From assembly GCA_024405635.1 (NCBI GenBank), contig JAKSOL010000003.1, positions 32,001 through 96,000 of the forward strand: a stretch of DNA of 64,000 nt, in the 5' to 3' direction. Position numbers and translations under genes: made by a program. This DNA is from Salinivirgaceae bacterium (GTDB lineage Bacteria > Bacteroidota > Bacteroidia > Bacteroidales > SZUA-534). Position 1 is the first letter of the stretch; each line of letters begins with the position of its first letter. Positions 1-64,000 of this stretch are shown here, piece after piece. The notes beneath the pieces were generated by a model. That model searched no databases. It saw only the letters and a list, made by a program, of their open reading frames with translations, and was not told the origin of the DNA.

Positions 1-434
1 ATCGTAAAACTCTCAATCCTAGTTTTTGGCAAGAAAATAGCAATTCTCCATCGCTTAAATCGTGGCGCGGATTTTCGTTTGAAGAGGTGTGCTTTATGCA
101 TCAAGACAAGATAAAAGCAGCTCTTGGCATAAGCGGCATACACACTGAAGTGTCGTCGTGGATGACCAAAAATAAAGAGGAAAATGCGCAGATTGACATG
201 CTGATAGTTCGTGATGACAGGATTGTTAATATCTGCGAAATGAAGTTCCACTCTACTGAAGTGGCAATAGATAAAGACATGGATAAAAATCTCCGTAATA
301 AAATGGATGTTTTTATGACGGAAACTAAATGCAAAAAAACACCGCAAATAGTATTGGTAACAACTTACGGATTGAAACAGAGCCTGTATGGCAGTGTGGT
401 GCAGAAAGTTGTAACTATGGATGATTTGTTTTAA
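1..434 (+). CDS. AAA-family ATP-binding protein, C-terminal part (gene starts before the window)
   Basis: Frame is open from nt 3 (RKTLNPSFWQ...WRGFSFEEVCFMH...LGISG...AQIDMLIVRDDRIVNICEMKF). This is the C-terminal PD-(D/E)XK-like tail typical of Bacteroidales AAA ATPases. Confidence 0.75.
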   Translation, partial: RKTLNPSFWQENSNSPSLKSWRGFSFEEVCFMHQDKIKAALGISGIHTEVSSWMTKNKEENAQIDMLIVRDDRIVNICEMKFHSTEVAIDKDMDKNLRNKMDVFMTETKCKKTPQIVLVTTYGLKQSLYGSVVQKVVTMDDLF

Positions 435-573
435 GCGGAGACTATTTGTCGGCCGCATAAGATATAAGAGGATTCTTGCAACATTGTCGCAAATATTGAG
501 TTATTTTGTGAGAAAGTTTAATTGGTAAATATTCAGAACAACTGGATATGTAAACCAAATTATAAAGAATTAG

Positions 574-621
574 ACGCCCACGCTCCAAAGGCGAAAATAA
601 GGTTGGAGCAACGATATAAAT
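574..621 (+). repeat. Direct repeat copy 1 flanking the DUF3990 cassette
   Basis: acgcccacgctccaaaggcg-aaaataaggttggagcaacgatataaat matches 1563-1582 plus 1655-1680. Contains the internal inverted repeat gctccaa/ttggagc. Confidence 0.8.
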
Positions 622-844
622 GAGTATGTATAATTTACGCGACATAGTAGAATATACGGTTATGTTGATTGGCTCGTTTGCTAAGAGATATAACATTAGC
701 AGTCGGGAGGCTCAGTCATATTTGAGTCGCTATGGCGCTTTAGATTTGATTCAGTCTCATTATGGCATTATGCATACACAACGATTTGAGGATATGGTAG
801 ATGGCTTGTCTGCTTTTTGCAGAAGGAAGGGCGGTAATTTATGA
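620..844 (+). CDS. DUF3791-like small protein
   Basis: 74 aa with the pattern IGSFAKRYNIS..EAQSYLSRYGALDLIQSHYGIMHT. Stop overlaps the next ATG (ATGA). Confidence 0.75.
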   Translation: MSMYNLRDIVEYTVMLIGSFAKRYNISSREAQSYLSRYGALDLIQSHYGIMHTQRFEDMVDGLSAFCRRKGGNL

Positions 845-1317
845 AACTATATCATGGCTCAAATATGGTTATTGATAGGATAGACTTGTCATGTTCCAAA
901 CCAAATAAAGATTTTGGAAAGGCATTCTATTTGTCCGATGATTATGCACAAGCCGAGGAGATGGCTATGCTGAAAACTGTTTTCCTTGGAGGAACCCCGA
1001 TTGTTATGACCTTTGACTTTGATGAGTCATTGGTATCTAACGGAACATTACGATTCAAAAGTTTTGAAAGTTATACCGAGGATTGGGCTCGTTTTATTTA
1101 TGACCATAGAAATGATGAACAAGGACGAACATTGCATGACTATGATGTTGTGTATGGTCCAATAGCCAACGATAGAGTCGGAGCTCAAATCAACAATTTC
1201 AGGAATGGTTATATATCTTTTGAAACATTCTTGGAACGAATAAAATATATGAAAGGCATAACTTTTCAATATGCCTTTTGCACGCAGTTGGCAATATCGA
1301 AATTGAAGAGAATATGA
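841..1317 (+). CDS. DUF3990 family protein (ADP-ribosyltransferase-like)
   Basis: Motifs MKLYHGS...KDFGKAFYLS...YDVVYGPIAND...QYAFCT. Confidence 0.85.
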   Translation: MKLYHGSNMVIDRIDLSCSKPNKDFGKAFYLSDDYAQAEEMAMLKTVFLGGTPIVMTFDFDESLVSNGTLRFKSFESYTEDWARFIYDHRNDEQGRTLHDYDVVYGPIANDRVGAQINNFRNGYISFETFLERIKYMKGITFQYAFCTQLAISKLKRI

Positions 1318-1556
1318 ACGTTACAAAGCAAGAGTTCGATTTTATGGTTCAATCGCTCACAACCGATTTGATTACCATTCTAACAGAGAAAAATCATCTT
1401 TCTGTTAGCAAGGCTTTCGATGTTTTGTATCAGTCAAATACCTTCGCCAAACTTTGTGATGCAAACACAGGTTTGTATTATCAGTCAGCAAGATATATTT
1501 ATAGTTATCTTGTAGAAGAAAAGAAAGAAATGATTGACCAAGCATTGGCTTGTTGA
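1314..1556 (+). CDS. DUF3791-like small helical protein
   Basis: ATG at 1314 overlaps the upstream stop. Pattern AFDVLYQSNTFAKLCDANTGLYYQSARYIY is typical of partners encoded next to DUF3990. Confidence 0.7.
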   Translation: MNVTKQEFDFMVQSLTTDLITILTEKNHLSVSKAFDVLYQSNTFAKLCDANTGLYYQSARYIYSYLVEEKKEMIDQALAC

Positions 1557-1562
1557 TTATAA

Positions 1563-1680
1563 ACGCCCACGCTCCCAAGGCGTATCCGACGACAAACCGA
1601 GCGCAATCAAGCATGCTTGAATTGCCGAGGTGCGAAGAAGGAAGACCTAAGGTCAAAAAGGTTGGAGCAAAGACATAAAT
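1563..1680 (+). repeat. Direct repeat copy 2, interrupted by a 72-bp palindromic insert (1583-1654)
   Basis: Matches 574-621. The insert contains the perfect palindrome tcaagcatgcttga (1607-1620). Confidence 0.75.
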
Positions 1681-1710
1681 AAAAGGCGTCATCAACGCTT
1701 TGTTCTTGGA

Positions 1711-1914
1711 GATTCGAAACCTGAGAAATTTTGAATATACAATCAAGGACACTGCAGATAGAATGCCACGGATGAGTTGTATAAACTAGGTCCGTAGTGT
1801 GTCTGAGGGTATTATGTGCCCTCCCGACACACTCTACGGGTGTTTATATACTTCTCTGCGTGGGTATTTTGCATCTGCTCGTCTATTGTATAGGGTTTCT
1901 CAGGGCCTCGAATT
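1711..1914. ncRNA. Putative ~200-nt rod-like structured RNA / long imperfect inverted repeat
   Basis: Nested complementary blocks: ttcga/tcgaa, cctgagaaa/tttctcagg, tatacaat/attgtata, gac/gtc, gcagat/atctgc, ccacg/cgtgg, tataaac/gtttata, ccgtag/ctacgg, gtgtgtc/gacacac, gagggta/tgccctc. The fold is clear; transcription is not shown. Confidence 0.6.
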
Positions 1915-1996
1915 CGGACGAGTTTGGTGCAAATGCCCACGCTTTTTTTGTTTAATAAGAATACTGACAATGGGCATTTGTCAGTTGTTTGAGATT

Positions 1997-2383
1997 ATGA
2001 ATGAAGTTTTAAAATCCCATTTTCTAAGAATTTGGTGCATGATTGTAGCCGATGGAAATGTAGATCAAAAGGAACTCTCTTTTTTGTATCAATTGGGAGA
2101 TGAGTATGGTGTATCAAAGGCGGATGTGCACGATGCTATTTTATCAGGTGGAAATATTACAAGTTTCCCTCAAGACCAAATAGGTAGAATCCGGCATCTG
2201 TATGATTTGACTCGAGTGGCTTTAATAGACGAAAATTTGCATGAGAAGGAAAAATTGTTGTTGTGTGATTATGCAAACTTGTTTGGCTTTAACCCAGAAA
2301 TAGTCCCAGATTTTATAGAAGTGTTGTTGCAGAGTGCAAGAGAAAACGTCCCATTTAATGATTTGATTAAACAACTTAACTAA
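1997..2383 (+). CDS. TerB-family (tellurite resistance / DjlA N-terminal-like) protein
   Basis: Duplicated motif MIVADGNVDQKELSFL ... VALIDENLHEKEKLLL. ATG 1997 preferred over the upstream GTG, which lies inside the hairpin. Confidence 0.75.
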   Translation: MNEVLKSHFLRIWCMIVADGNVDQKELSFLYQLGDEYGVSKADVHDAILSGGNITSFPQDQIGRIRHLYDLTRVALIDENLHEKEKLLLCDYANLFGFNPEIVPDFIEVLLQSARENVPFNDLIKQLN

Positions 2384-2393
2384 TTGAAGAAAT

Positions 2394-3734
2394 ATGAATT
2401 TTGGATTAAAAACTTTGTTTAGAAAATCGGATGCCGATAATTTAAATAAGAACATTGTTGTCGATAGCGAAGATGTCAGAATGGAGGGCGAAACGTATAA
2501 AACTTGGGGATTTCGCTTGGCAGGTAAAGCTGGTGGCAATAATTCTGTGTTAAGTTCGGCTCTTAATGTTGTTGAACAAAATAATCGCAAGGAACAGATT
2601 GAAAACCAACAACAGCAAGAAAAAAGCAAACAAGAAATTGAAGCTAAATTGGATGCTCTTATTCTAAAGAAAAAGAAGTTGGAGGATCAAAAGAATGGAT
2701 TACAGAATGCTATTGAGGATAGTTTAGAGAAAATAACAAGTTTTAAGGATGCATATACTGATAAGGTAACTGATTATGAGAAAAAGAAGCAAGAAATAAA
2801 GAATGGAGCGACGGGAACAAATAGGACCTCAAAACTTACTTTGATTATATCATGTTTCTTGTTGCTTGCACTTGCTATATATCTATTTACATTTTATTCT
2901 TCGGCTGTTTATAGTGCATTCTTTAAGGAGTTTAAGTTTGATGATATGGGTTTTGGATCTACTATTTTGGATTCTCAAGCACTATCAAAAGCTTGGCATC
3001 AAGGATCTCAGTCTGGGTTGTTTTGTTCTCTCTTGCCATTTGTATTTGTTGCATTAGGTTTTGTTGTGTCTCAATTTGAAAATCAAGATGGATGGAAAAG
3101 CGTAGTTAAAACTATAATTATGTATGCTATTACATTTGTGTTTGATGCAATTTTAGCTTATGAGATTAGTAAAAAAATCTACGATATGGAAATGTTGACC
3201 CAATTAGGAGATTTTCCGCCATATTCTATCCGTATGGCATTTGAGAATATTGGTTTTTGGTCTATCATTTTCTTAGGCTTTATTGTCTATTTGATTTTTG
3301 GATTTGTTTTTGGATTTGCTATGAAAACATACGATGATTTGACTGATCGTAAAGGTCAATTGAGAATGATAGACAAAGATATCCAAAAAGAGCAAGAGAA
3401 GTTGAATAGAAAGATTGCATCAGAAAATAATAAGATTTCAAAAATGAAACTACAGGTGAATCAATTATCAAATAATCTTCTTGTTGTAGAACAGAATATT
3501 GCTCAACAAGAAAGATTAATCAATGGAAACTTAATTGATTTTAATGCTTTGTTAAAGGCACTTAATGAGTTTTTTATGGGTTGGATGAGCTATTTGACTG
3601 GTGCTTCGTCAGGTTCTGAAAAGAAAACATTGGCTCAGCAAATTTTTAACAATAAGATTTCGGAAGTGAATAATAGTTTTCACCCACAAAAAAAGGATGC
3701 GATAATTGATCAATTAACTTTAAAAACCGAATAA
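2394..3734 (+). CDS. Coiled-coil, multi-pass membrane protein of unknown function
   Basis: Q/E/K-rich coiled coil, about 4 hydrophobic helices, then a second coiled coil. AT-rich. Confidence 0.8.
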   Translation: MNFGLKTLFRKSDADNLNKNIVVDSEDVRMEGETYKTWGFRLAGKAGGNNSVLSSALNVVEQNNRKEQIENQQQQEKSKQEIEAKLDALILKKKKLEDQKNGLQNAIEDSLEKITSFKDAYTDKVTDYEKKKQEIKNGATGTNRTSKLTLIISCFLLLALAIYLFTFYSSAVYSAFFKEFKFDDMGFGSTILDSQALSKAWHQGSQSGLFCSLLPFVFVALGFVVSQFENQDGWKSVVKTIIMYAITFVFDAILAYEISKKIYDMEMLTQLGDFPPYSIRMAFENIGFWSIIFLGFIVYLIFGFVFGFAMKTYDDLTDRKGQLRMIDKDIQKEQEKLNRKIASENNKISKMKLQVNQLSNNLLVVEQNIAQQERLINGNLIDFNALLKALNEFFMGWMSYLTGASSGSEKKTLAQQIFNNKISEVNNSFHPQKKDAIIDQLTLKTE

Positions 3735-3735
3735 G

Positions 3736-4587
3736 ATGAAAAGAATTTTGTTATCTGCCCTATGGGGTATTGTATGCGTTCTATTTTGCAATGGTTGTTC
3801 AGGTTCTGGCAATTCAAATGGAAATGATGGTAGTGGCTCAACTAAAGTTAAGAAACCATTGAATATAACGGTGTTTATTGATTTATCTGACCGTATTGAA
3901 AAAAATACTCACCATGTTTCTTCTGAAACCAAGGATTTGGAGATTTTCAAACATTTGACTGCTAGTTTTAAAGAGAAAGCAGTTTCAGAAAAAATAGTTC
4001 CATGTGAGGATAGAATGGAGGTTTTCTTTTATCCTGTACCTAATGCTTCTGAAATAATTAACTTGTCTAAAGGTTTGATAATTGATCTAGCGAAGGTGAA
4101 TATTAAAAAAAAGAAGGAAGTGTTGAATCAGTTGGACGTTAAATGGGACTCTGCTTTGTCTCAAATTTATGCTCAAGCAAAAGCAGAAAAAAAATATCAT
4201 GGCGCTGATATCTACGGATTTGTTGGTAAAAAGATTAATTCTCAATGTGTTCTTCCTAATTATCGCAACGTGTTAATAATTCTTTCGGATGGCTATCCTT
4301 ATGATGTTAAATCGGCTAATTCGTATGGGAATAATGAATTTTCTTATGTTACTCCTAAATTGTTGAGACAATATCCTAATGCAAAATTGAAACCATTAAA
4401 AGTTGATTTGTCAAATTTGGAAATCCTTCTTTTGGAAGTAGATGAAGCGAATAAAGGAGATTATTATAAACTCCAGACTATTTGGGCAGATTGGTTAAAT
4501 GGTATGAATGTCAAGAGATTTGAAATGGCTGAAACAGATTTGCCAAATCAAACCCAAAAGGTTATTGATGCTTTTTTGAAGCAATAA
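3736..4587 (+). CDS. vWA-like lipoprotein
   Basis: Signal peptide with Cys followed by a G/S/N linker. VFIDLSDRI resembles a MIDAS DxS motif; LIILSDG is also present. Confidence 0.7.
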   Translation: MKRILLSALWGIVCVLFCNGCSGSGNSNGNDGSGSTKVKKPLNITVFIDLSDRIEKNTHHVSSETKDLEIFKHLTASFKEKAVSEKIVPCEDRMEVFFYPVPNASEIINLSKGLIIDLAKVNIKKKKEVLNQLDVKWDSALSQIYAQAKAEKKYHGADIYGFVGKKINSQCVLPNYRNVLIILSDGYPYDVKSANSYGNNEFSYVTPKLLRQYPNAKLKPLKVDLSNLEILLLEVDEANKGDYYKLQTIWADWLNGMNVKRFEMAETDLPNQTQKVIDAFLKQ

Positions 4588-4735
4588 AACAAATTACACT
4601 TTTCTTACAAAAACACACTTCAAACTTGAACTTTTCCCTAAAATTGGCACTTCAAAAATTATACTTTTTTAGAAATGTTGTAATTCGCAATTAGTCAATT
4701 TGTTGTGTGGTGTTTAATTCGTGGCTGGATTTATT

Positions 4736-4786
4736 AGGAATCAAACAAGCTGTTCTTATTGAAAAAAGATCGCTTGTTTGATTCCT
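4736..4786. terminator. 15-bp stem hairpin between convergent genes
   Basis: aggaatcaaacaagc ... gcttgtttgattcct. Confidence 0.6.
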
Positions 4787-4906
4787 TTATTCTAATATCA
4801 TGTAAATATTTCTAAATAGCGCATAATAAGCATTTTAAATATGTCGATAACCAGGCAAATAAAAAGCAGTATGTGCATTGTGTTTTCTCTCCGTAGGCTT
4901 ACCTAC

Positions 4907-5830
4907 CTAAAAACACCTACTTCGTTTAATCAAAAAAGCTGAAAGCACATCGGCGAAGGGTTGGTTAATGTCGGCTTCAACAAAATCGATGTTAAGTTGG
5001 CCGCAACGCGTGCGTAGTGTTGCGTTTTGTTTGGCCATTTGTTGTTGGTAGAATTGGCGAATCTCGTTGGGATTTAGTTTTATTGTCTCGCCAGTTTCCA
5101 TGTCGACAAACTTTATGGGGCGGTTTTTGAATTTTAGGTTTTGCTCGTGCTCGCAGTCGGTAAGTTGAAAAACTACAACCTCGTGTTTGTTGTATTTAAG
5201 GTGCTCAATGGCGTGAACTAGTTCATCTTGATTTGAGGTGAATAGGTCAGAGAATAACACAACCAACGACCTGCGGTGAATGTTGTCGGCAATGGTGTGT
5301 AGGGCTTGTGAAAGGTCGGTTTTTCGGTTTAGTTGAGCTTTGCTTTGGCTGATAAGCAATTGGTTTAACTGCGAGTAAATTAGTTTTATGTGGCTTTCAG
5401 TTAATCGGGCATCGGTTTGAAAATCAATGCCATCGGAAAAAAGAGTAAGGCCAACAGCGTCGCGTTGACGGCGTAGCAAGTGGGTCAAGGCTGCGGTGCA
5501 GTAAATGCCAAAAGAAAGTTTGCTACCTTTGCCGTTTTTCTCCATCGGAAAAAGCATTGACGATGAAGTGTCAAGTAAAATATGACAACGCAGATTGGTT
5601 TCTTCGTTGTATTGTTTAACGAAAAACTTGTCGGTGCGGGCAAATAGTTTCCAATCGATGTGGCGAGTCGATTCGCCTTGGTTGTAAAGTCGATGCTCGG
5701 CAAATTCGGCCGAAAAACCATGAAAAGGGCTGCGGTGTGTTCCGGCAATAAAGCCTTCAACTACTTGTGTGGCAATCCACTCAAGGTTATTAAATTGTTC
5801 AATGTCAATTATTTGCTGCAGAGTCTGCAT
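4907..5830 (-). CDS. DUF58 domain protein (MoxR-associated, vWA-like)
   Basis: HRSPFHGFSAEFAEHRLY, IDWKLFART, LLDTSSSM. Confidence 0.9.
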   Translation of the reverse strand: MQTLQQIIDIEQFNNLEWIATQVVEGFIAGTHRSPFHGFSAEFAEHRLYNQGESTRHIDWKLFARTDKFFVKQYNEETNLRCHILLDTSSSMLFPMEKNGKGSKLSFGIYCTAALTHLLRRQRDAVGLTLFSDGIDFQTDARLTESHIKLIYSQLNQLLISQSKAQLNRKTDLSQALHTIADNIHRRSLVVLFSDLFTSNQDELVHAIEHLKYNKHEVVVFQLTDCEHEQNLKFKNRPIKFVDMETGETIKLNPNEIRQFYQQQMAKQNATLRTRCGQLNIDFVEADINQPFADVLSAFLIKRSRCF

Positions 5831-6450
5831 TAAAGCGAGAACAAACTATTGGTGGCAACTTCAACGTTGCTTATTGCCTTGCTCAAGTCTTCGTTATTTT
5901 CCGAAAAATTAAGTTGGTCAACGTCAAGAATAACCAGTTTGCCAAGGTTGTAGTGTTCAATCCAAGCCTCGTAGCGCTCGTTTAGGCGTTTTAGGTAGTC
6001 GATGCGGATTGAACCTTCGTACTCGCGGCCGCGTTTTTGAATTTGGTTTACCAATGTTGGAACCGAAGCTCGAAGATAAATTAGCACATCGGGAGCTTGA
6101 ATGAATTTGCTCATTAGGTTGAATGTGCCTAAATAAGTTTCAAGGTCGCGAGTTGAGAGCAATCCCATGTCGTGAAGATTGGGAGCAAAAATGTGTGCGT
6201 CTTCGTAAATGGTGCGGTCTTGAATAACGTTTTTGTGCGAGTTAAGCAGGTCAACTATCTGGTTGTATCGACTATTCAAAAAGTTTATTTGCAAGTTGAA
6301 TGCCCAACGTTGCATGTCGTTGTAAAAGTCGTTGATGTATGGATTGTTGTCAGACTCTTCGTAATGAGCCTCCCATTTGAAGTGTTTCGACAATAGTTTG
6401 GTTAAGGTTGTTTTTCCTGAACCAATGTTACCCGCTACTGCTATATACAT
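5830..6450 (-). CDS. Deoxynucleoside kinase
   Basis: P-loop GNIGSGKTT, QDRTIYED, RGREYE. Confidence 0.92.
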   Translation of the reverse strand: MYIAVAGNIGSGKTTLTKLLSKHFKWEAHYEESDNNPYINDFYNDMQRWAFNLQINFLNSRYNQIVDLLNSHKNVIQDRTIYEDAHIFAPNLHDMGLLSTRDLETYLGTFNLMSKFIQAPDVLIYLRASVPTLVNQIQKRGREYEGSIRIDYLKRLNERYEAWIEHYNLGKLVILDVDQLNFSENNEDLSKAISNVEVATNSLFSL

Positions 6451-6517
6451 AGTTATCTGTTTTTTTCAGCGGACTAAAATAATCTTTTTGCTCGAAACTC
6501 AACAGGCTATTTTCCTT

Positions 6518-7165
6518 TCAAATTAAATTAACTAGTTGCTCAAATGATGCAATTATTGGGCAATGACTTTGTGATAGCCGTTCGGCATTTTGGTGACCAT
6601 GGCTCATTAGTAAGCACTTGCAGCCCATGTGTTTAGCAACTTCGTAGTCGTGCAAGGTGTCGCCAATAAGCAGAACTTGGTTGCTGTTTACTCCAAGTTG
6701 GCTCATTAGCTCAATGCCTTGCTCGGCTTTTCCTTTGGCGTAATGGTCGCCGCAACCATAAATATTTTCAAACATTTGGCCAATGCCAAGTGCATTAACC
6801 GACTCAACTAGCGCTTTTTGCTCCATTGCCGATAGTATTATCTGTTTGATGTTTAGTTGTTTAATGCGGTTTAATACATCGGTAGTTTTGTAAAATAGCC
6901 CAACTTGTGGCAATTTTTTGAAAAAAATATCCATGTACTCCATAGCTGGAGTTTCAAAAGGTTCGCGGCTGAAGTCGAATCCTGCAAGCTCGTAGTATTT
7001 CTGCACTGGAAAGGTGAATATTTGCTTGTATCGCTGTTCGGTAAGTGGCGCCAATCCTCGGCTTTCAAGCAACTGATTCATTGAACTTATGCTTATGTCG
7101 AGGTCGTTAAGCAAGGTCCCGTTCCAGTCCCAAATCACAATTTTTATGTTGCTAAGTAGGCACAT
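6518..7165 (-). CDS. HAD-family hydrolase (phosphoglycolate phosphatase-like)
   Basis: WDWNGTLLND and IGDTLHD. Confidence 0.9.
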   Translation of the reverse strand: MCLLSNIKIVIWDWNGTLLNDLDISISSMNQLLESRGLAPLTEQRYKQIFTFPVQKYYELAGFDFSREPFETPAMEYMDIFFKKLPQVGLFYKTTDVLNRIKQLNIKQIILSAMEQKALVESVNALGIGQMFENIYGCGDHYAKGKAEQGIELMSQLGVNSNQVLLIGDTLHDYEVAKHMGCKCLLMSHGHQNAERLSQSHCPIIASFEQLVNLI

Positions 7166-7168
7166 TTG

Positions 7169-7672
7169 CTAAAAAATGATGCGCAAAAAAGCTATTGTAA
7201 TACCAACCGAAACTGCCAACTTAAGCACAATTCCGCTTAGTATGCCCATAAACGAGCCTAATGCTGCATATAGAGCAGAGTCGTTGCTAGTGTTGCTATT
7301 CAGTTTTTCGCCAATAAATGCGCCCAAAAACGGACCAACTATAATGCCAATTGGCCCAAAAAACAATCCGATAATAATGCCAATAGTGGCTCCCCACGCG
7401 CCTTGTTTTGTGCCTCCAAATTTTTTTGTGCCAATTATAGGTACAACATAATCGAGCACTGTTACCGCAATCATAAGCAACGCCCAAACAACAAGTGTTG
7501 TTGCACCAAAATGCCCCCAACGGTCAGTAAACCAAATGCATGGCAAAGCAAGCCAACTCAAAAGCGGACCAGGAATAACTGGCACCACACAACCAACTAA
7601 ACCAATTAGCAGCAAACCAATGCTGAAAAAAAGCAGTAAATAGTCAAAGTATTGAAATAAGTCAATTCCCAT
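7169..7672 (-). CDS. DUF456 family membrane protein
   Basis: PVIPGPLL, KKFGGTK.GAWGA, GPFLGAFIGE. Confidence 0.88.
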   Translation of the reverse strand: MGIDLFQYFDYLLLFFSIGLLLIGLVGCVVPVIPGPLLSWLALPCIWFTDRWGHFGATTLVVWALLMIAVTVLDYVVPIIGTKKFGGTKQGAWGATIGIIIGLFFGPIGIIVGPFLGAFIGEKLNSNTSNDSALYAALGSFMGILSGIVLKLAVSVGITIAFLRIIF

Positions 7673-7696
7673 ATCAGTTAAATAGATGTTGTTAGA

Positions 7697-8359
7697 TTAC
7701 CATTCAATAGGTTCAATTCCGTGCAATTTTAGGTATTCGTTTGCTCGGCTAAAATGATGGTTGCCAAAAAAACCGCGCGAAGCCGATAGTGGCGAAGGGT
7801 GAACCGACTCAAGTACCAAGTGCTTGCTTTTGTCAACCATTGCAGCCTTTGCTTGTGCGTATGCCCCCCAAAGTATAAACACAACGTGTTCTTTTTGATT
7901 GGCCACAGTGCTAATTACCGCATCGGTAAAAGTTTCCCAACCTTTTTTCTGATGCGATCCTGCCATATCGGCTTTAACGGTAAGAGTTGCGTTAAGTAGT
8001 AGCACCCCTTGTTTTGCCCAACGAGTAAGGTCGCCGCTCAAAGGTACAGGTGCGCCAATGTCGTTTTTTATTTCTTTGAAGATGTTTTTTAACGATGGAG
8101 GAAAAGGCACGCCATCTTGTACCGAAAAGCTCAAACCATGAGCTTGTCCCTCGCCGTGGTAAGGGTCTTGTCCAATAATTACCACCTTAACATTATTAAA
8201 CGGACAGCAGTTAAATGCGTTGAAAATTAAATTGCCCGGTGGATAAATGCGAGTAGTTTGGTATTCGTGACGAACAAAATTGGTAAGTTGCTGAAAATAA
8301 GGTTTATCAAACTCAACTTGCAGGCGTTCTTTCCACGATTCTTCAATTTTAACTTCCAT
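7697..8359 (-). CDS. ung: Uracil-DNA glycosylase
   Basis: [22 protein letters not shown]. Start taken at MEVKIEE. Confidence 0.97.
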
Positions 8360-8518
8360 AAAAAACAATGTTGATATGATAGCAAAGTTATTGTAATAGT
8401 TTGAAAAATGCCCACCTTTCAACCGCCTGCGGTGCATAAAACGCGCTAAACTAATTGTTTCAAAGTGTGTTTAATTGCTTAAAGCACTTAATTTTGCGGT
8501 CAGTAAAAAAACATACGT

Positions 8519-9913
8519 ATGAGTTTAATAAAATCAATTTCGGGCATTCGCGGAACAATAGGCGATAAAATTGGCGAAGGCCTAAGCCCAATAGATATTG
8601 TAAAATTTACAGCAGCCTATGCACAATGGGTAAAAGAGCAAAACGAACCAGGATTGCGCTTGCGCATTGTGGTAGGTCGCGACGCTCGCATATCGGGAGC
8701 AATGGTGGCTAACCTTGTAACTGGTACCCTTATGAGTATGGGCATGGATATTATTGACCTTGGTTTGGCAACCACGCCAACAACCGAATTAGCTGTGGTT
8801 GACTACGAGGCCGATGGCGGTTTAATTCTTACTGCAAGCCACAACCCAAAACAATGGAACGCACTAAAAATGCTTAATAATCAAGGCGAGTTTCTTAATT
8901 CAGAAGAGGGAAAACGCGTGCTTGAAATAGCCGAAAAAGACGCATTTACTTTTGCTCCTGTTGAGTTCCTTGGTCAGGTTACTGTCGATACCAATTTTGC
9001 ACAAAAGCACATTCAACAAGTTGTGGCATTGCGCCTTGTTGATGTTGAATTGATAAAAAAAGCCAACTTTAAAGTGGTGATTGACACCATTAACTCGGTT
9101 GGTGGTTTGGTTATACCAGATTTGCTACACGCTCTTGGTGTTAAAAACGTTATTGGTTTAAACACCGAACCTCACGGCGACTTTTCGCACACACCAGAGC
9201 CTCTGCCCGAAAACCTTGGGCAAATTTCGGCAGCAATGGTTGAATATAAAGCCGATGTTGGTTTTGTTGTCGATCCCGATGTGGACCGCCTAGCCATTGT
9301 TTGCGAAGACGGATCAATGTTTGGCGAGGAATACACACTTGTGTCGGTGGCCGATTATGTTCTTAGCAACCGAGCAGGAAACACTGTAAGCAACTTGTCG
9401 AGCACTCGCGCGTTGAGCGATGTAACCGCTCAATATGGCGGAACTTATTCAGCAGCAGCAGTTGGCGAGGTTAACGTGGTTGCAAAAATGAAAGAAACCA
9501 ACGCTATTATTGGCGGCGAGGGTAACGGTGGAGTTATTTATCCAGCTTTGCACTATGGTCGCGATGCTTTGGTGGGCATTGCGTTGTTCCTTACACATTT
9601 GGCAAAATCAAAACTCAAATGCACCGAATTGAAGGCACAATATCCAGCTTACCACATCTCAAAAAACAAAATTCAACTTACACCACAAGTTGATGTTGAT
9701 GCAGTGCTTGCTGCAATGAAAAAGAAATACGCAAACGAACGCGTTAACGACATCGACGGTGTGAAAATTGATTTTGCTAACGAGTGGGTTCACCTCCGTA
9801 AATCGAACACCGAGCCTATTATTCGTATTTATGCCGAAAGCAAAAACGAAGAAGCCGCCGACCAATTGGCTCAAAAAATAATGGGCGAGATTAAACAAAT
9901 AGCAGGTATTTAG
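8519..9913 (+). CDS. glmM: Phosphoglucosamine mutase
   Basis: TASHNP, DPDVDR, GGEGNGG, RKSNTEP. Confidence 0.9.
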   Translation: MSLIKSISGIRGTIGDKIGEGLSPIDIVKFTAAYAQWVKEQNEPGLRLRIVVGRDARISGAMVANLVTGTLMSMGMDIIDLGLATTPTTELAVVDYEADGGLILTASHNPKQWNALKMLNNQGEFLNSEEGKRVLEIAEKDAFTFAPVEFLGQVTVDTNFAQKHIQQVVALRLVDVELIKKANFKVVIDTINSVGGLVIPDLLHALGVKNVIGLNTEPHGDFSHTPEPLPENLGQISAAMVEYKADVGFVVDPDVDRLAIVCEDGSMFGEEYTLVSVADYVLSNRAGNTVSNLSSTRALSDVTAQYGGTYSAAAVGEVNVVAKMKETNAIIGGEGNGGVIYPALHYGRDALVGIALFLTHLAKSKLKCTELKAQYPAYHISKNKIQLTPQVDVDAVLAAMKKKYANERVNDIDGVKIDFANEWVHLRKSNTEPIIRIYAESKNEEAADQLAQKIMGEIKQIAGI

Positions 9914-10335
9914 TGGGACGCATTTTGGCAATCGATTACGGGCGCAAACGCTGTGGCATTGCTGTTACCGACCCTTTGCAGATTATTGCAAACGGACTGC
10001 AAACAGTGCCTACTGCAGCGTTGATGGACTTTTTGCGCGACTACACAAACCGCGAAAAAGTTGATGTGTTTGTTGTTGGTTACGCAAAACATCTCGATTC
10101 TACCGATTCTGAATCGATGCAATACATCAACCCATTTGTGAAAAAATTGCAAGCCACTTATCCCAACATTCCCGTTAAAATGGTTGACGAACGCTTTACT
10201 TCAAAAATGGCTTTCCAAACCATGATTGATGGCGGAATGAAAAAGAAACAGCGTCAAGACAAAGCAATGATTGACACAATTAGCGCCACTTTGATTCTGC
10301 AATCGTACATGCAACAACAAACTTTTTTAAAATGA
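9913..10335 (+). CDS. ruvX: YqgF/RuvX pre-16S rRNA nuclease
   Basis: ILAIDYGRKRCGIAVTD, VDERFTS. Confidence 0.95.
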   Translation: MGRILAIDYGRKRCGIAVTDPLQIIANGLQTVPTAALMDFLRDYTNREKVDVFVVGYAKHLDSTDSESMQYINPFVKKLQATYPNIPVKMVDERFTSKMAFQTMIDGGMKKKQRQDKAMIDTISATLILQSYMQQQTFLK

Positions 10336-10889
10336 TACTACCAATCACAATTTACGGTAACCCGGTTTTGCGCCGCAAATCGCAACCAATTGACAAGAAT
10401 TATCCAGGGCTTAAAGAGCTTATTGCCAATATGTTCGATACTCTTAAAGTGTCGGAAGGTGTTGGCTTGGCTGCTCCACAAGTTGGAGTTAACATTCGTT
10501 TGGTGCTGATTGATGCAACTCCGTTTGCCGAGGACGATGCTAACTGCAAAGATTTTAAGTTGGCAATTATCAACCCCGAAATAATTGATTTTCCAACCGA
10601 CGAAGAGGAGTCGTTTGAAGAAGGTTGCCTTAGTCTTCCTGGTTTAAGCGAAGAGGTTTGGCGCCCCGATAAGGTTGAGTTAACTTACTATGACGAGAAC
10701 TTTGTTCAGCATCACGAAACTTGGGACGGAATGCGTGCTCGCATTTTCCAACACGAGTACGACCACTTGGAGGGTAAAATGTTTATTGACCACATTTCGG
10801 CAATAAAACGTCGTTTGTTAGGTGGCAAACTTAATGCAATGGCAAAGGGCAAAGTGTCGGCTCGATACAGAATTGTTCCAAACAAATAG
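10332..10889 (+). CDS. def: Peptide deformylase
   Basis: GVGLAAPQVG, EGCLS, QHEYDHLEG. Confidence 0.97.
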   Translation: MILPITIYGNPVLRRKSQPIDKNYPGLKELIANMFDTLKVSEGVGLAAPQVGVNIRLVLIDATPFAEDDANCKDFKLAIINPEIIDFPTDEEESFEEGCLSLPGLSEEVWRPDKVELTYYDENFVQHHETWDGMRARIFQHEYDHLEGKMFIDHISAIKRRLLGGKLNAMAKGKVSARYRIVPNK

Positions 10890-10907
10890 TTTACCATTTG
10901 TTTTATA

Positions 10908-10949
10908 AAAAAAGCGCTGTAACTGAATAAGTTGCAGCGCTTTCTTTTT
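10908..10949. terminator. Bidirectional intrinsic terminator
   Basis: aaagcgctgtaact-gaata-agttgcagcgcttt with A/T tails, between convergent def and tetR. Confidence 0.75.
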
Positions 10950-10987
10950 GTGGCGTGTTATAGTGCTATTGTTGGTTTGTTTTGCTT

Positions 10988-11602
10988 TTATTTATTGCGA
11001 TTTGTATCAACTTGATACTTAACCATATTTGCAATCCATTCAGGTATCATTTTTCGGCGAATATCCATCATGTAGTTAAATTGCTTGTCGTCCATGTCGC
11101 CAATGCATTGAATAAGAGGGCGAATAACAATTGGTCCCATAATCATTGCCAATGCGTTTGACATAACCTGTACTGCATCAACTTTGTCAGAGCCAGCAAA
11201 CTCGTGAACTTTCTTTTCAAAAGCCGAACTGGGTGTAAATGGTCGTATATTAATTTCAGCAAACTTTTCGGGCGATTTGCGCAATTCGGTTAGCATTACA
11301 ATAATCATTTGGTAGTTTCTAAGCCAAGTGTCGGTATAGTAATTAGAAATGCGGCCCAAAGTGGTTTCAAAATCCGATTTCTCGTCGTTGAAAAAATCGC
11401 GTAACGATTGGTTTATTGGTCCCAAAAAATCTTGCACAACAGCCCAAAACAATTGCTCTTTGCTCTGAAAGTGATAGTTTATAAGAGCAACATTAACGTT
11501 TGCCTCTAATGCAATGTCGCGAGTGCGTGCAGCATCGTATCCTTTTTGCTCAAATACGTGGCGGGCTGCAACTAGTATTTTTTCTTTAGTTTCTTGTGCC
11601 AT
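10988..11602 (-). CDS. TetR/AcrR family transcriptional regulator
   Basis: N-terminal HTH: KILVAARHVFEQKGY..RDIALEANVNVALINYHFQSKEQL. Confidence 0.93.
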   Translation of the reverse strand: MAQETKEKILVAARHVFEQKGYDAARTRDIALEANVNVALINYHFQSKEQLFWAVVQDFLGPINQSLRDFFNDEKSDFETTLGRISNYYTDTWLRNYQMIIVMLTELRKSPEKFAEINIRPFTPSSAFEKKVHEFAGSDKVDAVQVMSNALAMIMGPIVIRPLIQCIGDMDDKQFNYMMDIRRKMIPEWIANMVKYQVDTNRNK

Positions 11603-11637
11603 TTCTGCTTAAATAGAATTTACGCAAATCTAATATT

Positions 11638-11653
11638 TTAAACGGCCGTTTAA
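11638..11653. promoter_or_regulatory. Probable TetR operator
   Basis: Perfect 16-bp palindrome ttaaacggccgtttaa next to a minus-strand TAGATTTG (-7) element upstream of tetR. Confidence 0.65.
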
Positions 11654-11795
11654 TCGTTTTGCGCTGAAAAATGAAGATAAATTGAGGGTGGGAGAAAAAA
11701 TCTTAATTGTTGTAATTCAATAATAAATATTCTTGCCAATCACCATTCACAAAGGCATGTTTTTTGCTCAATTCTATGTATTAAGTACCAATAAC

Positions 11796-12608
11796 ATGAG
11801 CAAAGAGTTGACTTTTTCTGTAAAAACTCCCGAGTTTGAAATGGAGTATGCGCGTTTTGGCAATGGCCCCAAAGCATTAGTTATTATCCCAGGTTTGAGC
11901 ATAAAGAGTGTGGTGCGGTCGGCGGCGGCTATTAGGTCGGCATATAGCGTGTTTGAGTCGGAGTACACCATTTATCTTTTTGACCGAAAACTGCAATTGG
12001 GCAATGTGTATAATCTTGCAGAGATGGCCGACGATACAGTTGCAGCAATGCGAGCATTGGGGATAAATAAAGCCACAATTTATGGTACATCGCAAGGCGG
12101 AATGGTTGGGCAATATATTGCAATAAAATATCCCGAAGTTGTTGAAAATCTGGTTCTTGCTTCTTCATCATCAAAAGCACTGCCTTTGCAGTTAGAGGTT
12201 ATTGGCCACTGGACCGATTTGTGTGTTGAGGGAAAGGCTATGGAATTTGTTGAGGATTTTATTGACAATGCATTTTCAAAAAGTTACTTGGAGCGTTACA
12301 AACCTGTTTTGCTCAAAATGTATCGCAACGTAACAGCGGATGAATTGCAACGTTTTGCTGTACTTTCGGCAGCATGTGCGCATGTTGATACTTACAACGA
12401 TTTGGGGAAAATAAAATGCCCGGTTTTTGTTATTGGCGCAGCTCTTGATCATGTGGTGGGGGCCGAGGCTTCAACAATTATGTACGAAAAACTAAAGGCC
12501 GAAGGTGTGTCTTGCCAATTTTACATGTACAACGATTATGGCCATGCAGCTTTCGATGAGGCAAAAGATTATCGCCAACGCATTTATGATTTTTTGCAGA
12601 CAGTTTAA
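11796..12608 (+). CDS. Alpha/beta hydrolase
   Basis: Nucleophile elbow GTSQGG; C-terminal GHAAF. Confidence 0.9.
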   Translation: MSKELTFSVKTPEFEMEYARFGNGPKALVIIPGLSIKSVVRSAAAIRSAYSVFESEYTIYLFDRKLQLGNVYNLAEMADDTVAAMRALGINKATIYGTSQGGMVGQYIAIKYPEVVENLVLASSSSKALPLQLEVIGHWTDLCVEGKAMEFVEDFIDNAFSKSYLERYKPVLLKMYRNVTADELQRFAVLSAACAHVDTYNDLGKIKCPVFVIGAALDHVVGAEASTIMYEKLKAEGVSCQFYMYNDYGHAAFDEAKDYRQRIYDFLQTV

Positions 12609-12649
12609 ATTATAGCTGAGCAATTTTTTACAATCAATTTGATGCTCAA

Positions 12650-13282
12650 ATGGAAATAAAACCGATATACCTTGCCATTGTTGTAGGCGTTGTGGTTATG
12701 TTAGCCTACTTTTCGTGGTGTGCGCTCAAGATGAAATTGGGTGAGTTGCGTGTAAAACGAGCTAGAAAACATGGATTGGAAGTTGAAAAATACGCACCCG
12801 ATGTTTTGCGCAAAATGGGTTTCAGAGACATAGTAGAGCAGCCAGTTTACAACTATTCAATGAACATTGGAGGGCATAATGTTGAGGTTGAGCTTACCCC
12901 CGATATAATTGCAAAACGTCATGGGCGCACTTACATTATCGACATAAAAACCGGTGGCGTTGGTATGGTTGATAATGCTAAAACTCGTAGGCAACTGCTT
13001 GAATATTATACATATATACCAGCCGATGGGGTAATGATGCTCAATATGGACACCAAAGAACTACACGAGTATGATTTTCCGTACACTAAAGCAAGGTCGG
13101 CAAAGAATAATGCCATACTTAAAGCGGTGATGGGACTCTCGTTGTCGGTTTCGGCGTTTGCAGCCATATTGATGCCCAACAACCAGTTTGCAATTCAAAT
13201 AGCGTGCGGTTTGTTTGGTTTACTTTCAGCAATTTGCATCATATCGATTATAGTAAACGAGCGCAAAAGTTCAGCTAACTAA
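12650..13282 (+). CDS. Membrane-anchored PD-(D/E)XK nuclease-like protein
   Basis: N-terminal TM helix; E..., PDIIA...IIDIKTG..RRQLLEY; two C-terminal TM helices. Confidence 0.65.
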   Translation: MEIKPIYLAIVVGVVVMLAYFSWCALKMKLGELRVKRARKHGLEVEKYAPDVLRKMGFRDIVEQPVYNYSMNIGGHNVEVELTPDIIAKRHGRTYIIDIKTGGVGMVDNAKTRRQLLEYYTYIPADGVMMLNMDTKELHEYDFPYTKARSAKNNAILKAVMGLSLSVSAFAAILMPNNQFAIQIACGLFGLLSAICIISIIVNERKSSAN

Positions 13283-13941
13283 TTGTTGGTTGAGTTATTC
13301 TTGTACAAGTATTCAATATCAATGTCTTGTGTAAAAGTGGTTTGTTGGTTGCCGGGCATTGGCGCAGGTTTAGTAGGTTGAGTAACTAAACTGCTTTTGC
13401 GAAAAGCTAAAGCGAGGCACAATCCACCAATAGCACCAAGCAAATGGCCGTCCCAACTTATGTTGTTGTCTTGTGGCATCATTCCCCAAACCATTCCACC
13501 ATACTGAAAAACAACTAGTAGCGACAACACACGCAAAGGTCGTTCGTGACGTAGCAATCCGCTGAAAAACAGAAAGAAAGCCAAACCGTAAGTTAATCCG
13601 CTTGCTCCAATGTGAATAGCTGACCTGCCAAACAACCAAAGCAGTGTGCCCGACACCAACCAGTTGATTGCAAACACTTTGTATGCAATGTTTCGGTAAA
13701 AGTAAAATAGGGCAGTGCCAAGTAACAAAACGGCAACCGAGTTGTTGGCAATGTGACGCAAATCGGCATGCGCAAAAACCGATAGCAAAACACCGTGCAA
13801 CGAGTGTAGGTTGTGCGGTTTAATGCCAAGTGCGGTCATTCCGTGGCCGTTAGCTTGTGCAATGGTAAAAAATACCCACATGGCAAGTGTAAAGCAAAAC
13901 GGAGCAAACAATGCGTGTATCAGTCGGTTTGGTTTGTGCAT
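13279..13941 (-). CDS. Rhomboid family intramembrane serine protease
   Basis: HADLRHIANN, HIGASG, SWDGHLLG. Confidence 0.92.
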   Translation of the reverse strand: MHKPNRLIHALFAPFCFTLAMWVFFTIAQANGHGMTALGIKPHNLHSLHGVLLSVFAHADLRHIANNSVAVLLLGTALFYFYRNIAYKVFAINWLVSGTLLWLFGRSAIHIGASGLTYGLAFFLFFSGLLRHERPLRVLSLLVVFQYGGMVWGMMPQDNNISWDGHLLGAIGGLCLALAFRKSSLVTQPTKPAPMPGNQQTTFTQDIDIEYLYKNNSTNN

Positions 13942-13982
13942 GCAACAAAGGTAAGGAGTTTGGAAATTGCTGAGTAAACAAA

Positions 13983-14014
13983 AAAAGCGAGCTACATTGT
14001 TGCAACTCGCTTTT
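13983..14014 (-). terminator. Intrinsic terminator after der
   Basis: aaaagcgag...ctcgctttt with a poly-T tail on the minus strand. Confidence 0.6.
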
Positions 14015-14036
14015 GGTATTTTAACCGCCTGGCCAA

Positions 14037-15347
14037 TTACTTTTGGCGGAAGTAAATTTGAATTGGAACGCCGCAAAGGTCAAATTGTGCGCGCATTTTA
14101 TTTTCCAAATAACGTCGGTATGGGTCGCGAACATATTGTGGCAAGTTGCAGAAGAATGCAAACTGTGGCGACTGTGTTGGCAACTGAGTAACGTATTTAA
14201 TTTTAATGTATTTGCCTTTGAGTGATGGTGGTGGATAAGCATCAATAGCCTCAAGCATCACTTGGTTTAGTTGATTGGTAGGAATGCGTCGCGAGCGGTT
14301 TTCGTACACGTGCATTGCAGTTTCAACGGCTTTAAAAACACGTTGTTTGGTTAGAGCCGAAATAAAGATGATAGGCACATCGTTAAACGGAGCAAGTTTA
14401 GCGCGAATAGCTTCTTCGTATTCGTTGGTTATGTTTTTCTCTTTTTCAACCAAGTCCCACTTGTTAACCAAAATAACCACACCCTTACGGTTGCTTACAA
14501 TAAGGCTAAAGATGTTCATGTCTTGGGTTTCAAGACCGCGAGTGGCATCAATCATAAGCAAGCAAACATCGGCATCTTCAATTGAGCGAATGGCTCGCAT
14601 TACTGAGTAGAATTCAAGATTGTCTTCCACTTTGCCTTTTTTGCGAAGTCCAGCGGTGTCAATCAAATTAAACTCGTGTCCAAATTTGTTGTAAACGGTG
14701 TTAACCGAGTCGCGGGTAGTGCCAGCAATGTCGGTAACAATGTTGCGTTCCTCGTCGAGCAGAGCGTTTATAAACGACGATTTGCCAGCGTTTGGACGAC
14801 CAACCACAGCAATGTTTGGTAACTCGCGAGTAATGTCGTCGCTGTTTTTGTCTTTGTTAAACTTTTCAACAATGGCGTCCATCAAATCGCCAGTTCCAGA
14901 ACCGCTAACGGCTGAAATGGGATAAATTTCGCCCAATCCAAGTGCGTAAAACTCCGAAGCCATGTAGCCGCGTTCGGGGTTGTCAACTTTGTTAACTCCC
15001 ACTACAACAGGTTTTTTGCTGCGGCGAAGAATGTTTGCCACACCATCGTCGAGGTCGGTAACGCCATTTTTTACATCGGTTAAGAAAAGTATAACATCGG
15101 CCTCGTCAATTGCCAGCATAACTTGCTTGCGAATTTCGGCCTCAAAAATATCGTCGGAGTTGGTAACGTAACCGCCAGTGTCGATAATTGAAAAGTCGAT
15201 GCCGTTCCATTGCGCTTTGCCGTAGTGACGGTCGCGGGTTACGCCTGCTGTTTCGTCAATAATGGCTTTGCGCGATTCAATAATGCGGTTAAATAGTGTT
15301 GATTTTCCCACATTTGGACGGCCTACTATTGCTACAATATTTGCCAT
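14037..15347 (-). CDS. der: Ribosome biogenesis GTPase Der
   Basis: Two GTPase domains ([16 protein letters not shown]) and a KH-like C-terminus. Confidence 0.97.
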
Positions 15348-15371
15348 AATGTTGTGTGTTTTAATAGTTTG

Positions 15372-16256
15372 TTATTGTTGTTTGTAGCCAAAGTAACGAA
15401 GGTTTTGTTCGTTGTCGCGCCAGTCTTTCTGCACTTTTACATATAGTTGCAGCATCACTTTTGAGTCAAAAAATGCCTCCATGTCTTTGCGGGCATCAAT
15501 GCCAACTTTTTTTAGTGCCGAACCTGCGTGACCAATTATTATGCCTTTTTGTGTTTCGCGTGCCACGTAAATTATGGCGCGAATGTGAGTGCATTCGGGC
15601 ATTTCTTTAAACTCTTCAACTTCAACCTCGCACGAGTATGGAATTTCTTTTTTGTAGTTCAAAAAGATTTTCTCGCGTATTATTTCCTGAGCAAAAAAGC
15701 GCTGAGTTTTGTCGGTCAGTTCGTCTTTGTCAAAAAATGGAGGGTTGATTGGCAGCAGTTCTTTGATACGGTTAAAAACTGCATCGGTGTTGAATTTATT
15801 AATGGCCGATACGGGGAAGATTGTTGCTTGTGGCAGTTCTTTTTGCCACATTTCAACCAACTCTTCAAGGTGTTGTTGGTCGGTGGTGTCAATTTTGTTT
15901 ATCAGCAACAAAACTGGCACGTTTGCTTTTTTCACTTTTTGCAAATAATCTTTGTTCTTGTCAAATGTTTCAAAAACATCGGTTACGTACAAAATAATGT
16001 CGGCATCAATAATGGCTGTGTCTACAAACTTAAGCATTGCGTCTTGCAACTTGTAGTGTGGCTTGAGAATACCTGGGGTGTCGGAATAAACCACTTGAAA
16101 ATCGTCGCCGTTTACAATGCCCATAATTCTATGTCGGGTGGTTTGGGCCTTGTTGGTTATTATGGACAAGCGTTCGCCTACAAAGGCGTTCATTAATGTT
16201 GATTTGCCCACGTTTGGATTTCCAATAATGTTTACAAAACCTGCTTTATGTTCCAT
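15372..16256 (-). CDS. era: GTPase Era
   Basis: GNPNVGKST, QTTR, DTPG, KH domain GIIIG. Confidence 0.97.
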   Translation of the reverse strand: MEHKAGFVNIIGNPNVGKSTLMNAFVGERLSIITNKAQTTRHRIMGIVNGDDFQVVYSDTPGILKPHYKLQDAMLKFVDTAIIDADIILYVTDVFETFDKNKDYLQKVKKANVPVLLLINKIDTTDQQHLEELVEMWQKELPQATIFPVSAINKFNTDAVFNRIKELLPINPPFFDKDELTDKTQRFFAQEIIREKIFLNYKKEIPYSCEVEVEEFKEMPECTHIRAIIYVARETQKGIIIGHAGSALKKVGIDARKDMEAFFDSKVMLQLYVKVQKDWRDNEQNLRYFGYKQQ

Positions 16257-16418
16257 TTTGTTATTGGGGGATTTTATAGTTCCCCTATTAAAAAGTTATA
16301 CTTATTGAGAGCGAGTGTATGCTCCCTTAAATTTTGCGCAAAGATAAATAGTTTGGCGTTTTTATAAAGTGCCTATTGATAAACACTTGTGCTAGGTTGA
16401 TGCGGTGGTTTTTTGTGG

Positions 16419-17171
16419 CTAAAAGCGTTCAATTAGCAGCATTAGTATAAATCCGGCCAGCAATGCGTAGGTTGCTTGTTTTTGGTAGCCGTGAGTGTGG
16501 CTTTCGGGTATCATTTCGTCGCTAACAACATACAACATTGCGCCACCCGATAGTGCCAGCATTAGTGGCAATATTGATGCCGAAAGGGTGCCTAGCCCGT
16601 AACCTGTAAACACGCCAACAACTTCAAGCAGACCAATGGCAATTGCTATGATGAAGGTTCGCCAACGGCTTACGCCTGCTAGTAACAATGGCGATATTAT
16701 TACCATTCCTTCGGGTATGTTTTGCAGCGAAATGGCTATTGCTACACTAGCTGCATCGGCCGAACCTTCGCCACCAAAGCCAACTCCTGCGGCCATTCCT
16801 TCGGGAAATTTGTGCAAGGCTATTGCCATTACAAATAGCATTACACGATTAATGTGTTGATTGTTAGTGTGTTGCTCTTGCTCAATGCCGGTTATTGTGT
16901 GCAAGTGTGGAGTTAGTCGGTCGAGTAGGTTTAGCAGCATTACACCCAAAACAACACCCAAGCATGGCATCCATATTTGGCTCCATTGTGGGCATAGTTC
17001 AAACGCAGGCACAAGCAGTCCCAATACCGATGCCGAAAGCATTATTCCGGCGCATAGTCCAACTATTGTGTCGTTTGTTTTGTGGCTAACGTTGTTTATA
17101 AAATATCCTAATACTGAGCCAATTATAGTAGAGCTGCCTACGCCTATTGCTGTTGTGACTATTGCATTCAT
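16419..17171 (-). CDS. ZIP family metal transporter (ZupT/GufA)
   Basis: LHKFPEG, LQNIPEG, EMIPESH. Confidence 0.92.
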   Translation of the reverse strand: MNAIVTTAIGVGSSTIIGSVLGYFINNVSHKTNDTIVGLCAGIMLSASVLGLLVPAFELCPQWSQIWMPCLGVVLGVMLLNLLDRLTPHLHTITGIEQEQHTNNQHINRVMLFVMAIALHKFPEGMAAGVGFGGEGSADAASVAIAISLQNIPEGMVIISPLLLAGVSRWRTFIIAIAIGLLEVVGVFTGYGLGTLSASILPLMLALSGGAMLYVVSDEMIPESHTHGYQKQATYALLAGFILMLLIERF

Positions 17172-17181
17172 TTTGATTTAG

Positions 17182-18525
17182 TTATTGGTTTAGTATCCAT
17201 TCGTAAAGTTGGGCCCATTGTGTATTGGCAAAAGTGCTGTTGTGCCACAAGAAACTGAATTGCCCGTTCACTTTTTTTACTTCGGTTAGCAAGTTTGCAA
17301 TTTGTTGTTTTGCGTCGTTGGCCGACAGGTGTTGGTATTCGCTCAATGTGGTGTCCATTAGCACAAGTGGGTGAATGCTGATGTTGGTGAATCTATTGTT
17401 GGCAAAATCGAAAAAAGGAAAAGGATGGCAAGTGCCTGCGCGAAAACCTGCGTGGCTAGCGTAAGACATTGTGTAGTCGGTAGTTACACCAAAATTTTCG
17501 AGCCAATGATACTCGGGCGCATTGCGTAGCAAGTAGTGTTGCCTAATTGCGTTGGCCGGTTTTCCTGCAAGTTGCTCAAAGCATTGCTGTTCCTCGCCAA
17601 AAGTGCCAAACGAGCCTTTGCACGATGCATACGACGGATGTAGGTCAACTTTTGCTTGTTTACTCAACTCTTTCACGAATTTGGTCATGGCTTTGCTGCT
17701 TGGATTTACCGATTTGTCATATTTCCCGCGTTTGGCAAGCAATACAAAAAAATGGCTTTCAATACTGTGCTTGTTGTTCATTTCCAGTATTTTTCTGAAA
17801 GTGAAATGCGGATCAGACTTTAATCGGCAAAGTACCATTACACGTGTTATTGCATTGCTGAGTTTGAGTTGAACCAAATCGCGACACAAACCAACAGTGT
17901 TGCGCAAAATGCCTTTGTGTAGGTAGCACCATGGACTATCGACATCGGTTGAGGGCGATAGTTCAAATTTTTCGGTTTTAAATTGCAAAGTTGGGTCAAT
18001 GGTAAGCAGTTCAGCTTTTAGTTTTTCAATCCAAACATCAACAACAGGAATGTGTAACCAGTTGTTTTTTAGCGCAATCGATTGGCTGGCCATAAATCTG
18101 CCATGTTGGTCGAGTGGGGCGTTGTCGTTGTATTCTTCAACTCGTGCAAGCATAAAAAATACGGCGGCAAAAAGGTCGAACCCAAAGTTGCATTCGGTTG
18201 GAAAAATTACGGGCATTTGGTCAATGATGGTTGCATCGGTTTGTCTCATAAAATTTGGCACATTTCCCTGTATAACAGGCACTTGCTCGGTGCGCTGCGA
18301 TGTTGTAAAATCGATGTTGTTAAAAACCGAACGAACCTCGTTGTATGTGCGCGGCGCAATAGTTATGTTGGATTGTGCCCCAACTTTGTAGCTGATAACT
18401 GGCTGTGGAGTATCGGCAGTTTGTTCAAACACAATGTTGTAATCAATGCCCAATCGCTCTGAAAAAATGTAGTCGAGTACATAGTCGAGCCGTGGCGAGC
18501 GAATGTCGGTTACAATGGTTACCAT
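17182..18525 (-). CDS. Polysaccharide deacetylase-like protein
   Basis: TDVDSP, LHPSY, RQHYL, GFRAGTC, LWHN. Adjacent to a glycosyltransferase. Confidence 0.8.
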   Translation of the reverse strand: MVTIVTDIRSPRLDYVLDYIFSERLGIDYNIVFEQTADTPQPVISYKVGAQSNITIAPRTYNEVRSVFNNIDFTTSQRTEQVPVIQGNVPNFMRQTDATIIDQMPVIFPTECNFGFDLFAAVFFMLARVEEYNDNAPLDQHGRFMASQSIALKNNWLHIPVVDVWIEKLKAELLTIDPTLQFKTEKFELSPSTDVDSPWCYLHKGILRNTVGLCRDLVQLKLSNAITRVMVLCRLKSDPHFTFRKILEMNNKHSIESHFFVLLAKRGKYDKSVNPSSKAMTKFVKELSKQAKVDLHPSYASCKGSFGTFGEEQQCFEQLAGKPANAIRQHYLLRNAPEYHWLENFGVTTDYTMSYASHAGFRAGTCHPFPFFDFANNRFTNISIHPLVLMDTTLSEYQHLSANDAKQQIANLLTEVKKVNGQFSFLWHNSTFANTQWAQLYEWILNQ

Positions 18526-19595
18526 AGTTGGTTGTAGGTTTTAATGAGTTGTTTTTCTTCGTTTTGCCAACATAACTCGTTGGCTGCCAGTTTGATATTG
18601 CTTGCGTAGGTGTTGCTTGCTTGCAACATTTGTTCTATTGCTTGAGCTAAAGCTTGTGGTGTTCGGTTGGTTAAAATAGTGCCTATTTGGTAGCTCTCAA
18701 CAATGGCGCGCATCTCTGGCAAATTTGACACTATTACTGGCACTCCCGCCTGAATGTAGTCAAACAACTTGTTGGGGAGCGCAAAGTGGTAGTTGAGTCC
18801 CAAATCTTCTTCAATTGACAAACCAACTGAAGCCATAGCTGTGTGTTCGCGGAGTTTTTCGGGTGGTAGTTTTCCTAAAAACACAACTTTTCCGCCATCG
18901 GTTTGGTTTTTGGCTTGAGTGCGCAATTGCTGTTCTACATCACCGCCTCCAGCAATCCACAACTCGCAGTTTGGTAACAGCCGCATAGTTTCAATCATAA
19001 GTTCAATACCTCGGCCTACGTTTAGTGCACCTTGGTACATAATCACGTTATTTTTGCGCTCGTAAGTTTGTGCGTTACGCTGCGTAGGAACGTTGCGAAT
19101 AACCGAAAACTGCTTGTTATACAGTTGGTTATAAATGTTGGCTATTGATTGACAAACTGTGTATGCAACATCAACTTTTGGCACAAAAATGCGCTCAATG
19201 GTTTGCCATATCCGTTTTGTTTTTGGGCGATTAACTAACTCTGGCAGTTCGGTAAATAGTTCGTGGCTATCGTAAACCAATTTGCGGCGGCGCAGTTTGG
19301 TTGCTAGTGTTACGCCAACCAATGTGTCGAGGTCGTTGGCCACTGCGGCATCAAATTTTTGGAACAAAATGAACCAAAAGATGCGCCAGTTTAGCAGTGC
19401 GTAAAATAACGGTCCACGTGTTGCTAAAAGACTGAATCTTACTGCTTTGTAACTAAAACTTACTGGCAAACTATTTTTCAACTTTCGGCCAACTAGCGTA
19501 ACGCTATATCCAGCATCGGTTAGCGACTGCGCCACACGTTGCACACGTTGGTCGGTTGCCAAATCGTTACTCACTGCCATTATTATTCGTCTCAT
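18519..19595 (-). CDS. Glycosyltransferase family 4
   Basis: YDSHELF, PNKLFDYIQAGVPVI. Confidence 0.92.
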   Translation of the reverse strand: MRRIIMAVSNDLATDQRVQRVAQSLTDAGYSVTLVGRKLKNSLPVSFSYKAVRFSLLATRGPLFYALLNWRIFWFILFQKFDAAVANDLDTLVGVTLATKLRRRKLVYDSHELFTELPELVNRPKTKRIWQTIERIFVPKVDVAYTVCQSIANIYNQLYNKQFSVIRNVPTQRNAQTYERKNNVIMYQGALNVGRGIELMIETMRLLPNCELWIAGGGDVEQQLRTQAKNQTDGGKVVFLGKLPPEKLREHTAMASVGLSIEEDLGLNYHFALPNKLFDYIQAGVPVIVSNLPEMRAIVESYQIGTILTNRTPQALAQAIEQMLQASNTYASNIKLAANELCWQNEEKQLIKTYNQLW

Positions 19596-19691
19596 ACGAG
19601 CAAACTTATCACTTTTTTATGTTTCAAAACTGTTTATAAATCGCCTTTATTATTTGTGTTGCGCAATTTACTTTTGCACAAACACTTAACT

Positions 19692-20714
19692 ATGGTGCAG
19701 ATAATTGAAAATGCTCAACTTAAAGAGTATAATACTTTTGGCATAAGCGCTTGTGCGTCAAAGCTTTGCATCTATACCGATGCGGCCGATATTGCTCAAC
19801 TTATTGCCGATAAAATAATAACCGACCAAACCAAAATTCTTGTGCTTGGTGGTGGGGCTAACATGTTGTTTGTCAATAATTTCGATGGATTGGTTATTCA
19901 CCCGCAAAATAGTTTTATAAAAATTATTGACCAAGATGCCGACTACTGTTACGTAGAGGCTGGCGCAGGAACAAATTGGGACGAATTTGTTGAATGGGCT
20001 GTTGAACAAAAACTCGGCGGAATTGAAAACCTATCGCTTATTCCGGGAACTGTTGGCGCTTCGCCTGTGCAAAATATTGGAGCATACGGAGTTGAGGCAA
20101 AAGACTCAATTTATAGTGTTAATGTGGTAAATCTGCGCAACGGTTTGCAACGCACGTTAACCAACAACGAGTGCAAATTTGGCTACCGAAACAGCATCTT
20201 TAAAAACGAACTGAAAGACCAATATCTTGTTCATTCGGTGGTTTACAAACTGAGCCGTCAGCCACAATTTACAACTCATTACGGCAGCATTCAGGCTGAA
20301 ATTGAAAAACTTGGAACACCAACGCTCAAAACTGTGCGTCAGGCAATTATAAATATTCGCTCGGCCAAGTTGCCCGACCCAAAAGTGACTGGCAATGCTG
20401 GTAGTTTTTTCAAAAATCCAACCATCAGCGCTTCAGAATTTGAGGTTGTGCGCTCCCATTTTCCCGATGTGGTTTCGTACGATGCTCCAAACGGAATGGT
20501 GAAACTTGCAGCAGGTTGGCTTATTGATAAGTGCGGACTAAAAGGCTATGTAAACAGCAACGGCACAGCGGGCGTTCACAGCAAGCAAGCGCTTGTGTTG
20601 GTTAATCTTGGCGGCGCCACAGGTTCCGACATTCTAAACCTTTCGAACTTTGTGCGCATAAGCGTGTTTAGCAAATTTGGCATTAACATTGAGCCTGAAG
20701 TAATAATCTTATAA
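19692..20714 (+). CDS. murB: UDP-N-acetylmuramate dehydrogenase
   Basis: NTFGI, GGGAN, IPGTVGASPVQNIGAYG, GSFFKNP, EPEV. Confidence 0.96.
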   Translation: MVQIIENAQLKEYNTFGISACASKLCIYTDAADIAQLIADKIITDQTKILVLGGGANMLFVNNFDGLVIHPQNSFIKIIDQDADYCYVEAGAGTNWDEFVEWAVEQKLGGIENLSLIPGTVGASPVQNIGAYGVEAKDSIYSVNVVNLRNGLQRTLTNNECKFGYRNSIFKNELKDQYLVHSVVYKLSRQPQFTTHYGSIQAEIEKLGTPTLKTVRQAIINIRSAKLPDPKVTGNAGSFFKNPTISASEFEVVRSHFPDVVSYDAPNGMVKLAAGWLIDKCGLKGYVNSNGTAGVHSKQALVLVNLGGATGSDILNLSNFVRISVFSKFGINIEPEVIIL

Positions 20715-20724
20715 TCAGTACAAT

Positions 20725-21339
20725 ATGTCGTTTATTGATGTTATTGACTATATTGGAACATTTGCCTTTGCAATAAGCGGAATACGTTTAGCCGCAGGCA
20801 AGCACTTCGATTGGTTTGGTGCGTTTGTGGTTGGTTTGGTTACTGCTGTTGGCGGCGGCACCATTCGCGACCTCCTTTTGGGCAACACACCGTTTTGGAT
20901 GCAGCAATCGTCATATCTGCTAGTTACTTTTTTCGCATTGTTTTTTGTCATACTATTTGGCCGTCAGCTAATTAAACTTAACCACACCATTTTTTTGTTC
21001 GATGCCATTGGTTTGGGGTTGTTTACCGTTGTGGGAATTGAAAAAAGTATCGACGCCGGTTTCCCAATTTGGGTTTGCATAATCATGGGAACTCTAACAG
21101 GTGCAGCAGGCGGCGTTTTGCGCGATACTTTGATTAACGAAGTGCCGCTTATTTTCCGAAAAGATATTTATGCCATTGCCTGCATCTTGGGCGGATTGAT
21201 ATTTTTTGCGTGCCGTTATTTTGAGTTTGGCCACGAACTTTCCGAAATTATTACTGCCACTTCGGTTATTGTTATCAGAATTGTGGCTGTTGTTTGCCAC
21301 ATAAGTTTGCCAACACTAAAGAGCGAAGACGATAAATAA
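20725..21339 (+). CDS. Trimeric intracellular cation channel family (YadS/UPF0126) membrane protein
   Basis: Duplicated GGGTIRD / GGVLRD, DAIGL. Confidence 0.9.
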   Translation: MSFIDVIDYIGTFAFAISGIRLAAGKHFDWFGAFVVGLVTAVGGGTIRDLLLGNTPFWMQQSSYLLVTFFALFFVILFGRQLIKLNHTIFLFDAIGLGLFTVVGIEKSIDAGFPIWVCIIMGTLTGAAGGVLRDTLINEVPLIFRKDIYAIACILGGLIFFACRYFEFGHELSEIITATSVIVIRIVAVVCHISLPTLKSEDDK

Positions 21340-21404
21340 ATTACACATCGGGCAAAAAAAATGATAATTTGGGGCAGAAATAATACCCCAAAAATCAATA
21401 AACA

Positions 21405-22724
21405 ATGCAAGATATTAAGTCGGAATACCTTCATCCTGAATTTGAAACGCTGGATAGGGAACAGATTGAGGCTTTGCAAGTAAAACGGTTGCAAGATACC
21501 GTGCGCCACTGCATGAACTCGGAGTTTTACAAAACAAAGTTTAACGAGTTGGGCATCAGTCCCGAAGACATTAAATCGACAGCCGACATACGCAAACTGC
21601 CGTTTACCACAAAACAAGATTTGCGCGATACTTATCCGTTTGGCATGGCAAGTGTGCCACTTGAAAAATGTGTGCGCCTTCACTCATCAAGCGGAACCAC
21701 AGGCAACCCAACTGTTATTTTGCATACCCAAAAAGACATTGACGAATGGGCAAACGCAGTGGCTCGTTGCCTTTGGATGGTTGGCTTGCGCCCAAGCGAT
21801 GTGTTTCAAAACTCATCGGGATACGGAATGTTTACTGGTGGATTAGGTTTTCAGTATGGAGCCGAACGTTTGGGAATGCTAACAGTGCCGGCAGCTGCAG
21901 GTAATACTCTTCGCCAAATAAAATTCATAAAAGATTTTGGAACAACTGCCATTCATGCTGTGCCATCGTACGTAACTCGTATTAAGGAAGTTATGGACCA
22001 ACAAGGAGTTGACCCACGCAAAGACACAAAACTTAAAGTGCTTGCTATTGGTGCTGAACCTCACTCTGAAGAGCAACGCAAACGCATCGAAGAAATGCTT
22101 GGCGTTAAAGCCTACAACAGCTTTGGCATGAGCGAAATGTGTGGCCCTGGTGTGGCGTTTGAATGCAAAGAGCAAAACGGACTTCACTTTTGGGAAGACT
22201 ACTACATTGTTGAAATTGTTGACCCAGAAACACTTGAGCCTGTGCCCGATGGCGAAATAGGCGAACTTGTGCTTACTACAATCAACCGCGAGGCTATGCC
22301 GCTTATACGTTACAGAACTCGCGACCTTACACGTGTGCTTGGTCGAACTTGCCCATGCGGTCGTAATCACATTAGACTCGACCGTATGAAAGGTCGCTCC
22401 GACGATATGATGGTGCTTAGAGGCGTTAACATTTTCCCAATACAAATTGAGAAAATACTCATGCAATTTAAAGAACTGTTAACCAACTATCTTATTACAC
22501 TTACCACCGATAACGACAACGACAACATGACAGTGGAAGTTGAGGTTGACGACTTGTATGCAAACGACAATTTGCACTTGCAACAACTAACAAAAGAAAT
22601 AATCCGCCAGCTAAAAGATGAAATATTGCTTACGCCTATCGTGAAACTTGTAGCTCGCGGTACCTTGCCACAAACCGATGGCAAAGCAGTGCGCGTAAAC
22701 GACTTGCGAAAAGTGTATAGTTAA
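21405..22724 (+). CDS. paaK: Phenylacetate-CoA ligase
   Basis: HSSSGTTG, GAEP, GMSE, RYRTRD, RGVNIFP, GKAVRV. Confidence 0.92.
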   Translation: MQDIKSEYLHPEFETLDREQIEALQVKRLQDTVRHCMNSEFYKTKFNELGISPEDIKSTADIRKLPFTTKQDLRDTYPFGMASVPLEKCVRLHSSSGTTGNPTVILHTQKDIDEWANAVARCLWMVGLRPSDVFQNSSGYGMFTGGLGFQYGAERLGMLTVPAAAGNTLRQIKFIKDFGTTAIHAVPSYVTRIKEVMDQQGVDPRKDTKLKVLAIGAEPHSEEQRKRIEEMLGVKAYNSFGMSEMCGPGVAFECKEQNGLHFWEDYYIVEIVDPETLEPVPDGEIGELVLTTINREAMPLIRYRTRDLTRVLGRTCPCGRNHIRLDRMKGRSDDMMVLRGVNIFPIQIEKILMQFKELLTNYLITLTTDNDNDNMTVEVEVDDLYANDNLHLQQLTKEIIRQLKDEILLTPIVKLVARGTLPQTDGKAVRVNDLRKVYS

Positions 22725-22736
22725 AAACGCGAGTGC
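22472..22736 (+). repeat. 265-bp direct repeat, copy 1 (paaK 3' end)
   Basis: Matches 26986-27250 with 3 substitutions seen near the 3' end. Confidence 0.95.
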
Positions 22737-22769
22737 GCGGTTTAGGCTAAACTTGCCAACAATTGTGGC

Positions 22770-22915
22770 GAGCGAGCGCAGCAACATGGAACTCAGTTAC
22801 AATATGCGAATCCGACGACCCGGAATCGAGGAACTAAACCCGTTCATTGACCGCAGCGACCCGTTTTCGCTCTCGTACGGAAACTCTCATCTCGACGTAG
22901 AAAAAACCAACAACC
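22770..22915 (+). pseudogene. Fragment of a TonB-dependent receptor beta-barrel gene
   Basis: LSYNMRIRRPGIEELNPFIDRSDPFSLSYGNSHLDVEKTN resembles the Bacteroidetes OMP beta-barrel RP...LNP...GNP.L motif. No N- or C-terminal context. Confidence 0.65.
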
Positions 22916-23299
22916 GCAACCAAAAGTCAAAAAAAGTGAGTTTTGGTTGCGGTTCTACTATTATCATAAATGTTCAGTAATCCATTGCCGTACTTTTGCG
23001 TAGCAACCCTCCACCACGTAATGATTCAAAACTTCCAGTTCTCCTAACGTGAAATTGATATTTTGGTCAAGTTCCTTTTTTAAAATGCCTAACACCGAGG
23101 TCATCTTTCCATTATTGGAGGTCTTTACGCATTCTCTCAGGTTCTCTTTCGCATTTATAAGATAACGGAGGCTCAATGAAATCATTCAGCGACAAGTTAT
23201 TTGTTGTTTTCAATAAATTCGGAAAGTTCACAAAGACAAAGGTTCATAGTGTGGGCAAAAACATCAAATTCCCTTTCACACGATTTTTTAGGCTTTTTC

Positions 23300-24379
23300 T
23301 CATCCTCCCCTATAAGCCGACGGCGACTGCCCCTTGCATTTCCGGAAAAACTTCGCGAAAACCATCTGCGACGAGAATCCCAACACATTTGCAATCTCCT
23401 GAATCGACATCGTGGTGGTGTTCAACAAAACCTCCGACTCCCTCAGAATCTGAGAATCAATCACTTGCTTGGGCGTACGACCGCTTATCGACTTGGTAAT
23501 CTGCGACAAGTAGCGCGTGGTGATGGCAAGGGCGTCAGCATAAAACTGAACATCGTGACTCTTGGTGTAATTATCGGCCACCTGCGAGAGGAACTTATTA
23601 TACAAATCATTGGGCCTGAGATTGTTCCTCCTGTCAAACGACTCAGCATAAACCACCTGACGATGCAGATAATCGTGGGCATTGCCTACCGCCAACTCCA
23701 CATCGTCGCCCATAGCCAGACGTGTTGCAATGGCCGACGACAACGCGCCTCCCACGCCGTGACGCTGCCAGCCCGACACATTCACCGACGAGAAAAACCT
23801 CTGGGAACCATCGCCATAGAGCAACGCGTGAATCCTGCCCTCCGAGAACTTGCCGCCACGGAGCAACACCGACTCAGCACCCATATCCACAAACCGCCTC
23901 GACGCCATTACCATATCCTCGTCGGTGCTGATACTGCGCCCAAGAATAATCTCGGCGTCGGTGCACTTCAGCATAAGAATCGTCGTAATAGGCAAAATAT
24001 TGTTGCACAGGGATTTAATGGAGTCATTTGACATAAGACATCCACCCCTGGACGACAAAACTCCAGGCGAGCACACAATCCTTCCGCATCCCACAATCTC
24101 GTTCCTAAGCAAGCGGATAGCCTTGGGCGAATCTATCATACCGATTTTCACCGCCTTGGGCCTTGAATCCTGATACACGGCCCTTACCTGACCAACCACG
24201 ATATCGTCGGGCAAGGTGTGGACACACTGAATGCCGTCCTCGTTCTGCACGGCGATAGACGTTACAGCCGTTACCGCGTGACCGCCAAGATCCCTAACGG
24301 TCTTTATATCAGCCTGAATGCCAGAATGTCCCGTGCTGTCGGAACCATTAACGCATAATATCGAAACAGGATTATTCAT
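23300..24379 (-). CDS. ThiD/PdxK-like ribokinase-fold domain fused to an AraC HTH; putative B6-responsive regulator
   Basis: N-terminal GSDSTGHSGIQADIKT, AVKIGM and HGVGGALSSAIA; C-terminal AraC-type VQFYADALAITTRYLSQI...SIQEIANVLGFSSQMVFAKFFRKCKGQSPSAYR. Confidence 0.88.
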   Translation of the reverse strand: MNNPVSILCVNGSDSTGHSGIQADIKTVRDLGGHAVTAVTSIAVQNEDGIQCVHTLPDDIVVGQVRAVYQDSRPKAVKIGMIDSPKAIRLLRNEIVGCGRIVCSPGVLSSRGGCLMSNDSIKSLCNNILPITTILMLKCTDAEIILGRSISTDEDMVMASRRFVDMGAESVLLRGGKFSEGRIHALLYGDGSQRFFSSVNVSGWQRHGVGGALSSAIATRLAMGDDVELAVGNAHDYLHRQVVYAESFDRRNNLRPNDLYNKFLSQVADNYTKSHDVQFYADALAITTRYLSQITKSISGRTPKQVIDSQILRESEVLLNTTTMSIQEIANVLGFSSQMVFAKFFRKCKGQSPSAYRGG

Positions 24380-24529
24380 AGTGTCACAAAGATAGAAACA
24401 AAGTCAAAGCCTCCCAAATCCGAATTCCGAAAACGACAAATTTGTCTGTTTGTACGACAAGTATTCCCATTTAGGAGAGAAATCGTCAGCCCCCAAAAAA
24501 TAAAACTGACCTTTGCACCGAAAAAAATG

Positions 24530-24610
24530 GAACACAGATAACACGGATCAAGCGGATTTGCGCTGATATTATGACCGTGACAATCCGCCTAATCTGCGTA
24601 ATCCGCGTTC
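24530..24610. repeat. Palindromic element built from 9-nt units in the pdxS leader
   Basis: gaacacagat-aacacggat-caagcggatt ... aatccgcct-aatctgcgt-aatccgcgttc. Confidence 0.7.
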
Positions 24611-24638
24611 TATCAAACCACATAAACACGAAAAAGAA

Positions 24639-25514
24639 ATGGCAGAAAACAGAGCAGAACTTAACCGCAACCTTGCACAGATGCTCAAGGGCGGTGTGAT
24701 AATGGACGTAACAACACCCGAGCAGGCACGCATAGCCGAGGAGGCCGGAGCCTGCGCCGTAATGGCATTGGAGCGCATCCCGGCCGACATCCGCGCAGTA
24801 GGCGGAGTATCGAGAATGAGCGACCCAAAGATGATAAAAGGCATTCAGGAGGCCGTCACAATCCCCGTAATGGCAAAGTGCAGAATAGGCCATTTCGCAG
24901 AGGCTCAGATACTTGAGGCTATCGAGATCGACTACATCGATGAGAGCGAGGTACTATCGCCCGCCGACGACATCTACCACATCAACAAGCGCGATTTCAA
25001 GGTTCCATTCGTATGCGGCGCCAAGGACCTCGGCGAGGCACTCCGACGCATCAACGAGGGCGCCACAATGATACGCACCAAGGGCGAGCCCGGCACCGGC
25101 GACATCATTCAGGCCGTACGCCATATGAGGATGATGCAGAGCGAGATACGCCGACTCACATCAATGAGCGAGGACGAACTCTACGAGGCCGCCAAGCAAC
25201 TCCGCGTGCCATACGAGTTGGTGCAGTACGTTCACCAGAACGGCAAACTCCCCGTAGTGAACTTCGCAGCCGGCGGAGTGGCCACCCCAGCCGACGCCTC
25301 GCTTATGATGCAACTCGGTGCTGACGGCGTATTCGTAGGCTCGGGAATCTTCAAGAGCGGCGACCCCGTAAAACGTGCCCAGGCCATCGTGAAAGCCGTC
25401 ACCAACTACAACAATCCCAAGATAATCGCAGAACTCAGCGAAGACCTCGGCGAGGCAATGGTAGGCATCAACGAGAGCGAAATCCAATTGCTAATGGCAG
25501 AGAGAGGAAAGTAA
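24639..25514 (+). CDS. pdxS: Pyridoxal 5'-phosphate synthase lyase subunit
   Basis: [42 protein letters not shown]. Confidence 0.97.
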
Positions 25515-26083
25515 TGAGCATCGCAATTCTTGCCCTTCAAGGAGCATTCGAGGAGCACGCCCAGATGCTCCAAAAAATCAGCGTGGATAGCGTGTTTATC
25601 CGCAATCTTGCTGATTGGCAGGCATATATATCGGCAACCGACGGCAACAGAGCCCTCATAATCCCCGGCGGAGAGAGCACCGCGATGATGCGTATCATCA
25701 GGGACGAGAACCTCTTTGAGCCAATCCGTGAGGCCATCATCAGCGGACTTCCCGTGTTCGGTACCTGTGCGGGAATGATAATGCTCGACGACCTCCACCT
25801 CAACGTGATGGACATCCACGCCAAACGCAACGCCTACGGCCGTCAGTTGGGAAGTTTCAGCACCGACCACGAGGTGGAAGGCATCGGCAGAATCCCTATG
25901 ACCTTCATCCGCGCGCCATACATCGAGAGCATCGGCCCTGATGCCAAAGTACTCTCCGTCTTAGACGGAAACATAATCTGCGCCCAGCAAGGCAAAATGC
26001 TCGTCTGCTCCTTCCACCCCGAACTCACCCAAGACGAAAGAATGCACAGGTATTTTGTCGAGATGGTAAAAAAATCTGAGTAA
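25514..26083 (+). CDS. pdxT: PLP synthase glutaminase subunit
   Basis: LALQGAF, PGGEST, GTCAG, RNAYGRQ, FIRAP, FHPEL. Confidence 0.96.
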   Translation: MSIAILALQGAFEEHAQMLQKISVDSVFIRNLADWQAYISATDGNRALIIPGGESTAMMRIIRDENLFEPIREAIISGLPVFGTCAGMIMLDDLHLNVMDIHAKRNAYGRQLGSFSTDHEVEGIGRIPMTFIRAPYIESIGPDAKVLSVLDGNIICAQQGKMLVCSFHPELTQDERMHRYFVEMVKKSE

Positions 26084-26136
26084 AAATTCTACTTTTAGTG
26101 AATTTGTAATATATATATGCCACAAATTAACCGGCA

Positions 26137-26456
26137 ATGAAAATATACTTCGAAAAGGATTATTTGAGCGAACTATATCAAAATGGTAAATGTAACGACA
26201 AAAACATCGTTACCAACCTCAGATAATCAACAAATATAAACGTGTTATAGATTTAATGATATCACAGCCCAACGTATTGTCGTTAACCCAATATGGCTCA
26301 CTGCATTACGAAAAACTCAGTGGCGACAAAAACGGTCTTTCTTCTGTAAGAGTCAACGACCAATACAGAATTGAATTCACGGAAAAAACCGAAGAAGGGC
26401 AAGACATCGCAACTATCTGCAACATCGAAGAATTGTCGAATCACTACAAAAAATAG
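26137..26456 (+). pseudogene. higB: HigB (RelE/ParE-fold) toxin with a 1-nt frameshift
   Basis: MKIYFEKDYLSELYQNGKCNDK stops at 26224-26226. Adding one A to the A5 run (26200-26204) gives KHRYQPQIINKY...LHYEKLSGD...SVRVNDQYRIEF. Confidence 0.8.
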
Positions 26457-26461
26457 AAACT

Positions 26462-26785
26462 ATGGCACATATATTAGCAAACAATATTACACCTTTCGCT
26501 CCCACACACCCAGGTGAGATCTTGAAAGACGAAATAGAATTCCGCGGAATCTCTCAGAAAGACCTCGTAGAGAATATGAACGTTTCATATTCATTTCTCA
26601 ACGAGGTTCTTAACGGGAAACGTCCACTCAACACCGAACTCGCTATGATGATAGAGGTTGCATTAGGCATATCGGCAGAGCCTCTCCTGAATATGCAGAT
26701 GCGCTACAATATGCAAGTTGCAAAGAAAGACACAAGTTTTACGGAAAAACTTAGCAAGATTAGGAAAATGGTAGCGGTTTGGTAG
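26462..26785 (+). CDS. higA: HigA family antitoxin (XRE HTH)
   Basis: PTHPGEILKDEI, LNEVLNGKRPL, LLNMQ..Y. Confidence 0.92.
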   Translation: MAHILANNITPFAPTHPGEILKDEIEFRGISQKDLVENMNVSYSFLNEVLNGKRPLNTELAMMIEVALGISAEPLLNMQMRYNMQVAKKDTSFTEKLSKIRKMVAVW

Positions 26786-26865
26786 AGATGACCAAATCCC
26801 CAGATAAATCGGCAAAAAACTGCCATTGTGGATTGTGGGAATTGGGTATTGAGAAAATCCTTCAT

Positions 26866-26973
26866 ACCTATCGGAATGTCACATTTTTTGCCACATTCCG
26901 ATAGGTTCTACCAAAATCGCTTATTGCAGTAACCGATTTTTATAGGATTTCGGTTAGTGGAGTAAGCGATTTT
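26866..26973. repeat. Two tandem inverted repeats at the island right end
   Basis: acctatcggaatgt/acattccgataggt (26866-26906) and aaaatcgctta..taaccga/tcggtta..taagcgatttt (26913-26973). Confidence 0.7.
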
Positions 26974-26985
26974 TTCATAAAAAAG

Positions 26986-27250
26986 AGAACTGTTAACCAA
27001 CTATCTTATTACACTTACCACCGATAACGACAACGACAACATGACAGTGGAAGTTGAGGTTGACGACTTGTATGCAAACGACAATTTGCACTTGCAACAA
27101 CTAACAAAAGAAATAATCCGCCAGCTAAAAGATGAAATATTGCTTACGCCTATCGTGAAACTTGTAGCTCGCGGTACCTTGCCACAAACCGAAGGCAAAG
27201 CAGTGCGCGTAAACGACTTGCGAAAAGTGTATAATTAAATACGCGAGTGC
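26986..27250 (+). repeat. 265-bp direct repeat, copy 2 (orphan paaK 3' fragment)
   Basis: Encodes the paaK C-terminus with D>E and S>N changes relative to copy 1. Confidence 0.95.
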
Positions 27251-27334
27251 AGGTTAGTTTAATATTGCCCAAATTGTGGTGTGCCGCCGAATTTGATTTC
27301 GGCCTGTGCCCAACGCGCAACTTTTGTTTTAAAG

Positions 27335-29530
27335 TTATTGTCTTTGCAGTCCGTTTCTAATAAAACGTTCTTTGTTACCAGCAAAGAGCACTCGGTACGA
27401 GTCGGTGTTTACAATTTCAAGTATTTCGCCATTGCCAAAATACGCATGCCAAACTTTGTCGCCAACCTCAAAACCATCGCTTGCGGGGGCAACGTTGTTA
27501 AATCCAGCAGCCACAAGGTTGAGTGTGCTTTGCCACAATGATTGGTCCATTTTTCCTTCGGTAACAAACAACTCGCGGTTTATTTCGGTTAAGAATCGCG
27601 AAGGGTATTTTTTCGATTTGTTGCTCAAGTTATATCCTTCCGATTCGGTTAAGAATAGGCATTTTTCGGCACGAGTAACCGCTACAAACATCAGTCGGCG
27701 TTCCTCTTCAAGTCCAGCTTGCTTGCGCTCTTGCACCGATTTTAGGCTTGGAAACATGCCCTCGCTCAATCCAACTACAAACACAAACGGAAACTCAAGT
27801 CCTTTTGATTGGTGAATGGTCATTAGTTTGATGCAGCTTTGATTGGCTGTGCTTCGGTCGAGGTTGGTGTAAAGGGCAATGTCTTGCAGGTACGAGTTCA
27901 GCGTCACGTCGTCTTCTTTGTGGTCTTGCTCGTAAAGTTTAATTGACGACATCAGCTCCTCAAGGTTTTCAAGGCGTTCGTCGTCTTTGTCTTCGCGCAA
28001 CATTTGCTTGTAGCCTGTGTTTAGCAAAATGTGATCTAAAAGGTCAGATATGCTCAATTTGCTTGCAAGTGCCTGATATTCTTCAATTTTGTTTACAAAA
28101 TCGATGGCGTTTATTTTGCAAAGTTCATCGGTTTCAAGGTTGTTTTTCAAGGCCTGAAAGTACGAGCAGTTGTCTCGTTCGGCAATGGCTTTTACTTTGG
28201 CTACAAACACTTTGCCCAGCTTTCGCGATGGTAGGTTTATTACACGCAGAAACGACAAGTCGTCTTCGGTGGCAACCAAACGCAAGTAGCTTAGTGCGTC
28301 TTTAATTTCTTTGCGGTCAAAGAAACGGGTTCCGCCCCAAATAATGTATGGCAGCTGCAGTTTCATTAGTTCTTGCTCAACACTGCGCGACATGTAGCTT
28401 GCGCGGTATAAAATGGCAAAATCCGATGGCTTGGCATTTGCCTTTTCGATGCCTGCTTTTATTTGGTTTACAACCCATTGCGCTTCGTCAACTTCGCTGT
28501 CGCCGTGGTAGTGAACAATGTCGTACGATTGCGATTTGTTGTGGGCAAACAGGTCCTTTTTTATTCGGTTTTGGTTGTGGCAAATAAGCGAGTTGGCAAT
28601 GTTTAAAATATCTTGGGTCGATCGGTAGTTCTCTTCGAGTTTTAGGTCTAAATCGTAGTTAAAATTTAGAAATAACTCGGGTTTTGAGCCGCGCCATTCG
28701 TAAATGGCTTGGTCGGGGTCGCCAACTACAAAAATGTTGTTGTGTTTTTTGCCTATGGTTTCAATCAAATCCCAGTTGCAGCCATTGCAGTCTTGGGCCT
28801 CGTCAACCATCATGTAGTTTATTTTGTCTTGCCAAAAATTGCACACATCGTTGTACTTGTGGAGCAGATAAAGGGCAAAATAGTCGATGTCGGTAAAGTC
28901 GAGAGCGAGCAGTTTTAGTTGCTTGTGCATGAAAAGGTAGTGAGGATCGGCCATTTCTTGCTCGTTGAGCTCGCAGTTGGGCAGCATGTAACGCTCAATG
29001 TAGGCGCAGTTGTCCATCGATTTTAACACTTCCATTTCGTCAAGAAAATTGCGAATGCTCACTTTGTCTTTTTTGCGGCCACATTGCTCAAGAACTTCTT
29101 TTGCTAAAGCTTTTTGGTCTTCGTCGTCAAGAATGGTGAACGATTTTGGGTATCCCATGCGGAAAATATCTTGACGCAAAATTTTGACACAAAGGCTCGA
29201 TAGTGTGCAAATCATGTCGTTTAGGTGACCTGAGTTTACGTACCGAGCAATTCGCGACCTCATTTCTTGCGCAGCTTTGTTGGTAAAGGTAACGCACAAA
29301 ATGTTGGCGGCATCAATGCCAACGGTGTTTACCAAAAAGGCAAACCTTGAAGCTAGTGTTTTTGTTTTTCCCGAACCTGCACCGGCGGCAACTCTAATTC
29401 GGCCATCAATAGCGGTAACTGCCTCGCGCTGGCTAGGGTTGAGGCCTGCAAATGGGTCGTTGTTAATGCTTAGTGTGTGCGGCTTGTTGCTGCTATTTAT
29501 TTGTGGTATGTGCAGTTTGTTTGTGTCCAT
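27335..29530 (-). CDS. UvrD/PcrA-family SF1 DNA helicase
   Basis: AGAGSGKT, VTFTNKAA, VDEAQD, VGDPDQAIY.WRG, NYRST, MTIHQSKGLEF, EERRLMFVAVTRA. Confidence 0.95.
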   Translation of the reverse strand: MDTNKLHIPQINSSNKPHTLSINNDPFAGLNPSQREAVTAIDGRIRVAAGAGSGKTKTLASRFAFLVNTVGIDAANILCVTFTNKAAQEMRSRIARYVNSGHLNDMICTLSSLCVKILRQDIFRMGYPKSFTILDDEDQKALAKEVLEQCGRKKDKVSIRNFLDEMEVLKSMDNCAYIERYMLPNCELNEQEMADPHYLFMHKQLKLLALDFTDIDYFALYLLHKYNDVCNFWQDKINYMMVDEAQDCNGCNWDLIETIGKKHNNIFVVGDPDQAIYEWRGSKPELFLNFNYDLDLKLEENYRSTQDILNIANSLICHNQNRIKKDLFAHNKSQSYDIVHYHGDSEVDEAQWVVNQIKAGIEKANAKPSDFAILYRASYMSRSVEQELMKLQLPYIIWGGTRFFDRKEIKDALSYLRLVATEDDLSFLRVINLPSRKLGKVFVAKVKAIAERDNCSYFQALKNNLETDELCKINAIDFVNKIEEYQALASKLSISDLLDHILLNTGYKQMLREDKDDERLENLEELMSSIKLYEQDHKEDDVTLNSYLQDIALYTNLDRSTANQSCIKLMTIHQSKGLEFPFVFVVGLSEGMFPSLKSVQERKQAGLEEERRLMFVAVTRAEKCLFLTESEGYNLSNKSKKYPSRFLTEINRELFVTEGKMDQSLWQSTLNLVAAGFNNVAPASDGFEVGDKVWHAYFGNGEILEIVNTDSYRVLFAGNKERFIRNGLQRQ

Positions 29531-29571
29531 CGGGTAGGGGTTTGGTATCGGCAAAAATAGGATATTACTTT

Positions 29572-29936
29572 AACGTGAGTTCGACGAAATTAGAATAACG
29601 TCAATTGCTTGTCATCGTCACTGTAGCAATACTCCATTCTGAAAGATTGCATTTATCACTATTATCATCATGACTTCTGGTATTGAAAGAATTGGCGCTA
29701 TATTCTTATATTTTCATTTGCTCGAAACCGTTTCAAGACTTCTTTTCTGTAGTTCAAAGACAAAAAGCTTATAAATTCATATAGTTCAAAGAAAATTTCT
29801 GCAATTTGGCACTCAGTAATCATAGCGAGAATTGTTTTGTTATTTTAGTGGGACACTAAAACACACTATATCTTTCGCTATTTTACTAATAATCAGGTGA
29901 TTAAATTAAAAAAAACAAGTTTATCGAACTTACGTT
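29572..29936 (-). mobile_element. Internally deleted IS982-family-like element
   Basis: Terminal inverted repeats aacgtgagttcga / tcgaacttacgtt. The minus strand keeps a transposase-like N-terminus (MITECQIAEIFF from 29823), PILSIPEVMMI, and a C-terminus DDKQLTLF*. Confidence 0.7.
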
Positions 29937-29943
29937 AAAATAT

Positions 29944-30255
29944 ATGGCTTCCACTGCTGAATACATAGAATTTGTCTGTTCTCAACTTGAGGGTGTTGGT
30001 GTCATTCGTTCGCGTAAGATGTTTGGTGACTATTGCATCTACGTAAATGAGAAGCCTATAATCTTGGCTTGCGATAATCAATGCTATGTAAAGAAGCATC
30101 CTGCTATTGCCGACATGATGGTTGATGCTCTGTGTGGCTTTCCTTATGATGGTGCAAAGGAACATTATATTCTAGACATCGAGCATCGTCGTGAGGCTCA
30201 GGCTGTTGTGTCTGCTCTATTGCCCGTAACACCTTATCCTAAGAAAAGAAAGTAA
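29944..30255 (+). CDS. TfoX/Sxy N-terminal domain protein
   Basis: MAST.EYIEFV...RKMFGDYCIY...CDNQCYVK. Confidence 0.88.
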   Translation: MASTAEYIEFVCSQLEGVGVIRSRKMFGDYCIYVNEKPIILACDNQCYVKKHPAIADMMVDALCGFPYDGAKEHYILDIEHRREAQAVVSALLPVTPYPKKRK

Positions 30256-30295
30256 GTGTAAGGTTTACATCTAATGACAATTATTGATAATATAC

Positions 30296-31315
30296 ATGAA
30301 TAGAGAACATTATATTGATAATCTGAAAGTTTGGCTTACAGTCCTTGTAATTTTTCATCATGCCGGACAAGCGTATGGTTATGGCGGAGGTTGGGCTTAT
30401 AAACCTTCCAATCCAGACGAGTTCATGCCTTGGATTTGGCATTTTTTCTCAGTAAACGCAGCTTTTTTTATGGGGTTGTATTTTCTCATCTCTGGTTATT
30501 TCGTTCCCACGAGTTATGATAGGCAAGGTCTTGCAACTTTCATCCGCAAGAAACTGATTCGTCTTGGTATCCCGTTGCTTGTCATGGGCGGCACGATATG
30601 TGCGATTACTCAGTCGGTAGAGATAGCCCACATGTGGTTTGTTGAGAGTCTTCTTGTGTTTTGTCTCGTCTATGCTTTGATGCGTTTGTTCTGCAAACCA
30701 ATATCGGGAGATTGTGATTCAAAGCCAACTATTATAGGTATGACGATAGTGGCCGTTGTTATGGGGGTTGGCAGTTATTTCATTCGTCAGCTCAGTCCTC
30801 AAGACCATTGGATATGGCCATTGGGAGTCATTCCTTTGCCAATGGAACCAGCACATTATCTTCAGTATGTTATGATGTTCATTTTGGGTGTTCTTGCAAG
30901 AAGGTTTGACTGGCTTAGCAAGATGACAGACAAGGTTGGAGCTGCATCGATGGTTGTTGGAGCCTTGTTGGCTATTGGCATCTACATGCGTAATGGTGGA
31001 TGGTGGGATAACTTTGTGTGGAAATGGTTCGGCATCTATGAGTCTTTCCTTTGCATATTCATCAGTTTCGGATTGCTGTGGCTTTTTCGCAAGTATTTCA
31101 ATCATACGTCAGATTTTATGCAGTGGTGTGCAGCTCAGTCCTATGGCGCCTATGTAGTTCATCTTCTTCTGATGCTTGGTCTCCAGTTTGCATTTGACGG
31201 TGTTTGGATGGGTGCTTTCGGCAAGTTCATGTTTATTGCCATTTTTAGCACCATATTGTCATACCTACTCACATGGGTCTTGCGACTCATTCCTGGTGTG
31301 AAAAAAATATTGTAA
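30296..31315 (+). CDS. Acyltransferase family 3 (OpgC/OafA-like) membrane protein
   Basis: YIDNLKVWLTVLVIFHH, FFMGLYFLISGYF, KKLIRLGIP, SYGAYVVH. Confidence 0.9.
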   Translation: MNREHYIDNLKVWLTVLVIFHHAGQAYGYGGGWAYKPSNPDEFMPWIWHFFSVNAAFFMGLYFLISGYFVPTSYDRQGLATFIRKKLIRLGIPLLVMGGTICAITQSVEIAHMWFVESLLVFCLVYALMRLFCKPISGDCDSKPTIIGMTIVAVVMGVGSYFIRQLSPQDHWIWPLGVIPLPMEPAHYLQYVMMFILGVLARRFDWLSKMTDKVGAASMVVGALLAIGIYMRNGGWWDNFVWKWFGIYESFLCIFISFGLLWLFRKYFNHTSDFMQWCAAQSYGAYVVHLLLMLGLQFAFDGVWMGAFGKFMFIAIFSTILSYLLTWVLRLIPGVKKIL

Positions 31316-31630
31316 AAAATGAAGTTGTGAGAGTTCGCGATAATTGATGCTCCTGTCATTCTTGGTTGAATTAAAAGCAGTTCTACGAGAATAATGTATT
31401 TATTCTCACCATTTCACAACTTATGCTATCAAAGCATAATGTATGTCGATGAATAGGTTTATTTGGCAGAATGCTAAGCTGTTTGAATTGCATTGGGATT
31501 CAAATCAGTTGTTACCACTTATTTCTGACGTACGAAATATGGAAGACTGCAGTTTTTTTGTTTTTTCTTACAAAACAAAAAAAGCCCAGACAATAATGCC
31601 TAGGCCTTAAAAGAGTATTGTAAAAGGTTG

Positions 31631-31879
31631 TTAGTTCAGCATCAAGTGGCGGTTAACCAAATCAACTGTGTTTCCAACAGTTACAAGGTTTACTGCTTCC
31701 TCGTCGTTAATTTGAATGTTAAAACGCTCTTCAATAAAGAATAAAAAGCAGTTCCAATCATCCTCGTCAAAAAACAAGTCTTTTGTAAACGAAGCTTCAG
31801 AATAAATGTTTTGGCGGTTAACGCCCAAACGGCGCAATGTTCTGTAAACGCCCAATTCTATTGTCTTTGCCATTTCCAT
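31631..31879 (-). CDS. Acyl-carrier-protein-like protein (no attachment Ser)
   Basis: EASFTKDLFFDEDD...IEERFNIQINDEEAVNLVTVG aligns with the ACP consensus. Confidence 0.75.
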   Translation of the reverse strand: MEMAKTIELGVYRTLRRLGVNRQNIYSEASFTKDLFFDEDDWNCFLFFIEERFNIQINDEEAVNLVTVGNTVDLVNRHLMLN

Positions 31880-32038
31880 AATCGTGTTCCTTAAAACACC
31901 TATATGACAAACAAGTGCCACATAACCCTACCTTGTTTTTACTTTTTTTTTGAAAAAAATTATTTTTCAAAAGTAGGGTAGGGAAATGAGTTGATTTTCA
32001 GTTGATTGTAAATTGTTTTTCTTGCAAAAAAAACGAAC

Positions 32039-32983
32039 TTAACATTCAGTCTCTTTGCGTTTGCGCCAGAGTTGGTATGAGTTGAAACAATTTTGCCAAA
32101 GCACATAAGTGCCAGCAGCAACACTCGATATTGGTTCAAGATAAGTGTATGACATCCAAATGGCAAGCACTGTGTTTTTTTGGCCTAACGATTGTCCTGC
32201 ACTTATTACATCGTTGTTGCGGCGACCAATGGCCTTTCCAACAGTAAATTGCAGAGCGCACGCAAGCATACTTACCGCACTTAGTCCAAACACAATGCCT
32301 ATTTGTCCCGAATCGTCAACAATCGATTTGGCTGTTTTGCCTGTTACCATTGCCAACGATACTGCCCACAAGTAAAAAGCCCAACTCGAATGGTTGTGCA
32401 TCCAGTTGTAAACGGGGCGTATAATGTATCGGAAAATAACCATGAGCAAGAAAGGAAACAGCAACAATGGCAACACTTTTCCCAACATTTTTAAAAATGC
32501 AGCGGTAAACACCATTCCGTCGTGTGGGTAAATAATTGGAAACACAGTTGGAACGTAAATAGCAGCAACCAAATTTATAAGCACGGTGTAGGTTATGAGC
32601 GTTTCGGCGCAACCGCCAAGTTTTTGTGTTACAACCGATGCCGCAGTGGCTGTTGGGCAAATAAGGCAAACCAATGCGCCTTGTGCCAAAATGGGGTTAA
32701 ACTGAGCTATCGCAATATATGCCACCGACGACACAACTACCTGAAACACAATGAACCACAAGTGCCAACGGGTAAATTTGAAATTCTTTGGCTCGGTTTT
32801 ACAAAATGCTAGCAAAAGTTGCATAAAGATTAGCAACGGAGTGGCCGTTTCTTCAATTTGACGCACTGCAGGTTTTGTGGGTTCCAAAAAACTAAAATTG
32901 TGAAACGCAAGGTAAATTAGCACTCCAGTAACCATTGAAATGGGAAGAGTCCAATCTTTTATAAATGTTACAACTTTGTTCAT
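32039..32983 (-). CDS. Bile acid:sodium symporter-like transporter
   Basis: ICPTATAA.V.T.KLGG, GQSLGQKNT; many TM helices. Confidence 0.82.
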   Translation of the reverse strand: MNKVVTFIKDWTLPISMVTGVLIYLAFHNFSFLEPTKPAVRQIEETATPLLIFMQLLLAFCKTEPKNFKFTRWHLWFIVFQVVVSSVAYIAIAQFNPILAQGALVCLICPTATAASVVTQKLGGCAETLITYTVLINLVAAIYVPTVFPIIYPHDGMVFTAAFLKMLGKVLPLLLFPFLLMVIFRYIIRPVYNWMHNHSSWAFYLWAVSLAMVTGKTAKSIVDDSGQIGIVFGLSAVSMLACALQFTVGKAIGRRNNDVISAGQSLGQKNTVLAIWMSYTYLEPISSVAAGTYVLWQNCFNSYQLWRKRKETEC

Positions 32984-33181
32984 TGCCAAAAAAATGAGCC
33001 GCAAAAATAAGCAGATGCCTGTTTTTTGTCACTTGTTGTCAACCATTTTTTTCTTCGTTGTATATGCCTATAAATATCACCTGTTCAGTCACATTTTTAA
33101 CCCATAATATTTGGGCATAAAACGGCAACCCTTAGGCATAACCTACACCTATTTTTGCAATAGGAATAAAAGAACGTGTAA

Positions 33182-33877
33182 ATGGGTAAATTGTACGATC
33201 AACTTGCTGAAGATGTGCGACTTGAGGAGGGATTGAATGCTTGTATGAACTGCGGCATGTGTACCGCCATTTGTCCCGCCGCCGAGTTTTATGAATACGA
33301 TCCTCGCCGCATTGCCGATATGGTTCAAAAAAAAGACGATGCTATTATTGAGGACTTGTTAAAATCGGAAACCATTTGGTACTGTGGACAATGCATGAGT
33401 TGCAAAACCCGTTGTCCGCGTGGCAACGCTCCTGGATTCATTATTCAGGCATTGCGCAAATTATCGATTAAAATGGGCTACTTTACATGTTCTGAAAAAG
33501 GTCGCCAACAATTTGCACTTAAGCGTACAATTGGCGAAAACATATTGAAACACGGTTATTGCGTGTCGCCAAAATTGGTAACTCCGTGGATGCATCCCGA
33601 ACAAGGCCCAATGTGGGAATGGTATTATAGTAATGTTGAGGGCGTTATGGCTCGTTTGGGTGGTAACTATCAGCAAGATGGTGCAGGCACAATGCGCAAA
33701 ATTAGGCAAGAGGATCTTGACGAACTTAAAAGCATTTTTGACACCACTGGCGGAACCGAAATGTATGAGGCCATTGAGCGCTTTTCTGAACAAAAAGCTA
33801 AGGAAATGGGTGTCGATTTTGAAAATGGCGACTACTTCAACCTCGTTTACCACACTAATTCTCAAAACGAAGACTAA
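33182..33877 (+). CDS. HdrC-like 4Fe-4S dicluster protein
   Basis: CMNCGMCTAICP and WYCGQCMSCKTRCP. Confidence 0.88.
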   Translation: MGKLYDQLAEDVRLEEGLNACMNCGMCTAICPAAEFYEYDPRRIADMVQKKDDAIIEDLLKSETIWYCGQCMSCKTRCPRGNAPGFIIQALRKLSIKMGYFTCSEKGRQQFALKRTIGENILKHGYCVSPKLVTPWMHPEQGPMWEWYYSNVEGVMARLGGNYQQDGAGTMRKIRQEDLDELKSIFDTTGGTEMYEAIERFSEQKAKEMGVDFENGDYFNLVYHTNSQNED

Positions 33878-34926
33878 TGGAACAGGAACTTGGAAAAAAT
33901 GCTGTTTGGGCTAATTACCAAAAAGATATAGCCGACGACCATTATTATTATTGTCGCAGTTGCATCCGACAAGCTTTTTTGCCAGGCTCGGAGCGTATGT
34001 TCCTGCATATTGTTGGCAATGTTCTTGGTAAAGATATTTACGACGACCCAAAGCACACCACTTGCACAGGCATTGCTTACCACTCCGACCTTGTGCCACA
34101 AGAAACCACAGCCACTGTCATTGCTCGCCATTTTGCACTGATGACCGAAGCTGGTTACGAAAACATGGCCATTTCGTGCATCACATCGTTTGGCCTTTAT
34201 ACCGAAATTCTTGAAACTTGGAAAGAGCATCCCGAAGAAGAAGAAAAAGTTCGCGATTACTTGTGGAAAGCCACTCGCCGCGAATTCAAAATACCTAAAA
34301 ACATAGCTCATACTTCCGACATCATCTTCCACTTTCGCCACCAAATTGCCGAAAAAGCAACACGTAGATTGGTCGATGTGAATGGCAATCCGCTTAAAGT
34401 GGTTGACCATATTGGGTGCCACTACGCCAAATTGTTTCCAAGCAAAGGAGTTGGCGGTGCCGAATTTCCGTACGTGTTGGCAGGAATGGTTGATGCGTGG
34501 GGAGGCCAACAAGTTGATTATCCAGAGCGACGTCACTGCTGCGGATTTGGTTTTCGCAACTATTTGGTAATGGCAAACCGCGGATATTCGGTTGCAAACT
34601 CGCATAAAAAACTTGAGTCGATGAAACCCTATCAACCTGATTTAATTGTGGCAAACTGCCCAGGTTGCGCCATGTTTCTCGACCGTTGGCAATACACAAT
34701 TGAGCAGATGGAGGGCAAAACCTACGGTGCAAATGGCCAAGGTATTCCAGTGCTGACTTACGAAGAAATGGCAGGTTTGGTTCTAGGCTACAATCCTTGG
34801 GACCTTGGCATGCAACTACATCAAATTGATGTTGAGCCACTTTTGCTTAAAATGGGAATAGATTACAACCCTGCCGGCAAACACGAGTTGGGTGCTCGTC
34901 AACTAACCATTCCAACACTAAAATAG
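33877..34926 (+). CDS. HdrB-like CCG-domain protein
   Basis: TCTG..CITS, HIGCH, HCCGFG, NCPGC. Confidence 0.88.
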   Translation: MEQELGKNAVWANYQKDIADDHYYYCRSCIRQAFLPGSERMFLHIVGNVLGKDIYDDPKHTTCTGIAYHSDLVPQETTATVIARHFALMTEAGYENMAISCITSFGLYTEILETWKEHPEEEEKVRDYLWKATRREFKIPKNIAHTSDIIFHFRHQIAEKATRRLVDVNGNPLKVVDHIGCHYAKLFPSKGVGGAEFPYVLAGMVDAWGGQQVDYPERRHCCGFGFRNYLVMANRGYSVANSHKKLESMKPYQPDLIVANCPGCAMFLDRWQYTIEQMEGKTYGANGQGIPVLTYEEMAGLVLGYNPWDLGMQLHQIDVEPLLLKMGIDYNPAGKHELGARQLTIPTLK

Positions 34927-34927
34927 T

Positions 34928-35941
34928 ATGAAACACATCGCAATAATTGGCGGAGGTCCCGCAGGAATTGAATCGGCTGCAAGCCTTGCACAACTAGGCT
35001 ACCGTGTAAGCTTGATTGAAAAATCGGCAGAGTTGGGCGGCCATTTGAGCCAAATGTTTACCCTTTTCCCCGACGGCCGAAACGCTGCCGAGGTGCTCTC
35101 TGAACTAATTGCTCATGCTCGACAAAAAAACATAAACGTAATGCTTAATACCGAAGTGATTGATGCTCAACGTAATTTGTCGGGATTTACAATCACACTT
35201 TCAAACCAAAAAACCGTTACTGCCGATGCTTTGCTTATTGCAACAGGTTTCCGTTTGTTTAATGTGGCTCGCAAAGAGGAATACGGTTACGGCATTTACA
35301 AAAATGTGATTAACAGCCTGCAAATGGAAAAGAAATTGCGCACTGGCGACCTAACCATGGCCAACGGTCAAATGCCAAAACGTGTTGTCTTTTTGCATTG
35401 CGTGGGCTCGCGCGACGAAAAAGTTGGTAATAACTACTGCTCAAAAGTTTGCTGCGTAACTGCTGTAAAACAGGCTATTGAGATTAAAAAAATGAATCCC
35501 GAAATTGAAACTTTCTGCTTCTATATGGACATTCGTATGTTTGGACCTTATTACGAGGAACTGTATCGCGAGGCCCAAGAGAAATGGAAAGTGGTGTTTG
35601 TGCGAGGAAAAATTTCAGAGGCAGCCGAAAATATCGACGGACGTTTGCAAATAAAAGCCGAAGATACCTTGATTGGAAAACCACTGCGTATGCAATGTGA
35701 TATGCTTGTGGCCATGGCCGGAATGGAATCAACTGCCGATGCCAAATTTGCTCAAACTCTTAATGTGGCTCGTGGTTTGAATCGTTTTTATAGTTCAACC
35801 GACAACTATTTGCGCTACAACAATACTAACGTTGAAGGCGTGTTTACTGCCGGAACATGCACAGCACCTATGAACATAATCGACACAATTGCCAATGCGC
35901 GTGCTGCTGCATTGAGCATTCACCAATACTTCAGCAAATAA
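34928..35941 (+). CDS. Short HdrA-like FAD-dependent oxidoreductase
   Basis: GGGPAG Rossmann motif, CVGSRD, YCSKVCC, YMDIRMFG. Confidence 0.88.
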   Translation: MKHIAIIGGGPAGIESAASLAQLGYRVSLIEKSAELGGHLSQMFTLFPDGRNAAEVLSELIAHARQKNINVMLNTEVIDAQRNLSGFTITLSNQKTVTADALLIATGFRLFNVARKEEYGYGIYKNVINSLQMEKKLRTGDLTMANGQMPKRVVFLHCVGSRDEKVGNNYCSKVCCVTAVKQAIEIKKMNPEIETFCFYMDIRMFGPYYEELYREAQEKWKVVFVRGKISEAAENIDGRLQIKAEDTLIGKPLRMQCDMLVAMAGMESTADAKFAQTLNVARGLNRFYSSTDNYLRYNNTNVEGVFTAGTCTAPMNIIDTIANARAAALSIHQYFSK

Positions 35942-35944
35942 ACT

Positions 35945-36301
35945 ATGTGGGGTTATTCTATTGCTAAATCGCAAAGCATTGTGTACGACCAAAACGATCG
36001 CACAATAATCAACTACGTGCTTGAGCAAGAACCTTCGTTGCGTACATGTATGGCTTGTGGCGGTTGCACATCAACTTGCTCGGCTGGTAATCTTGTGCCT
36101 TTTAATATTCGCCGACTCAACACTTTGCTGCAACGCGGCGAGTATTCTCAGGTGAAAAAAGAGATATACAATTGCATGCTTTGCGGAAAATGTACCATTG
36201 TGTGTCCACGTGGTGTTAACATTCGCAACGTGGTGCTTAAAACACGCGAGGCTATTATGAACTCAGAAAAATCAGATGCAAATGACACAAATGCCATTTG
36301 A
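35945..36301 (+). CDS. 4Fe-4S dicluster protein
   Basis: CMACGGCTSTC and CMLCGKCTIVCP. Confidence 0.88.
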   Translation: MWGYSIAKSQSIVYDQNDRTIINYVLEQEPSLRTCMACGGCTSTCSAGNLVPFNIRRLNTLLQRGEYSQVKKEIYNCMLCGKCTIVCPRGVNIRNVVLKTREAIMNSEKSDANDTNAI

Positions 36302-38054
36302 TATATTCGTCCTTCCTTTTACGCTCGGCATGAGTTTGCTGTTTGCGTACCTTTTGCTCAAATACGCACACTGGATTTGGTTGCTTCCAACCGATGACAA
36401 ACTGCGCATCTTGAAAGGCTTTTTTAGTCAGAAGTCATTGCGAGCTTGCGGCGAGATATTTATGGAAAGTTTGCTGCACCGCAAAATCTTTAGAGTTGAC
36501 AAACGCCTTGGTTTTATGCACATGAGCCTAGCTTTTGGCTGGTTTTTGCTTATAGTTATTGGCGCAATTGAGGCACACACATACGCTGGCGGTAGCGCAC
36601 CATTCTATTTCCCTATTTTCTTCCGATTTTTTGTTCCCTACGAGGCCGATTTTTTTCTTTCATCGGTTTATGTGCAACTGATGGACGCCGCCTTGTTGCT
36701 TGTTTTAACAGGCGTAGGCATGGCATTCGCCAAACGATTTAAATCGAACATAGTGGGAATGAAAAAGACCACAAAACTTCGTCGCCGCGACAAGGCAGTG
36801 CTTTATTCTTTGTGGCTTATCTTCCCAATGCGTTTGTTGGCCGAGAGCACAACAAGTGGATTGCACAACTCGGGCGGCTTTCTTACAGGAACGCTCGGCA
36901 CCATCATGTCGTACATTTTGCCTTTGCAATATATGGAGTACCCACTCTGGTGGGGCTATTCAATAGTGTTGTGCATCTTCTTTTTGGGTTTGCCAACAAG
37001 CCGATACATGCACATTCCAACCGAAATGGTGCTCATCTTCTTCCGCAATTGGGGCATCAAGCTCCGTCCCGATAATCCAATTCTTGAAGAGGTGATGATT
37101 CTGTCGTGCCCACGTTGCGGCATTTGCATTGACCGCTGTCAACTCAATACCAATCTTAACATTAACGATACTCAGGCGGTTTATTTCTTGCAGCGCATAC
37201 GTCGAAACGAAGACTATACCGCACAAGCAAACAATTGTTTAATGTGTGGTCGATGCGCATCGGTATGTCCAGTTGGCATCGATTTAAATGCAATCCGAAA
37301 CCGACGCCGATTGAATTTTACTCCAAAAGAGGTGGTTTTGCCATACGATAATAAGCAGCAACGCCAAGCCAAAGTAGTCTATTTTGCAGGTTGCATGGGG
37401 CATCTTACGCCGCATATCAAAAACGCAATGGTGAAGATTTTGCAAGCATCGGGCGACGATTTTTGGTTTATGGACGAAGAGGGCGGAGTGTGCTGTGGCC
37501 GACCAATGAAACTTGCCGGGCAGGTTGATGCCGCTCGTCAGTTGATGGATAAAAATCGTGCCACTATTTTGCAAAGCGGTGCTACAGTTTTAGTTACGTC
37601 GTGCCCAATTTGCTATAAAGTTTTTAAAGAAGAATATAATCTGAATATCAGCATTTTACATCACACTGAATACATTGAGCAGTTACTAAAAAGCGGAAAA
37701 CTAAAAGTTACTCGTCAAGATATGATGGCGGTTTATCATGACCCTTGCGAATTAGGTCGTGGCAGTGGCATTTATGAGCAACCTCGCAATGTTTTGTCAG
37801 CAGTGGCAAACCTAACTGAAAGTAGCAACGAGCGCCGCGACTCGCTTTGCTGTGGTGGTAGTTTGGCCAACCTTACTCTGCCATCGGCAAAAAAACACGA
37901 ACTGGCAAAGCAAACCATGCAAGTGCTTACTGCCAACAATCCCGATTTGGTAGCAACAGCCTGCCCATTGTGCAAACGAACTTTGCAACGTGCTGGCGAC
38001 ACTTTGGTTATGGACATTGCCGAAGTTGTTGCTAAAGCAATGGAATGCAAATAG
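36276..38054 (+). CDS. Membrane (NarI/HdrE-like) + 4Fe-4S + 2xCCG (HdrD-like) oxidoreductase
   Basis: N-terminal TM helices with His (FMHMS, RYMHIP); CPRCGIC...CLMCGRCASVCP; CCG twice; YHDPC. Confidence 0.85.
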   Translation: MQMTQMPFDIFVLPFTLGMSLLFAYLLLKYAHWIWLLPTDDKLRILKGFFSQKSLRACGEIFMESLLHRKIFRVDKRLGFMHMSLAFGWFLLIVIGAIEAHTYAGGSAPFYFPIFFRFFVPYEADFFLSSVYVQLMDAALLLVLTGVGMAFAKRFKSNIVGMKKTTKLRRRDKAVLYSLWLIFPMRLLAESTTSGLHNSGGFLTGTLGTIMSYILPLQYMEYPLWWGYSIVLCIFFLGLPTSRYMHIPTEMVLIFFRNWGIKLRPDNPILEEVMILSCPRCGICIDRCQLNTNLNINDTQAVYFLQRIRRNEDYTAQANNCLMCGRCASVCPVGIDLNAIRNRRRLNFTPKEVVLPYDNKQQRQAKVVYFAGCMGHLTPHIKNAMVKILQASGDDFWFMDEEGGVCCGRPMKLAGQVDAARQLMDKNRATILQSGATVLVTSCPICYKVFKEEYNLNISILHHTEYIEQLLKSGKLKVTRQDMMAVYHDPCELGRGSGIYEQPRNVLSAVANLTESSNERRDSLCCGGSLANLTLPSAKKHELAKQTMQVLTANNPDLVATACPLCKRTLQRAGDTLVMDIAEVVAKAMECK

Positions 38055-38072
38055 AAAAGCCAGCGTAAATAA

Positions 38073-38112
38073 AAAAGCCGCTTTCAAAATTTTTTTTTTG
38101 AAAGCGGCTTTT
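38073..38112. terminator. Bidirectional intrinsic terminator
   Basis: aaaagccgctttcaaaa...ttttgaaagcggctttt. Confidence 0.8.
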
Positions 38113-38130
38113 CATTTATAATCAAGAATG

Positions 38131-38637
38131 TTACTCTTCGCTCTTTTTAGCCGATTTTTTAGCAGCAGTTTTCTTTGCTTTAGGTTTTTCTTCAGCAACA
38201 GGAGCCTCTTCAACCTTTGCTTGTTCTGCCTCTGCAGCAACTTCATCGTCTTTGTCAAGCTCTGAAAGTAGGTTGTTAGCTTGCAGAATGTTGTACCATG
38301 TCAACACTTTTTTAATGTGCGAAACATAAACACGATCTTGGTCATAGTTTGGCATAGCCTCAAGAAAATAACTTTTCAAGGTTTTGTCGTCAGACTTTGC
38401 GCTCACAGCTGCACCACCATTTTCTTTTGCACGAATTGCTTTAAATACGTCAACTAGTGGCATATCGGTGCCGTCGTTGCAAAAAATTGCAATATCGCCC
38501 ATTGAGCTGATTTTTGACGTGGCAAAAGCTGGCATACGTTTTTTAGTCTCAACATTCTCAACCAATACACCGTTTTTGGTGCTCGAAATAAGTTTGAATA
38601 AACCTGAATAGCCCGAAATGGCTAAAATGTCTTTCAT
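38131..38637 (-). CDS. Conserved Bacteroidota protein (DUF5606-like)
   Basis: ILAISGYSGLFKL, YDQDRVYVSHIKKV..WYNIL; K/A-rich tail. Confidence 0.8.
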   Translation of the reverse strand: MKDILAISGYSGLFKLISSTKNGVLVENVETKKRMPAFATSKISSMGDIAIFCNDGTDMPLVDVFKAIRAKENGGAAVSAKSDDKTLKSYFLEAMPNYDQDRVYVSHIKKVLTWYNILQANNLLSELDKDDEVAAEAEQAKVEEAPVAEEKPKAKKTAAKKSAKKSEE

Positions 38638-38814
38638 ATTGTTTTCGTTTTAAAATTCTGGTGGCAAATGTATCAATTATTGCAAATCGTCAATCAAACT
38701 GATGCGGCAAAACGCGTGAGTGAATTTGTCTGCATTATTATTTTGTTCGTCAATTAAAATCGTTCATTTATATGTCAAATTGTGGCTTTTCGTATTTTTG
38801 CGCAATTTATATAC

Positions 38815-41800
38815 ATGAAACATTGGCTCACCATATATCTAATTTTGATTGCCCAACTATTGTCGGCGCAAGTGAATAAGTATGGTAACATGTTGGTTAC
38901 CAACTACACAAACAACGACTATGGGGCAAATCCGCAAAACTGGGGAATTACTCAAGACCCCCGTGGTGTGATTTATGTGGCCAATACCGATGGCGTTCTT
39001 GAGTACGACGGATACGCATGGAAACTCATTTCATTAAATGACGAACAAACAGCACGCTCCGTTGCCAGCGACTTTTCCGATGGTACTATTTATGTAGGCT
39101 CAATGGCCGAAATAGGCTACCTGGCTGCCGATAGCATAGGTTCGTTGTGCTATGTATCGTTAATGGATAAAGTTCCTCATGGCATTGAATTTAGCAACGT
39201 TGATAAAATCTTTTTTGATACTCTAAATGTTTATTTCTGTGCTCCAGAATATATTCTTGTTCTTAGCAAATCAACTCATACCATTGAAAGTTGGCCAATG
39301 CCTGTTAGCACATTCTTATCATTTATGGTTAATGGCAATCTGCTCACTTCAACAAGATACGAGGGTTTAAAACAAACATCGTCAACCGGCATTGTAACAA
39401 TGAAAAATGCGCAAACAATGGAGCCGTTGATTGACGTTGAGGCTATTGACAATGAAAATATTATTGTTGAAAGTAGAACTCAATTTTATCAGTATAATAT
39501 AAACACTGGCGAAAAAACACCATTTCCAAAAGCCAAAGAGGTGTTTGATTATATGAACAAAAACATGGCGCTAGTTTATGGTTTGGAAAAAACCACCGAC
39601 GGCCGTTTTGTTATGGGAGCTGCGCTAAGTAAGGATTATGTACTCACTTTCTTCGATAAAAACTTTGAAGTAAGCAATGTTGTTAACCGTTACAACGGAA
39701 TTCAAGACAACACAACATTCGATATGAAGGCTACCAACGATGGAAACGTATGGGCCGCAATGAATGTTGGAGTGTCGCGCGTTGAATCACACTTACCTTT
39801 GGCAAAATTTGGTACCGAATCGGGGCTTGAAGGCGTTATGCTTGAAGGCGTTAATGTTAATGGTGAACTATATTTTTCTACTTCCGAAGGTCTGTTTTAT
39901 CGCTCCCAAAACAAACTTGGCTTTGCCGAATTGAAAAAAGTAGAAGGACTTGATATTCCTGTTATAACGGTTATTGAGTACACGGAGCCATACTCAAAAA
40001 AGAAAATGTTGATGGCTGGCACTCAAAATGGCCTTTTCAAAATAATTGACCATAAAGCAAGGCTTATTGATACCTATCCTGCCAATAAAATATACCAATC
40101 GAAAATTGACCCACGCATTTTATATGTTAACTGTTACGAACTTGTTCATTTTGAATTTAATACCGACGATAAGTTCGTGATAAAAGAAAATATACCAGGC
40201 TACGAAAAAGTGCGAAATTACGCAATGGGCGTTTGCGAAGATGCGAATGGCGACTTTTGGATTTCGCCTGAAATGCAGGGCGTAATGCGCAAACCCGCTG
40301 GTCAAGATACGCTAATACCATACGGCTTGCAAAACGGATTGCCAATTATGCAGCATATTACCATCTTTACAAGCCACAAAGGTGAACCTTTATTCTGCAC
40401 ACCCAAGGGCGTTTATACTTTTAATCGTCAAACCGACCAATTTGAACCTTATGCTCCGTTTATTGGTTTAAGTTCCAACGAAACCGACCAAATAGTTAGC
40501 CTTTGCCATTACGGAAAAGGTTATGCTGTTTTGCGTAAAAATGGAATTAAGAATTGGTTCGAAATTCTTTTGCCCGACTCAACCGGTCAACTAAAAATTT
40601 TTGATACACCATTAAAACGCATGCCAGGTACCATGAGCGAAATGCTTTATGTTGACGATGAAGGTGTGTTGTGGATGGGGCAAAATACTGATGTATATAG
40701 TTTTAAGGGTGACACATCATTGTCATTCGAGAGCATGGTTAACCATTACTCATGCGCAAAGCCTTTTAATACTCTGATTCGTAAAGTGTCGAGCCGTAAT
40801 GTTGAGCTATACAATGGTGCTCCAATTAAAACTAGCAACTATGACAAAATAGCGACTCTTCCGTATTCTGATAATAACGTCGATTTTAGATTCTCGGCAA
40901 CTTTCTTTGAGCAAGAACAAAAAACCGAATTCTCGTGGATGCTTGTTGGTCAAGATAAAGAATGGTCGTCGTGGGCGCTGCATCACCATGTAAATTACAA
41001 TAACCTAAAAGAAGGATTGTATAAGTTTAAGGTTAAATCGCGTAACATTTATGGTCAAGAAGGTTCAATTGAGACTTTTGCTTTTCGTGTTAAACCGCCA
41101 TTTTATCGTACCTTATTAGCGTATGTTTTATACACACTGATAGGAACCTTCATAATGTTCTGCATTGTTAAACTTAACAACCAACGTTTGTTTTACGAAA
41201 AAGAACAACTTGCAAATGAGGTTCATAAGCATACTATTGAAATTGAATATCAGAAAGAGGCTATTGAGACACAAAAAGAGGAGATTGAACAAAGTATTCG
41301 ATATGCAAGTCGTATTCAGCGAGCTTTGTTTCCTCCGCAAGATGTTATTGATGCAGTTTTCCCAAAAAACTTCTTGATTTATCAACCTCGCAACGTGGTA
41401 AGTGGCGATTTTTATTGGATTTCGCAAACTGCCAATCGCAAAATATGTGTTGTTGCCGATTGTACAGGGCATGGCGTTCCTGGCGGTTTTATGAGTATGC
41501 TTGGTTTTGCGTTTCTTAACCAAATTGTTGACGATACAATATCTTGTGAAAATATATTGTATGAGCTACGAACATTAATTATCAGCAACTTGCGTCAAGA
41601 GGTGACAAACGAAAATAGTAACCGCGATGGTATGGACGTAGGCGTTTTTACCCTTGATACCAAGACTAATCATTTTGAATTTGCAGGAGCCAACCGCCCT
41701 GCTATTATAATACGAGGCGAGGAGTTGATTTACATTAAGGGCGACCGTATGGCCATCAGTATTGACGACCACTTTAACGACAGATTCACAAAAAGAACTT

Positions 41801-42030
41801 TCGATTTGGAATCTGGTGATAAAATATACATGTTCTCCGATGGTTATGTTGACCAATTTGGCGGCGAACACGGTAACAAACTATTAATCAAGAATTTTAA
41901 AGATGTATTGATGCGCGTGAGTAAAATGCCTATGAAGGATCAAAAACGAGAATTAGAGTCGTACTTGGTTAAATGGCAAGGCAAAAATATGCGCACCGAC
42001 GACGTGATAGTGTTAGGTATCGAAATTTAG
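38815..42030 (+). CDS. Beta-propeller + Y_Y_Y + TM + SpoIIE (PP2C) sensor phosphatase
   Basis: Signal peptide, propeller repeats, YNNLKEGLYKFKVK, TM helix, SGDFY, ADCTGHGVPG, DGMD, FSDG, DD. Confidence 0.9.
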   Translation: MKHWLTIYLILIAQLLSAQVNKYGNMLVTNYTNNDYGANPQNWGITQDPRGVIYVANTDGVLEYDGYAWKLISLNDEQTARSVASDFSDGTIYVGSMAEIGYLAADSIGSLCYVSLMDKVPHGIEFSNVDKIFFDTLNVYFCAPEYILVLSKSTHTIESWPMPVSTFLSFMVNGNLLTSTRYEGLKQTSSTGIVTMKNAQTMEPLIDVEAIDNENIIVESRTQFYQYNINTGEKTPFPKAKEVFDYMNKNMALVYGLEKTTDGRFVMGAALSKDYVLTFFDKNFEVSNVVNRYNGIQDNTTFDMKATNDGNVWAAMNVGVSRVESHLPLAKFGTESGLEGVMLEGVNVNGELYFSTSEGLFYRSQNKLGFAELKKVEGLDIPVITVIEYTEPYSKKKMLMAGTQNGLFKIIDHKARLIDTYPANKIYQSKIDPRILYVNCYELVHFEFNTDDKFVIKENIPGYEKVRNYAMGVCEDANGDFWISPEMQGVMRKPAGQDTLIPYGLQNGLPIMQHITIFTSHKGEPLFCTPKGVYTFNRQTDQFEPYAPFIGLSSNETDQIVSLCHYGKGYAVLRKNGIKNWFEILLPDSTGQLKIFDTPLKRMPGTMSEMLYVDDEGVLWMGQNTDVYSFKGDTSLSFESMVNHYSCAKPFNTLIRKVSSRNVELYNGAPIKTSNYDKIATLPYSDNNVDFRFSATFFEQEQKTEFSWMLVGQDKEWSSWALHHHVNYNNLKEGLYKFKVKSRNIYGQEGSIETFAFRVKPPFYRTLLAYVLYTLIGTFIMFCIVKLNNQRLFYEKEQLANEVHKHTIEIEYQKEAIETQKEEIEQSIRYASRIQRALFPPQDVIDAVFPKNFLIYQPRNVVSGDFYWISQTANRKICVVADCTGHGVPGGFMSMLGFAFLNQIVDDTISCENILYELRTLIISNLRQEVTNENSNRDGMDVGVFTLDTKTNHFEFAGANRPAIIIRGEELIYIKGDRMAISIDDHFNDRFTKRTFDLESGDKIYMFSDGYVDQFGGEHGNKLLIKNFKDVLMRVSKMPMKDQKRELESYLVKWQGKNMRTDDVIVLGIEI

Positions 42031-42086
42031 TGTTGTTAACTAAATGTGTATCGATATCGATTTTCTTAACTATAACTAGCTGTAAA

Positions 42087-42848
42087 TCAGCCATTTTGTC
42101 GCATAAACTCTGCGCAAGTTATTGCAGTTGCTATTGATACGTTCAACGATTCAATCCCTCCGTTTTCTTTTGCATACGATGGTATTAAAAGGTTGTTACT
42201 CATCGCCTTGCTTATTTCTGGCGATAAACCTTTTGACTCGTTTCCCATAAATACAATGGCCGATTTAGGCAGTTTGTGTTTGTAAATATTGCTGCCATCA
42301 AGGCGAGTGCCGTAGGTAGCAATACCAAGTTTATTGGCCTCAATTATTAAATCTGAAAGGTATGTGTAGCAAACATTTACACGAAAAATGGCGCCCATGG
42401 TCGATTGTATAACTTTTGGGTTGAAAAGGTCAACAGTTTCGGGCGAGCAAAAAACTGTGTTTACGCCAAACCATGCGGCAGTTCTAACAATAGTACCAAG
42501 GTTGCCTGGGTCTTGAATATTGTCAAGGGCAATGCTCAACCCATTTGGAATGCGCAATTCACTCTCTTTTGGCAATCGAACCAAACCTAGTGCTTGGTTG
42601 GGGGTTTTTAAAAAACTAATGCGATTTAAATCTTTTTCGCTTATCTCGCTAATAATTTGACCTTTGCGCGTGAGTTGAGATAATTCGTTAAACAATGGTT
42701 GGGTAGCAAAAATCTCAACCACATCAAATTTGCTGGTTAACAGTTCTTTAATCATTTTTTCGCCCTCAACTACAAATAGTCCGTTTTCGCGACGCGATTT
42801 TTTTGAATCAAGAGTCTTAATTAGTTTTATTGTATTGTTAGTCAGCAT
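42087..42848 (-). CDS. TrmH-family RNA methyltransferase
   Basis: QDPGNLGTIVR, MGNESKG, ESLNV. Confidence 0.93.
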   Translation of the reverse strand: MLTNNTIKLIKTLDSKKSRRENGLFVVEGEKMIKELLTSKFDVVEIFATQPLFNELSQLTRKGQIISEISEKDLNRISFLKTPNQALGLVRLPKESELRIPNGLSIALDNIQDPGNLGTIVRTAAWFGVNTVFCSPETVDLFNPKVIQSTMGAIFRVNVCYTYLSDLIIEANKLGIATYGTRLDGSNIYKHKLPKSAIVFMGNESKGLSPEISKAMSNNLLIPSYAKENGGIESLNVSIATAITCAEFMRQNG

Positions 42849-42854
42849 ATTAAA

Positions 42855-45785
42855 TCAACTAAATAGTTCCATTATAGTGTCCATTGATAGGCCTTTAAGC
42901 GGGTTGTTTGTGTTTATAAACATGTTTGACAACTCCGTCTTTCGGTCTTGCAATTTTATTATTTTTTCTTCAATGGTGTTTTGTGTTATAAATCTGTAAA
43001 CAAATACGTTACGAGTTTGACCAATTCGGTGTGCGCGGTCAATGGCCTGGTTTTCGGCTGCTGGGTTCCACCATGGGTCAAGTATAAATACATAATCGGC
43101 CGAGGTAAGGTTGATGCCAACGCCGCCAGCTTTGAGCGAAATGAGAAAAACTTGGCGTTTGCTGTCGTTTTGAAATTGTTCTATTGTTGACTTGCGGTCG
43201 ACAGTTTGTCCTGTTAGTTTGCTATATCCAATTTTTTGTTGCTGAAAATACTGCTCGTATATTTCGAGTTGCGACACAAATGAGCTGAAAATAAGCACTT
43301 TGTGGTTTTCGGAAAGAATGGTTTCAAGCACTCGTATAACTTCGTTGAATTTGCCCGAAGGCAAGTCAGAACCTGCAAGCTGAGGGTGGCACGCAAGTAG
43401 TCGCAGTTTGGTAAGCGACTGAAGAACCAAGGCCGATGTTGCTATTGCATCTTGTTTGTCGTATTGCGAAAGTAGAGTGTTGCGTATTTGCGACTTTTCT
43501 TTTTCGTACATTTTCGCTTGTTCGTCGTCCATGTCGCAAATGCATATTTGTTCGGTTTTGGGTGGTAAGTCCGATGCTACTTGCGATTTGGTACGCCGCA
43601 AGATAAATGGTTCAATTAGGCGTTGAAGGCGTTTGCTATGTTGTCCAGTTAGGTCGCGCTCAATTGGAGCTACGTAAGTGGATTTAAAATATTGCAAATT
43701 GCCCAATAAACCTGGGTTTACAAAGTTCATTTGAGTCCAAAGGTCAATCAAGTTATTTTCTATAGGTGTACCTGTTAGTACTAATTTATGCTCTGATTGT
43801 AAGCGAATTATGCTTTGGTAATTTTTTGAACTTGGATTTTTTATTGCTTGGCTTTCGTCTAGAATTATGTAGTGAAAGCGGAATTTTTCAAGTAGTTCGG
43901 TGTCGTTTCTAACTAGTCCGTAGGTGGTTATTACAATATCGTAAAGAGTAAATGCACTAACGTTTTTGGCGCGCGAAATGCCGCTGTGTATTAGCACTTT
44001 AAGGTGCGGGGCAAATTTTAAGATTTCAGATTTCCAGTTGTGAATTAGCGACAGCGGAACCACCAATAGCGATGTTGGTCGTGGACGAGGCTTTATATAA
44101 TCGGGTTCGGTAAATAAATCAAGTTGCAATGGGGTTTTAATCTCGCCACACTCTGCTTCAATGTTTTGTGCCGAGTCGGCAAGCAGAGTAAGCGTTTGCA
44201 ATGTTTTGCCAAGACCCATGTCGTCGGCTAAACAACCTCCTAAATTCAAATCGCGCAGTTGTTTCATCCAATAAAAACCGGCTAACTGATACGGTCTTAA
44301 TGTCGCTTGTAGTGCAATTGGCAGAGTATCTTTTTGTGGTTGTGGATTGCAGAGTTGTTGTTGAAGTTTTATGGCATCGGGCGAATTTATGTTGGCGGCA
44401 ATAATCAGTCCAAAGTGCTGTTTGCCAATACCAAGCGTCCCGTTTTGCTTTGGTTGCGCCATGTGCATAAGTTCGTAGTATTGGCTAAACCATTCGTTGG
44501 GAAGTATAACTATTTGCCCATCAGGTAGTTGGTATTCGCGAATGCCTTTTAGTATGTGGTTGCGCAACTTAATAAACGGAAACGAGTAACCATTGAGTGT
44601 TACATCGCCATAAAGGTCAAACCAGTCGTTGTTTGCTTTTGAACTTAAAGTTAAATCGATGTTGCCAATGTAATATTGTTGCTCAAGTTTGTCTTGTAAC
44701 ACCTTTACTCCCAATTCGTTAAGTTGGGTATAAACTTTGTTCAGCAAAGCAAGTATTTGATGCGAATTGTCGCAATGACGGTCGCAACCGGCGGGGTAGA
44801 ATGTTGTTTGGTCAACTGTTGAAAAGCCCAAAGAAGTTAGTTTTTCAATCAATTCTTTTTCAACCTGAAAATTGCGTTTTGTGCGAGTAAACGATATTTG
44901 GTCGCCATCAACTTTCATGTCGGCGAAACAACGTTCGGTATTGGTTGCATAAATTTGTTTCTGGCCGTAGTTAAAACGCAAAACCAAAGCGAGATTTAAG
45001 TTCAAATCGGTTTCAAGGTGCAAAGTGGCAACTGGCGGTTCGTCAATGCTTTTTAGCGGCATACCAATAAGGTGAACTCGTGCTGTTTTTATGCATCGTA
45101 AAATGTACTGTTCGCAGTATTTTAGTTCGTTTTCTTTGTTTATTAGAATGAAGTTTTTGCTGAAAAACGGAAGAAATTTTTTGCTGTCAAGATTTTTGAA
45201 TCGATATAATGTATTGTTTACCAAAATGTTGCATGGCTCTTGAGCGGTTAGTACCAAACTTCGTTTTCCGTGAAAAGACACCCGTTCGTTGTTGCTCAAA
45301 ATGTCGATGTGGTAATGTATGCCCTCGTTGATGCGGCTAAAAACGTAAATGGCTTGGCTGTAAGTCTCTTGAATGCTAACTTCATCGTTTTTCATCAACT
45401 TTGCTTCGCGATAATTTTGGTGAAATATTCGAATATGTTGATTTTCAATTATCTGCAAAATTTTCTTTAGACGCAGTTCAATGTATGGTCTCACACGTTG
45501 CTCAACAAATTCGGCATCAACGTGGCGTAAAAATGTAGGCATTGGCTCCTTTGAAAACTTGCGCGAAATTTCGTAATCGCTTATTTCGTCCGATATTTTT
45601 AGCAGCAAATCAAACTCGGGGCAGTATCCTTCAACATCTTTTATGTTAACGCACGAAGCATCGTCAATTGCTGAGTAAATTGAATCGGAGTCGGCAGTTG
45701 CGTTTGTGGGAGTAATAATGTGCGGAAAAAGCATTGCGCCGAACTTTCGGTGCATGCCAATAACCACAATTAGTTCGCGAGCCAT
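42855..45785 (-). CDS. SNF2-family helicase
   Basis: LADDMGLGKT, LDESQ, LTGTPIEN, SLKAGGVG, DPWWNP, QAIDRAHRIGQ. Confidence 0.95.
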   Translation of the reverse strand: MARELIVVIGMHRKFGAMLFPHIITPTNATADSDSIYSAIDDASCVNIKDVEGYCPEFDLLLKISDEISDYEISRKFSKEPMPTFLRHVDAEFVEQRVRPYIELRLKKILQIIENQHIRIFHQNYREAKLMKNDEVSIQETYSQAIYVFSRINEGIHYHIDILSNNERVSFHGKRSLVLTAQEPCNILVNNTLYRFKNLDSKKFLPFFSKNFILINKENELKYCEQYILRCIKTARVHLIGMPLKSIDEPPVATLHLETDLNLNLALVLRFNYGQKQIYATNTERCFADMKVDGDQISFTRTKRNFQVEKELIEKLTSLGFSTVDQTTFYPAGCDRHCDNSHQILALLNKVYTQLNELGVKVLQDKLEQQYYIGNIDLTLSSKANNDWFDLYGDVTLNGYSFPFIKLRNHILKGIREYQLPDGQIVILPNEWFSQYYELMHMAQPKQNGTLGIGKQHFGLIIAANINSPDAIKLQQQLCNPQPQKDTLPIALQATLRPYQLAGFYWMKQLRDLNLGGCLADDMGLGKTLQTLTLLADSAQNIEAECGEIKTPLQLDLFTEPDYIKPRPRPTSLLVVPLSLIHNWKSEILKFAPHLKVLIHSGISRAKNVSAFTLYDIVITTYGLVRNDTELLEKFRFHYIILDESQAIKNPSSKNYQSIIRLQSEHKLVLTGTPIENNLIDLWTQMNFVNPGLLGNLQYFKSTYVAPIERDLTGQHSKRLQRLIEPFILRRTKSQVASDLPPKTEQICICDMDDEQAKMYEKEKSQIRNTLLSQYDKQDAIATSALVLQSLTKLRLLACHPQLAGSDLPSGKFNEVIRVLETILSENHKVLIFSSFVSQLEIYEQYFQQQKIGYSKLTGQTVDRKSTIEQFQNDSKRQVFLISLKAGGVGINLTSADYVFILDPWWNPAAENQAIDRAHRIGQTRNVFVYRFITQNTIEEKIIKLQDRKTELSNMFINTNNPLKGLSMDTIMELFS

Positions 45786-45810
45786 TAGGTTGCCTATTGT
45801 TTTCTTGAAA

Positions 45811-46170
45811 TTATATAACCTTTACTTTGTATCCGGCAGCGGTAAGAATATCGGCAACTTTTTGCTTAAACTCACCTTGAATAATCACCTCTCCATCTTT
45901 AACTGAACCACCTACACCGCATTTGTTTTTTAGTAATCGGCCTAGTTCTTTTAAATCATCGTCAGTGCCAACAAATCCCTGAACAAGCGTAACCGATTTG
46001 CCAGCACGTTGCTTGCGGTCAATGCTAACTTTTAAATGTTGTTTTGCAGGCTCAAGAGTCTCAGCCTCAGGCTCTTCGTCGGTTTGATAAACAAAATCAG
46101 GATTGGTAGAGTAAACTACATTTAGGCGATCTTTCCAATCGTTACTTGGCTTAGTATTGTTCTTTCCCAT
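45811..46170 (-). CDS. SUI1/YciH translation initiation factor
   Basis: VYSTNP, RAGKSVT, LK.KCGVGGSVKDG..IIQG. Confidence 0.92.
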   Translation of the reverse strand: MGKNNTKPSNDWKDRLNVVYSTNPDFVYQTDEEPEAETLEPAKQHLKVSIDRKQRAGKSVTLVQGFVGTDDDLKELGRLLKNKCGVGGSVKDGEVIIQGEFKQKVADILTAAGYKVKVI

Positions 46171-46394
46171 TTTTGGTGAATTAGTTCTTTTAAGTGTACA
46201 ATGTAACATTGCAAAGATAGGCACATTAGCAAGTTTTGAGAACCGATTTATTTACTTGAAGCCAAAAAACAAATTGGTTGAATATAAAAGGTAGCTTTTT
46301 ATTGATTCAACTTTGCAACCTTTGTTGGAATAAAGTAGAGAGTTGGTAAATTTGCCGCTCGTAAAAATCGATTTACAATTAAAACTAAATACAA

Positions 46395-47477
46395 ATGGGA
46401 AAAACATTGAATATCGCCGTTTTGGCTGGCGATGGAATTGGTCCTGAGGTTGTTAAACAAGCCTTAGACGTTACAAAAGTTGTGTGCGAAAAATTTGGTC
46501 ACACATTGAATTACAAAGAGGCGCTTACCGGAGCTTGCGCTATTGAGGCTTACGGCGATGCTTATCCAGAGTCAACTCATCAACTTTGCATGGAGTCTGA
46601 TGCTGTGTTGTTTGGTGCAGTTGGTGATCCTAAATTTGATAACGATCCAAACGCAAAAGTTCGTCCTGAACAAGGTTTGTTGGCAATGCGTAAAAAATTG
46701 GGCTTGTTTGCAAACATTCGTCCAGTTCAAACATTTGACTGCCTTATCCACAAATCTCCATTGAAAGAAGAGTTGGTGAAAAATGCTGATTTTATTTGCA
46801 TTCGCGAGTTGACAGGAGGTATGTACTTTGGTAAAAAACAAGAACCAGCAATTAATGCCGATGGTGTAGAAGATGCTTTGGATACTAATTATTATAGCCG
46901 TCCTGAAATTGAACGCATTCTTAAAGTTGCGTTTGAATATGCTGGCAAACGTCGCAAACATGTAACTGTGGTTGATAAAGCTAATGTGTTGGCTTCAAGT
47001 CGTTTGTGGAGAAAAGTTGCACAAGAAATAGCACCTAAGTATCCAGATATTACAACAGATTATATGTATGTTGACAACGCTGCAATGCGCATGATTCAAG
47101 ACCCTCGTTTCTTCGACGTTATGGTAACCGAAAACACATTTGGCGACATTTTGACCGACGAGGCATCAGTAATCTCAGGCTCAATGGGATTGTTGCCATC
47201 AGCATCAATCGGTGAACATACCAGTGTGTTTGAGCCAATACATGGTTCGTATCCACAAGCAAAAGGCAAAAACATTGCAAACCCATTGGCTACTATTTTG
47301 TCGGCTGCAATGATGTTTGAGTATGCTTTTGATATGAAAGAAGAAGGCGCAATTATTCGTAAGGCCGTTGACGCATCGCTTGATGCAAACTACGTTACCG
47401 AGGATATTGATAAATCGGTAGCTCACAGCACATCTGAAGTGGGCGAGTGGATTTGCAATTGGATTAAAAACGCATAA
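46395..47477 (+). CDS. leuB: 3-isopropylmalate dehydrogenase
   Basis: GDGIGPE, RPEQGLL, RELTGG.YFG, DKANVL, EPIHGS. Confidence 0.96.
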
Positions 47478-47495
47478 TTCAATATCAATTCAAAT

Positions 47496-47534
47496 AAAAA
47501 GAGCCGTTGTGCAAAAGCGCAGCGGCTTTTTTTT
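47496..47534 (+). terminator. Intrinsic terminator after leuB
   Basis: gagccgttgtgc-aaaa-gcgcagcggctt followed by a T-run. Confidence 0.75.
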
Positions 47535-47630
47535 ATGCAAAAACTTATCAAAAATGAATCGCCAATGCCTAACGTTGGGGTTTGATAATTTCAAAAGAGT
47601 TCTATCTTTGTGCAAATTTTGATAAGTCTA

Positions 47631-47921
47631 ATGGAACAACTACAACTTTTAGGAGGTTTTAAGCAAAAATTTGAGCAGTTTGTAGAACTGTATCAATCGC
47701 TAAAATCTGAGAATAAAAGTCTTAAGGAGGAAAATATTAGACTAAAAAATGCTTTGTCTGCCAAAGAGTCTGAATTAGAACAGACTAAAAAACAGCAGGA
47801 ATTGAATCAAATGGCTGGCATTTTTACGGCTGCTAACGGAGGAAATAAGTTAGAGGCAAAAAACAAAATTGCCAGACTAGTGCGGGAGATTGATAATTGC
47901 ATTGCTTTGCTCAACAGATAG
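47631..47921 (+). CDS. ZapB-like coiled-coil protein
   Basis: Coiled coil ending in LVREIDNCIALL, directly upstream of zapA. Confidence 0.75.
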   Translation: MEQLQLLGGFKQKFEQFVELYQSLKSENKSLKEENIRLKNALSAKESELEQTKKQQELNQMAGIFTAANGGNKLEAKNKIARLVREIDNCIALLNR

Positions 47922-47929
47922 GACTTAAT

Positions 47930-48250
47930 ATGGACTCTGTAAATAAACAACGGATAAATATTGCGATTGCAGATAGAACTTACCCTCTGCAAATCGATCC
48001 AGCTGATGAGGAAAGAATTAGAAAGGCAGCAAAAAAGATAAACGAGACAATCGCTCAATATCAGGAAAGGAAGTACAGTACCAAAGACATTCAAGATTAT
48101 TTGGCTATGGTGGCTTTGCAGTATGCGTCAAAACTATTGGCATCAAATGGTGACAAATCATCAGATAACCAACTTTCCGAAGAAATTGGAGATGTTGATA
48201 AAATGTTGACTGACTTGCTTTTGCAAGCACGACAAGAAGGTTCTATTTAA
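47930..48250 (+). CDS. zapA: Cell division protein ZapA
   Basis: IADRTYPL, EERIRKAA, QDYLAMVAL. Confidence 0.9.
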   Translation: MDSVNKQRINIAIADRTYPLQIDPADEERIRKAAKKINETIAQYQERKYSTKDIQDYLAMVALQYASKLLASNGDKSSDNQLSEEIGDVDKMLTDLLLQARQEGSI

Positions 48251-48261
48251 TAGCAAAACAC

Positions 48262-48459
48262 AACCCGCATCGGTTTTGTATAGATTGGGAAACTCAACAC
48301 TAAAATTTTTAAGAAGTTAGTGTTAGTGTTTATGTAAGACAGGCCTCACCATCGAAAGATGGGTTCCGTTTTTTGGAACCAGTGGAAGTAAGAATTAAGC
48401 AACACGGCTTCGCCCATGTTTTTACAGGGGTTTCCTCAATACACACACCGTTGCGGGTT
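48262..48459 (+). ncRNA. ssrS: Probable 6S RNA
   Basis: ~198 nt closed by aacccgca/tgcgggtt; inner pairings cggt/accg, attg..gaaac/gtttc..caat; sits between zapA and rny. Confidence 0.75.
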
Positions 48460-48487
48460 TTTTATTTATATACTAAAACACAAACAA

Positions 48488-50032
48488 ATGGAGAACTTAC
48501 AAGTAATTGTAATTGTAGCCGCCATTGCTGCCATAGTAGGTGGATTGGTGGTGTTCACCCTCTCAAAATTAGGGTTGAACAAAAAGGCTAAAAAAATAAT
48601 TGAAGATGCTGAGGCTGAAGCTGATATGCTCATTAAAGAAAAAAATCTTCAAGCGAAGGAAAAATTGCTTCAACTTAAGTCGGAACAAGAAAAGGCAATG
48701 AACGAGCGTAATAGCAAGATTGCAGCAAACGAAACTCGCTTAAAACAAAAAGAAGCAGGCCTAAACCAAAAAATTGAGGAGTATAACCGCAAGAAAAAAG
48801 AGGTTGACGGCATGAAAGACAGCCTAACTGCTCAAAAAGAGATGCTTGAAAAGAAAAGTGAAGAACTTGATAAAATTAACAAGCAACGTGTCGAGCAATT
48901 AGTGGCAATTTCAGGTTTGTCGGTTGATGAGGCTAAAAACCAATTGATGGACTCGTTGAAAGACGAGGCTCGCACACAAGCAATGTCAGAGATTAACGAA
49001 ATTCTTGACGAGGCTAAACTTACCGCAAATAAAGAAGCAAAGCGCATCGTTCTTCAAACAATTCAACGCGTTGCATCAGAACATACAATCGAAAATTCAG
49101 TAACAGTTTTCCATATTGATAATGACGATGTTAAAGGTCGCATTATTGGTCGTGAAGGACGTAATATTCGTGCTCTTGAGGCTGCTACAGGTGTTGAAAT
49201 TATTGTTGACGACACTCCAGAGGCTATCATTCTTTCGGCTTTTGACCCAGTTCGCCGCGAGGTGGCACGTTTGGCATTGCACCAACTTGTAACCGATGGT
49301 CGTATCCACCCTGCACGCATTGAGGAGGTGGTAGCTAAAACCCAAAAAATGGTTGAAGAGGAAATGATTGAAACCGGTAAACGCACCACAATCGATCTTG
49401 GAATACATGGTCTTCATCCAGAACTTATTCGTTTGATTGGTAAGATGAAATACCGTTCATCGTACGGTCAAAACTTGTTGCAACACTCGCGTGAGGTTGC
49501 TAACCTTGCTGCCATTATGGCATCGGAACTTGGTTTGAATCCAAAACTAGCAAAACGTGCAGGCTTGTTGCACGATATTGGTAAAGTGCCTGATGACGAA
49601 CCAGAGTTGCCACATGCAATTCTTGGTATGCAGTTGGCTGAAAAGTATAAAGAGAAACCAGAAGTTTGCAACGCTATTGGTGCTCACCACGATGAGGTTG
49701 AGATGAATTCACTTATTTCGCCTATAGTTCAAGTTTGTGATGCTATTTCAGGAGCTCGTCCAGGTGCTCGTCGCGAGGTAGTTGAGTCTTACATTAAACG
49801 CTTGAAAGAACTTGAGGATTTGGCTCTTTCGTATCCAGGTGTGCTTAAAACATACGCTATTCAAGCAGGTCGTGAATTGCGCGTGATAGTTGGTAGCGAG
49901 AAAGTTAGCGATGCTGATGCAGAAACACTTTCGTACGATATTGCTAAGAAAATTCAAGACGAAATGACTTATCCTGGTCAAATTCGTATTACAGTTATTC
50001 GCGAAACTCGTGCTGTTAGTTTCGCAAAATAA
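48488..50032 (+). CDS. rny: Ribonuclease Y
   Basis: N-terminal TM, coiled coil, KH ([12 protein letters not shown]), HD (LLHDIGK). Confidence 0.97.
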
Positions 50033-50058
50033 TGGTGATAAAAGCAGACAAGATAAAG

Positions 50059-50091
50059 TAGAGCCGATGTTTTTCGGCTCTATTTTTTTTT
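50059..50091 (+). terminator. Intrinsic terminator after rny
   Basis: tagagccga...tcggctcta followed by a T-run. Confidence 0.75.
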
Positions 50092-50132
50092 ATCCAATAC
50101 ACTAAATTTTGGTAATTTAGTTCAGTAAAAAA

Positions 50133-51268
50133 ATGCCTATGCGACCTTTATCAATGGTTGACTTAAAAAGTCAATACAAAAACATAAAAACTGAGATTGA
50201 TGCAGCTATTCAAGGCGTTATTGATTCGTCTCAATTTATTAAAGGTCAAGATGTTACATTGCTTCAGTCTGAGCTGGCTTCGTATCTTGGAGTTAAACAT
50301 GTTATAGCCTGTGGTAACGGAACCGATGCATTGCAGATAGCTCTTATGGCGCTTGGCCTAAAACCTGGCGATGAGGTTATTACTACCGATTTTACTTTTA
50401 TAGCAACTGTTGAGGTTGTTGCACTTCTTGGACTTAAACCTGTTTTGGTTGATGTAGACCCTAAAACTTTTTGCATCAATGCAGATAAAATTGAAGAAAA
50501 GATAACTCCACAAACAAAAGCAATAGTTCCTGTTCATCTTTTTGGGCAGTGTGCTGATATGCAGAAGATTATGGATATAGCAAATCGCCATAATTTGTTT
50601 GTGGTTGAGGATACTGCGCAAGCTCTTGGGGCCGATTTTTCTTTTGATGATGGTAAAAAGTTGAAAGCAGGTACTATTGGTCATGTGGGCTGTACATCGT
50701 TTTTTCCATCAAAAAACCTTGGTTGTTACGGCGATGGAGGAGCTTTGTTTACCAATAATGATGAAATAGCAGAGCAAATACGATACATATCAAATCACGG
50801 AATGAAAGTTCGTTATCACCATGATATGATTGGCGTGAATTCTCGTCTTGATACAATTCAAGCTGCAATATTGCGTGTAAAATTGCCACGTCTTGATTCG
50901 TATAATAAGGCTCGACAAGAGGCTGCTGCTAAATATAACATAGAGTTAGAAAATGTTGAAGGTGTTGTAACTCCTTCAAAAATAGATAGTTCAAGTCATA
51001 TATATCATCAATATACTTTGCTTGTTAAAGATGGCCGTCGAAACGATTTGAAGAAATTCCTTGACGAAAAAGGAATTCCATGCATGATATATTATCCTAT
51101 ACCTATTCATCAGCAAAAGGCATTTGCTCCATATGTTGACGAAAATGAAATGTTTTCAGTGTCGCAACAACTAGCCGACGAAGTTTTGTCGTTGCCTATG
51201 CACACAGAACTTGACGATGAACAAATTTCGGTAATAACTACTGCTGTTAAATCATTTTTTCAAAAGCA

Positions 51269-51272
<4 letters not shown>
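50133..51272 (+). CDS. DegT/DnrJ aminotransferase (WbpE-like)
   Basis: [31 protein letters not shown]. Confidence 0.92.
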
Positions 51273-52788
<1,516 letters not shown>

Positions 52789-52793
52789 AATAT

Positions 52794-53666
52794 ATGAAAG
52801 GAATAATTCTAGCAGGAGGTAGCGGCACTCGTCTTTATCCAATAACAAAAGGAGTGTCAAAACAAATGTTGCCGATATACGATAAACCGATGATTTACTA
52901 TCCGTTGTCGGTTTTAATGTTGGCTGGAATAAACGAGATACTTGTTATTTCGACACCTCAAGATTTGCCAGGATTTAAACGTTTGCTTGGCGATGGTAGC
53001 AATTGGGGCATAAAACTAGAATATGCTGAGCAACCTTCGCCCGATGGTTTGGCGCAAGCATTTATCATTGGTGAAAAATTCATAGGAAACGATTCGGTTT
53101 GTCTTATCCTTGGCGATAATATTTTCTATGGTCATGGTTTGCCAGAAAAACTTAAGGATGCTCGTTGGAATGTGGAACAAAACGGTGATGCTACTGTTTT
53201 TGGTTACTATGTGAATGACCCTGAACGTTATGGTGTTGCTGAATTTGATGCCAATGGAAAAGTTATTTCAATTGAAGAAAAACCGTTGCAACCAAAATCA
53301 AACTATGCAGTTGTAGGACTTTATTTCTATCCAAATTCGGTGGTTCAGATAGCCAAAACAATTAAACCTTCGGCTCGTGGCGAATTGGAAATAACAACCG
53401 TTAATCAAGAATATTTGCAATCGGGCAAATTGTCGCTTGAACTTATGGGCCGTGGATTTGCATGGCTCGATACAGGAACATACGAGAGTTTGATTGAGGC
53501 TAGCAATTTTGTTGAGACTTTGCAAAAACGTACAGGACTTATGGTGAGTTGTCCCGAAGAAATTGCCTATAAATCGGGCTTGATTGGAAAAGATAAACTT
53601 GCCGAACTTGCTGCTCCAATGCTTAAAAACGACTATGGTAAGTATTTGATGAAACTTATCAAGTGA
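52794..53666 (+). CDS. rfbA: Glucose-1-phosphate thymidylyltransferase
   Basis: [35 protein letters not shown]. Confidence 0.97.
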
Positions 53667-53686
53667 TTGTAAATAAAACAATTGGT

Positions 53687-54253
53687 ATGAAAATTATTGA
53701 TACTGAAATAGCCGAAGTTAAAATTCTAGAGCCGACAGTATTTGCCGACAATCGCGGCTACTTTTTTGAGAGTTTTCGTGATAACGAATTTTGCGAGCAA
53801 GTATGCAAAACAAAATTTGTTCAAGAAAATGAATCATCATCAAGTAAAGGTGTACTACGTGGGTTGCACTATCAAAGTGGCATGCATTCGCAAGCAAAAT
53901 TGGTGCGAGTTGTAGTAGGCGAGGTGTTTGATGTGGCTGTTGATATTCGCAAAGGTTCTCCAACATTTGGCAAATATGTTGGCGTAGTCCTTTCTGCCGA
54001 AAATAAACGACAATTCTTTATTCCTCGCGGATTTGCCCATGGCTTTATGGTGTTGAGTAACACTGCAGTGTTTACATACAAGTGTGACAATTATTACAAT
54101 AAAGCTAGCGAGCGTAGCATAATATATAACGACCCTACACTTAACATTGAGTGGCCTAAGTGCGACAATGTTATTTTGTCAGAAAAAGATACGGCTGGTA
54201 AGCAACTTGCCGATGCAGATTTGTTTAACTATTCAGATAAATTATATGAGTGA
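53687..54253 (+). CDS. rfbC: dTDP-4-dehydrorhamnose 3,5-epimerase
   Basis: DNRGYFFE, GVLRGLHYQ, PRGFAHGF. Confidence 0.96.
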   Translation: MKIIDTEIAEVKILEPTVFADNRGYFFESFRDNEFCEQVCKTKFVQENESSSSKGVLRGLHYQSGMHSQAKLVRVVVGEVFDVAVDIRKGSPTFGKYVGVVLSAENKRQFFIPRGFAHGFMVLSNTAVFTYKCDNYYNKASERSIIYNDPTLNIEWPKCDNVILSEKDTAGKQLADADLFNYSDKLYE

Positions 54254-55259
54254 ATCAATTTTAGTAACAGGTGGAGCGGGATTTATCGGCTCTAATTTTA
54301 TTCCTTATTTTATAGAGGAACATCCTGAATATCATATCATAAACCTCGATAAACTAACTTATGCAGGCAATGTTGAAAACCTTGCCGACGTTGAGCATAA
54401 TCCAAATTATACCTTTGTTAAAGGTGATATTTGCAACCGTGAATTGGTTGAATTCCTTTTCAAAACATATCACATTCGTGGAGTAATTCATTTTGCAGCC
54501 GAATCGCATGTCGATAATTCAATTAATGGTCCCGAAGTGTTTATTCAAACAAACATCAACGGAACATTTACATTGCTCGACGTTGCCCGAAAATTTTGGA
54601 TGGAAGCTCCATTTAAGTATAAAAAAGACTTTGAAGGTTGTCGTTTTCATCACATTTCAACCGACGAGGTTTATGGAACTTTAGGCGCTGAAGGTTTGTT
54701 TACCGAAACAACACCATACGCACCAAACAGTCCGTATTCGGCAGCAAAAGCTAGTTCAGATTTAATAGTTAGAGCATATCACCATACATACGGAATGAAT
54801 GTTACAACTAGCAATTGCTCAAATAATTACGGGCCAAAACAGCACAACGAAAAACTAATTCCTACCATAATACGTAAAGCATTGGCAGGTGAAAACATAC
54901 CAATTTATGGCGACGGAAAAAATATTCGTGATTGGTTGTATGTGCTTGATCATTGTAAAGGAATTGACCTTGTGTATCATCGAGGAAAAGCGGGCGAGAC
55001 CTACAATGTAGGAGGCAGAAATGAGCGAACAAACCTTGAAATTGTTGATACTATCTGTGGTTTGTTAGATGCTATGCGTCCACGTCAAGATGGAAAATCG
55101 TATAAAGAACAGATAACTTTTGTTCAAGATCGCGCAGGTCATGATCGCCGTTATGCAATTGATGCAACTAAACTTGAAACAGAGCTACGTTGGCGTGCCG
55201 ATGAGAATTTTGATAGCGGCATTATGAAGACCATCAAATGGTATATGAATAAATTCTAA
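54246..55259 (+). CDS. rfbB: dTDP-glucose 4,6-dehydratase
   Basis: TGGAGFIG, HFAAESHVD, STDEVYG, YSAAK, GHDRRYAID. Confidence 0.97.
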   Translation: MSESILVTGGAGFIGSNFIPYFIEEHPEYHIINLDKLTYAGNVENLADVEHNPNYTFVKGDICNRELVEFLFKTYHIRGVIHFAAESHVDNSINGPEVFIQTNINGTFTLLDVARKFWMEAPFKYKKDFEGCRFHHISTDEVYGTLGAEGLFTETTPYAPNSPYSAAKASSDLIVRAYHHTYGMNVTTSNCSNNYGPKQHNEKLIPTIIRKALAGENIPIYGDGKNIRDWLYVLDHCKGIDLVYHRGKAGETYNVGGRNERTNLEIVDTICGLLDAMRPRQDGKSYKEQITFVQDRAGHDRRYAIDATKLETELRWRADENFDSGIMKTIKWYMNKF

Positions 55260-55278
55260 TAAAAGGTAATATTATCGT

Positions 55279-55313
55279 AAACGAGTCCTTGCTATTAGCA
55301 AGGGCTCGTTTTT
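55279..55313 (+). terminator. Intrinsic terminator after rfbB
   Basis: aaacgagtccttgct-att-agcaagggctcgttt followed by T's. Confidence 0.8.
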
Positions 55314-55377
55314 CTTTTTTGGGAAAAATCAATAATATTGGAAATGTTTTGTAATTCAACCAATTAATAATATTTAT

Positions 55378-56553
55378 ATGGAAAATTTCTCTTTCTATTC
55401 ACCAACTTTTTTTGAGTTTGGAAAAGATGCCGAAAACAATGCAGGTTCTTTAGTAAAACGCTTTGGCGGTTCAAAGGTGCTAATTCACTATGGAGGTGGA
55501 AGTGTTGTACGTTCGGGCTTGCTCGATAGAGTTAAAGCTTCGCTTAAGGCATCAAATGTTCAGTTTGTTGAACTTGGTGGAGTTAAACCAAATCCTCGTA
55601 GTGGACTAGTTTACGAAGGTATTGAACTTTGCAAAAAGGAAAATGTTGACTTTATTCTTGCTGTTGGAGGAGGAAGTACAATCGATTCGTCAAAAGCTAT
55701 AGCAGCAGGTGTGGTTTACGATGGCGATTTTTGGGACTTTTATATGGGAAAAACAATTGAGCAAGCTTTGCCTGTTGGAACAATATTAACAATAGCCGCA
55801 GCCGGAAGCGAGGGTAGTCCAGATTCTGTTATCACAAAAGAGGAAGGCATGTTTAAACGCGGAGCAAGTGGTGATGCTATTCGTCCTCGTTTTAGCATAC
55901 TGAATCCTGCTTTAACTCAAACATTGCCTGCTTATCAAACAGCATGTGGCATTACCGACATAATGGCTCATTTGTATGAACGATATTTGACTAATTCTAC
56001 TGAAGTTGAAGTAACCGATCGTATGATTGAGGCTTTAATGCTCACTTTGGTTCATGAAGGTCCTCGTGTTATTGAAAATCCAAATAATTATGAGGCTCGT
56101 GCTAATATTTTATGGGCAGGCATGATGGCTCACAACAACGCATGTGGAGTAGGCCGTAGCCAAGATTGGAATAGCCATAATATTGAGCACGAATTGTCAG
56201 CGACTTACGATTGTGCACACGGAGCTGGTTTGGCAGTAACAATGCCTGCTGTATTTACTTATGTAATGAACCACAATGTTATGCGTTTTGCTCAAGTTGC
56301 AGTGCGTGTTTGGGGTTGCCAAATGGATTTTGAACACCCAGAGGTAACTGCAAAAGCTGGTATAAAATGCTTGCAAAACTTTTTAATAGCATTAGGTATG
56401 CCAAAGAATTTTGCGGAACTTGGTGCTAATGAAAAAGATATACCGCAATTGGTAAATACTCTATGCTATGGCGATGGTCGCACAGGTTCAATTTCTGGTT
56501 TTGTAACATTGAATACCGACGATTGTACAAATATCTATAAACTGATGCTTTAG
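55378..56553 (+). CDS. Iron-containing alcohol (butanol) dehydrogenase
   Basis: YGGGS, AVGGGS.ID, HNIEHELS...HGAGLA. Confidence 0.93.
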   Translation: MENFSFYSPTFFEFGKDAENNAGSLVKRFGGSKVLIHYGGGSVVRSGLLDRVKASLKASNVQFVELGGVKPNPRSGLVYEGIELCKKENVDFILAVGGGSTIDSSKAIAAGVVYDGDFWDFYMGKTIEQALPVGTILTIAAAGSEGSPDSVITKEEGMFKRGASGDAIRPRFSILNPALTQTLPAYQTACGITDIMAHLYERYLTNSTEVEVTDRMIEALMLTLVHEGPRVIENPNNYEARANILWAGMMAHNNACGVGRSQDWNSHNIEHELSATYDCAHGAGLAVTMPAVFTYVMNHNVMRFAQVAVRVWGCQMDFEHPEVTAKAGIKCLQNFLIALGMPKNFAELGANEKDIPQLVNTLCYGDGRTGSISGFVTLNTDDCTNIYKLML

Positions 56554-56568
56554 ATAAGATAATAGCAG

Positions 56569-56673
56569 AAAAGGCGTTACCAATGTTGGTAGCGCCTTTT
56601 TGTTTGCAATAAATGATTAAGGAATTGTATGTACAAAGCAAAAAAAAACGCATCAGTTTCTGATGCGTTTTTT
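56569..56673. terminator. Two intrinsic terminator hairpins between convergent genes
   Basis: aaaaggcgttacca/tggtagcgcctttt and aaaaacgcatcag/ctgatgcgttttt. Confidence 0.75.
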
Positions 56674-56695
56674 ATATGAATAACCTATAATATTA

Positions 56696-57433
56696 TTATT
56701 CAAGAGGTTCTTCGTCTTCGGTGTAGCCAGTAGCACGATAACCAGATACTCGATAATAGATATCTTCTGCATAGTCATCGTTGTATTTAATGTAGAAGAT
56801 AATAGAGTCGGTTTTAATACCTGAAACAGGAGAAGTAGCAGCGCCTTTCAAAATTTTGCCACCAAGAACAACAACGCCTTCATCTGTTCCGTATGAAGAA
56901 CTGATGGTTTCAGTTTTTCCGCCGTCCATTTCAACTTCGTAGGCCAAGTCATCGCTTAATTGACCAGAGCAGTCAAATGTCATTTTACTTGAGTTTACAA
57001 TGCAACGGGTTTTAGTTCCCCAAAAATTGTCTTCAAGCCACAAATCGGTTTTGTTGTTGTCGGCTGTGTTATATGTTTGGAACATAATGGTTCCTACACC
57101 ATATTCGTCTTCCCATCTCTTAGCATAATCATCCGATTCAAGGTCTTGCAAATCAACAACACCATCTCCATTTACGTCTGGGTTATAGAATCCGTAGCCC
57201 TCTTTGGCACATTCAGGGTCGGCAGCAATTTCGGCAACGGTTTCAAAAATTTCTTCGCCTATTAAGTATTGAGGGAACCAATAAGCGGCGTTACATTCAA
57301 CAGTACACATCCATGTTCCGCACATGTTTTGTAGCGCAACGCCTTCTACTTCAAAGTCGCCACCAAACTTGCCTTCTTTGCAAGAGGTGAAAGCAAATGC
57401 GGCTGCAATAGCAATGAATAATATCTTTTTCAT
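56696..57433 (-). CDS. BT2261-like 'lipid-binding' surface lipoprotein
   Basis: Lipobox FTSC, TYNTAD, GKIL.GAA, DSIIF, SGYRATG. Confidence 0.8.
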   Translation of the reverse strand: MKKILFIAIAAAFAFTSCKEGKFGGDFEVEGVALQNMCGTWMCTVECNAAYWFPQYLIGEEIFETVAEIAADPECAKEGYGFYNPDVNGDGVVDLQDLESDDYAKRWEDEYGVGTIMFQTYNTADNNKTDLWLEDNFWGTKTRCIVNSSKMTFDCSGQLSDDLAYEVEMDGGKTETISSSYGTDEGVVVLGGKILKGAATSPVSGIKTDSIIFYIKYNDDYAEDIYYRVSGYRATGYTEDEEPLE

Positions 57434-57455
57434 GTTTCTTGTGTTTTTAATTTAG

Positions 57456-58181
57456 TTATTCAACCTTGTCGGCAGTAACGTTGAATATCATACCTTCAAC
57501 GTATTCGGCAACCCATTGTGCTGAAGTAGTTCCAGATACTTGGGTGAATTTGGCCTCGGTAAAACCGACCAATTCGTCTGCCCAACCGCCTACCATTTTA
57601 TTGTAGGTAAGGTTAATGGTTCCATCGTTGGCAATTTCAAATTTGCCTGCAATACAATATTCTTCTCCATAACCAGCACGTTGCCAATACCAACCACCTA
57701 GTAAATCGTTGATTGAATATGTGCCGTCGCCTTGATTTATAATTATCAAAGGCTCCTCAACATATTCTTTGGCATTGTATATGACAGTTTCGCCACCGCT
57801 TAAACGATAACTCTCATTTGTGCGTACATTGTAAATACCTGCATATTGATCAGCAGGATCTTTAACTAGAACATAGCGCGATGCTGATGCCGAAAATCCG
57901 TCTTCATTAACAACGGTATATGTAAGAGTGTACATGCCACTTTCTTCGGTATCAACTTCTCCTTTAACTATAACCATGTCGCTAACATCTTTACCTTTCA
58001 TAGTGGCAGTTACTCCTGGGTCAACAAAATCTTCGCCAAGAGTTGCATACATATATTGGTCACCGTTCAAATCTACTTGTGCGTAGTATGTTATTTTGGT
58101 AAGTCCAGTTTCGGGCTCCTCACAACTTGCAGCAACAAATAGTACAAGGCTTATTGCTATTAGTTTAAGTATGTTTTTCAT
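57456..58181 (-). CDS. BT2262-like Ig-fold lipoprotein (DUF5011/DUF5012)
   Basis: Lipobox AASC, T.ITYY, DPGVTA, YTLTY..VNEDG. Confidence 0.82.
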   Translation of the reverse strand: MKNILKLIAISLVLFVAASCEEPETGLTKITYYAQVDLNGDQYMYATLGEDFVDPGVTATMKGKDVSDMVIVKGEVDTEESGMYTLTYTVVNEDGFSASASRYVLVKDPADQYAGIYNVRTNESYRLSGGETVIYNAKEYVEEPLIIINQGDGTYSINDLLGGWYWQRAGYGEEYCIAGKFEIANDGTINLTYNKMVGGWADELVGFTEAKFTQVSGTTSAQWVAEYVEGMIFNVTADKVE

Positions 58182-58207
58182 AATCAATTTTCAATTAAGA
58201 TTAAACA

Positions 58208-59731
58208 TTATTTAGCAGCCCAAAATACAGGAACAGTAGGCTCTTTGGTAGCAGGAGCATTGCTATTGTATTGTTTTGAGTCTGATGCGTAATCAAAGCG
58301 TTGAGCAAGTTTGCCTACGCCAACTTTTGGCTCTACATTTTTTGGAGTGTAAAGAGTTCCAATTTGGTAGTCAACTGCAACTTCTCTCCATTCTGAAACA
58401 TCTTTAAGTGGTGTTTTGTAGTCAATGAAGGTGTTGCTTTTTTCATCTTTTTCGAAAGTTGGATAACCCAAACGGCGAACTTCGCACCATGCCTCAAAAC
58501 CATTCATTACGGTACCAAGAATAATCCATTTTTGGATGCCAATCGATTGAATAGCATTTGAGCTATCAAATTTGTATGAAGCAAGGACTTTATCAACTGC
58601 GGTGCAACCGCACAAGTCGCAGTTTGATTCAATAGCTGCGTTGTAGTATTCTTCGGCTTTGGTCATGTTGCTTGCCATTGTTGCATAATACTCTGCAATA
58701 AATAAATCAATTTCAGCAAGTGTCATAATCCAAATAGGTTGGTTAAATCGGTACTTAGGCTGAGCAAAATCCGATGTTTTAGAACCTGGCATTTCGGTTG
58801 AAAGGTTTGTTCCTGAAATTGAACCAATCATTCCATGTGCACCTTTTTCGTAATTGTAATACAAACGAGTGTCACTTTCGCATTGAGCAACTGTTGCAGT
58901 AAGTGCATAGTTTGGAGTAATGTCGCTTGTCGTTATTTCTTTCTTTTCAGCGTACAATGGAGACCAAGAACCTTTAGCATCACTCCAACATTTGTCAAAG
59001 CCAACGTTGGTTGTTGGGAAGTTATCTTCAGCAATCAAGGCTTCAACTTTACTTTTAACGTCAACCACTGCACTTTCGCGCATATATAGTTTAAGTAACA
59101 CGGCATTGGCAAATTGAATCCAAGGTTCAGCTTTTGTATTTGATGCTTTGTCAACACTGCTGAAAAGGAAATTGTTGCACACATTATCGTAAGCTGAAGC
59201 ATTAGCTTTAGCTGTTTCGAGTTTTTCAATAATGTCTGCATAAATGTCTTTGCCGTCATCGTATTTTGGTTGTGTGTTTGTTGCGTCAAATGCCTCAGAA
59301 TAAGGAATTTCGCCGTAAGCATCAACCAAAATTTGGAAAGTGTATGCTTTTAATGTAGCACAAGCTAACAATGTTCCAGTTTCATCTTCTTTTGTTTGTT
59401 TTTCAATTACATCAAGTTGAGCAAGAACTCTGGCAAATAATTGTGAGTATGATCTTGTTGTATTGGTTGCTGAAAATTGGAATTGTGAGTAGTTCAAGTA
59501 GTTTGAGCATCCTGCATTTTGAGAATAGATTTCAGCCGCATAACCACCATTAATATTGAAACCTACGCCCATTGTGGCTGCTAGGTTGACTTCAGCAGTT
59601 GGGAAAATAAAGTCGTTGCCCACCTCGGTGATGGCATTTGGATCTTGGTTAATGTCAAGATAGTCTTTACAACTAACCATTGTTAATGCTGTTAAAACAG
59701 CAGCAAAAGTCAATATCTTATTCATTTTCAT
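58208..59731 (-). CDS. SusD/RagB family lipoprotein
   Basis: MVSC..YLDINQDPN, LVDAYGEIPYSEA, QKW, EAWCEVRR, VFWA. Confidence 0.93.
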   Translation of the reverse strand: MKMNKILTFAAVLTALTMVSCKDYLDINQDPNAITEVGNDFIFPTAEVNLAATMGVGFNINGGYAAEIYSQNAGCSNYLNYSQFQFSATNTTRSYSQLFARVLAQLDVIEKQTKEDETGTLLACATLKAYTFQILVDAYGEIPYSEAFDATNTQPKYDDGKDIYADIIEKLETAKANASAYDNVCNNFLFSSVDKASNTKAEPWIQFANAVLLKLYMRESAVVDVKSKVEALIAEDNFPTTNVGFDKCWSDAKGSWSPLYAEKKEITTSDITPNYALTATVAQCESDTRLYYNYEKGAHGMIGSISGTNLSTEMPGSKTSDFAQPKYRFNQPIWIMTLAEIDLFIAEYYATMASNMTKAEEYYNAAIESNCDLCGCTAVDKVLASYKFDSSNAIQSIGIQKWIILGTVMNGFEAWCEVRRLGYPTFEKDEKSNTFIDYKTPLKDVSEWREVAVDYQIGTLYTPKNVEPKVGVGKLAQRFDYASDSKQYNSNAPATKEPTVPVFWAAK

Positions 59732-59750
59732 AATTGTAGAATTTTAATGT

Positions 59751-62700
59751 TTAGAATTTGACTTGAATATTGAAACCAAATCTGCGGCTTGTTGGGGTTG
59801 AATATAACTCACCAAACATTCCTTCAAGACCAGTACCGTATGATGAAACATCAGGATCGATATAGCAGTTAGATGCTGGTGTCCAAGTAAACAAGTTGCT
59901 TGCTACGGCAGACAGACGTATGTTTTGCAAACCGATTTTTGATACAAGATTTTTAGGCATATCGTATGATAATGATACATTACGCAATTTGACGAACGAA
60001 CGGTTGATTAAGAATCCTTCGCCGCCAATGTTTCCGCCAAGGTCGTACCAACTTTGAATACCTCCATTATATTGTGTAAGTGGAGTTGAGTTTTCAACGT
60101 ATTCACCACTTTCAGCGTCAAGCACTACTGAGTTAGGAATTACAAAGGCTTGGCGGTCGTTGTATGTTGACGAAATGCCGTTGCCAGTAAATCGCATCAA
60201 ATCGCTTGTGCGCGAGAACATGTAACCGCCCATACGAATATCAAAAGCACCGCTAAGTGTTAAATCTTTCCATCTAAGAGAAGTGTTAACACCGCCTGTC
60301 CATTTGTTCATTGCACTTTTGCCTGTAGCAACAACATCGTTTGTCATAACAGGTAAACCTTGCTCGTTTACAACCATTTGACCATTTCCTTTAAACTCTT
60401 TGTTTAAATCTAGGTTACCCTCGGCGTTATAGTCATATTTCAAGTTTCCAGCATCGTCAACGTATTGTGTACGGTAGGTGTAGAATTGACCCATCGACTC
60501 GCCAACAATGGCTTTCATATATACTGCAGAATTTGATGTTGAGAAGTCTTTGATTGCATACTCACCATTCAATTCTTTTGGCAACTCAACTACCTTGTTA
60601 ATGTTTTTATTATAGTTGAACGACAAATCCCATTCCCAATCTTTGGTTTTAACTGGAGTAAAGTCAACCATTAACTCAATACCCTTATTGCTTACTTTAC
60701 CATAGTTGCGTGCAATGAATATATAACCAACTGCAGGGTCGCAGTTCAAAATCATAATTTGATCATCGGTATTTCGGTTGTAGTAAGAAAGGTCGAAACC
60801 CATACGGTTGTTGAAGAATTTCATCTCAGTACCCAACTCCCATTCTGTTGTCATCTCAGGGCGCAAATCTGAAGAACCCAAAGTGTTTTGGGTTTTGTAA
60901 GAGTTGGTTCCGTTATTCATTGGGAATTTTGTAACCTCGCTAGTATAAATGGTATTAGAATAACCAGAAACAAATGTTTTGCCTGTTTTGTAAGGATCAG
61001 CATCGTTACCAGTTTTACCAAATGCTGCACGAACCTTACCAAAGGTGATGTATTTCTTAACATCGTTGTTGAGCAAGGTTGTGAACAAGAAACTTGCTGT
61101 TACACCTGGATAGAAGAAACTATTGTTTTCTTTTGGTAGAGTTGATGACCAGTCGTTACGACCTGTAATGTCAAGATAAATCAAATCGTTGTAACCAAGG
61201 TTAATGTCGGCAAACAATGCGGTTGAGCGACGTTTTTCTTGTTTCTCAGTTGCTGGCTTTTGTGTTCCTGCATTTGCTAAATGCCACCAACCACTTTCAA
61301 TTGTAAGGTCGCTACCTTCTGCTGTCATTTCGGTATAGAATTGCTCGTTAATGTTTGAACCAACTACGGCAGACATGTCAATTGCACCAAACTTTTTGTT
61401 GTATGCTGCCATAATATCGTGGTTGGTTTCGTATTCGCGATGATATTGTGCGTAAATAGTACCCAAGTACATGTTATCTCCTGATGTCGATGGGTTGTCT
61501 GTTGTGATTTTTGCTTCGGCGGCTTTGTCGTCATAATCCAAATAGTCGAAACCAAAACGATAGGTAAATGTCAAGTCTTGCATTGGAGTGATGTCGGCTT
61601 GAAGTTTACCATACAATTTCTTTTGGTTCATTACCTCATAGTTGTTTTCAATAGCCCAATAAGGGTTAGTGATACCATATTCGGTAAAGTATGCCAATGG
61701 TGTATTAAATGGAGATGAAAGGTCTTTCAAATCGGCAACGCTAATGTTACGAGGCATTTCATACAAACCATCAATCACTGTTGTTCCTTGGTCGGTTGGA
61801 ACTGAACTTGTGCGTGAAGTTGCAAGGTTAATTGATGAAGAGAATTTAATAAACTCGTTGCATACATGCGAACCGCGCATTGCAAAAGTATTACGTTCGT
61901 ATTTGTCTTTTGCTCCAGGAATAATACCATCGTCTGATGAACGGCTATATGACAAGTAGTAGGTTGATGCTACTTGACCTTCTTCGTTAACTGAGCGTCC
62001 TGAAACTCCAATGCCGAAGTTCTTGGTGTAACCTGTTTCAAAGAAATTCTTTACGTTGTTTTTAACGGCTTTGAATTGTTGCATCAATTGTGCGTTTTCG
62101 TATTCCGCGCCATAAACACGCCATGCACCGTCCATTGCTGGGCCCCACGATCCGTTCTCGTCAAGAGTACGAACACCATTCCAACCTTGACCATATTTGT
62201 CTTGCATTTGTGGAAGGTTGGCTACGCGGCTCATTTGAATACCTGCGTTTGCTTCAACCTCAAAACCACGTTTTGCTTTGCTACCGTTTTTGGTTGTAAT
62301 GATAATAACACCATTTGCAGCACGAGAACCATATAGTGCTGTTGCGGCAGCACCTTTTAGGATGTTCATGCTCTCAATGTCGTCTTGGTTAATGTTGTTA
62401 GAACCTGCACCCTTTACACCATCACCGTTATGAGACTCAACGGTGGTTGTTTGAATTGGCACACCATCAATAACCCAAAGTGGCTCGTTGTTTCCAGTAA
62501 GTGAACTACAGCCACGAATGCTGATTGATGTTGCTGCTCCTGGTTCTGTACTTGTAGATGCTACGCTAACACCTGCAACACGTCCAGCTAGTGCTTCTGA
62601 CACGTTTGCGCGTGGAACAGATTGTATGTCTTCTGATTTAACAACTGAAGTGGCAAAACCTACAGCTTTTTCAGCTTTTGTAATACCCAATGCGGTAACC

Positions 62701-63020
62701 ACAACTTCTTCCAAGTCGGTTGATTCTGGTTCCATTGTAACATTGAATGTTGTTTGAGTGCCAATGGCAATCTCTTGCGAAACCATACCGATGTACGAAA
62801 ATACCAATGCTACTGCATCTTCTGGTACTTTTAAAACAAAGTTACCATCAATGTCGGTAATGGTACCTTGTGTTGTTCCTTTTACAAAAACGTTAACACC
62901 TGGCATTGTTTCACCGTCTTCGGCGGATTTTACAACACCAGATACCGTTTTGGTCTGTGCATTTGCCACTTGAAAGCATAGGAACATTAAGCTCACAAGT
63001 AACATCACATACTTCTTCAT
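59751..63020 (-). CDS. SusC/RagA TonB-dependent transporter
   Basis: EVVVTALG, PLWVIDGVP, LKGAAATALYGSRAANGVIIITTK, C-terminal F. Confidence 0.96.
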   Translation of the reverse strand: MKKYVMLLVSLMFLCFQVANAQTKTVSGVVKSAEDGETMPGVNVFVKGTTQGTITDIDGNFVLKVPEDAVALVFSYIGMVSQEIAIGTQTTFNVTMEPESTDLEEVVVTALGITKAEKAVGFATSVVKSEDIQSVPRANVSEALAGRVAGVSVASTSTEPGAATSISIRGCSSLTGNNEPLWVIDGVPIQTTTVESHNGDGVKGAGSNNINQDDIESMNILKGAAATALYGSRAANGVIIITTKNGSKAKRGFEVEANAGIQMSRVANLPQMQDKYGQGWNGVRTLDENGSWGPAMDGAWRVYGAEYENAQLMQQFKAVKNNVKNFFETGYTKNFGIGVSGRSVNEEGQVASTYYLSYSRSSDDGIIPGAKDKYERNTFAMRGSHVCNEFIKFSSSINLATSRTSSVPTDQGTTVIDGLYEMPRNISVADLKDLSSPFNTPLAYFTEYGITNPYWAIENNYEVMNQKKLYGKLQADITPMQDLTFTYRFGFDYLDYDDKAAEAKITTDNPSTSGDNMYLGTIYAQYHREYETNHDIMAAYNKKFGAIDMSAVVGSNINEQFYTEMTAEGSDLTIESGWWHLANAGTQKPATEKQEKRRSTALFADINLGYNDLIYLDITGRNDWSSTLPKENNSFFYPGVTASFLFTTLLNNDVKKYITFGKVRAAFGKTGNDADPYKTGKTFVSGYSNTIYTSEVTKFPMNNGTNSYKTQNTLGSSDLRPEMTTEWELGTEMKFFNNRMGFDLSYYNRNTDDQIMILNCDPAVGYIFIARNYGKVSNKGIELMVDFTPVKTKDWEWDLSFNYNKNINKVVELPKELNGEYAIKDFSTSNSAVYMKAIVGESMGQFYTYRTQYVDDAGNLKYDYNAEGNLDLNKEFKGNGQMVVNEQGLPVMTNDVVATGKSAMNKWTGGVNTSLRWKDLTLSGAFDIRMGGYMFSRTSDLMRFTGNGISSTYNDRQAFVIPNSVVLDAESGEYVENSTPLTQYNGGIQSWYDLGGNIGGEGFLINRSFVKLRNVSLSYDMPKNLVSKIGLQNIRLSAVASNLFTWTPASNCYIDPDVSSYGTGLEGMFGELYSTPTSRRFGFNIQVKF

Positions 63021-63183
63021 AAACTTTTTTAGTTTTTTAGATAAATTTTTGTTGCTATCGCGCAAATTTATAAAAAATAGTGTTAAGCCTTTGTGTTTAC
63101 TTTCAAATTTGCATCACGTTAAGATTTTCTCTTACAATTCTTTTTGTTTTTTAGGAGATACAATTCAAGTTGTTTTTGTCGAT

Positions 63184-64000
63184 TTATTTTATTGGCTCAA
63201 TGTGTATTATTACTTGTGTTGAGTCACCGTATTGGGTTCGCAACTTTTGCTCAATTTGCTTTGTTATTTCGTGCGATTCGTTAACAGTCATTTCGCCATG
63301 CACGCGCACGTGAAATTCAATGGCTATGCTTGCTCCAATTCGACGTGTTTTTAGGTTGTGTAGGTCGCTTAAACGGTTGTCGTTCATTACGATGCATTCA
63401 ATTTCGTCTTCTTGTTCTTTTGGAAGCGAGCGCTCTAAAAGTTCGTTTAGACTAGGGATTATAAGGTCGTATGAAACTTTTATAATTAGGGCGCCAACAA
63501 CAATGGCGGCAAGAGGGTCGAGTATGCGCCATTTTTCGCTTAAAAAGAATGCTCCACCAATGCCTAAAAGTGTACCAATTGACGAAAAAGCATCGCTCCG
63601 GTGATGCCACGCGTTTGCTTTAAGTGCTTGAGATTCTGTTTTGTTTGCAACCGATATGGTGTACCAATAAAGTATTTCTTTTGAAATGATTGACACTACG
63701 GCAGCAACCATAGCAATAATACCTGGCCGGTTAAGTGGCTGCCCGTTTATGTACGATGCGATTCGTTGAGCATTGCTTGTGAATATACCTATGGCTACGC
63801 CTGCTAACATTAATCCAATAACAATGGTTGCTAGTGTCTCGTATTTTCCATGCCCGTAATCGTGGTCTTCGTCTTTAGGTTTTGCCGATATTTTTACAAA
63901 TACCAAAACAATGATGTCTGTTATAAAATCGCTTGTTGAGTGTATGGCGTCGGCAACCATTGCTCCGCTTCGTCCTAAAATTCCGGCTATAAGTTTTCCT
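63184..64000 (-). CDS. Cation diffusion facilitator transporter (5' end beyond the window)
   Basis: DAIHS.SD, YGHGKYE, AWHHRSD, IHIEP. Confidence 0.93.
   Translation of the reverse strand, partial: GKLIAGILGRSGAMVADAIHSTSDFITDIIVLVFVKISAKPKDEDHDYGHGKYETLATIVIGLMLAGVAIGIFTSNAQRIASYINGQPLNRPGIIAMVAAVVSIISKEILYWYTISVANKTESQALKANAWHHRSDAFSSIGTLLGIGGAFFLSEKWRILDPLAAIVVGALIIKVSYDLIIPSLNELLERSLPKEQEDEIECIVMNDNRLSDLHNLKTRRIGASIAIEFHVRVHGEMTVNESHEITKQIEQKLRTQYGDSTQVIIHIEPIK

Follow-up and report, generated by a model that had tools for sequence, protein, structure and literature searches.

A ThiD-derived pseudokinase fused to an AraC-type DNA-binding domain, a probable regulator of vitamin B6 synthesis in Bacteroidales

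The named regulators of vitamin B6 synthesis are all of the MocR type and come mostly from Proteobacteria, Firmicutes and Actinobacteria, as far as the available parts of PMC5320631 and PMC9997740 go. Those parts also bear out what an earlier reading of the present locus, made by a model from the letters alone (the sequence-only reading), had stated, namely that the known pdxST regulator PdxR is a MocR/GntR-type protein and so belongs to a different family. According to the accessible portions of PMC5320631, the PdxR gene is divergent from pdxST, sites in the common spacer serve both promoters, the apo form is an activator, and PLP is an anti-activator. PdxR (MocR/GabR-type; Corynebacterium, Listeria, Streptococcus and Bacillus clausii, with PdxW and PdxQ alongside) combines a GntR winged helix with an aminotransferase-like domain that carries PLP on a lysine.

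Enzyme-derived sensors also occur in other cofactor regulators. In archaeal ThiR (ThiN domain), RbkR, NrtR (Nudix), NadR, BirA and the ROK repressors (sugar-kinase fold), a DNA-binding domain is joined to the fold of a biosynthetic or salvage enzyme, in many cases an inactive one, which serves as sensor of the pathway's metabolite. The AraC/XylS family usually bears a cupin, DJ-1/GATase1-like or periplasmic-binding-protein-like domain at the N-terminus. Here we analysed a window of 64,000 nucleotides from a Salinivirgaceae bacterium in which a single ORF of 359 residues joins a ThiD-like domain to an AraC double helix-turn-helix (HTH) and stands head-to-head with pdxS-pdxT across a 259-nt spacer (Table 1), a fusion and a layout that the sequence-only reading had described correctly. 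The best explanation overall, which we consider probable, is an AraC regulator of B6 biosynthesis with a ThiD pseudokinase as sensor, working by end-product feedback; that the protein regulates B6 synthesis genes in one way or another we hold with high confidence. The sequence-only reading had come to a similar view, a dead kinase that serves as a B6-vitamer sensor and activates de novo PLP synthesis, and the computations bear out each part of it that they reach. Like PdxR, it is encoded divergently from pdxST, with predicted sites for both promoters in the spacer between them, and its sensor goes back to an enzyme that acts in B6-related chemistry. It differs from PdxR in pairing an AraC double HTH with a ThiD-fold pseudokinase, in occurring in Bacteroidales, and in a predicted regulon that also reaches pdxJ. 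Compared with ThiR, RbkR, NrtR, NadR, BirA and the ROK repressors, it differs in fold, DNA-binding domain, vitamin and phylum. Our literature search found no description of the ThiD pseudokinase-AraC combination, although supplementary candidate lists could hold unnamed examples, and no dedicated regulator of B6 synthesis for Bacteroidales.

Table 1 Features of the regulator-pdxST locus; positions are those of the window.
Feature	Position	Strand	Details
Direct repeat, copy 1	22472..22736	+	3' end of AMP-ligase gene 21405-22724; left border of inserted segment
Regulator gene (ThiD-like/AraC)	23300..24379	-	ATG-started ORF, 359 aa; stop codon 23300-23302; Pfam, AlphaFold2 model
AraC/XylS-type DNA-binding domain, residues 255-359	23303..23617	-	Seven helices, two HTH; HTH_18, PDB matches, model helices
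Pseudokinase sensor/dimerisation domain, residues 1-248	23636..24379	-	Ribokinase-like ThiD fold, catalytic and ATP-side residues replaced; Pfam, alignments, Foldseek
Predicted -7 box of regulator, TATCTTTG	24387..24394	-	Ends 7 nt before ATG; composite match C23:56432(-); same geometry in other loci
Predicted operator, regulator's own promoter, TTTCGGAAT	24420..24435	-	GGAA core starts 34 nt upstream of -7 box
Predicted operator, pdxS promoter, CCATTTAGGAG	24463..24478	+	Site start 41 nt, GGAG core 34 nt upstream of -7-like box; anchored stack of loci, composite match C23:56466
Predicted -7-like box of pdxS promoter, GACCTTTG	24508..24515	+	One mismatch to TAnnTTTG
pdxS, PLP synthase lyase subunit	24639..25514	+	NF003215, 512.8 bits against cut-off 395
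pdxT, PLP synthase glutaminase subunit	25514..26083	+	TIGR03800, 202.9 bits against cut-off 105.55
Direct repeat, copy 2	26986..27250	+	Orphan 3' fragment of AMP-ligase gene; right border of inserted segment

Both domains are well defined. Pfam places Phos_pyr_kin on residues 14-248 (E 2.3e-52, profile 1-238 of 246) and HTH_18 on residues 280-357 (E 1e-17, 64.6 bits against a cut-off of 33.6, profile 1-78 of 80), with HTH_AraC also matched (35.9 bits, cut-off 26.6); neither a GntR winged helix nor an aminotransferase-like PLP domain was matched in Pfam and NCBIfam at E up to 0.01. The AlphaFold2 model has a mean pLDDT of 91.2, with helices over residues 255-358 and a low-confidence linker at residues 246-252. 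Its top Foldseek matches are ThiD/HMPP kinases (8g1h, E 1.5e-22, TM 0.88 on target), and the fold agrees with that of ThiD (COG0351, TIGR00097) at a TM of 0.87-0.90 on target, with 30-34% identity to 8g1h, 4jjp_A, 7r8y_A and 1ub0. The C-terminal domain matches the DNA-binding domains of AraC and AdpA in the PDB. The protein has the general plan of the AraC/XylS family, a C-terminal seven-helix double HTH behind an N-terminal sensor/dimerisation domain, and departs from it in that the N-terminal domain is a ribokinase-like pseudokinase.

The association with pdxST extends well beyond this host. In a first set of 80 Bacteroidales loci with flanks of up to 6 kb, pdxS lies in the flanks of 58, divergent in 29 and co-directional in 29; the neighbour clusters found widely are those of pdxS (53 loci) and pdxT (49 loci) alone, the next one occurring in 11 loci, and no thiamine gene is a conserved neighbour in this set. 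A second set of 63 Bacteroidales loci has pdxS linkage in 46. The conserved linkage that the sequence-only reading put up for checking is thus found in two gene arrangements. Among the linked members of the second set are 21 shortened proteins of fewer than 330 residues that lack the ATP-binding half, including those of the cultured Prevotella amnii DSM 23384 and P. bivia DSM 20514. Conversely, 22 of the 80 loci have no pdxS in the flanks. In 10 genomes with an unlinked regulator, pdxJ is present in five and pdxS occurs elsewhere in four, and neither gene was seen in one (G412). The host itself carries a second, shortened family member that adjoins a GH2 beta-galactosidase gene and has no B6 gene nearby. 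A quick tree groups the window's protein with 27 other members (SH-aLRT 95; 28 of the 79 fusions used) and nests the family among Bacteroidota ThiDs. When genomes were sampled evenly across the order, a match at E up to 1e-60 came from 4 of 401, host included, a count that is no estimate of prevalence because this threshold misses the more distant clade of the second set. The window's protein has the features on which we base the proposed family (a ThiD-derived domain without the catalytic Cys, an AraC fusion, and genomic and operator linkage to pdxST) and is best read as a member of a widespread Bacteroidales family of B6-synthesis regulators with a pseudokinase sensor. Names were available from the sources for 3 of the 120 family clusters listed, and all three read hydroxymethylpyrimidine/phosphomethylpyrimidine kinase, the kind of mislabelling that had been predicted for automated annotation.

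We also determined candidate operators at both promoters of the spacer. The consensus -7 box of Bacteroidetes promoters is TAnnTTTG. With site patterns that were written after sight of the sequences, a match that begins 40-42 nt ahead of a -7-like box accompanies 32 of the 61 such boxes preceding pdxS, 8 of the 58 preceding the regulator gene, and 6 of 1175 elsewhere. In a test on promoters that had no part in defining the site, 8 of the 9 pdxJ or pdxS promoters from genomes with an unlinked regulator have two GGAA-like cores 21 bp apart at the same distance from the box, whereas the host genome has 9 such cases among 5698 boxes. The predicted half-sites are direct repeats beside a promoter, as in the AraC/XylS family, and araI provides a precedent for the 21-bp spacing. 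Since the same operator precedes pdxJ and unlinked pdxS, the regulon appears to follow function, namely B6 synthesis, across two non-homologous pathways. The pdxS operator of the window is a degenerate copy of the family consensus, with a GGAG core and a weak distal half-site, and it fails the two-core rule, as do all 46 linked loci of the second set under the strict form; a relaxed, post hoc pattern is found in 12 of 28 non-redundant loci of that set. At the regulator promoter, the predicted operator stands where related divergent loci have a AAGTATTCCGA site, 88 nt away from their pdxS -7 box. The regulator mRNA would be near-leaderless, because its predicted -7 box ends so close to the ATG. 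Pattern scans of the host genome gave no further credible operator: of the 30 and 4 matches, those at the pdxS and regulator promoters alone are meaningful, and the 9 boxes that pass the two-core rule and the 54 tandem-core matches all look random. An Rfam search over positions 22400-27400 returned one chance-level match (E 0.79) and no known riboswitch or leader that would account for the long pdxS leader.

From these sites we infer DNA binding by the regulator, and from structure prediction that it is a dimer. In the proposed mechanism, a dimer held together by its pseudokinase domains would occupy the operators at pdxS-pdxT and at its own divergent promoter, with the AraC domain reading a GGAA-core operator that starts 41 nt before the -7 box and lies directly upstream of the -33 region. 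The ligand-free dimer would recruit RNA polymerase to pdxST and to its own gene, and PLP or another B6 vitamer, bound in the former substrate/phosphate pocket, would weaken this activation and so provide PdxR-like end-product feedback. The apo-activator logic is borrowed from PdxR, as given in the accessible part of PMC5320631.

As to the sign of control, we favour an activator over a repressor with only modest confidence. Repression of the same genes, with a B6 vitamer as co-repressor, is a substantial minority possibility; it concerns only the sign, and its weight is not to be added to those of the alternatives below. Co-repression is a common form of feedback, and the regulator could use the operator at its promoter to repress its own gene, as is reported for PdxR (PMC5320631, in the part available). 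Against this, both promoters have the conserved site, in all arrangements, on the upstream side of the -33 region rather than over the -33 element, the -7 element or the start, and the -7-like box of the host pdxS promoter is imperfect. An operator abutting the -33 region from upstream is the usual placement for activators, and an imperfect -7 box is expected of an activator-dependent promoter.

With respect to the effector, we lean towards a B6 vitamer and suspect PLP in particular. By their PDB titles, structures of kinases from this superfamily contain B6 vitamers: PLP, bound non-covalently, in a ThiD (4ywr), and pyridoxal, joined to a Lys, in a PdxK (5zwb). It is unlikely that the pocket of such a B6-synthesis regulator instead senses the ancestral ligand, HMP or HMP-P, or a pathway substrate (ribose 5-phosphate, glyceraldehyde 3-phosphate or DXP), although the position of the domain among ThiDs agrees with this, and the ThiD-type Gln45 and Asn46 (27 and 26 of 29 canonical ThiDs, respectively) are kept and leave room for an HMP-like ligand. 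However, the lack of a conserved thiamine neighbour in the first set speaks against this, as do the regulated genes, which make PLP by two unrelated routes. The pdxST and pdxJ routes have glyceraldehyde 3-phosphate as their sole common substrate, which favours their common product, PLP, as the signal. The precedent of PdxR is likewise one of end-product sensing, in the available part of PMC5320631.

The homodimer model reached an ipSAE of 0.71, against 0.01 for the best control, with interface residues 13-71; of proteins solved as pairs, 20 of 30 reached the mark used, as did 1 of 23 solved as single chains. Three runs had at least 73% of contacts in common, with partner pLDDT of at least 80. 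The predictor may have learnt this pairing beforehand, since ThiD dimers may already be among the solved structures. The interface covers the conserved GSDS..G.QAD and QN motifs, and the conservation of the substrate side (residues 13-48) may therefore reflect dimerisation only. Such an arrangement would fit a ThiD-like part that only holds the dimer together and binds no small molecule, control being exerted by protein amount or by another factor, and the shortened members, which keep just the N-terminal half, would fit it as well. We nevertheless regard it as quite improbable. Lys138, Cys139, Arg174, His207, Gly208 and His235, on the ATP side, are nearly invariant in the full-length clade and line the former active site in alignments to ThiD structures, and a mere scaffold would not need these replacement residues to be so constant.

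The motifs that the sequence-only reading had quoted (HGVGG, CSPG, MLKCTDAE and GSDS.G.SGIQAD) are all present in the protein, as RHGVGG at residues 206-211, VCSPG at 102-106, MLKCTDAE at 136-143 and GSDSTGHSGIQAD at 12-24. Its interpretation of them needed two adjustments. The TPN..E motif is indeed lost, but in a different register: canonical T-P-N-L-P-E-A-E aligns with M136-L-K138-C-T-D141-A-E, so that the invariant Asn is replaced by Lys and the invariant Glu by Asp. Most substrate-side motifs are retained as claimed, but retention is incomplete, with canonical G18 and A19 replaced by His and Ser. The N-terminal motifs GSD, QAD, QN and KIGM are common to the regulator, ThiD/HMP-P kinase and ThiD2-type PdxK; beyond them it differs from these enzymes in its catalytic and ATP-side replacements, sub-cut-off scores and fused DNA-binding domain, and in that some relatives lack the ATP half.

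Eight near-invariant ThiD positions are replaced, as judged against 29 canonical ThiDs and the 120 family members listed. These are Asp of DPV (29/29 ThiDs; S104 here; in the family 113 Ser, 6 Asp and 1 Ala), Asn of TPN (29/29; K138; 114 Lys, 6 Arg), Glu of TPN..E (29/29; D141), Lys of KGGH (28/29; R174; Arg in all 120), His of KGGH (28/29; K177), Thr of GTGC (28/29; V209; 115 Val, 5 Ile), the catalytic Cys of GTGC (29/29; G211; 117 Gly, 3 Ser, no Cys) and Lys of AK.Y (27/29; H235; His in all 120). What was computed here for the Cys and the other ThiD residues is their invariance, as distinct from their catalytic roles. Seven of the eight replacement residues are themselves conserved across the 120 members, which indicates a new constraint rather than decay; the check for consistent loss across homologues thus came out in favour of the sequence-only reading. 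The domain is best read as derived from ThiD without the residues for phosphoryl transfer and for ATP/Mg, with its fold and dimer interface preserved along with most of the substrate pocket, and on these alignments we are fairly confident that the regulator has no kinase activity. A bifunctional protein, in which an active HMP or pyridoxal kinase doubles as regulator much as BirA and NadR are each an enzyme and a repressor in one, could draw on the complete ribokinase-like fold, an HGVGG loop rich in glycine and perhaps still able to form an anion hole, the retained Glu143 and the conservative swap at Asp141, but it is very improbable given the eight replacements, the absence of the Cys from all 120 members, the 21 pdxST-linked relatives without an ATP-binding half, scores below the cut-offs of TIGR00097, the ThiD equivalog (171.7 bits, cut-off 204.95), and NF009077, the ThiD2-type pyridoxal kinase PdxK (86.3 bits, cut-off 385), and a host that already has its own ThiD (311.2 bits in TIGR00097, all motifs present) and a pyridoxamine kinase gene (289.6 bits, cut-off 231).

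The regulator, pdxS and pdxT form a GC-rich acquired cassette between direct repeats of 265 nt, whose copies are 99% identical and differ at 3 positions. In run X1, read depth was 42.9 over the repeat piece and 25.8 over the flanks, and in run X2 a loose end at 22736 continues with the sequence after repeat copy 2. The AMP-ligase loci of seven relatives (44-73% identity), in which an empty site was sought, have no synteny to the host locus. The pdxS of the window is the only one found in the host genome, and no de novo PLP synthase genes other than pdxST turned up there. The stretch, or part of it, was present in 20 runs of 10 studies, all from animal gut or faeces by record. Two metatranscriptome runs gave gene-sized contigs, such as X4 23268-24431, which spans the regulator ORF; contigs of this kind cannot prove transcription, starts or strand.

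A joint reading of these results goes further and is offered tentatively, being doubtful as a whole. In this Bacteroidales-wide family, a ThiD pseudokinase would have become a PLP receptor, the retained glycine loop HGVGG taking up the phosphate of the vitamer and the new invariant Lys138/Cys139 pair binding its aldehyde, as a Schiff base or thiohemiacetal. The receptor would drive the AraC domain, one operator code would extend over pdxST and pdxJ, and several lineages would since have reduced the sensor to its N-terminal half. In the host, the regulator, operators and pdxST would make up a self-regulated prototrophy cassette that replaces the pdxJ route kept by relatives.

The family would fill a gap by providing a B6 regulator for Bacteroidales, an order that is dominant among the gut, oral and vaginal communities of humans and animals. 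It would also correct a systematic annotation error in which a regulator passes for a salvage kinase of thiamine or B6, an error that distorts predictions of vitamin auxotrophy from genomes. The series from a full fold with a dead site to a half fold would offer a natural enzyme-to-sensor transition, and the cultured carriers P. bivia DSM 20514 and P. amnii DSM 23384 make the family directly testable.

The 359-aa protein encoded opposite pdxS-pdxT has two Pfam domains, a Phos_pyr_kin domain that is nearly complete (E 2.3e-52, residues 14-248) and, at residues 280-357, an AraC-type HTH_18 domain that is complete (E 1e-17), in agreement with the sequence-only reading, which had described a single ORF joining a ThiD/PdxK-like domain to an AraC double HTH. 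The head-to-head arrangement described there also holds, with the ORF and pdxS-pdxT diverging across a 259-nt spacer and both pdx genes passing their NCBIfam cut-offs. The AlphaFold2 model, for which 120 relatives served as input, is confident (mean pLDDT 91.2) and consists of a ribokinase-like domain, a low-confidence linker (residues 246-252), and a seven-helix AraC domain. A structure search with this model returned ThiD/HMPP kinases as the closest solved folds, followed by ThiD-type and PdxK/PdxY pyridoxal kinases. Neither the HMP-P kinase profile (171.7 against 204.95) nor the ThiD-type PdxK profile (86.3 against 385) scores the protein above its curated cut-off. The host genome encodes a separate ThiD with every motif present (311.2 bits) and also a pyridoxamine kinase (289.6 against a cut-off of 231).

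Features of the regulator-pdxST segment (positions in the window)
Feature	Position	Strand	Basis or remarks
Regulator ORF	23300..24379	minus	ATG-started, 359 aa
Regulator promoter -7 box TATCTTTG	24394-24387	minus	predicted
Regulator promoter predicted operator TTTCGGAAT	from 24432 downwards	minus	pattern match
pdxS promoter predicted operator CCATTTAGGAG	24467-24477	plus	spacer stack and pattern match
pdxS promoter -7-like box GACCTTTG	24508-24515	plus	predicted
Inverted GCGGATT	24552-24558		pdxS leader
Three 9-nt tandem repeats AATCCGCCT, AATCTGCGT, AATCCGCGT	24582-24608		pdxS leader
pdxS	24639-25514	divergent from regulator ORF	above NCBIfam equivalog cut-off
pdxT	25514-26083	divergent from regulator ORF	above NCBIfam equivalog cut-off
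HigB-like toxin gene	26138-26456		apparently interrupted; short frame 26138 to ~26227, second frame 26256-26456
HigA-like gene	26462-26785		HTH_3, intact; after the HigB-like frames
Direct repeats, 265 nt	22472-22736 and 26986-27250		3 differences; bracket the 4.25-kb segment

The canonical ThiD motif positions have roles in catalysis and in ATP/Mg binding in the ThiD and PdxK structure literature, and here we tested their invariance. The protein was aligned with 29 canonical ThiDs from loci of several phyla, including the host's own, and the identical columns were tallied in 120 family members. The Asp of DPV, the Asn of TPN, the Glu three residues after that Asn, and the Cys of GTGC are present in 29/29 canonical ThiDs; in the family these positions read S113 D6 A1, K114 R6, D110 E10, and G117 S3, respectively. 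Three further residues are found in 28/29 ThiDs each: the Lys of KGGH (family R120), the His of KGGH (T92 V7 K5 I3, the other 13 not itemised), and the Thr of GTGC (V115 I5). The Lys of AK.Y, found in 27/29, is His in all 120 members. The proposed check of homologs for consistent loss of catalytic residues therefore came out in favor of that loss, with the catalytic Cys in 0/120. Because seven of the eight replacements are conserved, and C139, R174, H207, G208, and H235 are invariant, the former active site appears to be under new constraint rather than in decay. The altered motifs had been read correctly, except for a shifted register: TPNLPEAE pairs with MLKCTDAE, hence the changes of Asn to Lys and Glu to Asp. 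The substrate side, said to be retained, is so only in part, as Q45 and N46 are still ThiD-like but G18 and A19 are replaced by His and Ser. Mislabeling as a kinase was also rightly foreseen: just 3 of the 120 clusters listed carry a name from their source, in every case that of a kinase.

The same architecture occurs in at least 120 clusters at 90% identity; among the best 150 matches when all 1.84 billion representatives clustered at 50% identity were scanned, about 20 clusters were full-length, with several shorter two-piece forms. A first set consisted of 80 loci at 41-76% identity, drawn from named genome records and all Bacteroidales-type (Prevotella, Bacteroidaceae, and Paludibacteraceae, from rumen, horse, and other guts). 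The flanks contained pdxS at 58/80 loci, 29 of them head-to-head as in the window (gaps of 116-654 nt) and 29 with pdxS downstream on the same strand (gap of at most 35 nt at six); eight of the 22 loci lacking pdxS had complete 6-kb flanks on both sides. When all neighbors were clustered, only pdxS (53 loci) and pdxT (49) were widely shared, the next cluster being found at 11 loci.

The host encodes a second family member outside the window, a 304-aa paralog (G000:C23:113272-114186, equivalent to L162:8273-9187, minus strand) that is 30% identical to the window's protein; its ThiD fold is limited to the N-terminal half (Pfam positions 1-123 of 246) and is joined to an AraC domain. Its gene is divergent from a GH2 beta-galactosidase gene. 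Prevotella relatives of the paralog lie directly upstream of pdxS-pdxT, and its closest relatives, labelled Paludibacteraceae, are unlinked and occur in genomes with pdxJ. With the paralog as query, 79 loci were found, of which 63 (L172-L233, L237) form a second set, the others being AraC-part matches or unused. Linkage of homologs to pdxST, the other proposed check, is seen here as in the first set: pdxS-pdxT is immediately downstream at 46/63 loci, including those of Prevotella amnii DSM 23384, P. bivia DSM 20514, and Prevotella sp. BV3P1. These 46 loci encode 25 proteins of at least 330 aa and 21 truncated forms, which are without about 50-65 ATP-side residues and read HGFSN, HGYSN, or HGRCN at the HGTGC position. 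The truncated forms are the strongest argument against a bifunctional enzyme that is kinase and regulator at once, since they have no ATP half and keep the linkage; judged by its sequence, such a protein cannot be a kinase. In a quick maximum-likelihood tree of 28 of the 79 set-1 fusions, the 29 ThiDs, and the paralog, with pyridoxamine kinase as outgroup, all fusions lie to one side of a branch supported at SH-aLRT 95 and are nested among ThiDs of Bacteroidota; the truncated paralog is basal, on a long branch.

Divergent spacers were stacked ungapped, anchored on the Bacteroidetes-type -7 box (consensus TAnnTTTG) of the pdxS promoter, revealing ~100 nt of conserved architecture. A predicted operator, TTTnCC(A/T)(A/T)AT.GGAA, begins 41 nt before this box, and a second predicted site, AAGTATTCCGA, lies 88 nt before it. 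On the opposite strand AAGTATTCCGA is the same motif and precedes the -7 box of the regulator's promoter by 41 nt, so that the spacer comprises a pair of operator-promoter units in mirror image. In the window, both of these promoters have the start of the core 34 nt upstream of the box. The same predicted site is found at the pdxS promoter of co-directional loci, and upstream of the regulator gene in tight operons. The regulator -7 box lies close to the start codon: it ends 7 nt before the ATG in the window and at many other loci, and the distance is 5-7 nt across the window and at least eight tight-operon loci (box start at -12), which suggests that the regulator mRNA is leaderless. At ~120 nt, the pdxS leader is unusually long, its counterparts at related loci measuring 30-60 nt, and it gave no match in Rfam.

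Of the -7-like boxes, 32/61 upstream of pdxS and 8/58 upstream of the regulator gene have the site pattern 40-42 nt ahead of them, compared to 6/1175 elsewhere in the same loci; at 36/58 linked loci, at least one of the two promoters carries it. Since these patterns were devised after the sequences had been inspected, a test on other promoters was sought. Where the regulator is unlinked (ten genomes searched), pdxS is located elsewhere in four genomes, pdxJ is present and pdxS absent in five, and neither gene was found in one. Each of the five pdxJ promoters has a direct repeat of the type TTnCGGAA(C/T)A in two copies 21 bp apart, and the copy nearer the -7 box is as far from it as the operator elsewhere. 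A fixed rule, which asks for a pair of GGAA-like cores spaced 20-22 bp with the nearer core 31-34 nt before the box, is satisfied by 8/9 promoters of unlinked pdxS or pdxJ versus 9/5698 boxes in the host genome. Paludibacteraceae-type genomes with an unlinked truncated paralog have pdxJ in 5/5 cases and pdxS in 0/5; upstream of pdxJ, GGAAC repeats 21 bp apart are seen by eye in 4/5, and two pass the rule. At one locus (L251, G424:C21), the region upstream of pdxJ has four tandem (T/A)(C/A)GGAAC units 21-23 bp apart, where two occur elsewhere. The strict rule finds 0/46 linked loci of the second set, where boxes read TT.CTTTG and just one half-site is clear; a relaxed, post hoc pattern finds 12/28 non-redundant loci versus 0.0026 expected per 200 nt. 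The predicted regulon tracks B6 synthesis over two non-homologous pathways, pdxST and pdxJ, a pattern difficult to account for if the protein were not a regulator of B6 synthesis.

Residues, linkage, and operators together point to a B6-synthesis regulator with a pseudokinase sensor; the mechanism beyond this is inferred. The regulator would work as a dimer paired through the pseudokinase domain. A two-copy model reached an ipSAE of 0.71 (control, 0.01), a mark reached by 20/30 proteins solved as pairs and 1/23 solved as single chains, with at least 73% of contacts common between runs and pLDDT of at least 80. The predicted interface (residues 13-71) falls in the half kept by the truncated forms, which fits a dimer, though the result may reflect model memory, given that the solved structures may already include ThiD dimers. 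As the interface includes the conserved substrate-side motifs, these might be kept for pairing alone. An economical guess for the ligand is PLP, the common product: kinases of the same superfamily have PLP or pyridoxal bound (4ywr, 5zwb, per PDB titles), and the new, nearly invariant Lys138/Cys139 pair would suit its aldehyde and the kept glycine loop its phosphate. At both promoters the site lies immediately upstream of the -33 region, a position that suggests an activator. PMC5320631 describes PdxR, a MocR-type regulator whose apo form activates and for which PLP is an anti-activator, and we adopt this logic as our model, considering it somewhat favored.

Reuse of an enzyme fold as the sensor of a cofactor regulator is a well-known principle; the combination of fold, DNA-binding family, vitamin, and phylum appears to be new. 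Full-text literature searches turned up neither a ThiD-AraC protein nor an AraC-type B6 regulator. Passages of PMC6593275, PMC9997740, and PMC5320631 name only MocR-type regulators (PdxR, PdxW, PdxQ, PdxR2), consistent with the earlier description of PdxR, and the word AraC occurs 0 times in each paper.

A 4.25-kb segment containing the regulator gene, pdxS, and pdxT is bounded by direct repeats that are the duplicated 3' end of an AMP-ligase gene (21405-22724). Weaker similarity runs ~30 nt beyond both repeat copies. The G+C content is 0.52 for the regulator, 0.57 for pdxS, and 0.53 for pdxT versus 0.403 for the genome, in which just 0.7% of 1-kb windows reach 0.50. The remaining segment has host-like G+C and carries the HigA-like gene and the interrupted HigB-like gene, whose second frame matches only the C-terminal part of PF05015. 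No integrase or transposase was found inside or beside the segment, and relatives, whose AMP-ligase loci are not syntenic, yielded no empty site. A PdxA-family gene remains in the host (C2:23267-24130), perhaps as a remnant of a DXP-dependent route that was lost, or as a PdxA paralog serving a different function. In the host genome (99.78% complete), we found no pdxJ and no pdxS besides the island copy; pdxJ is present in the five genomes carrying the closest relatives of the truncated paralog. On these grounds, the cassette looks like an acquired, self-regulated PLP-synthesis module that replaced the pdxJ route.
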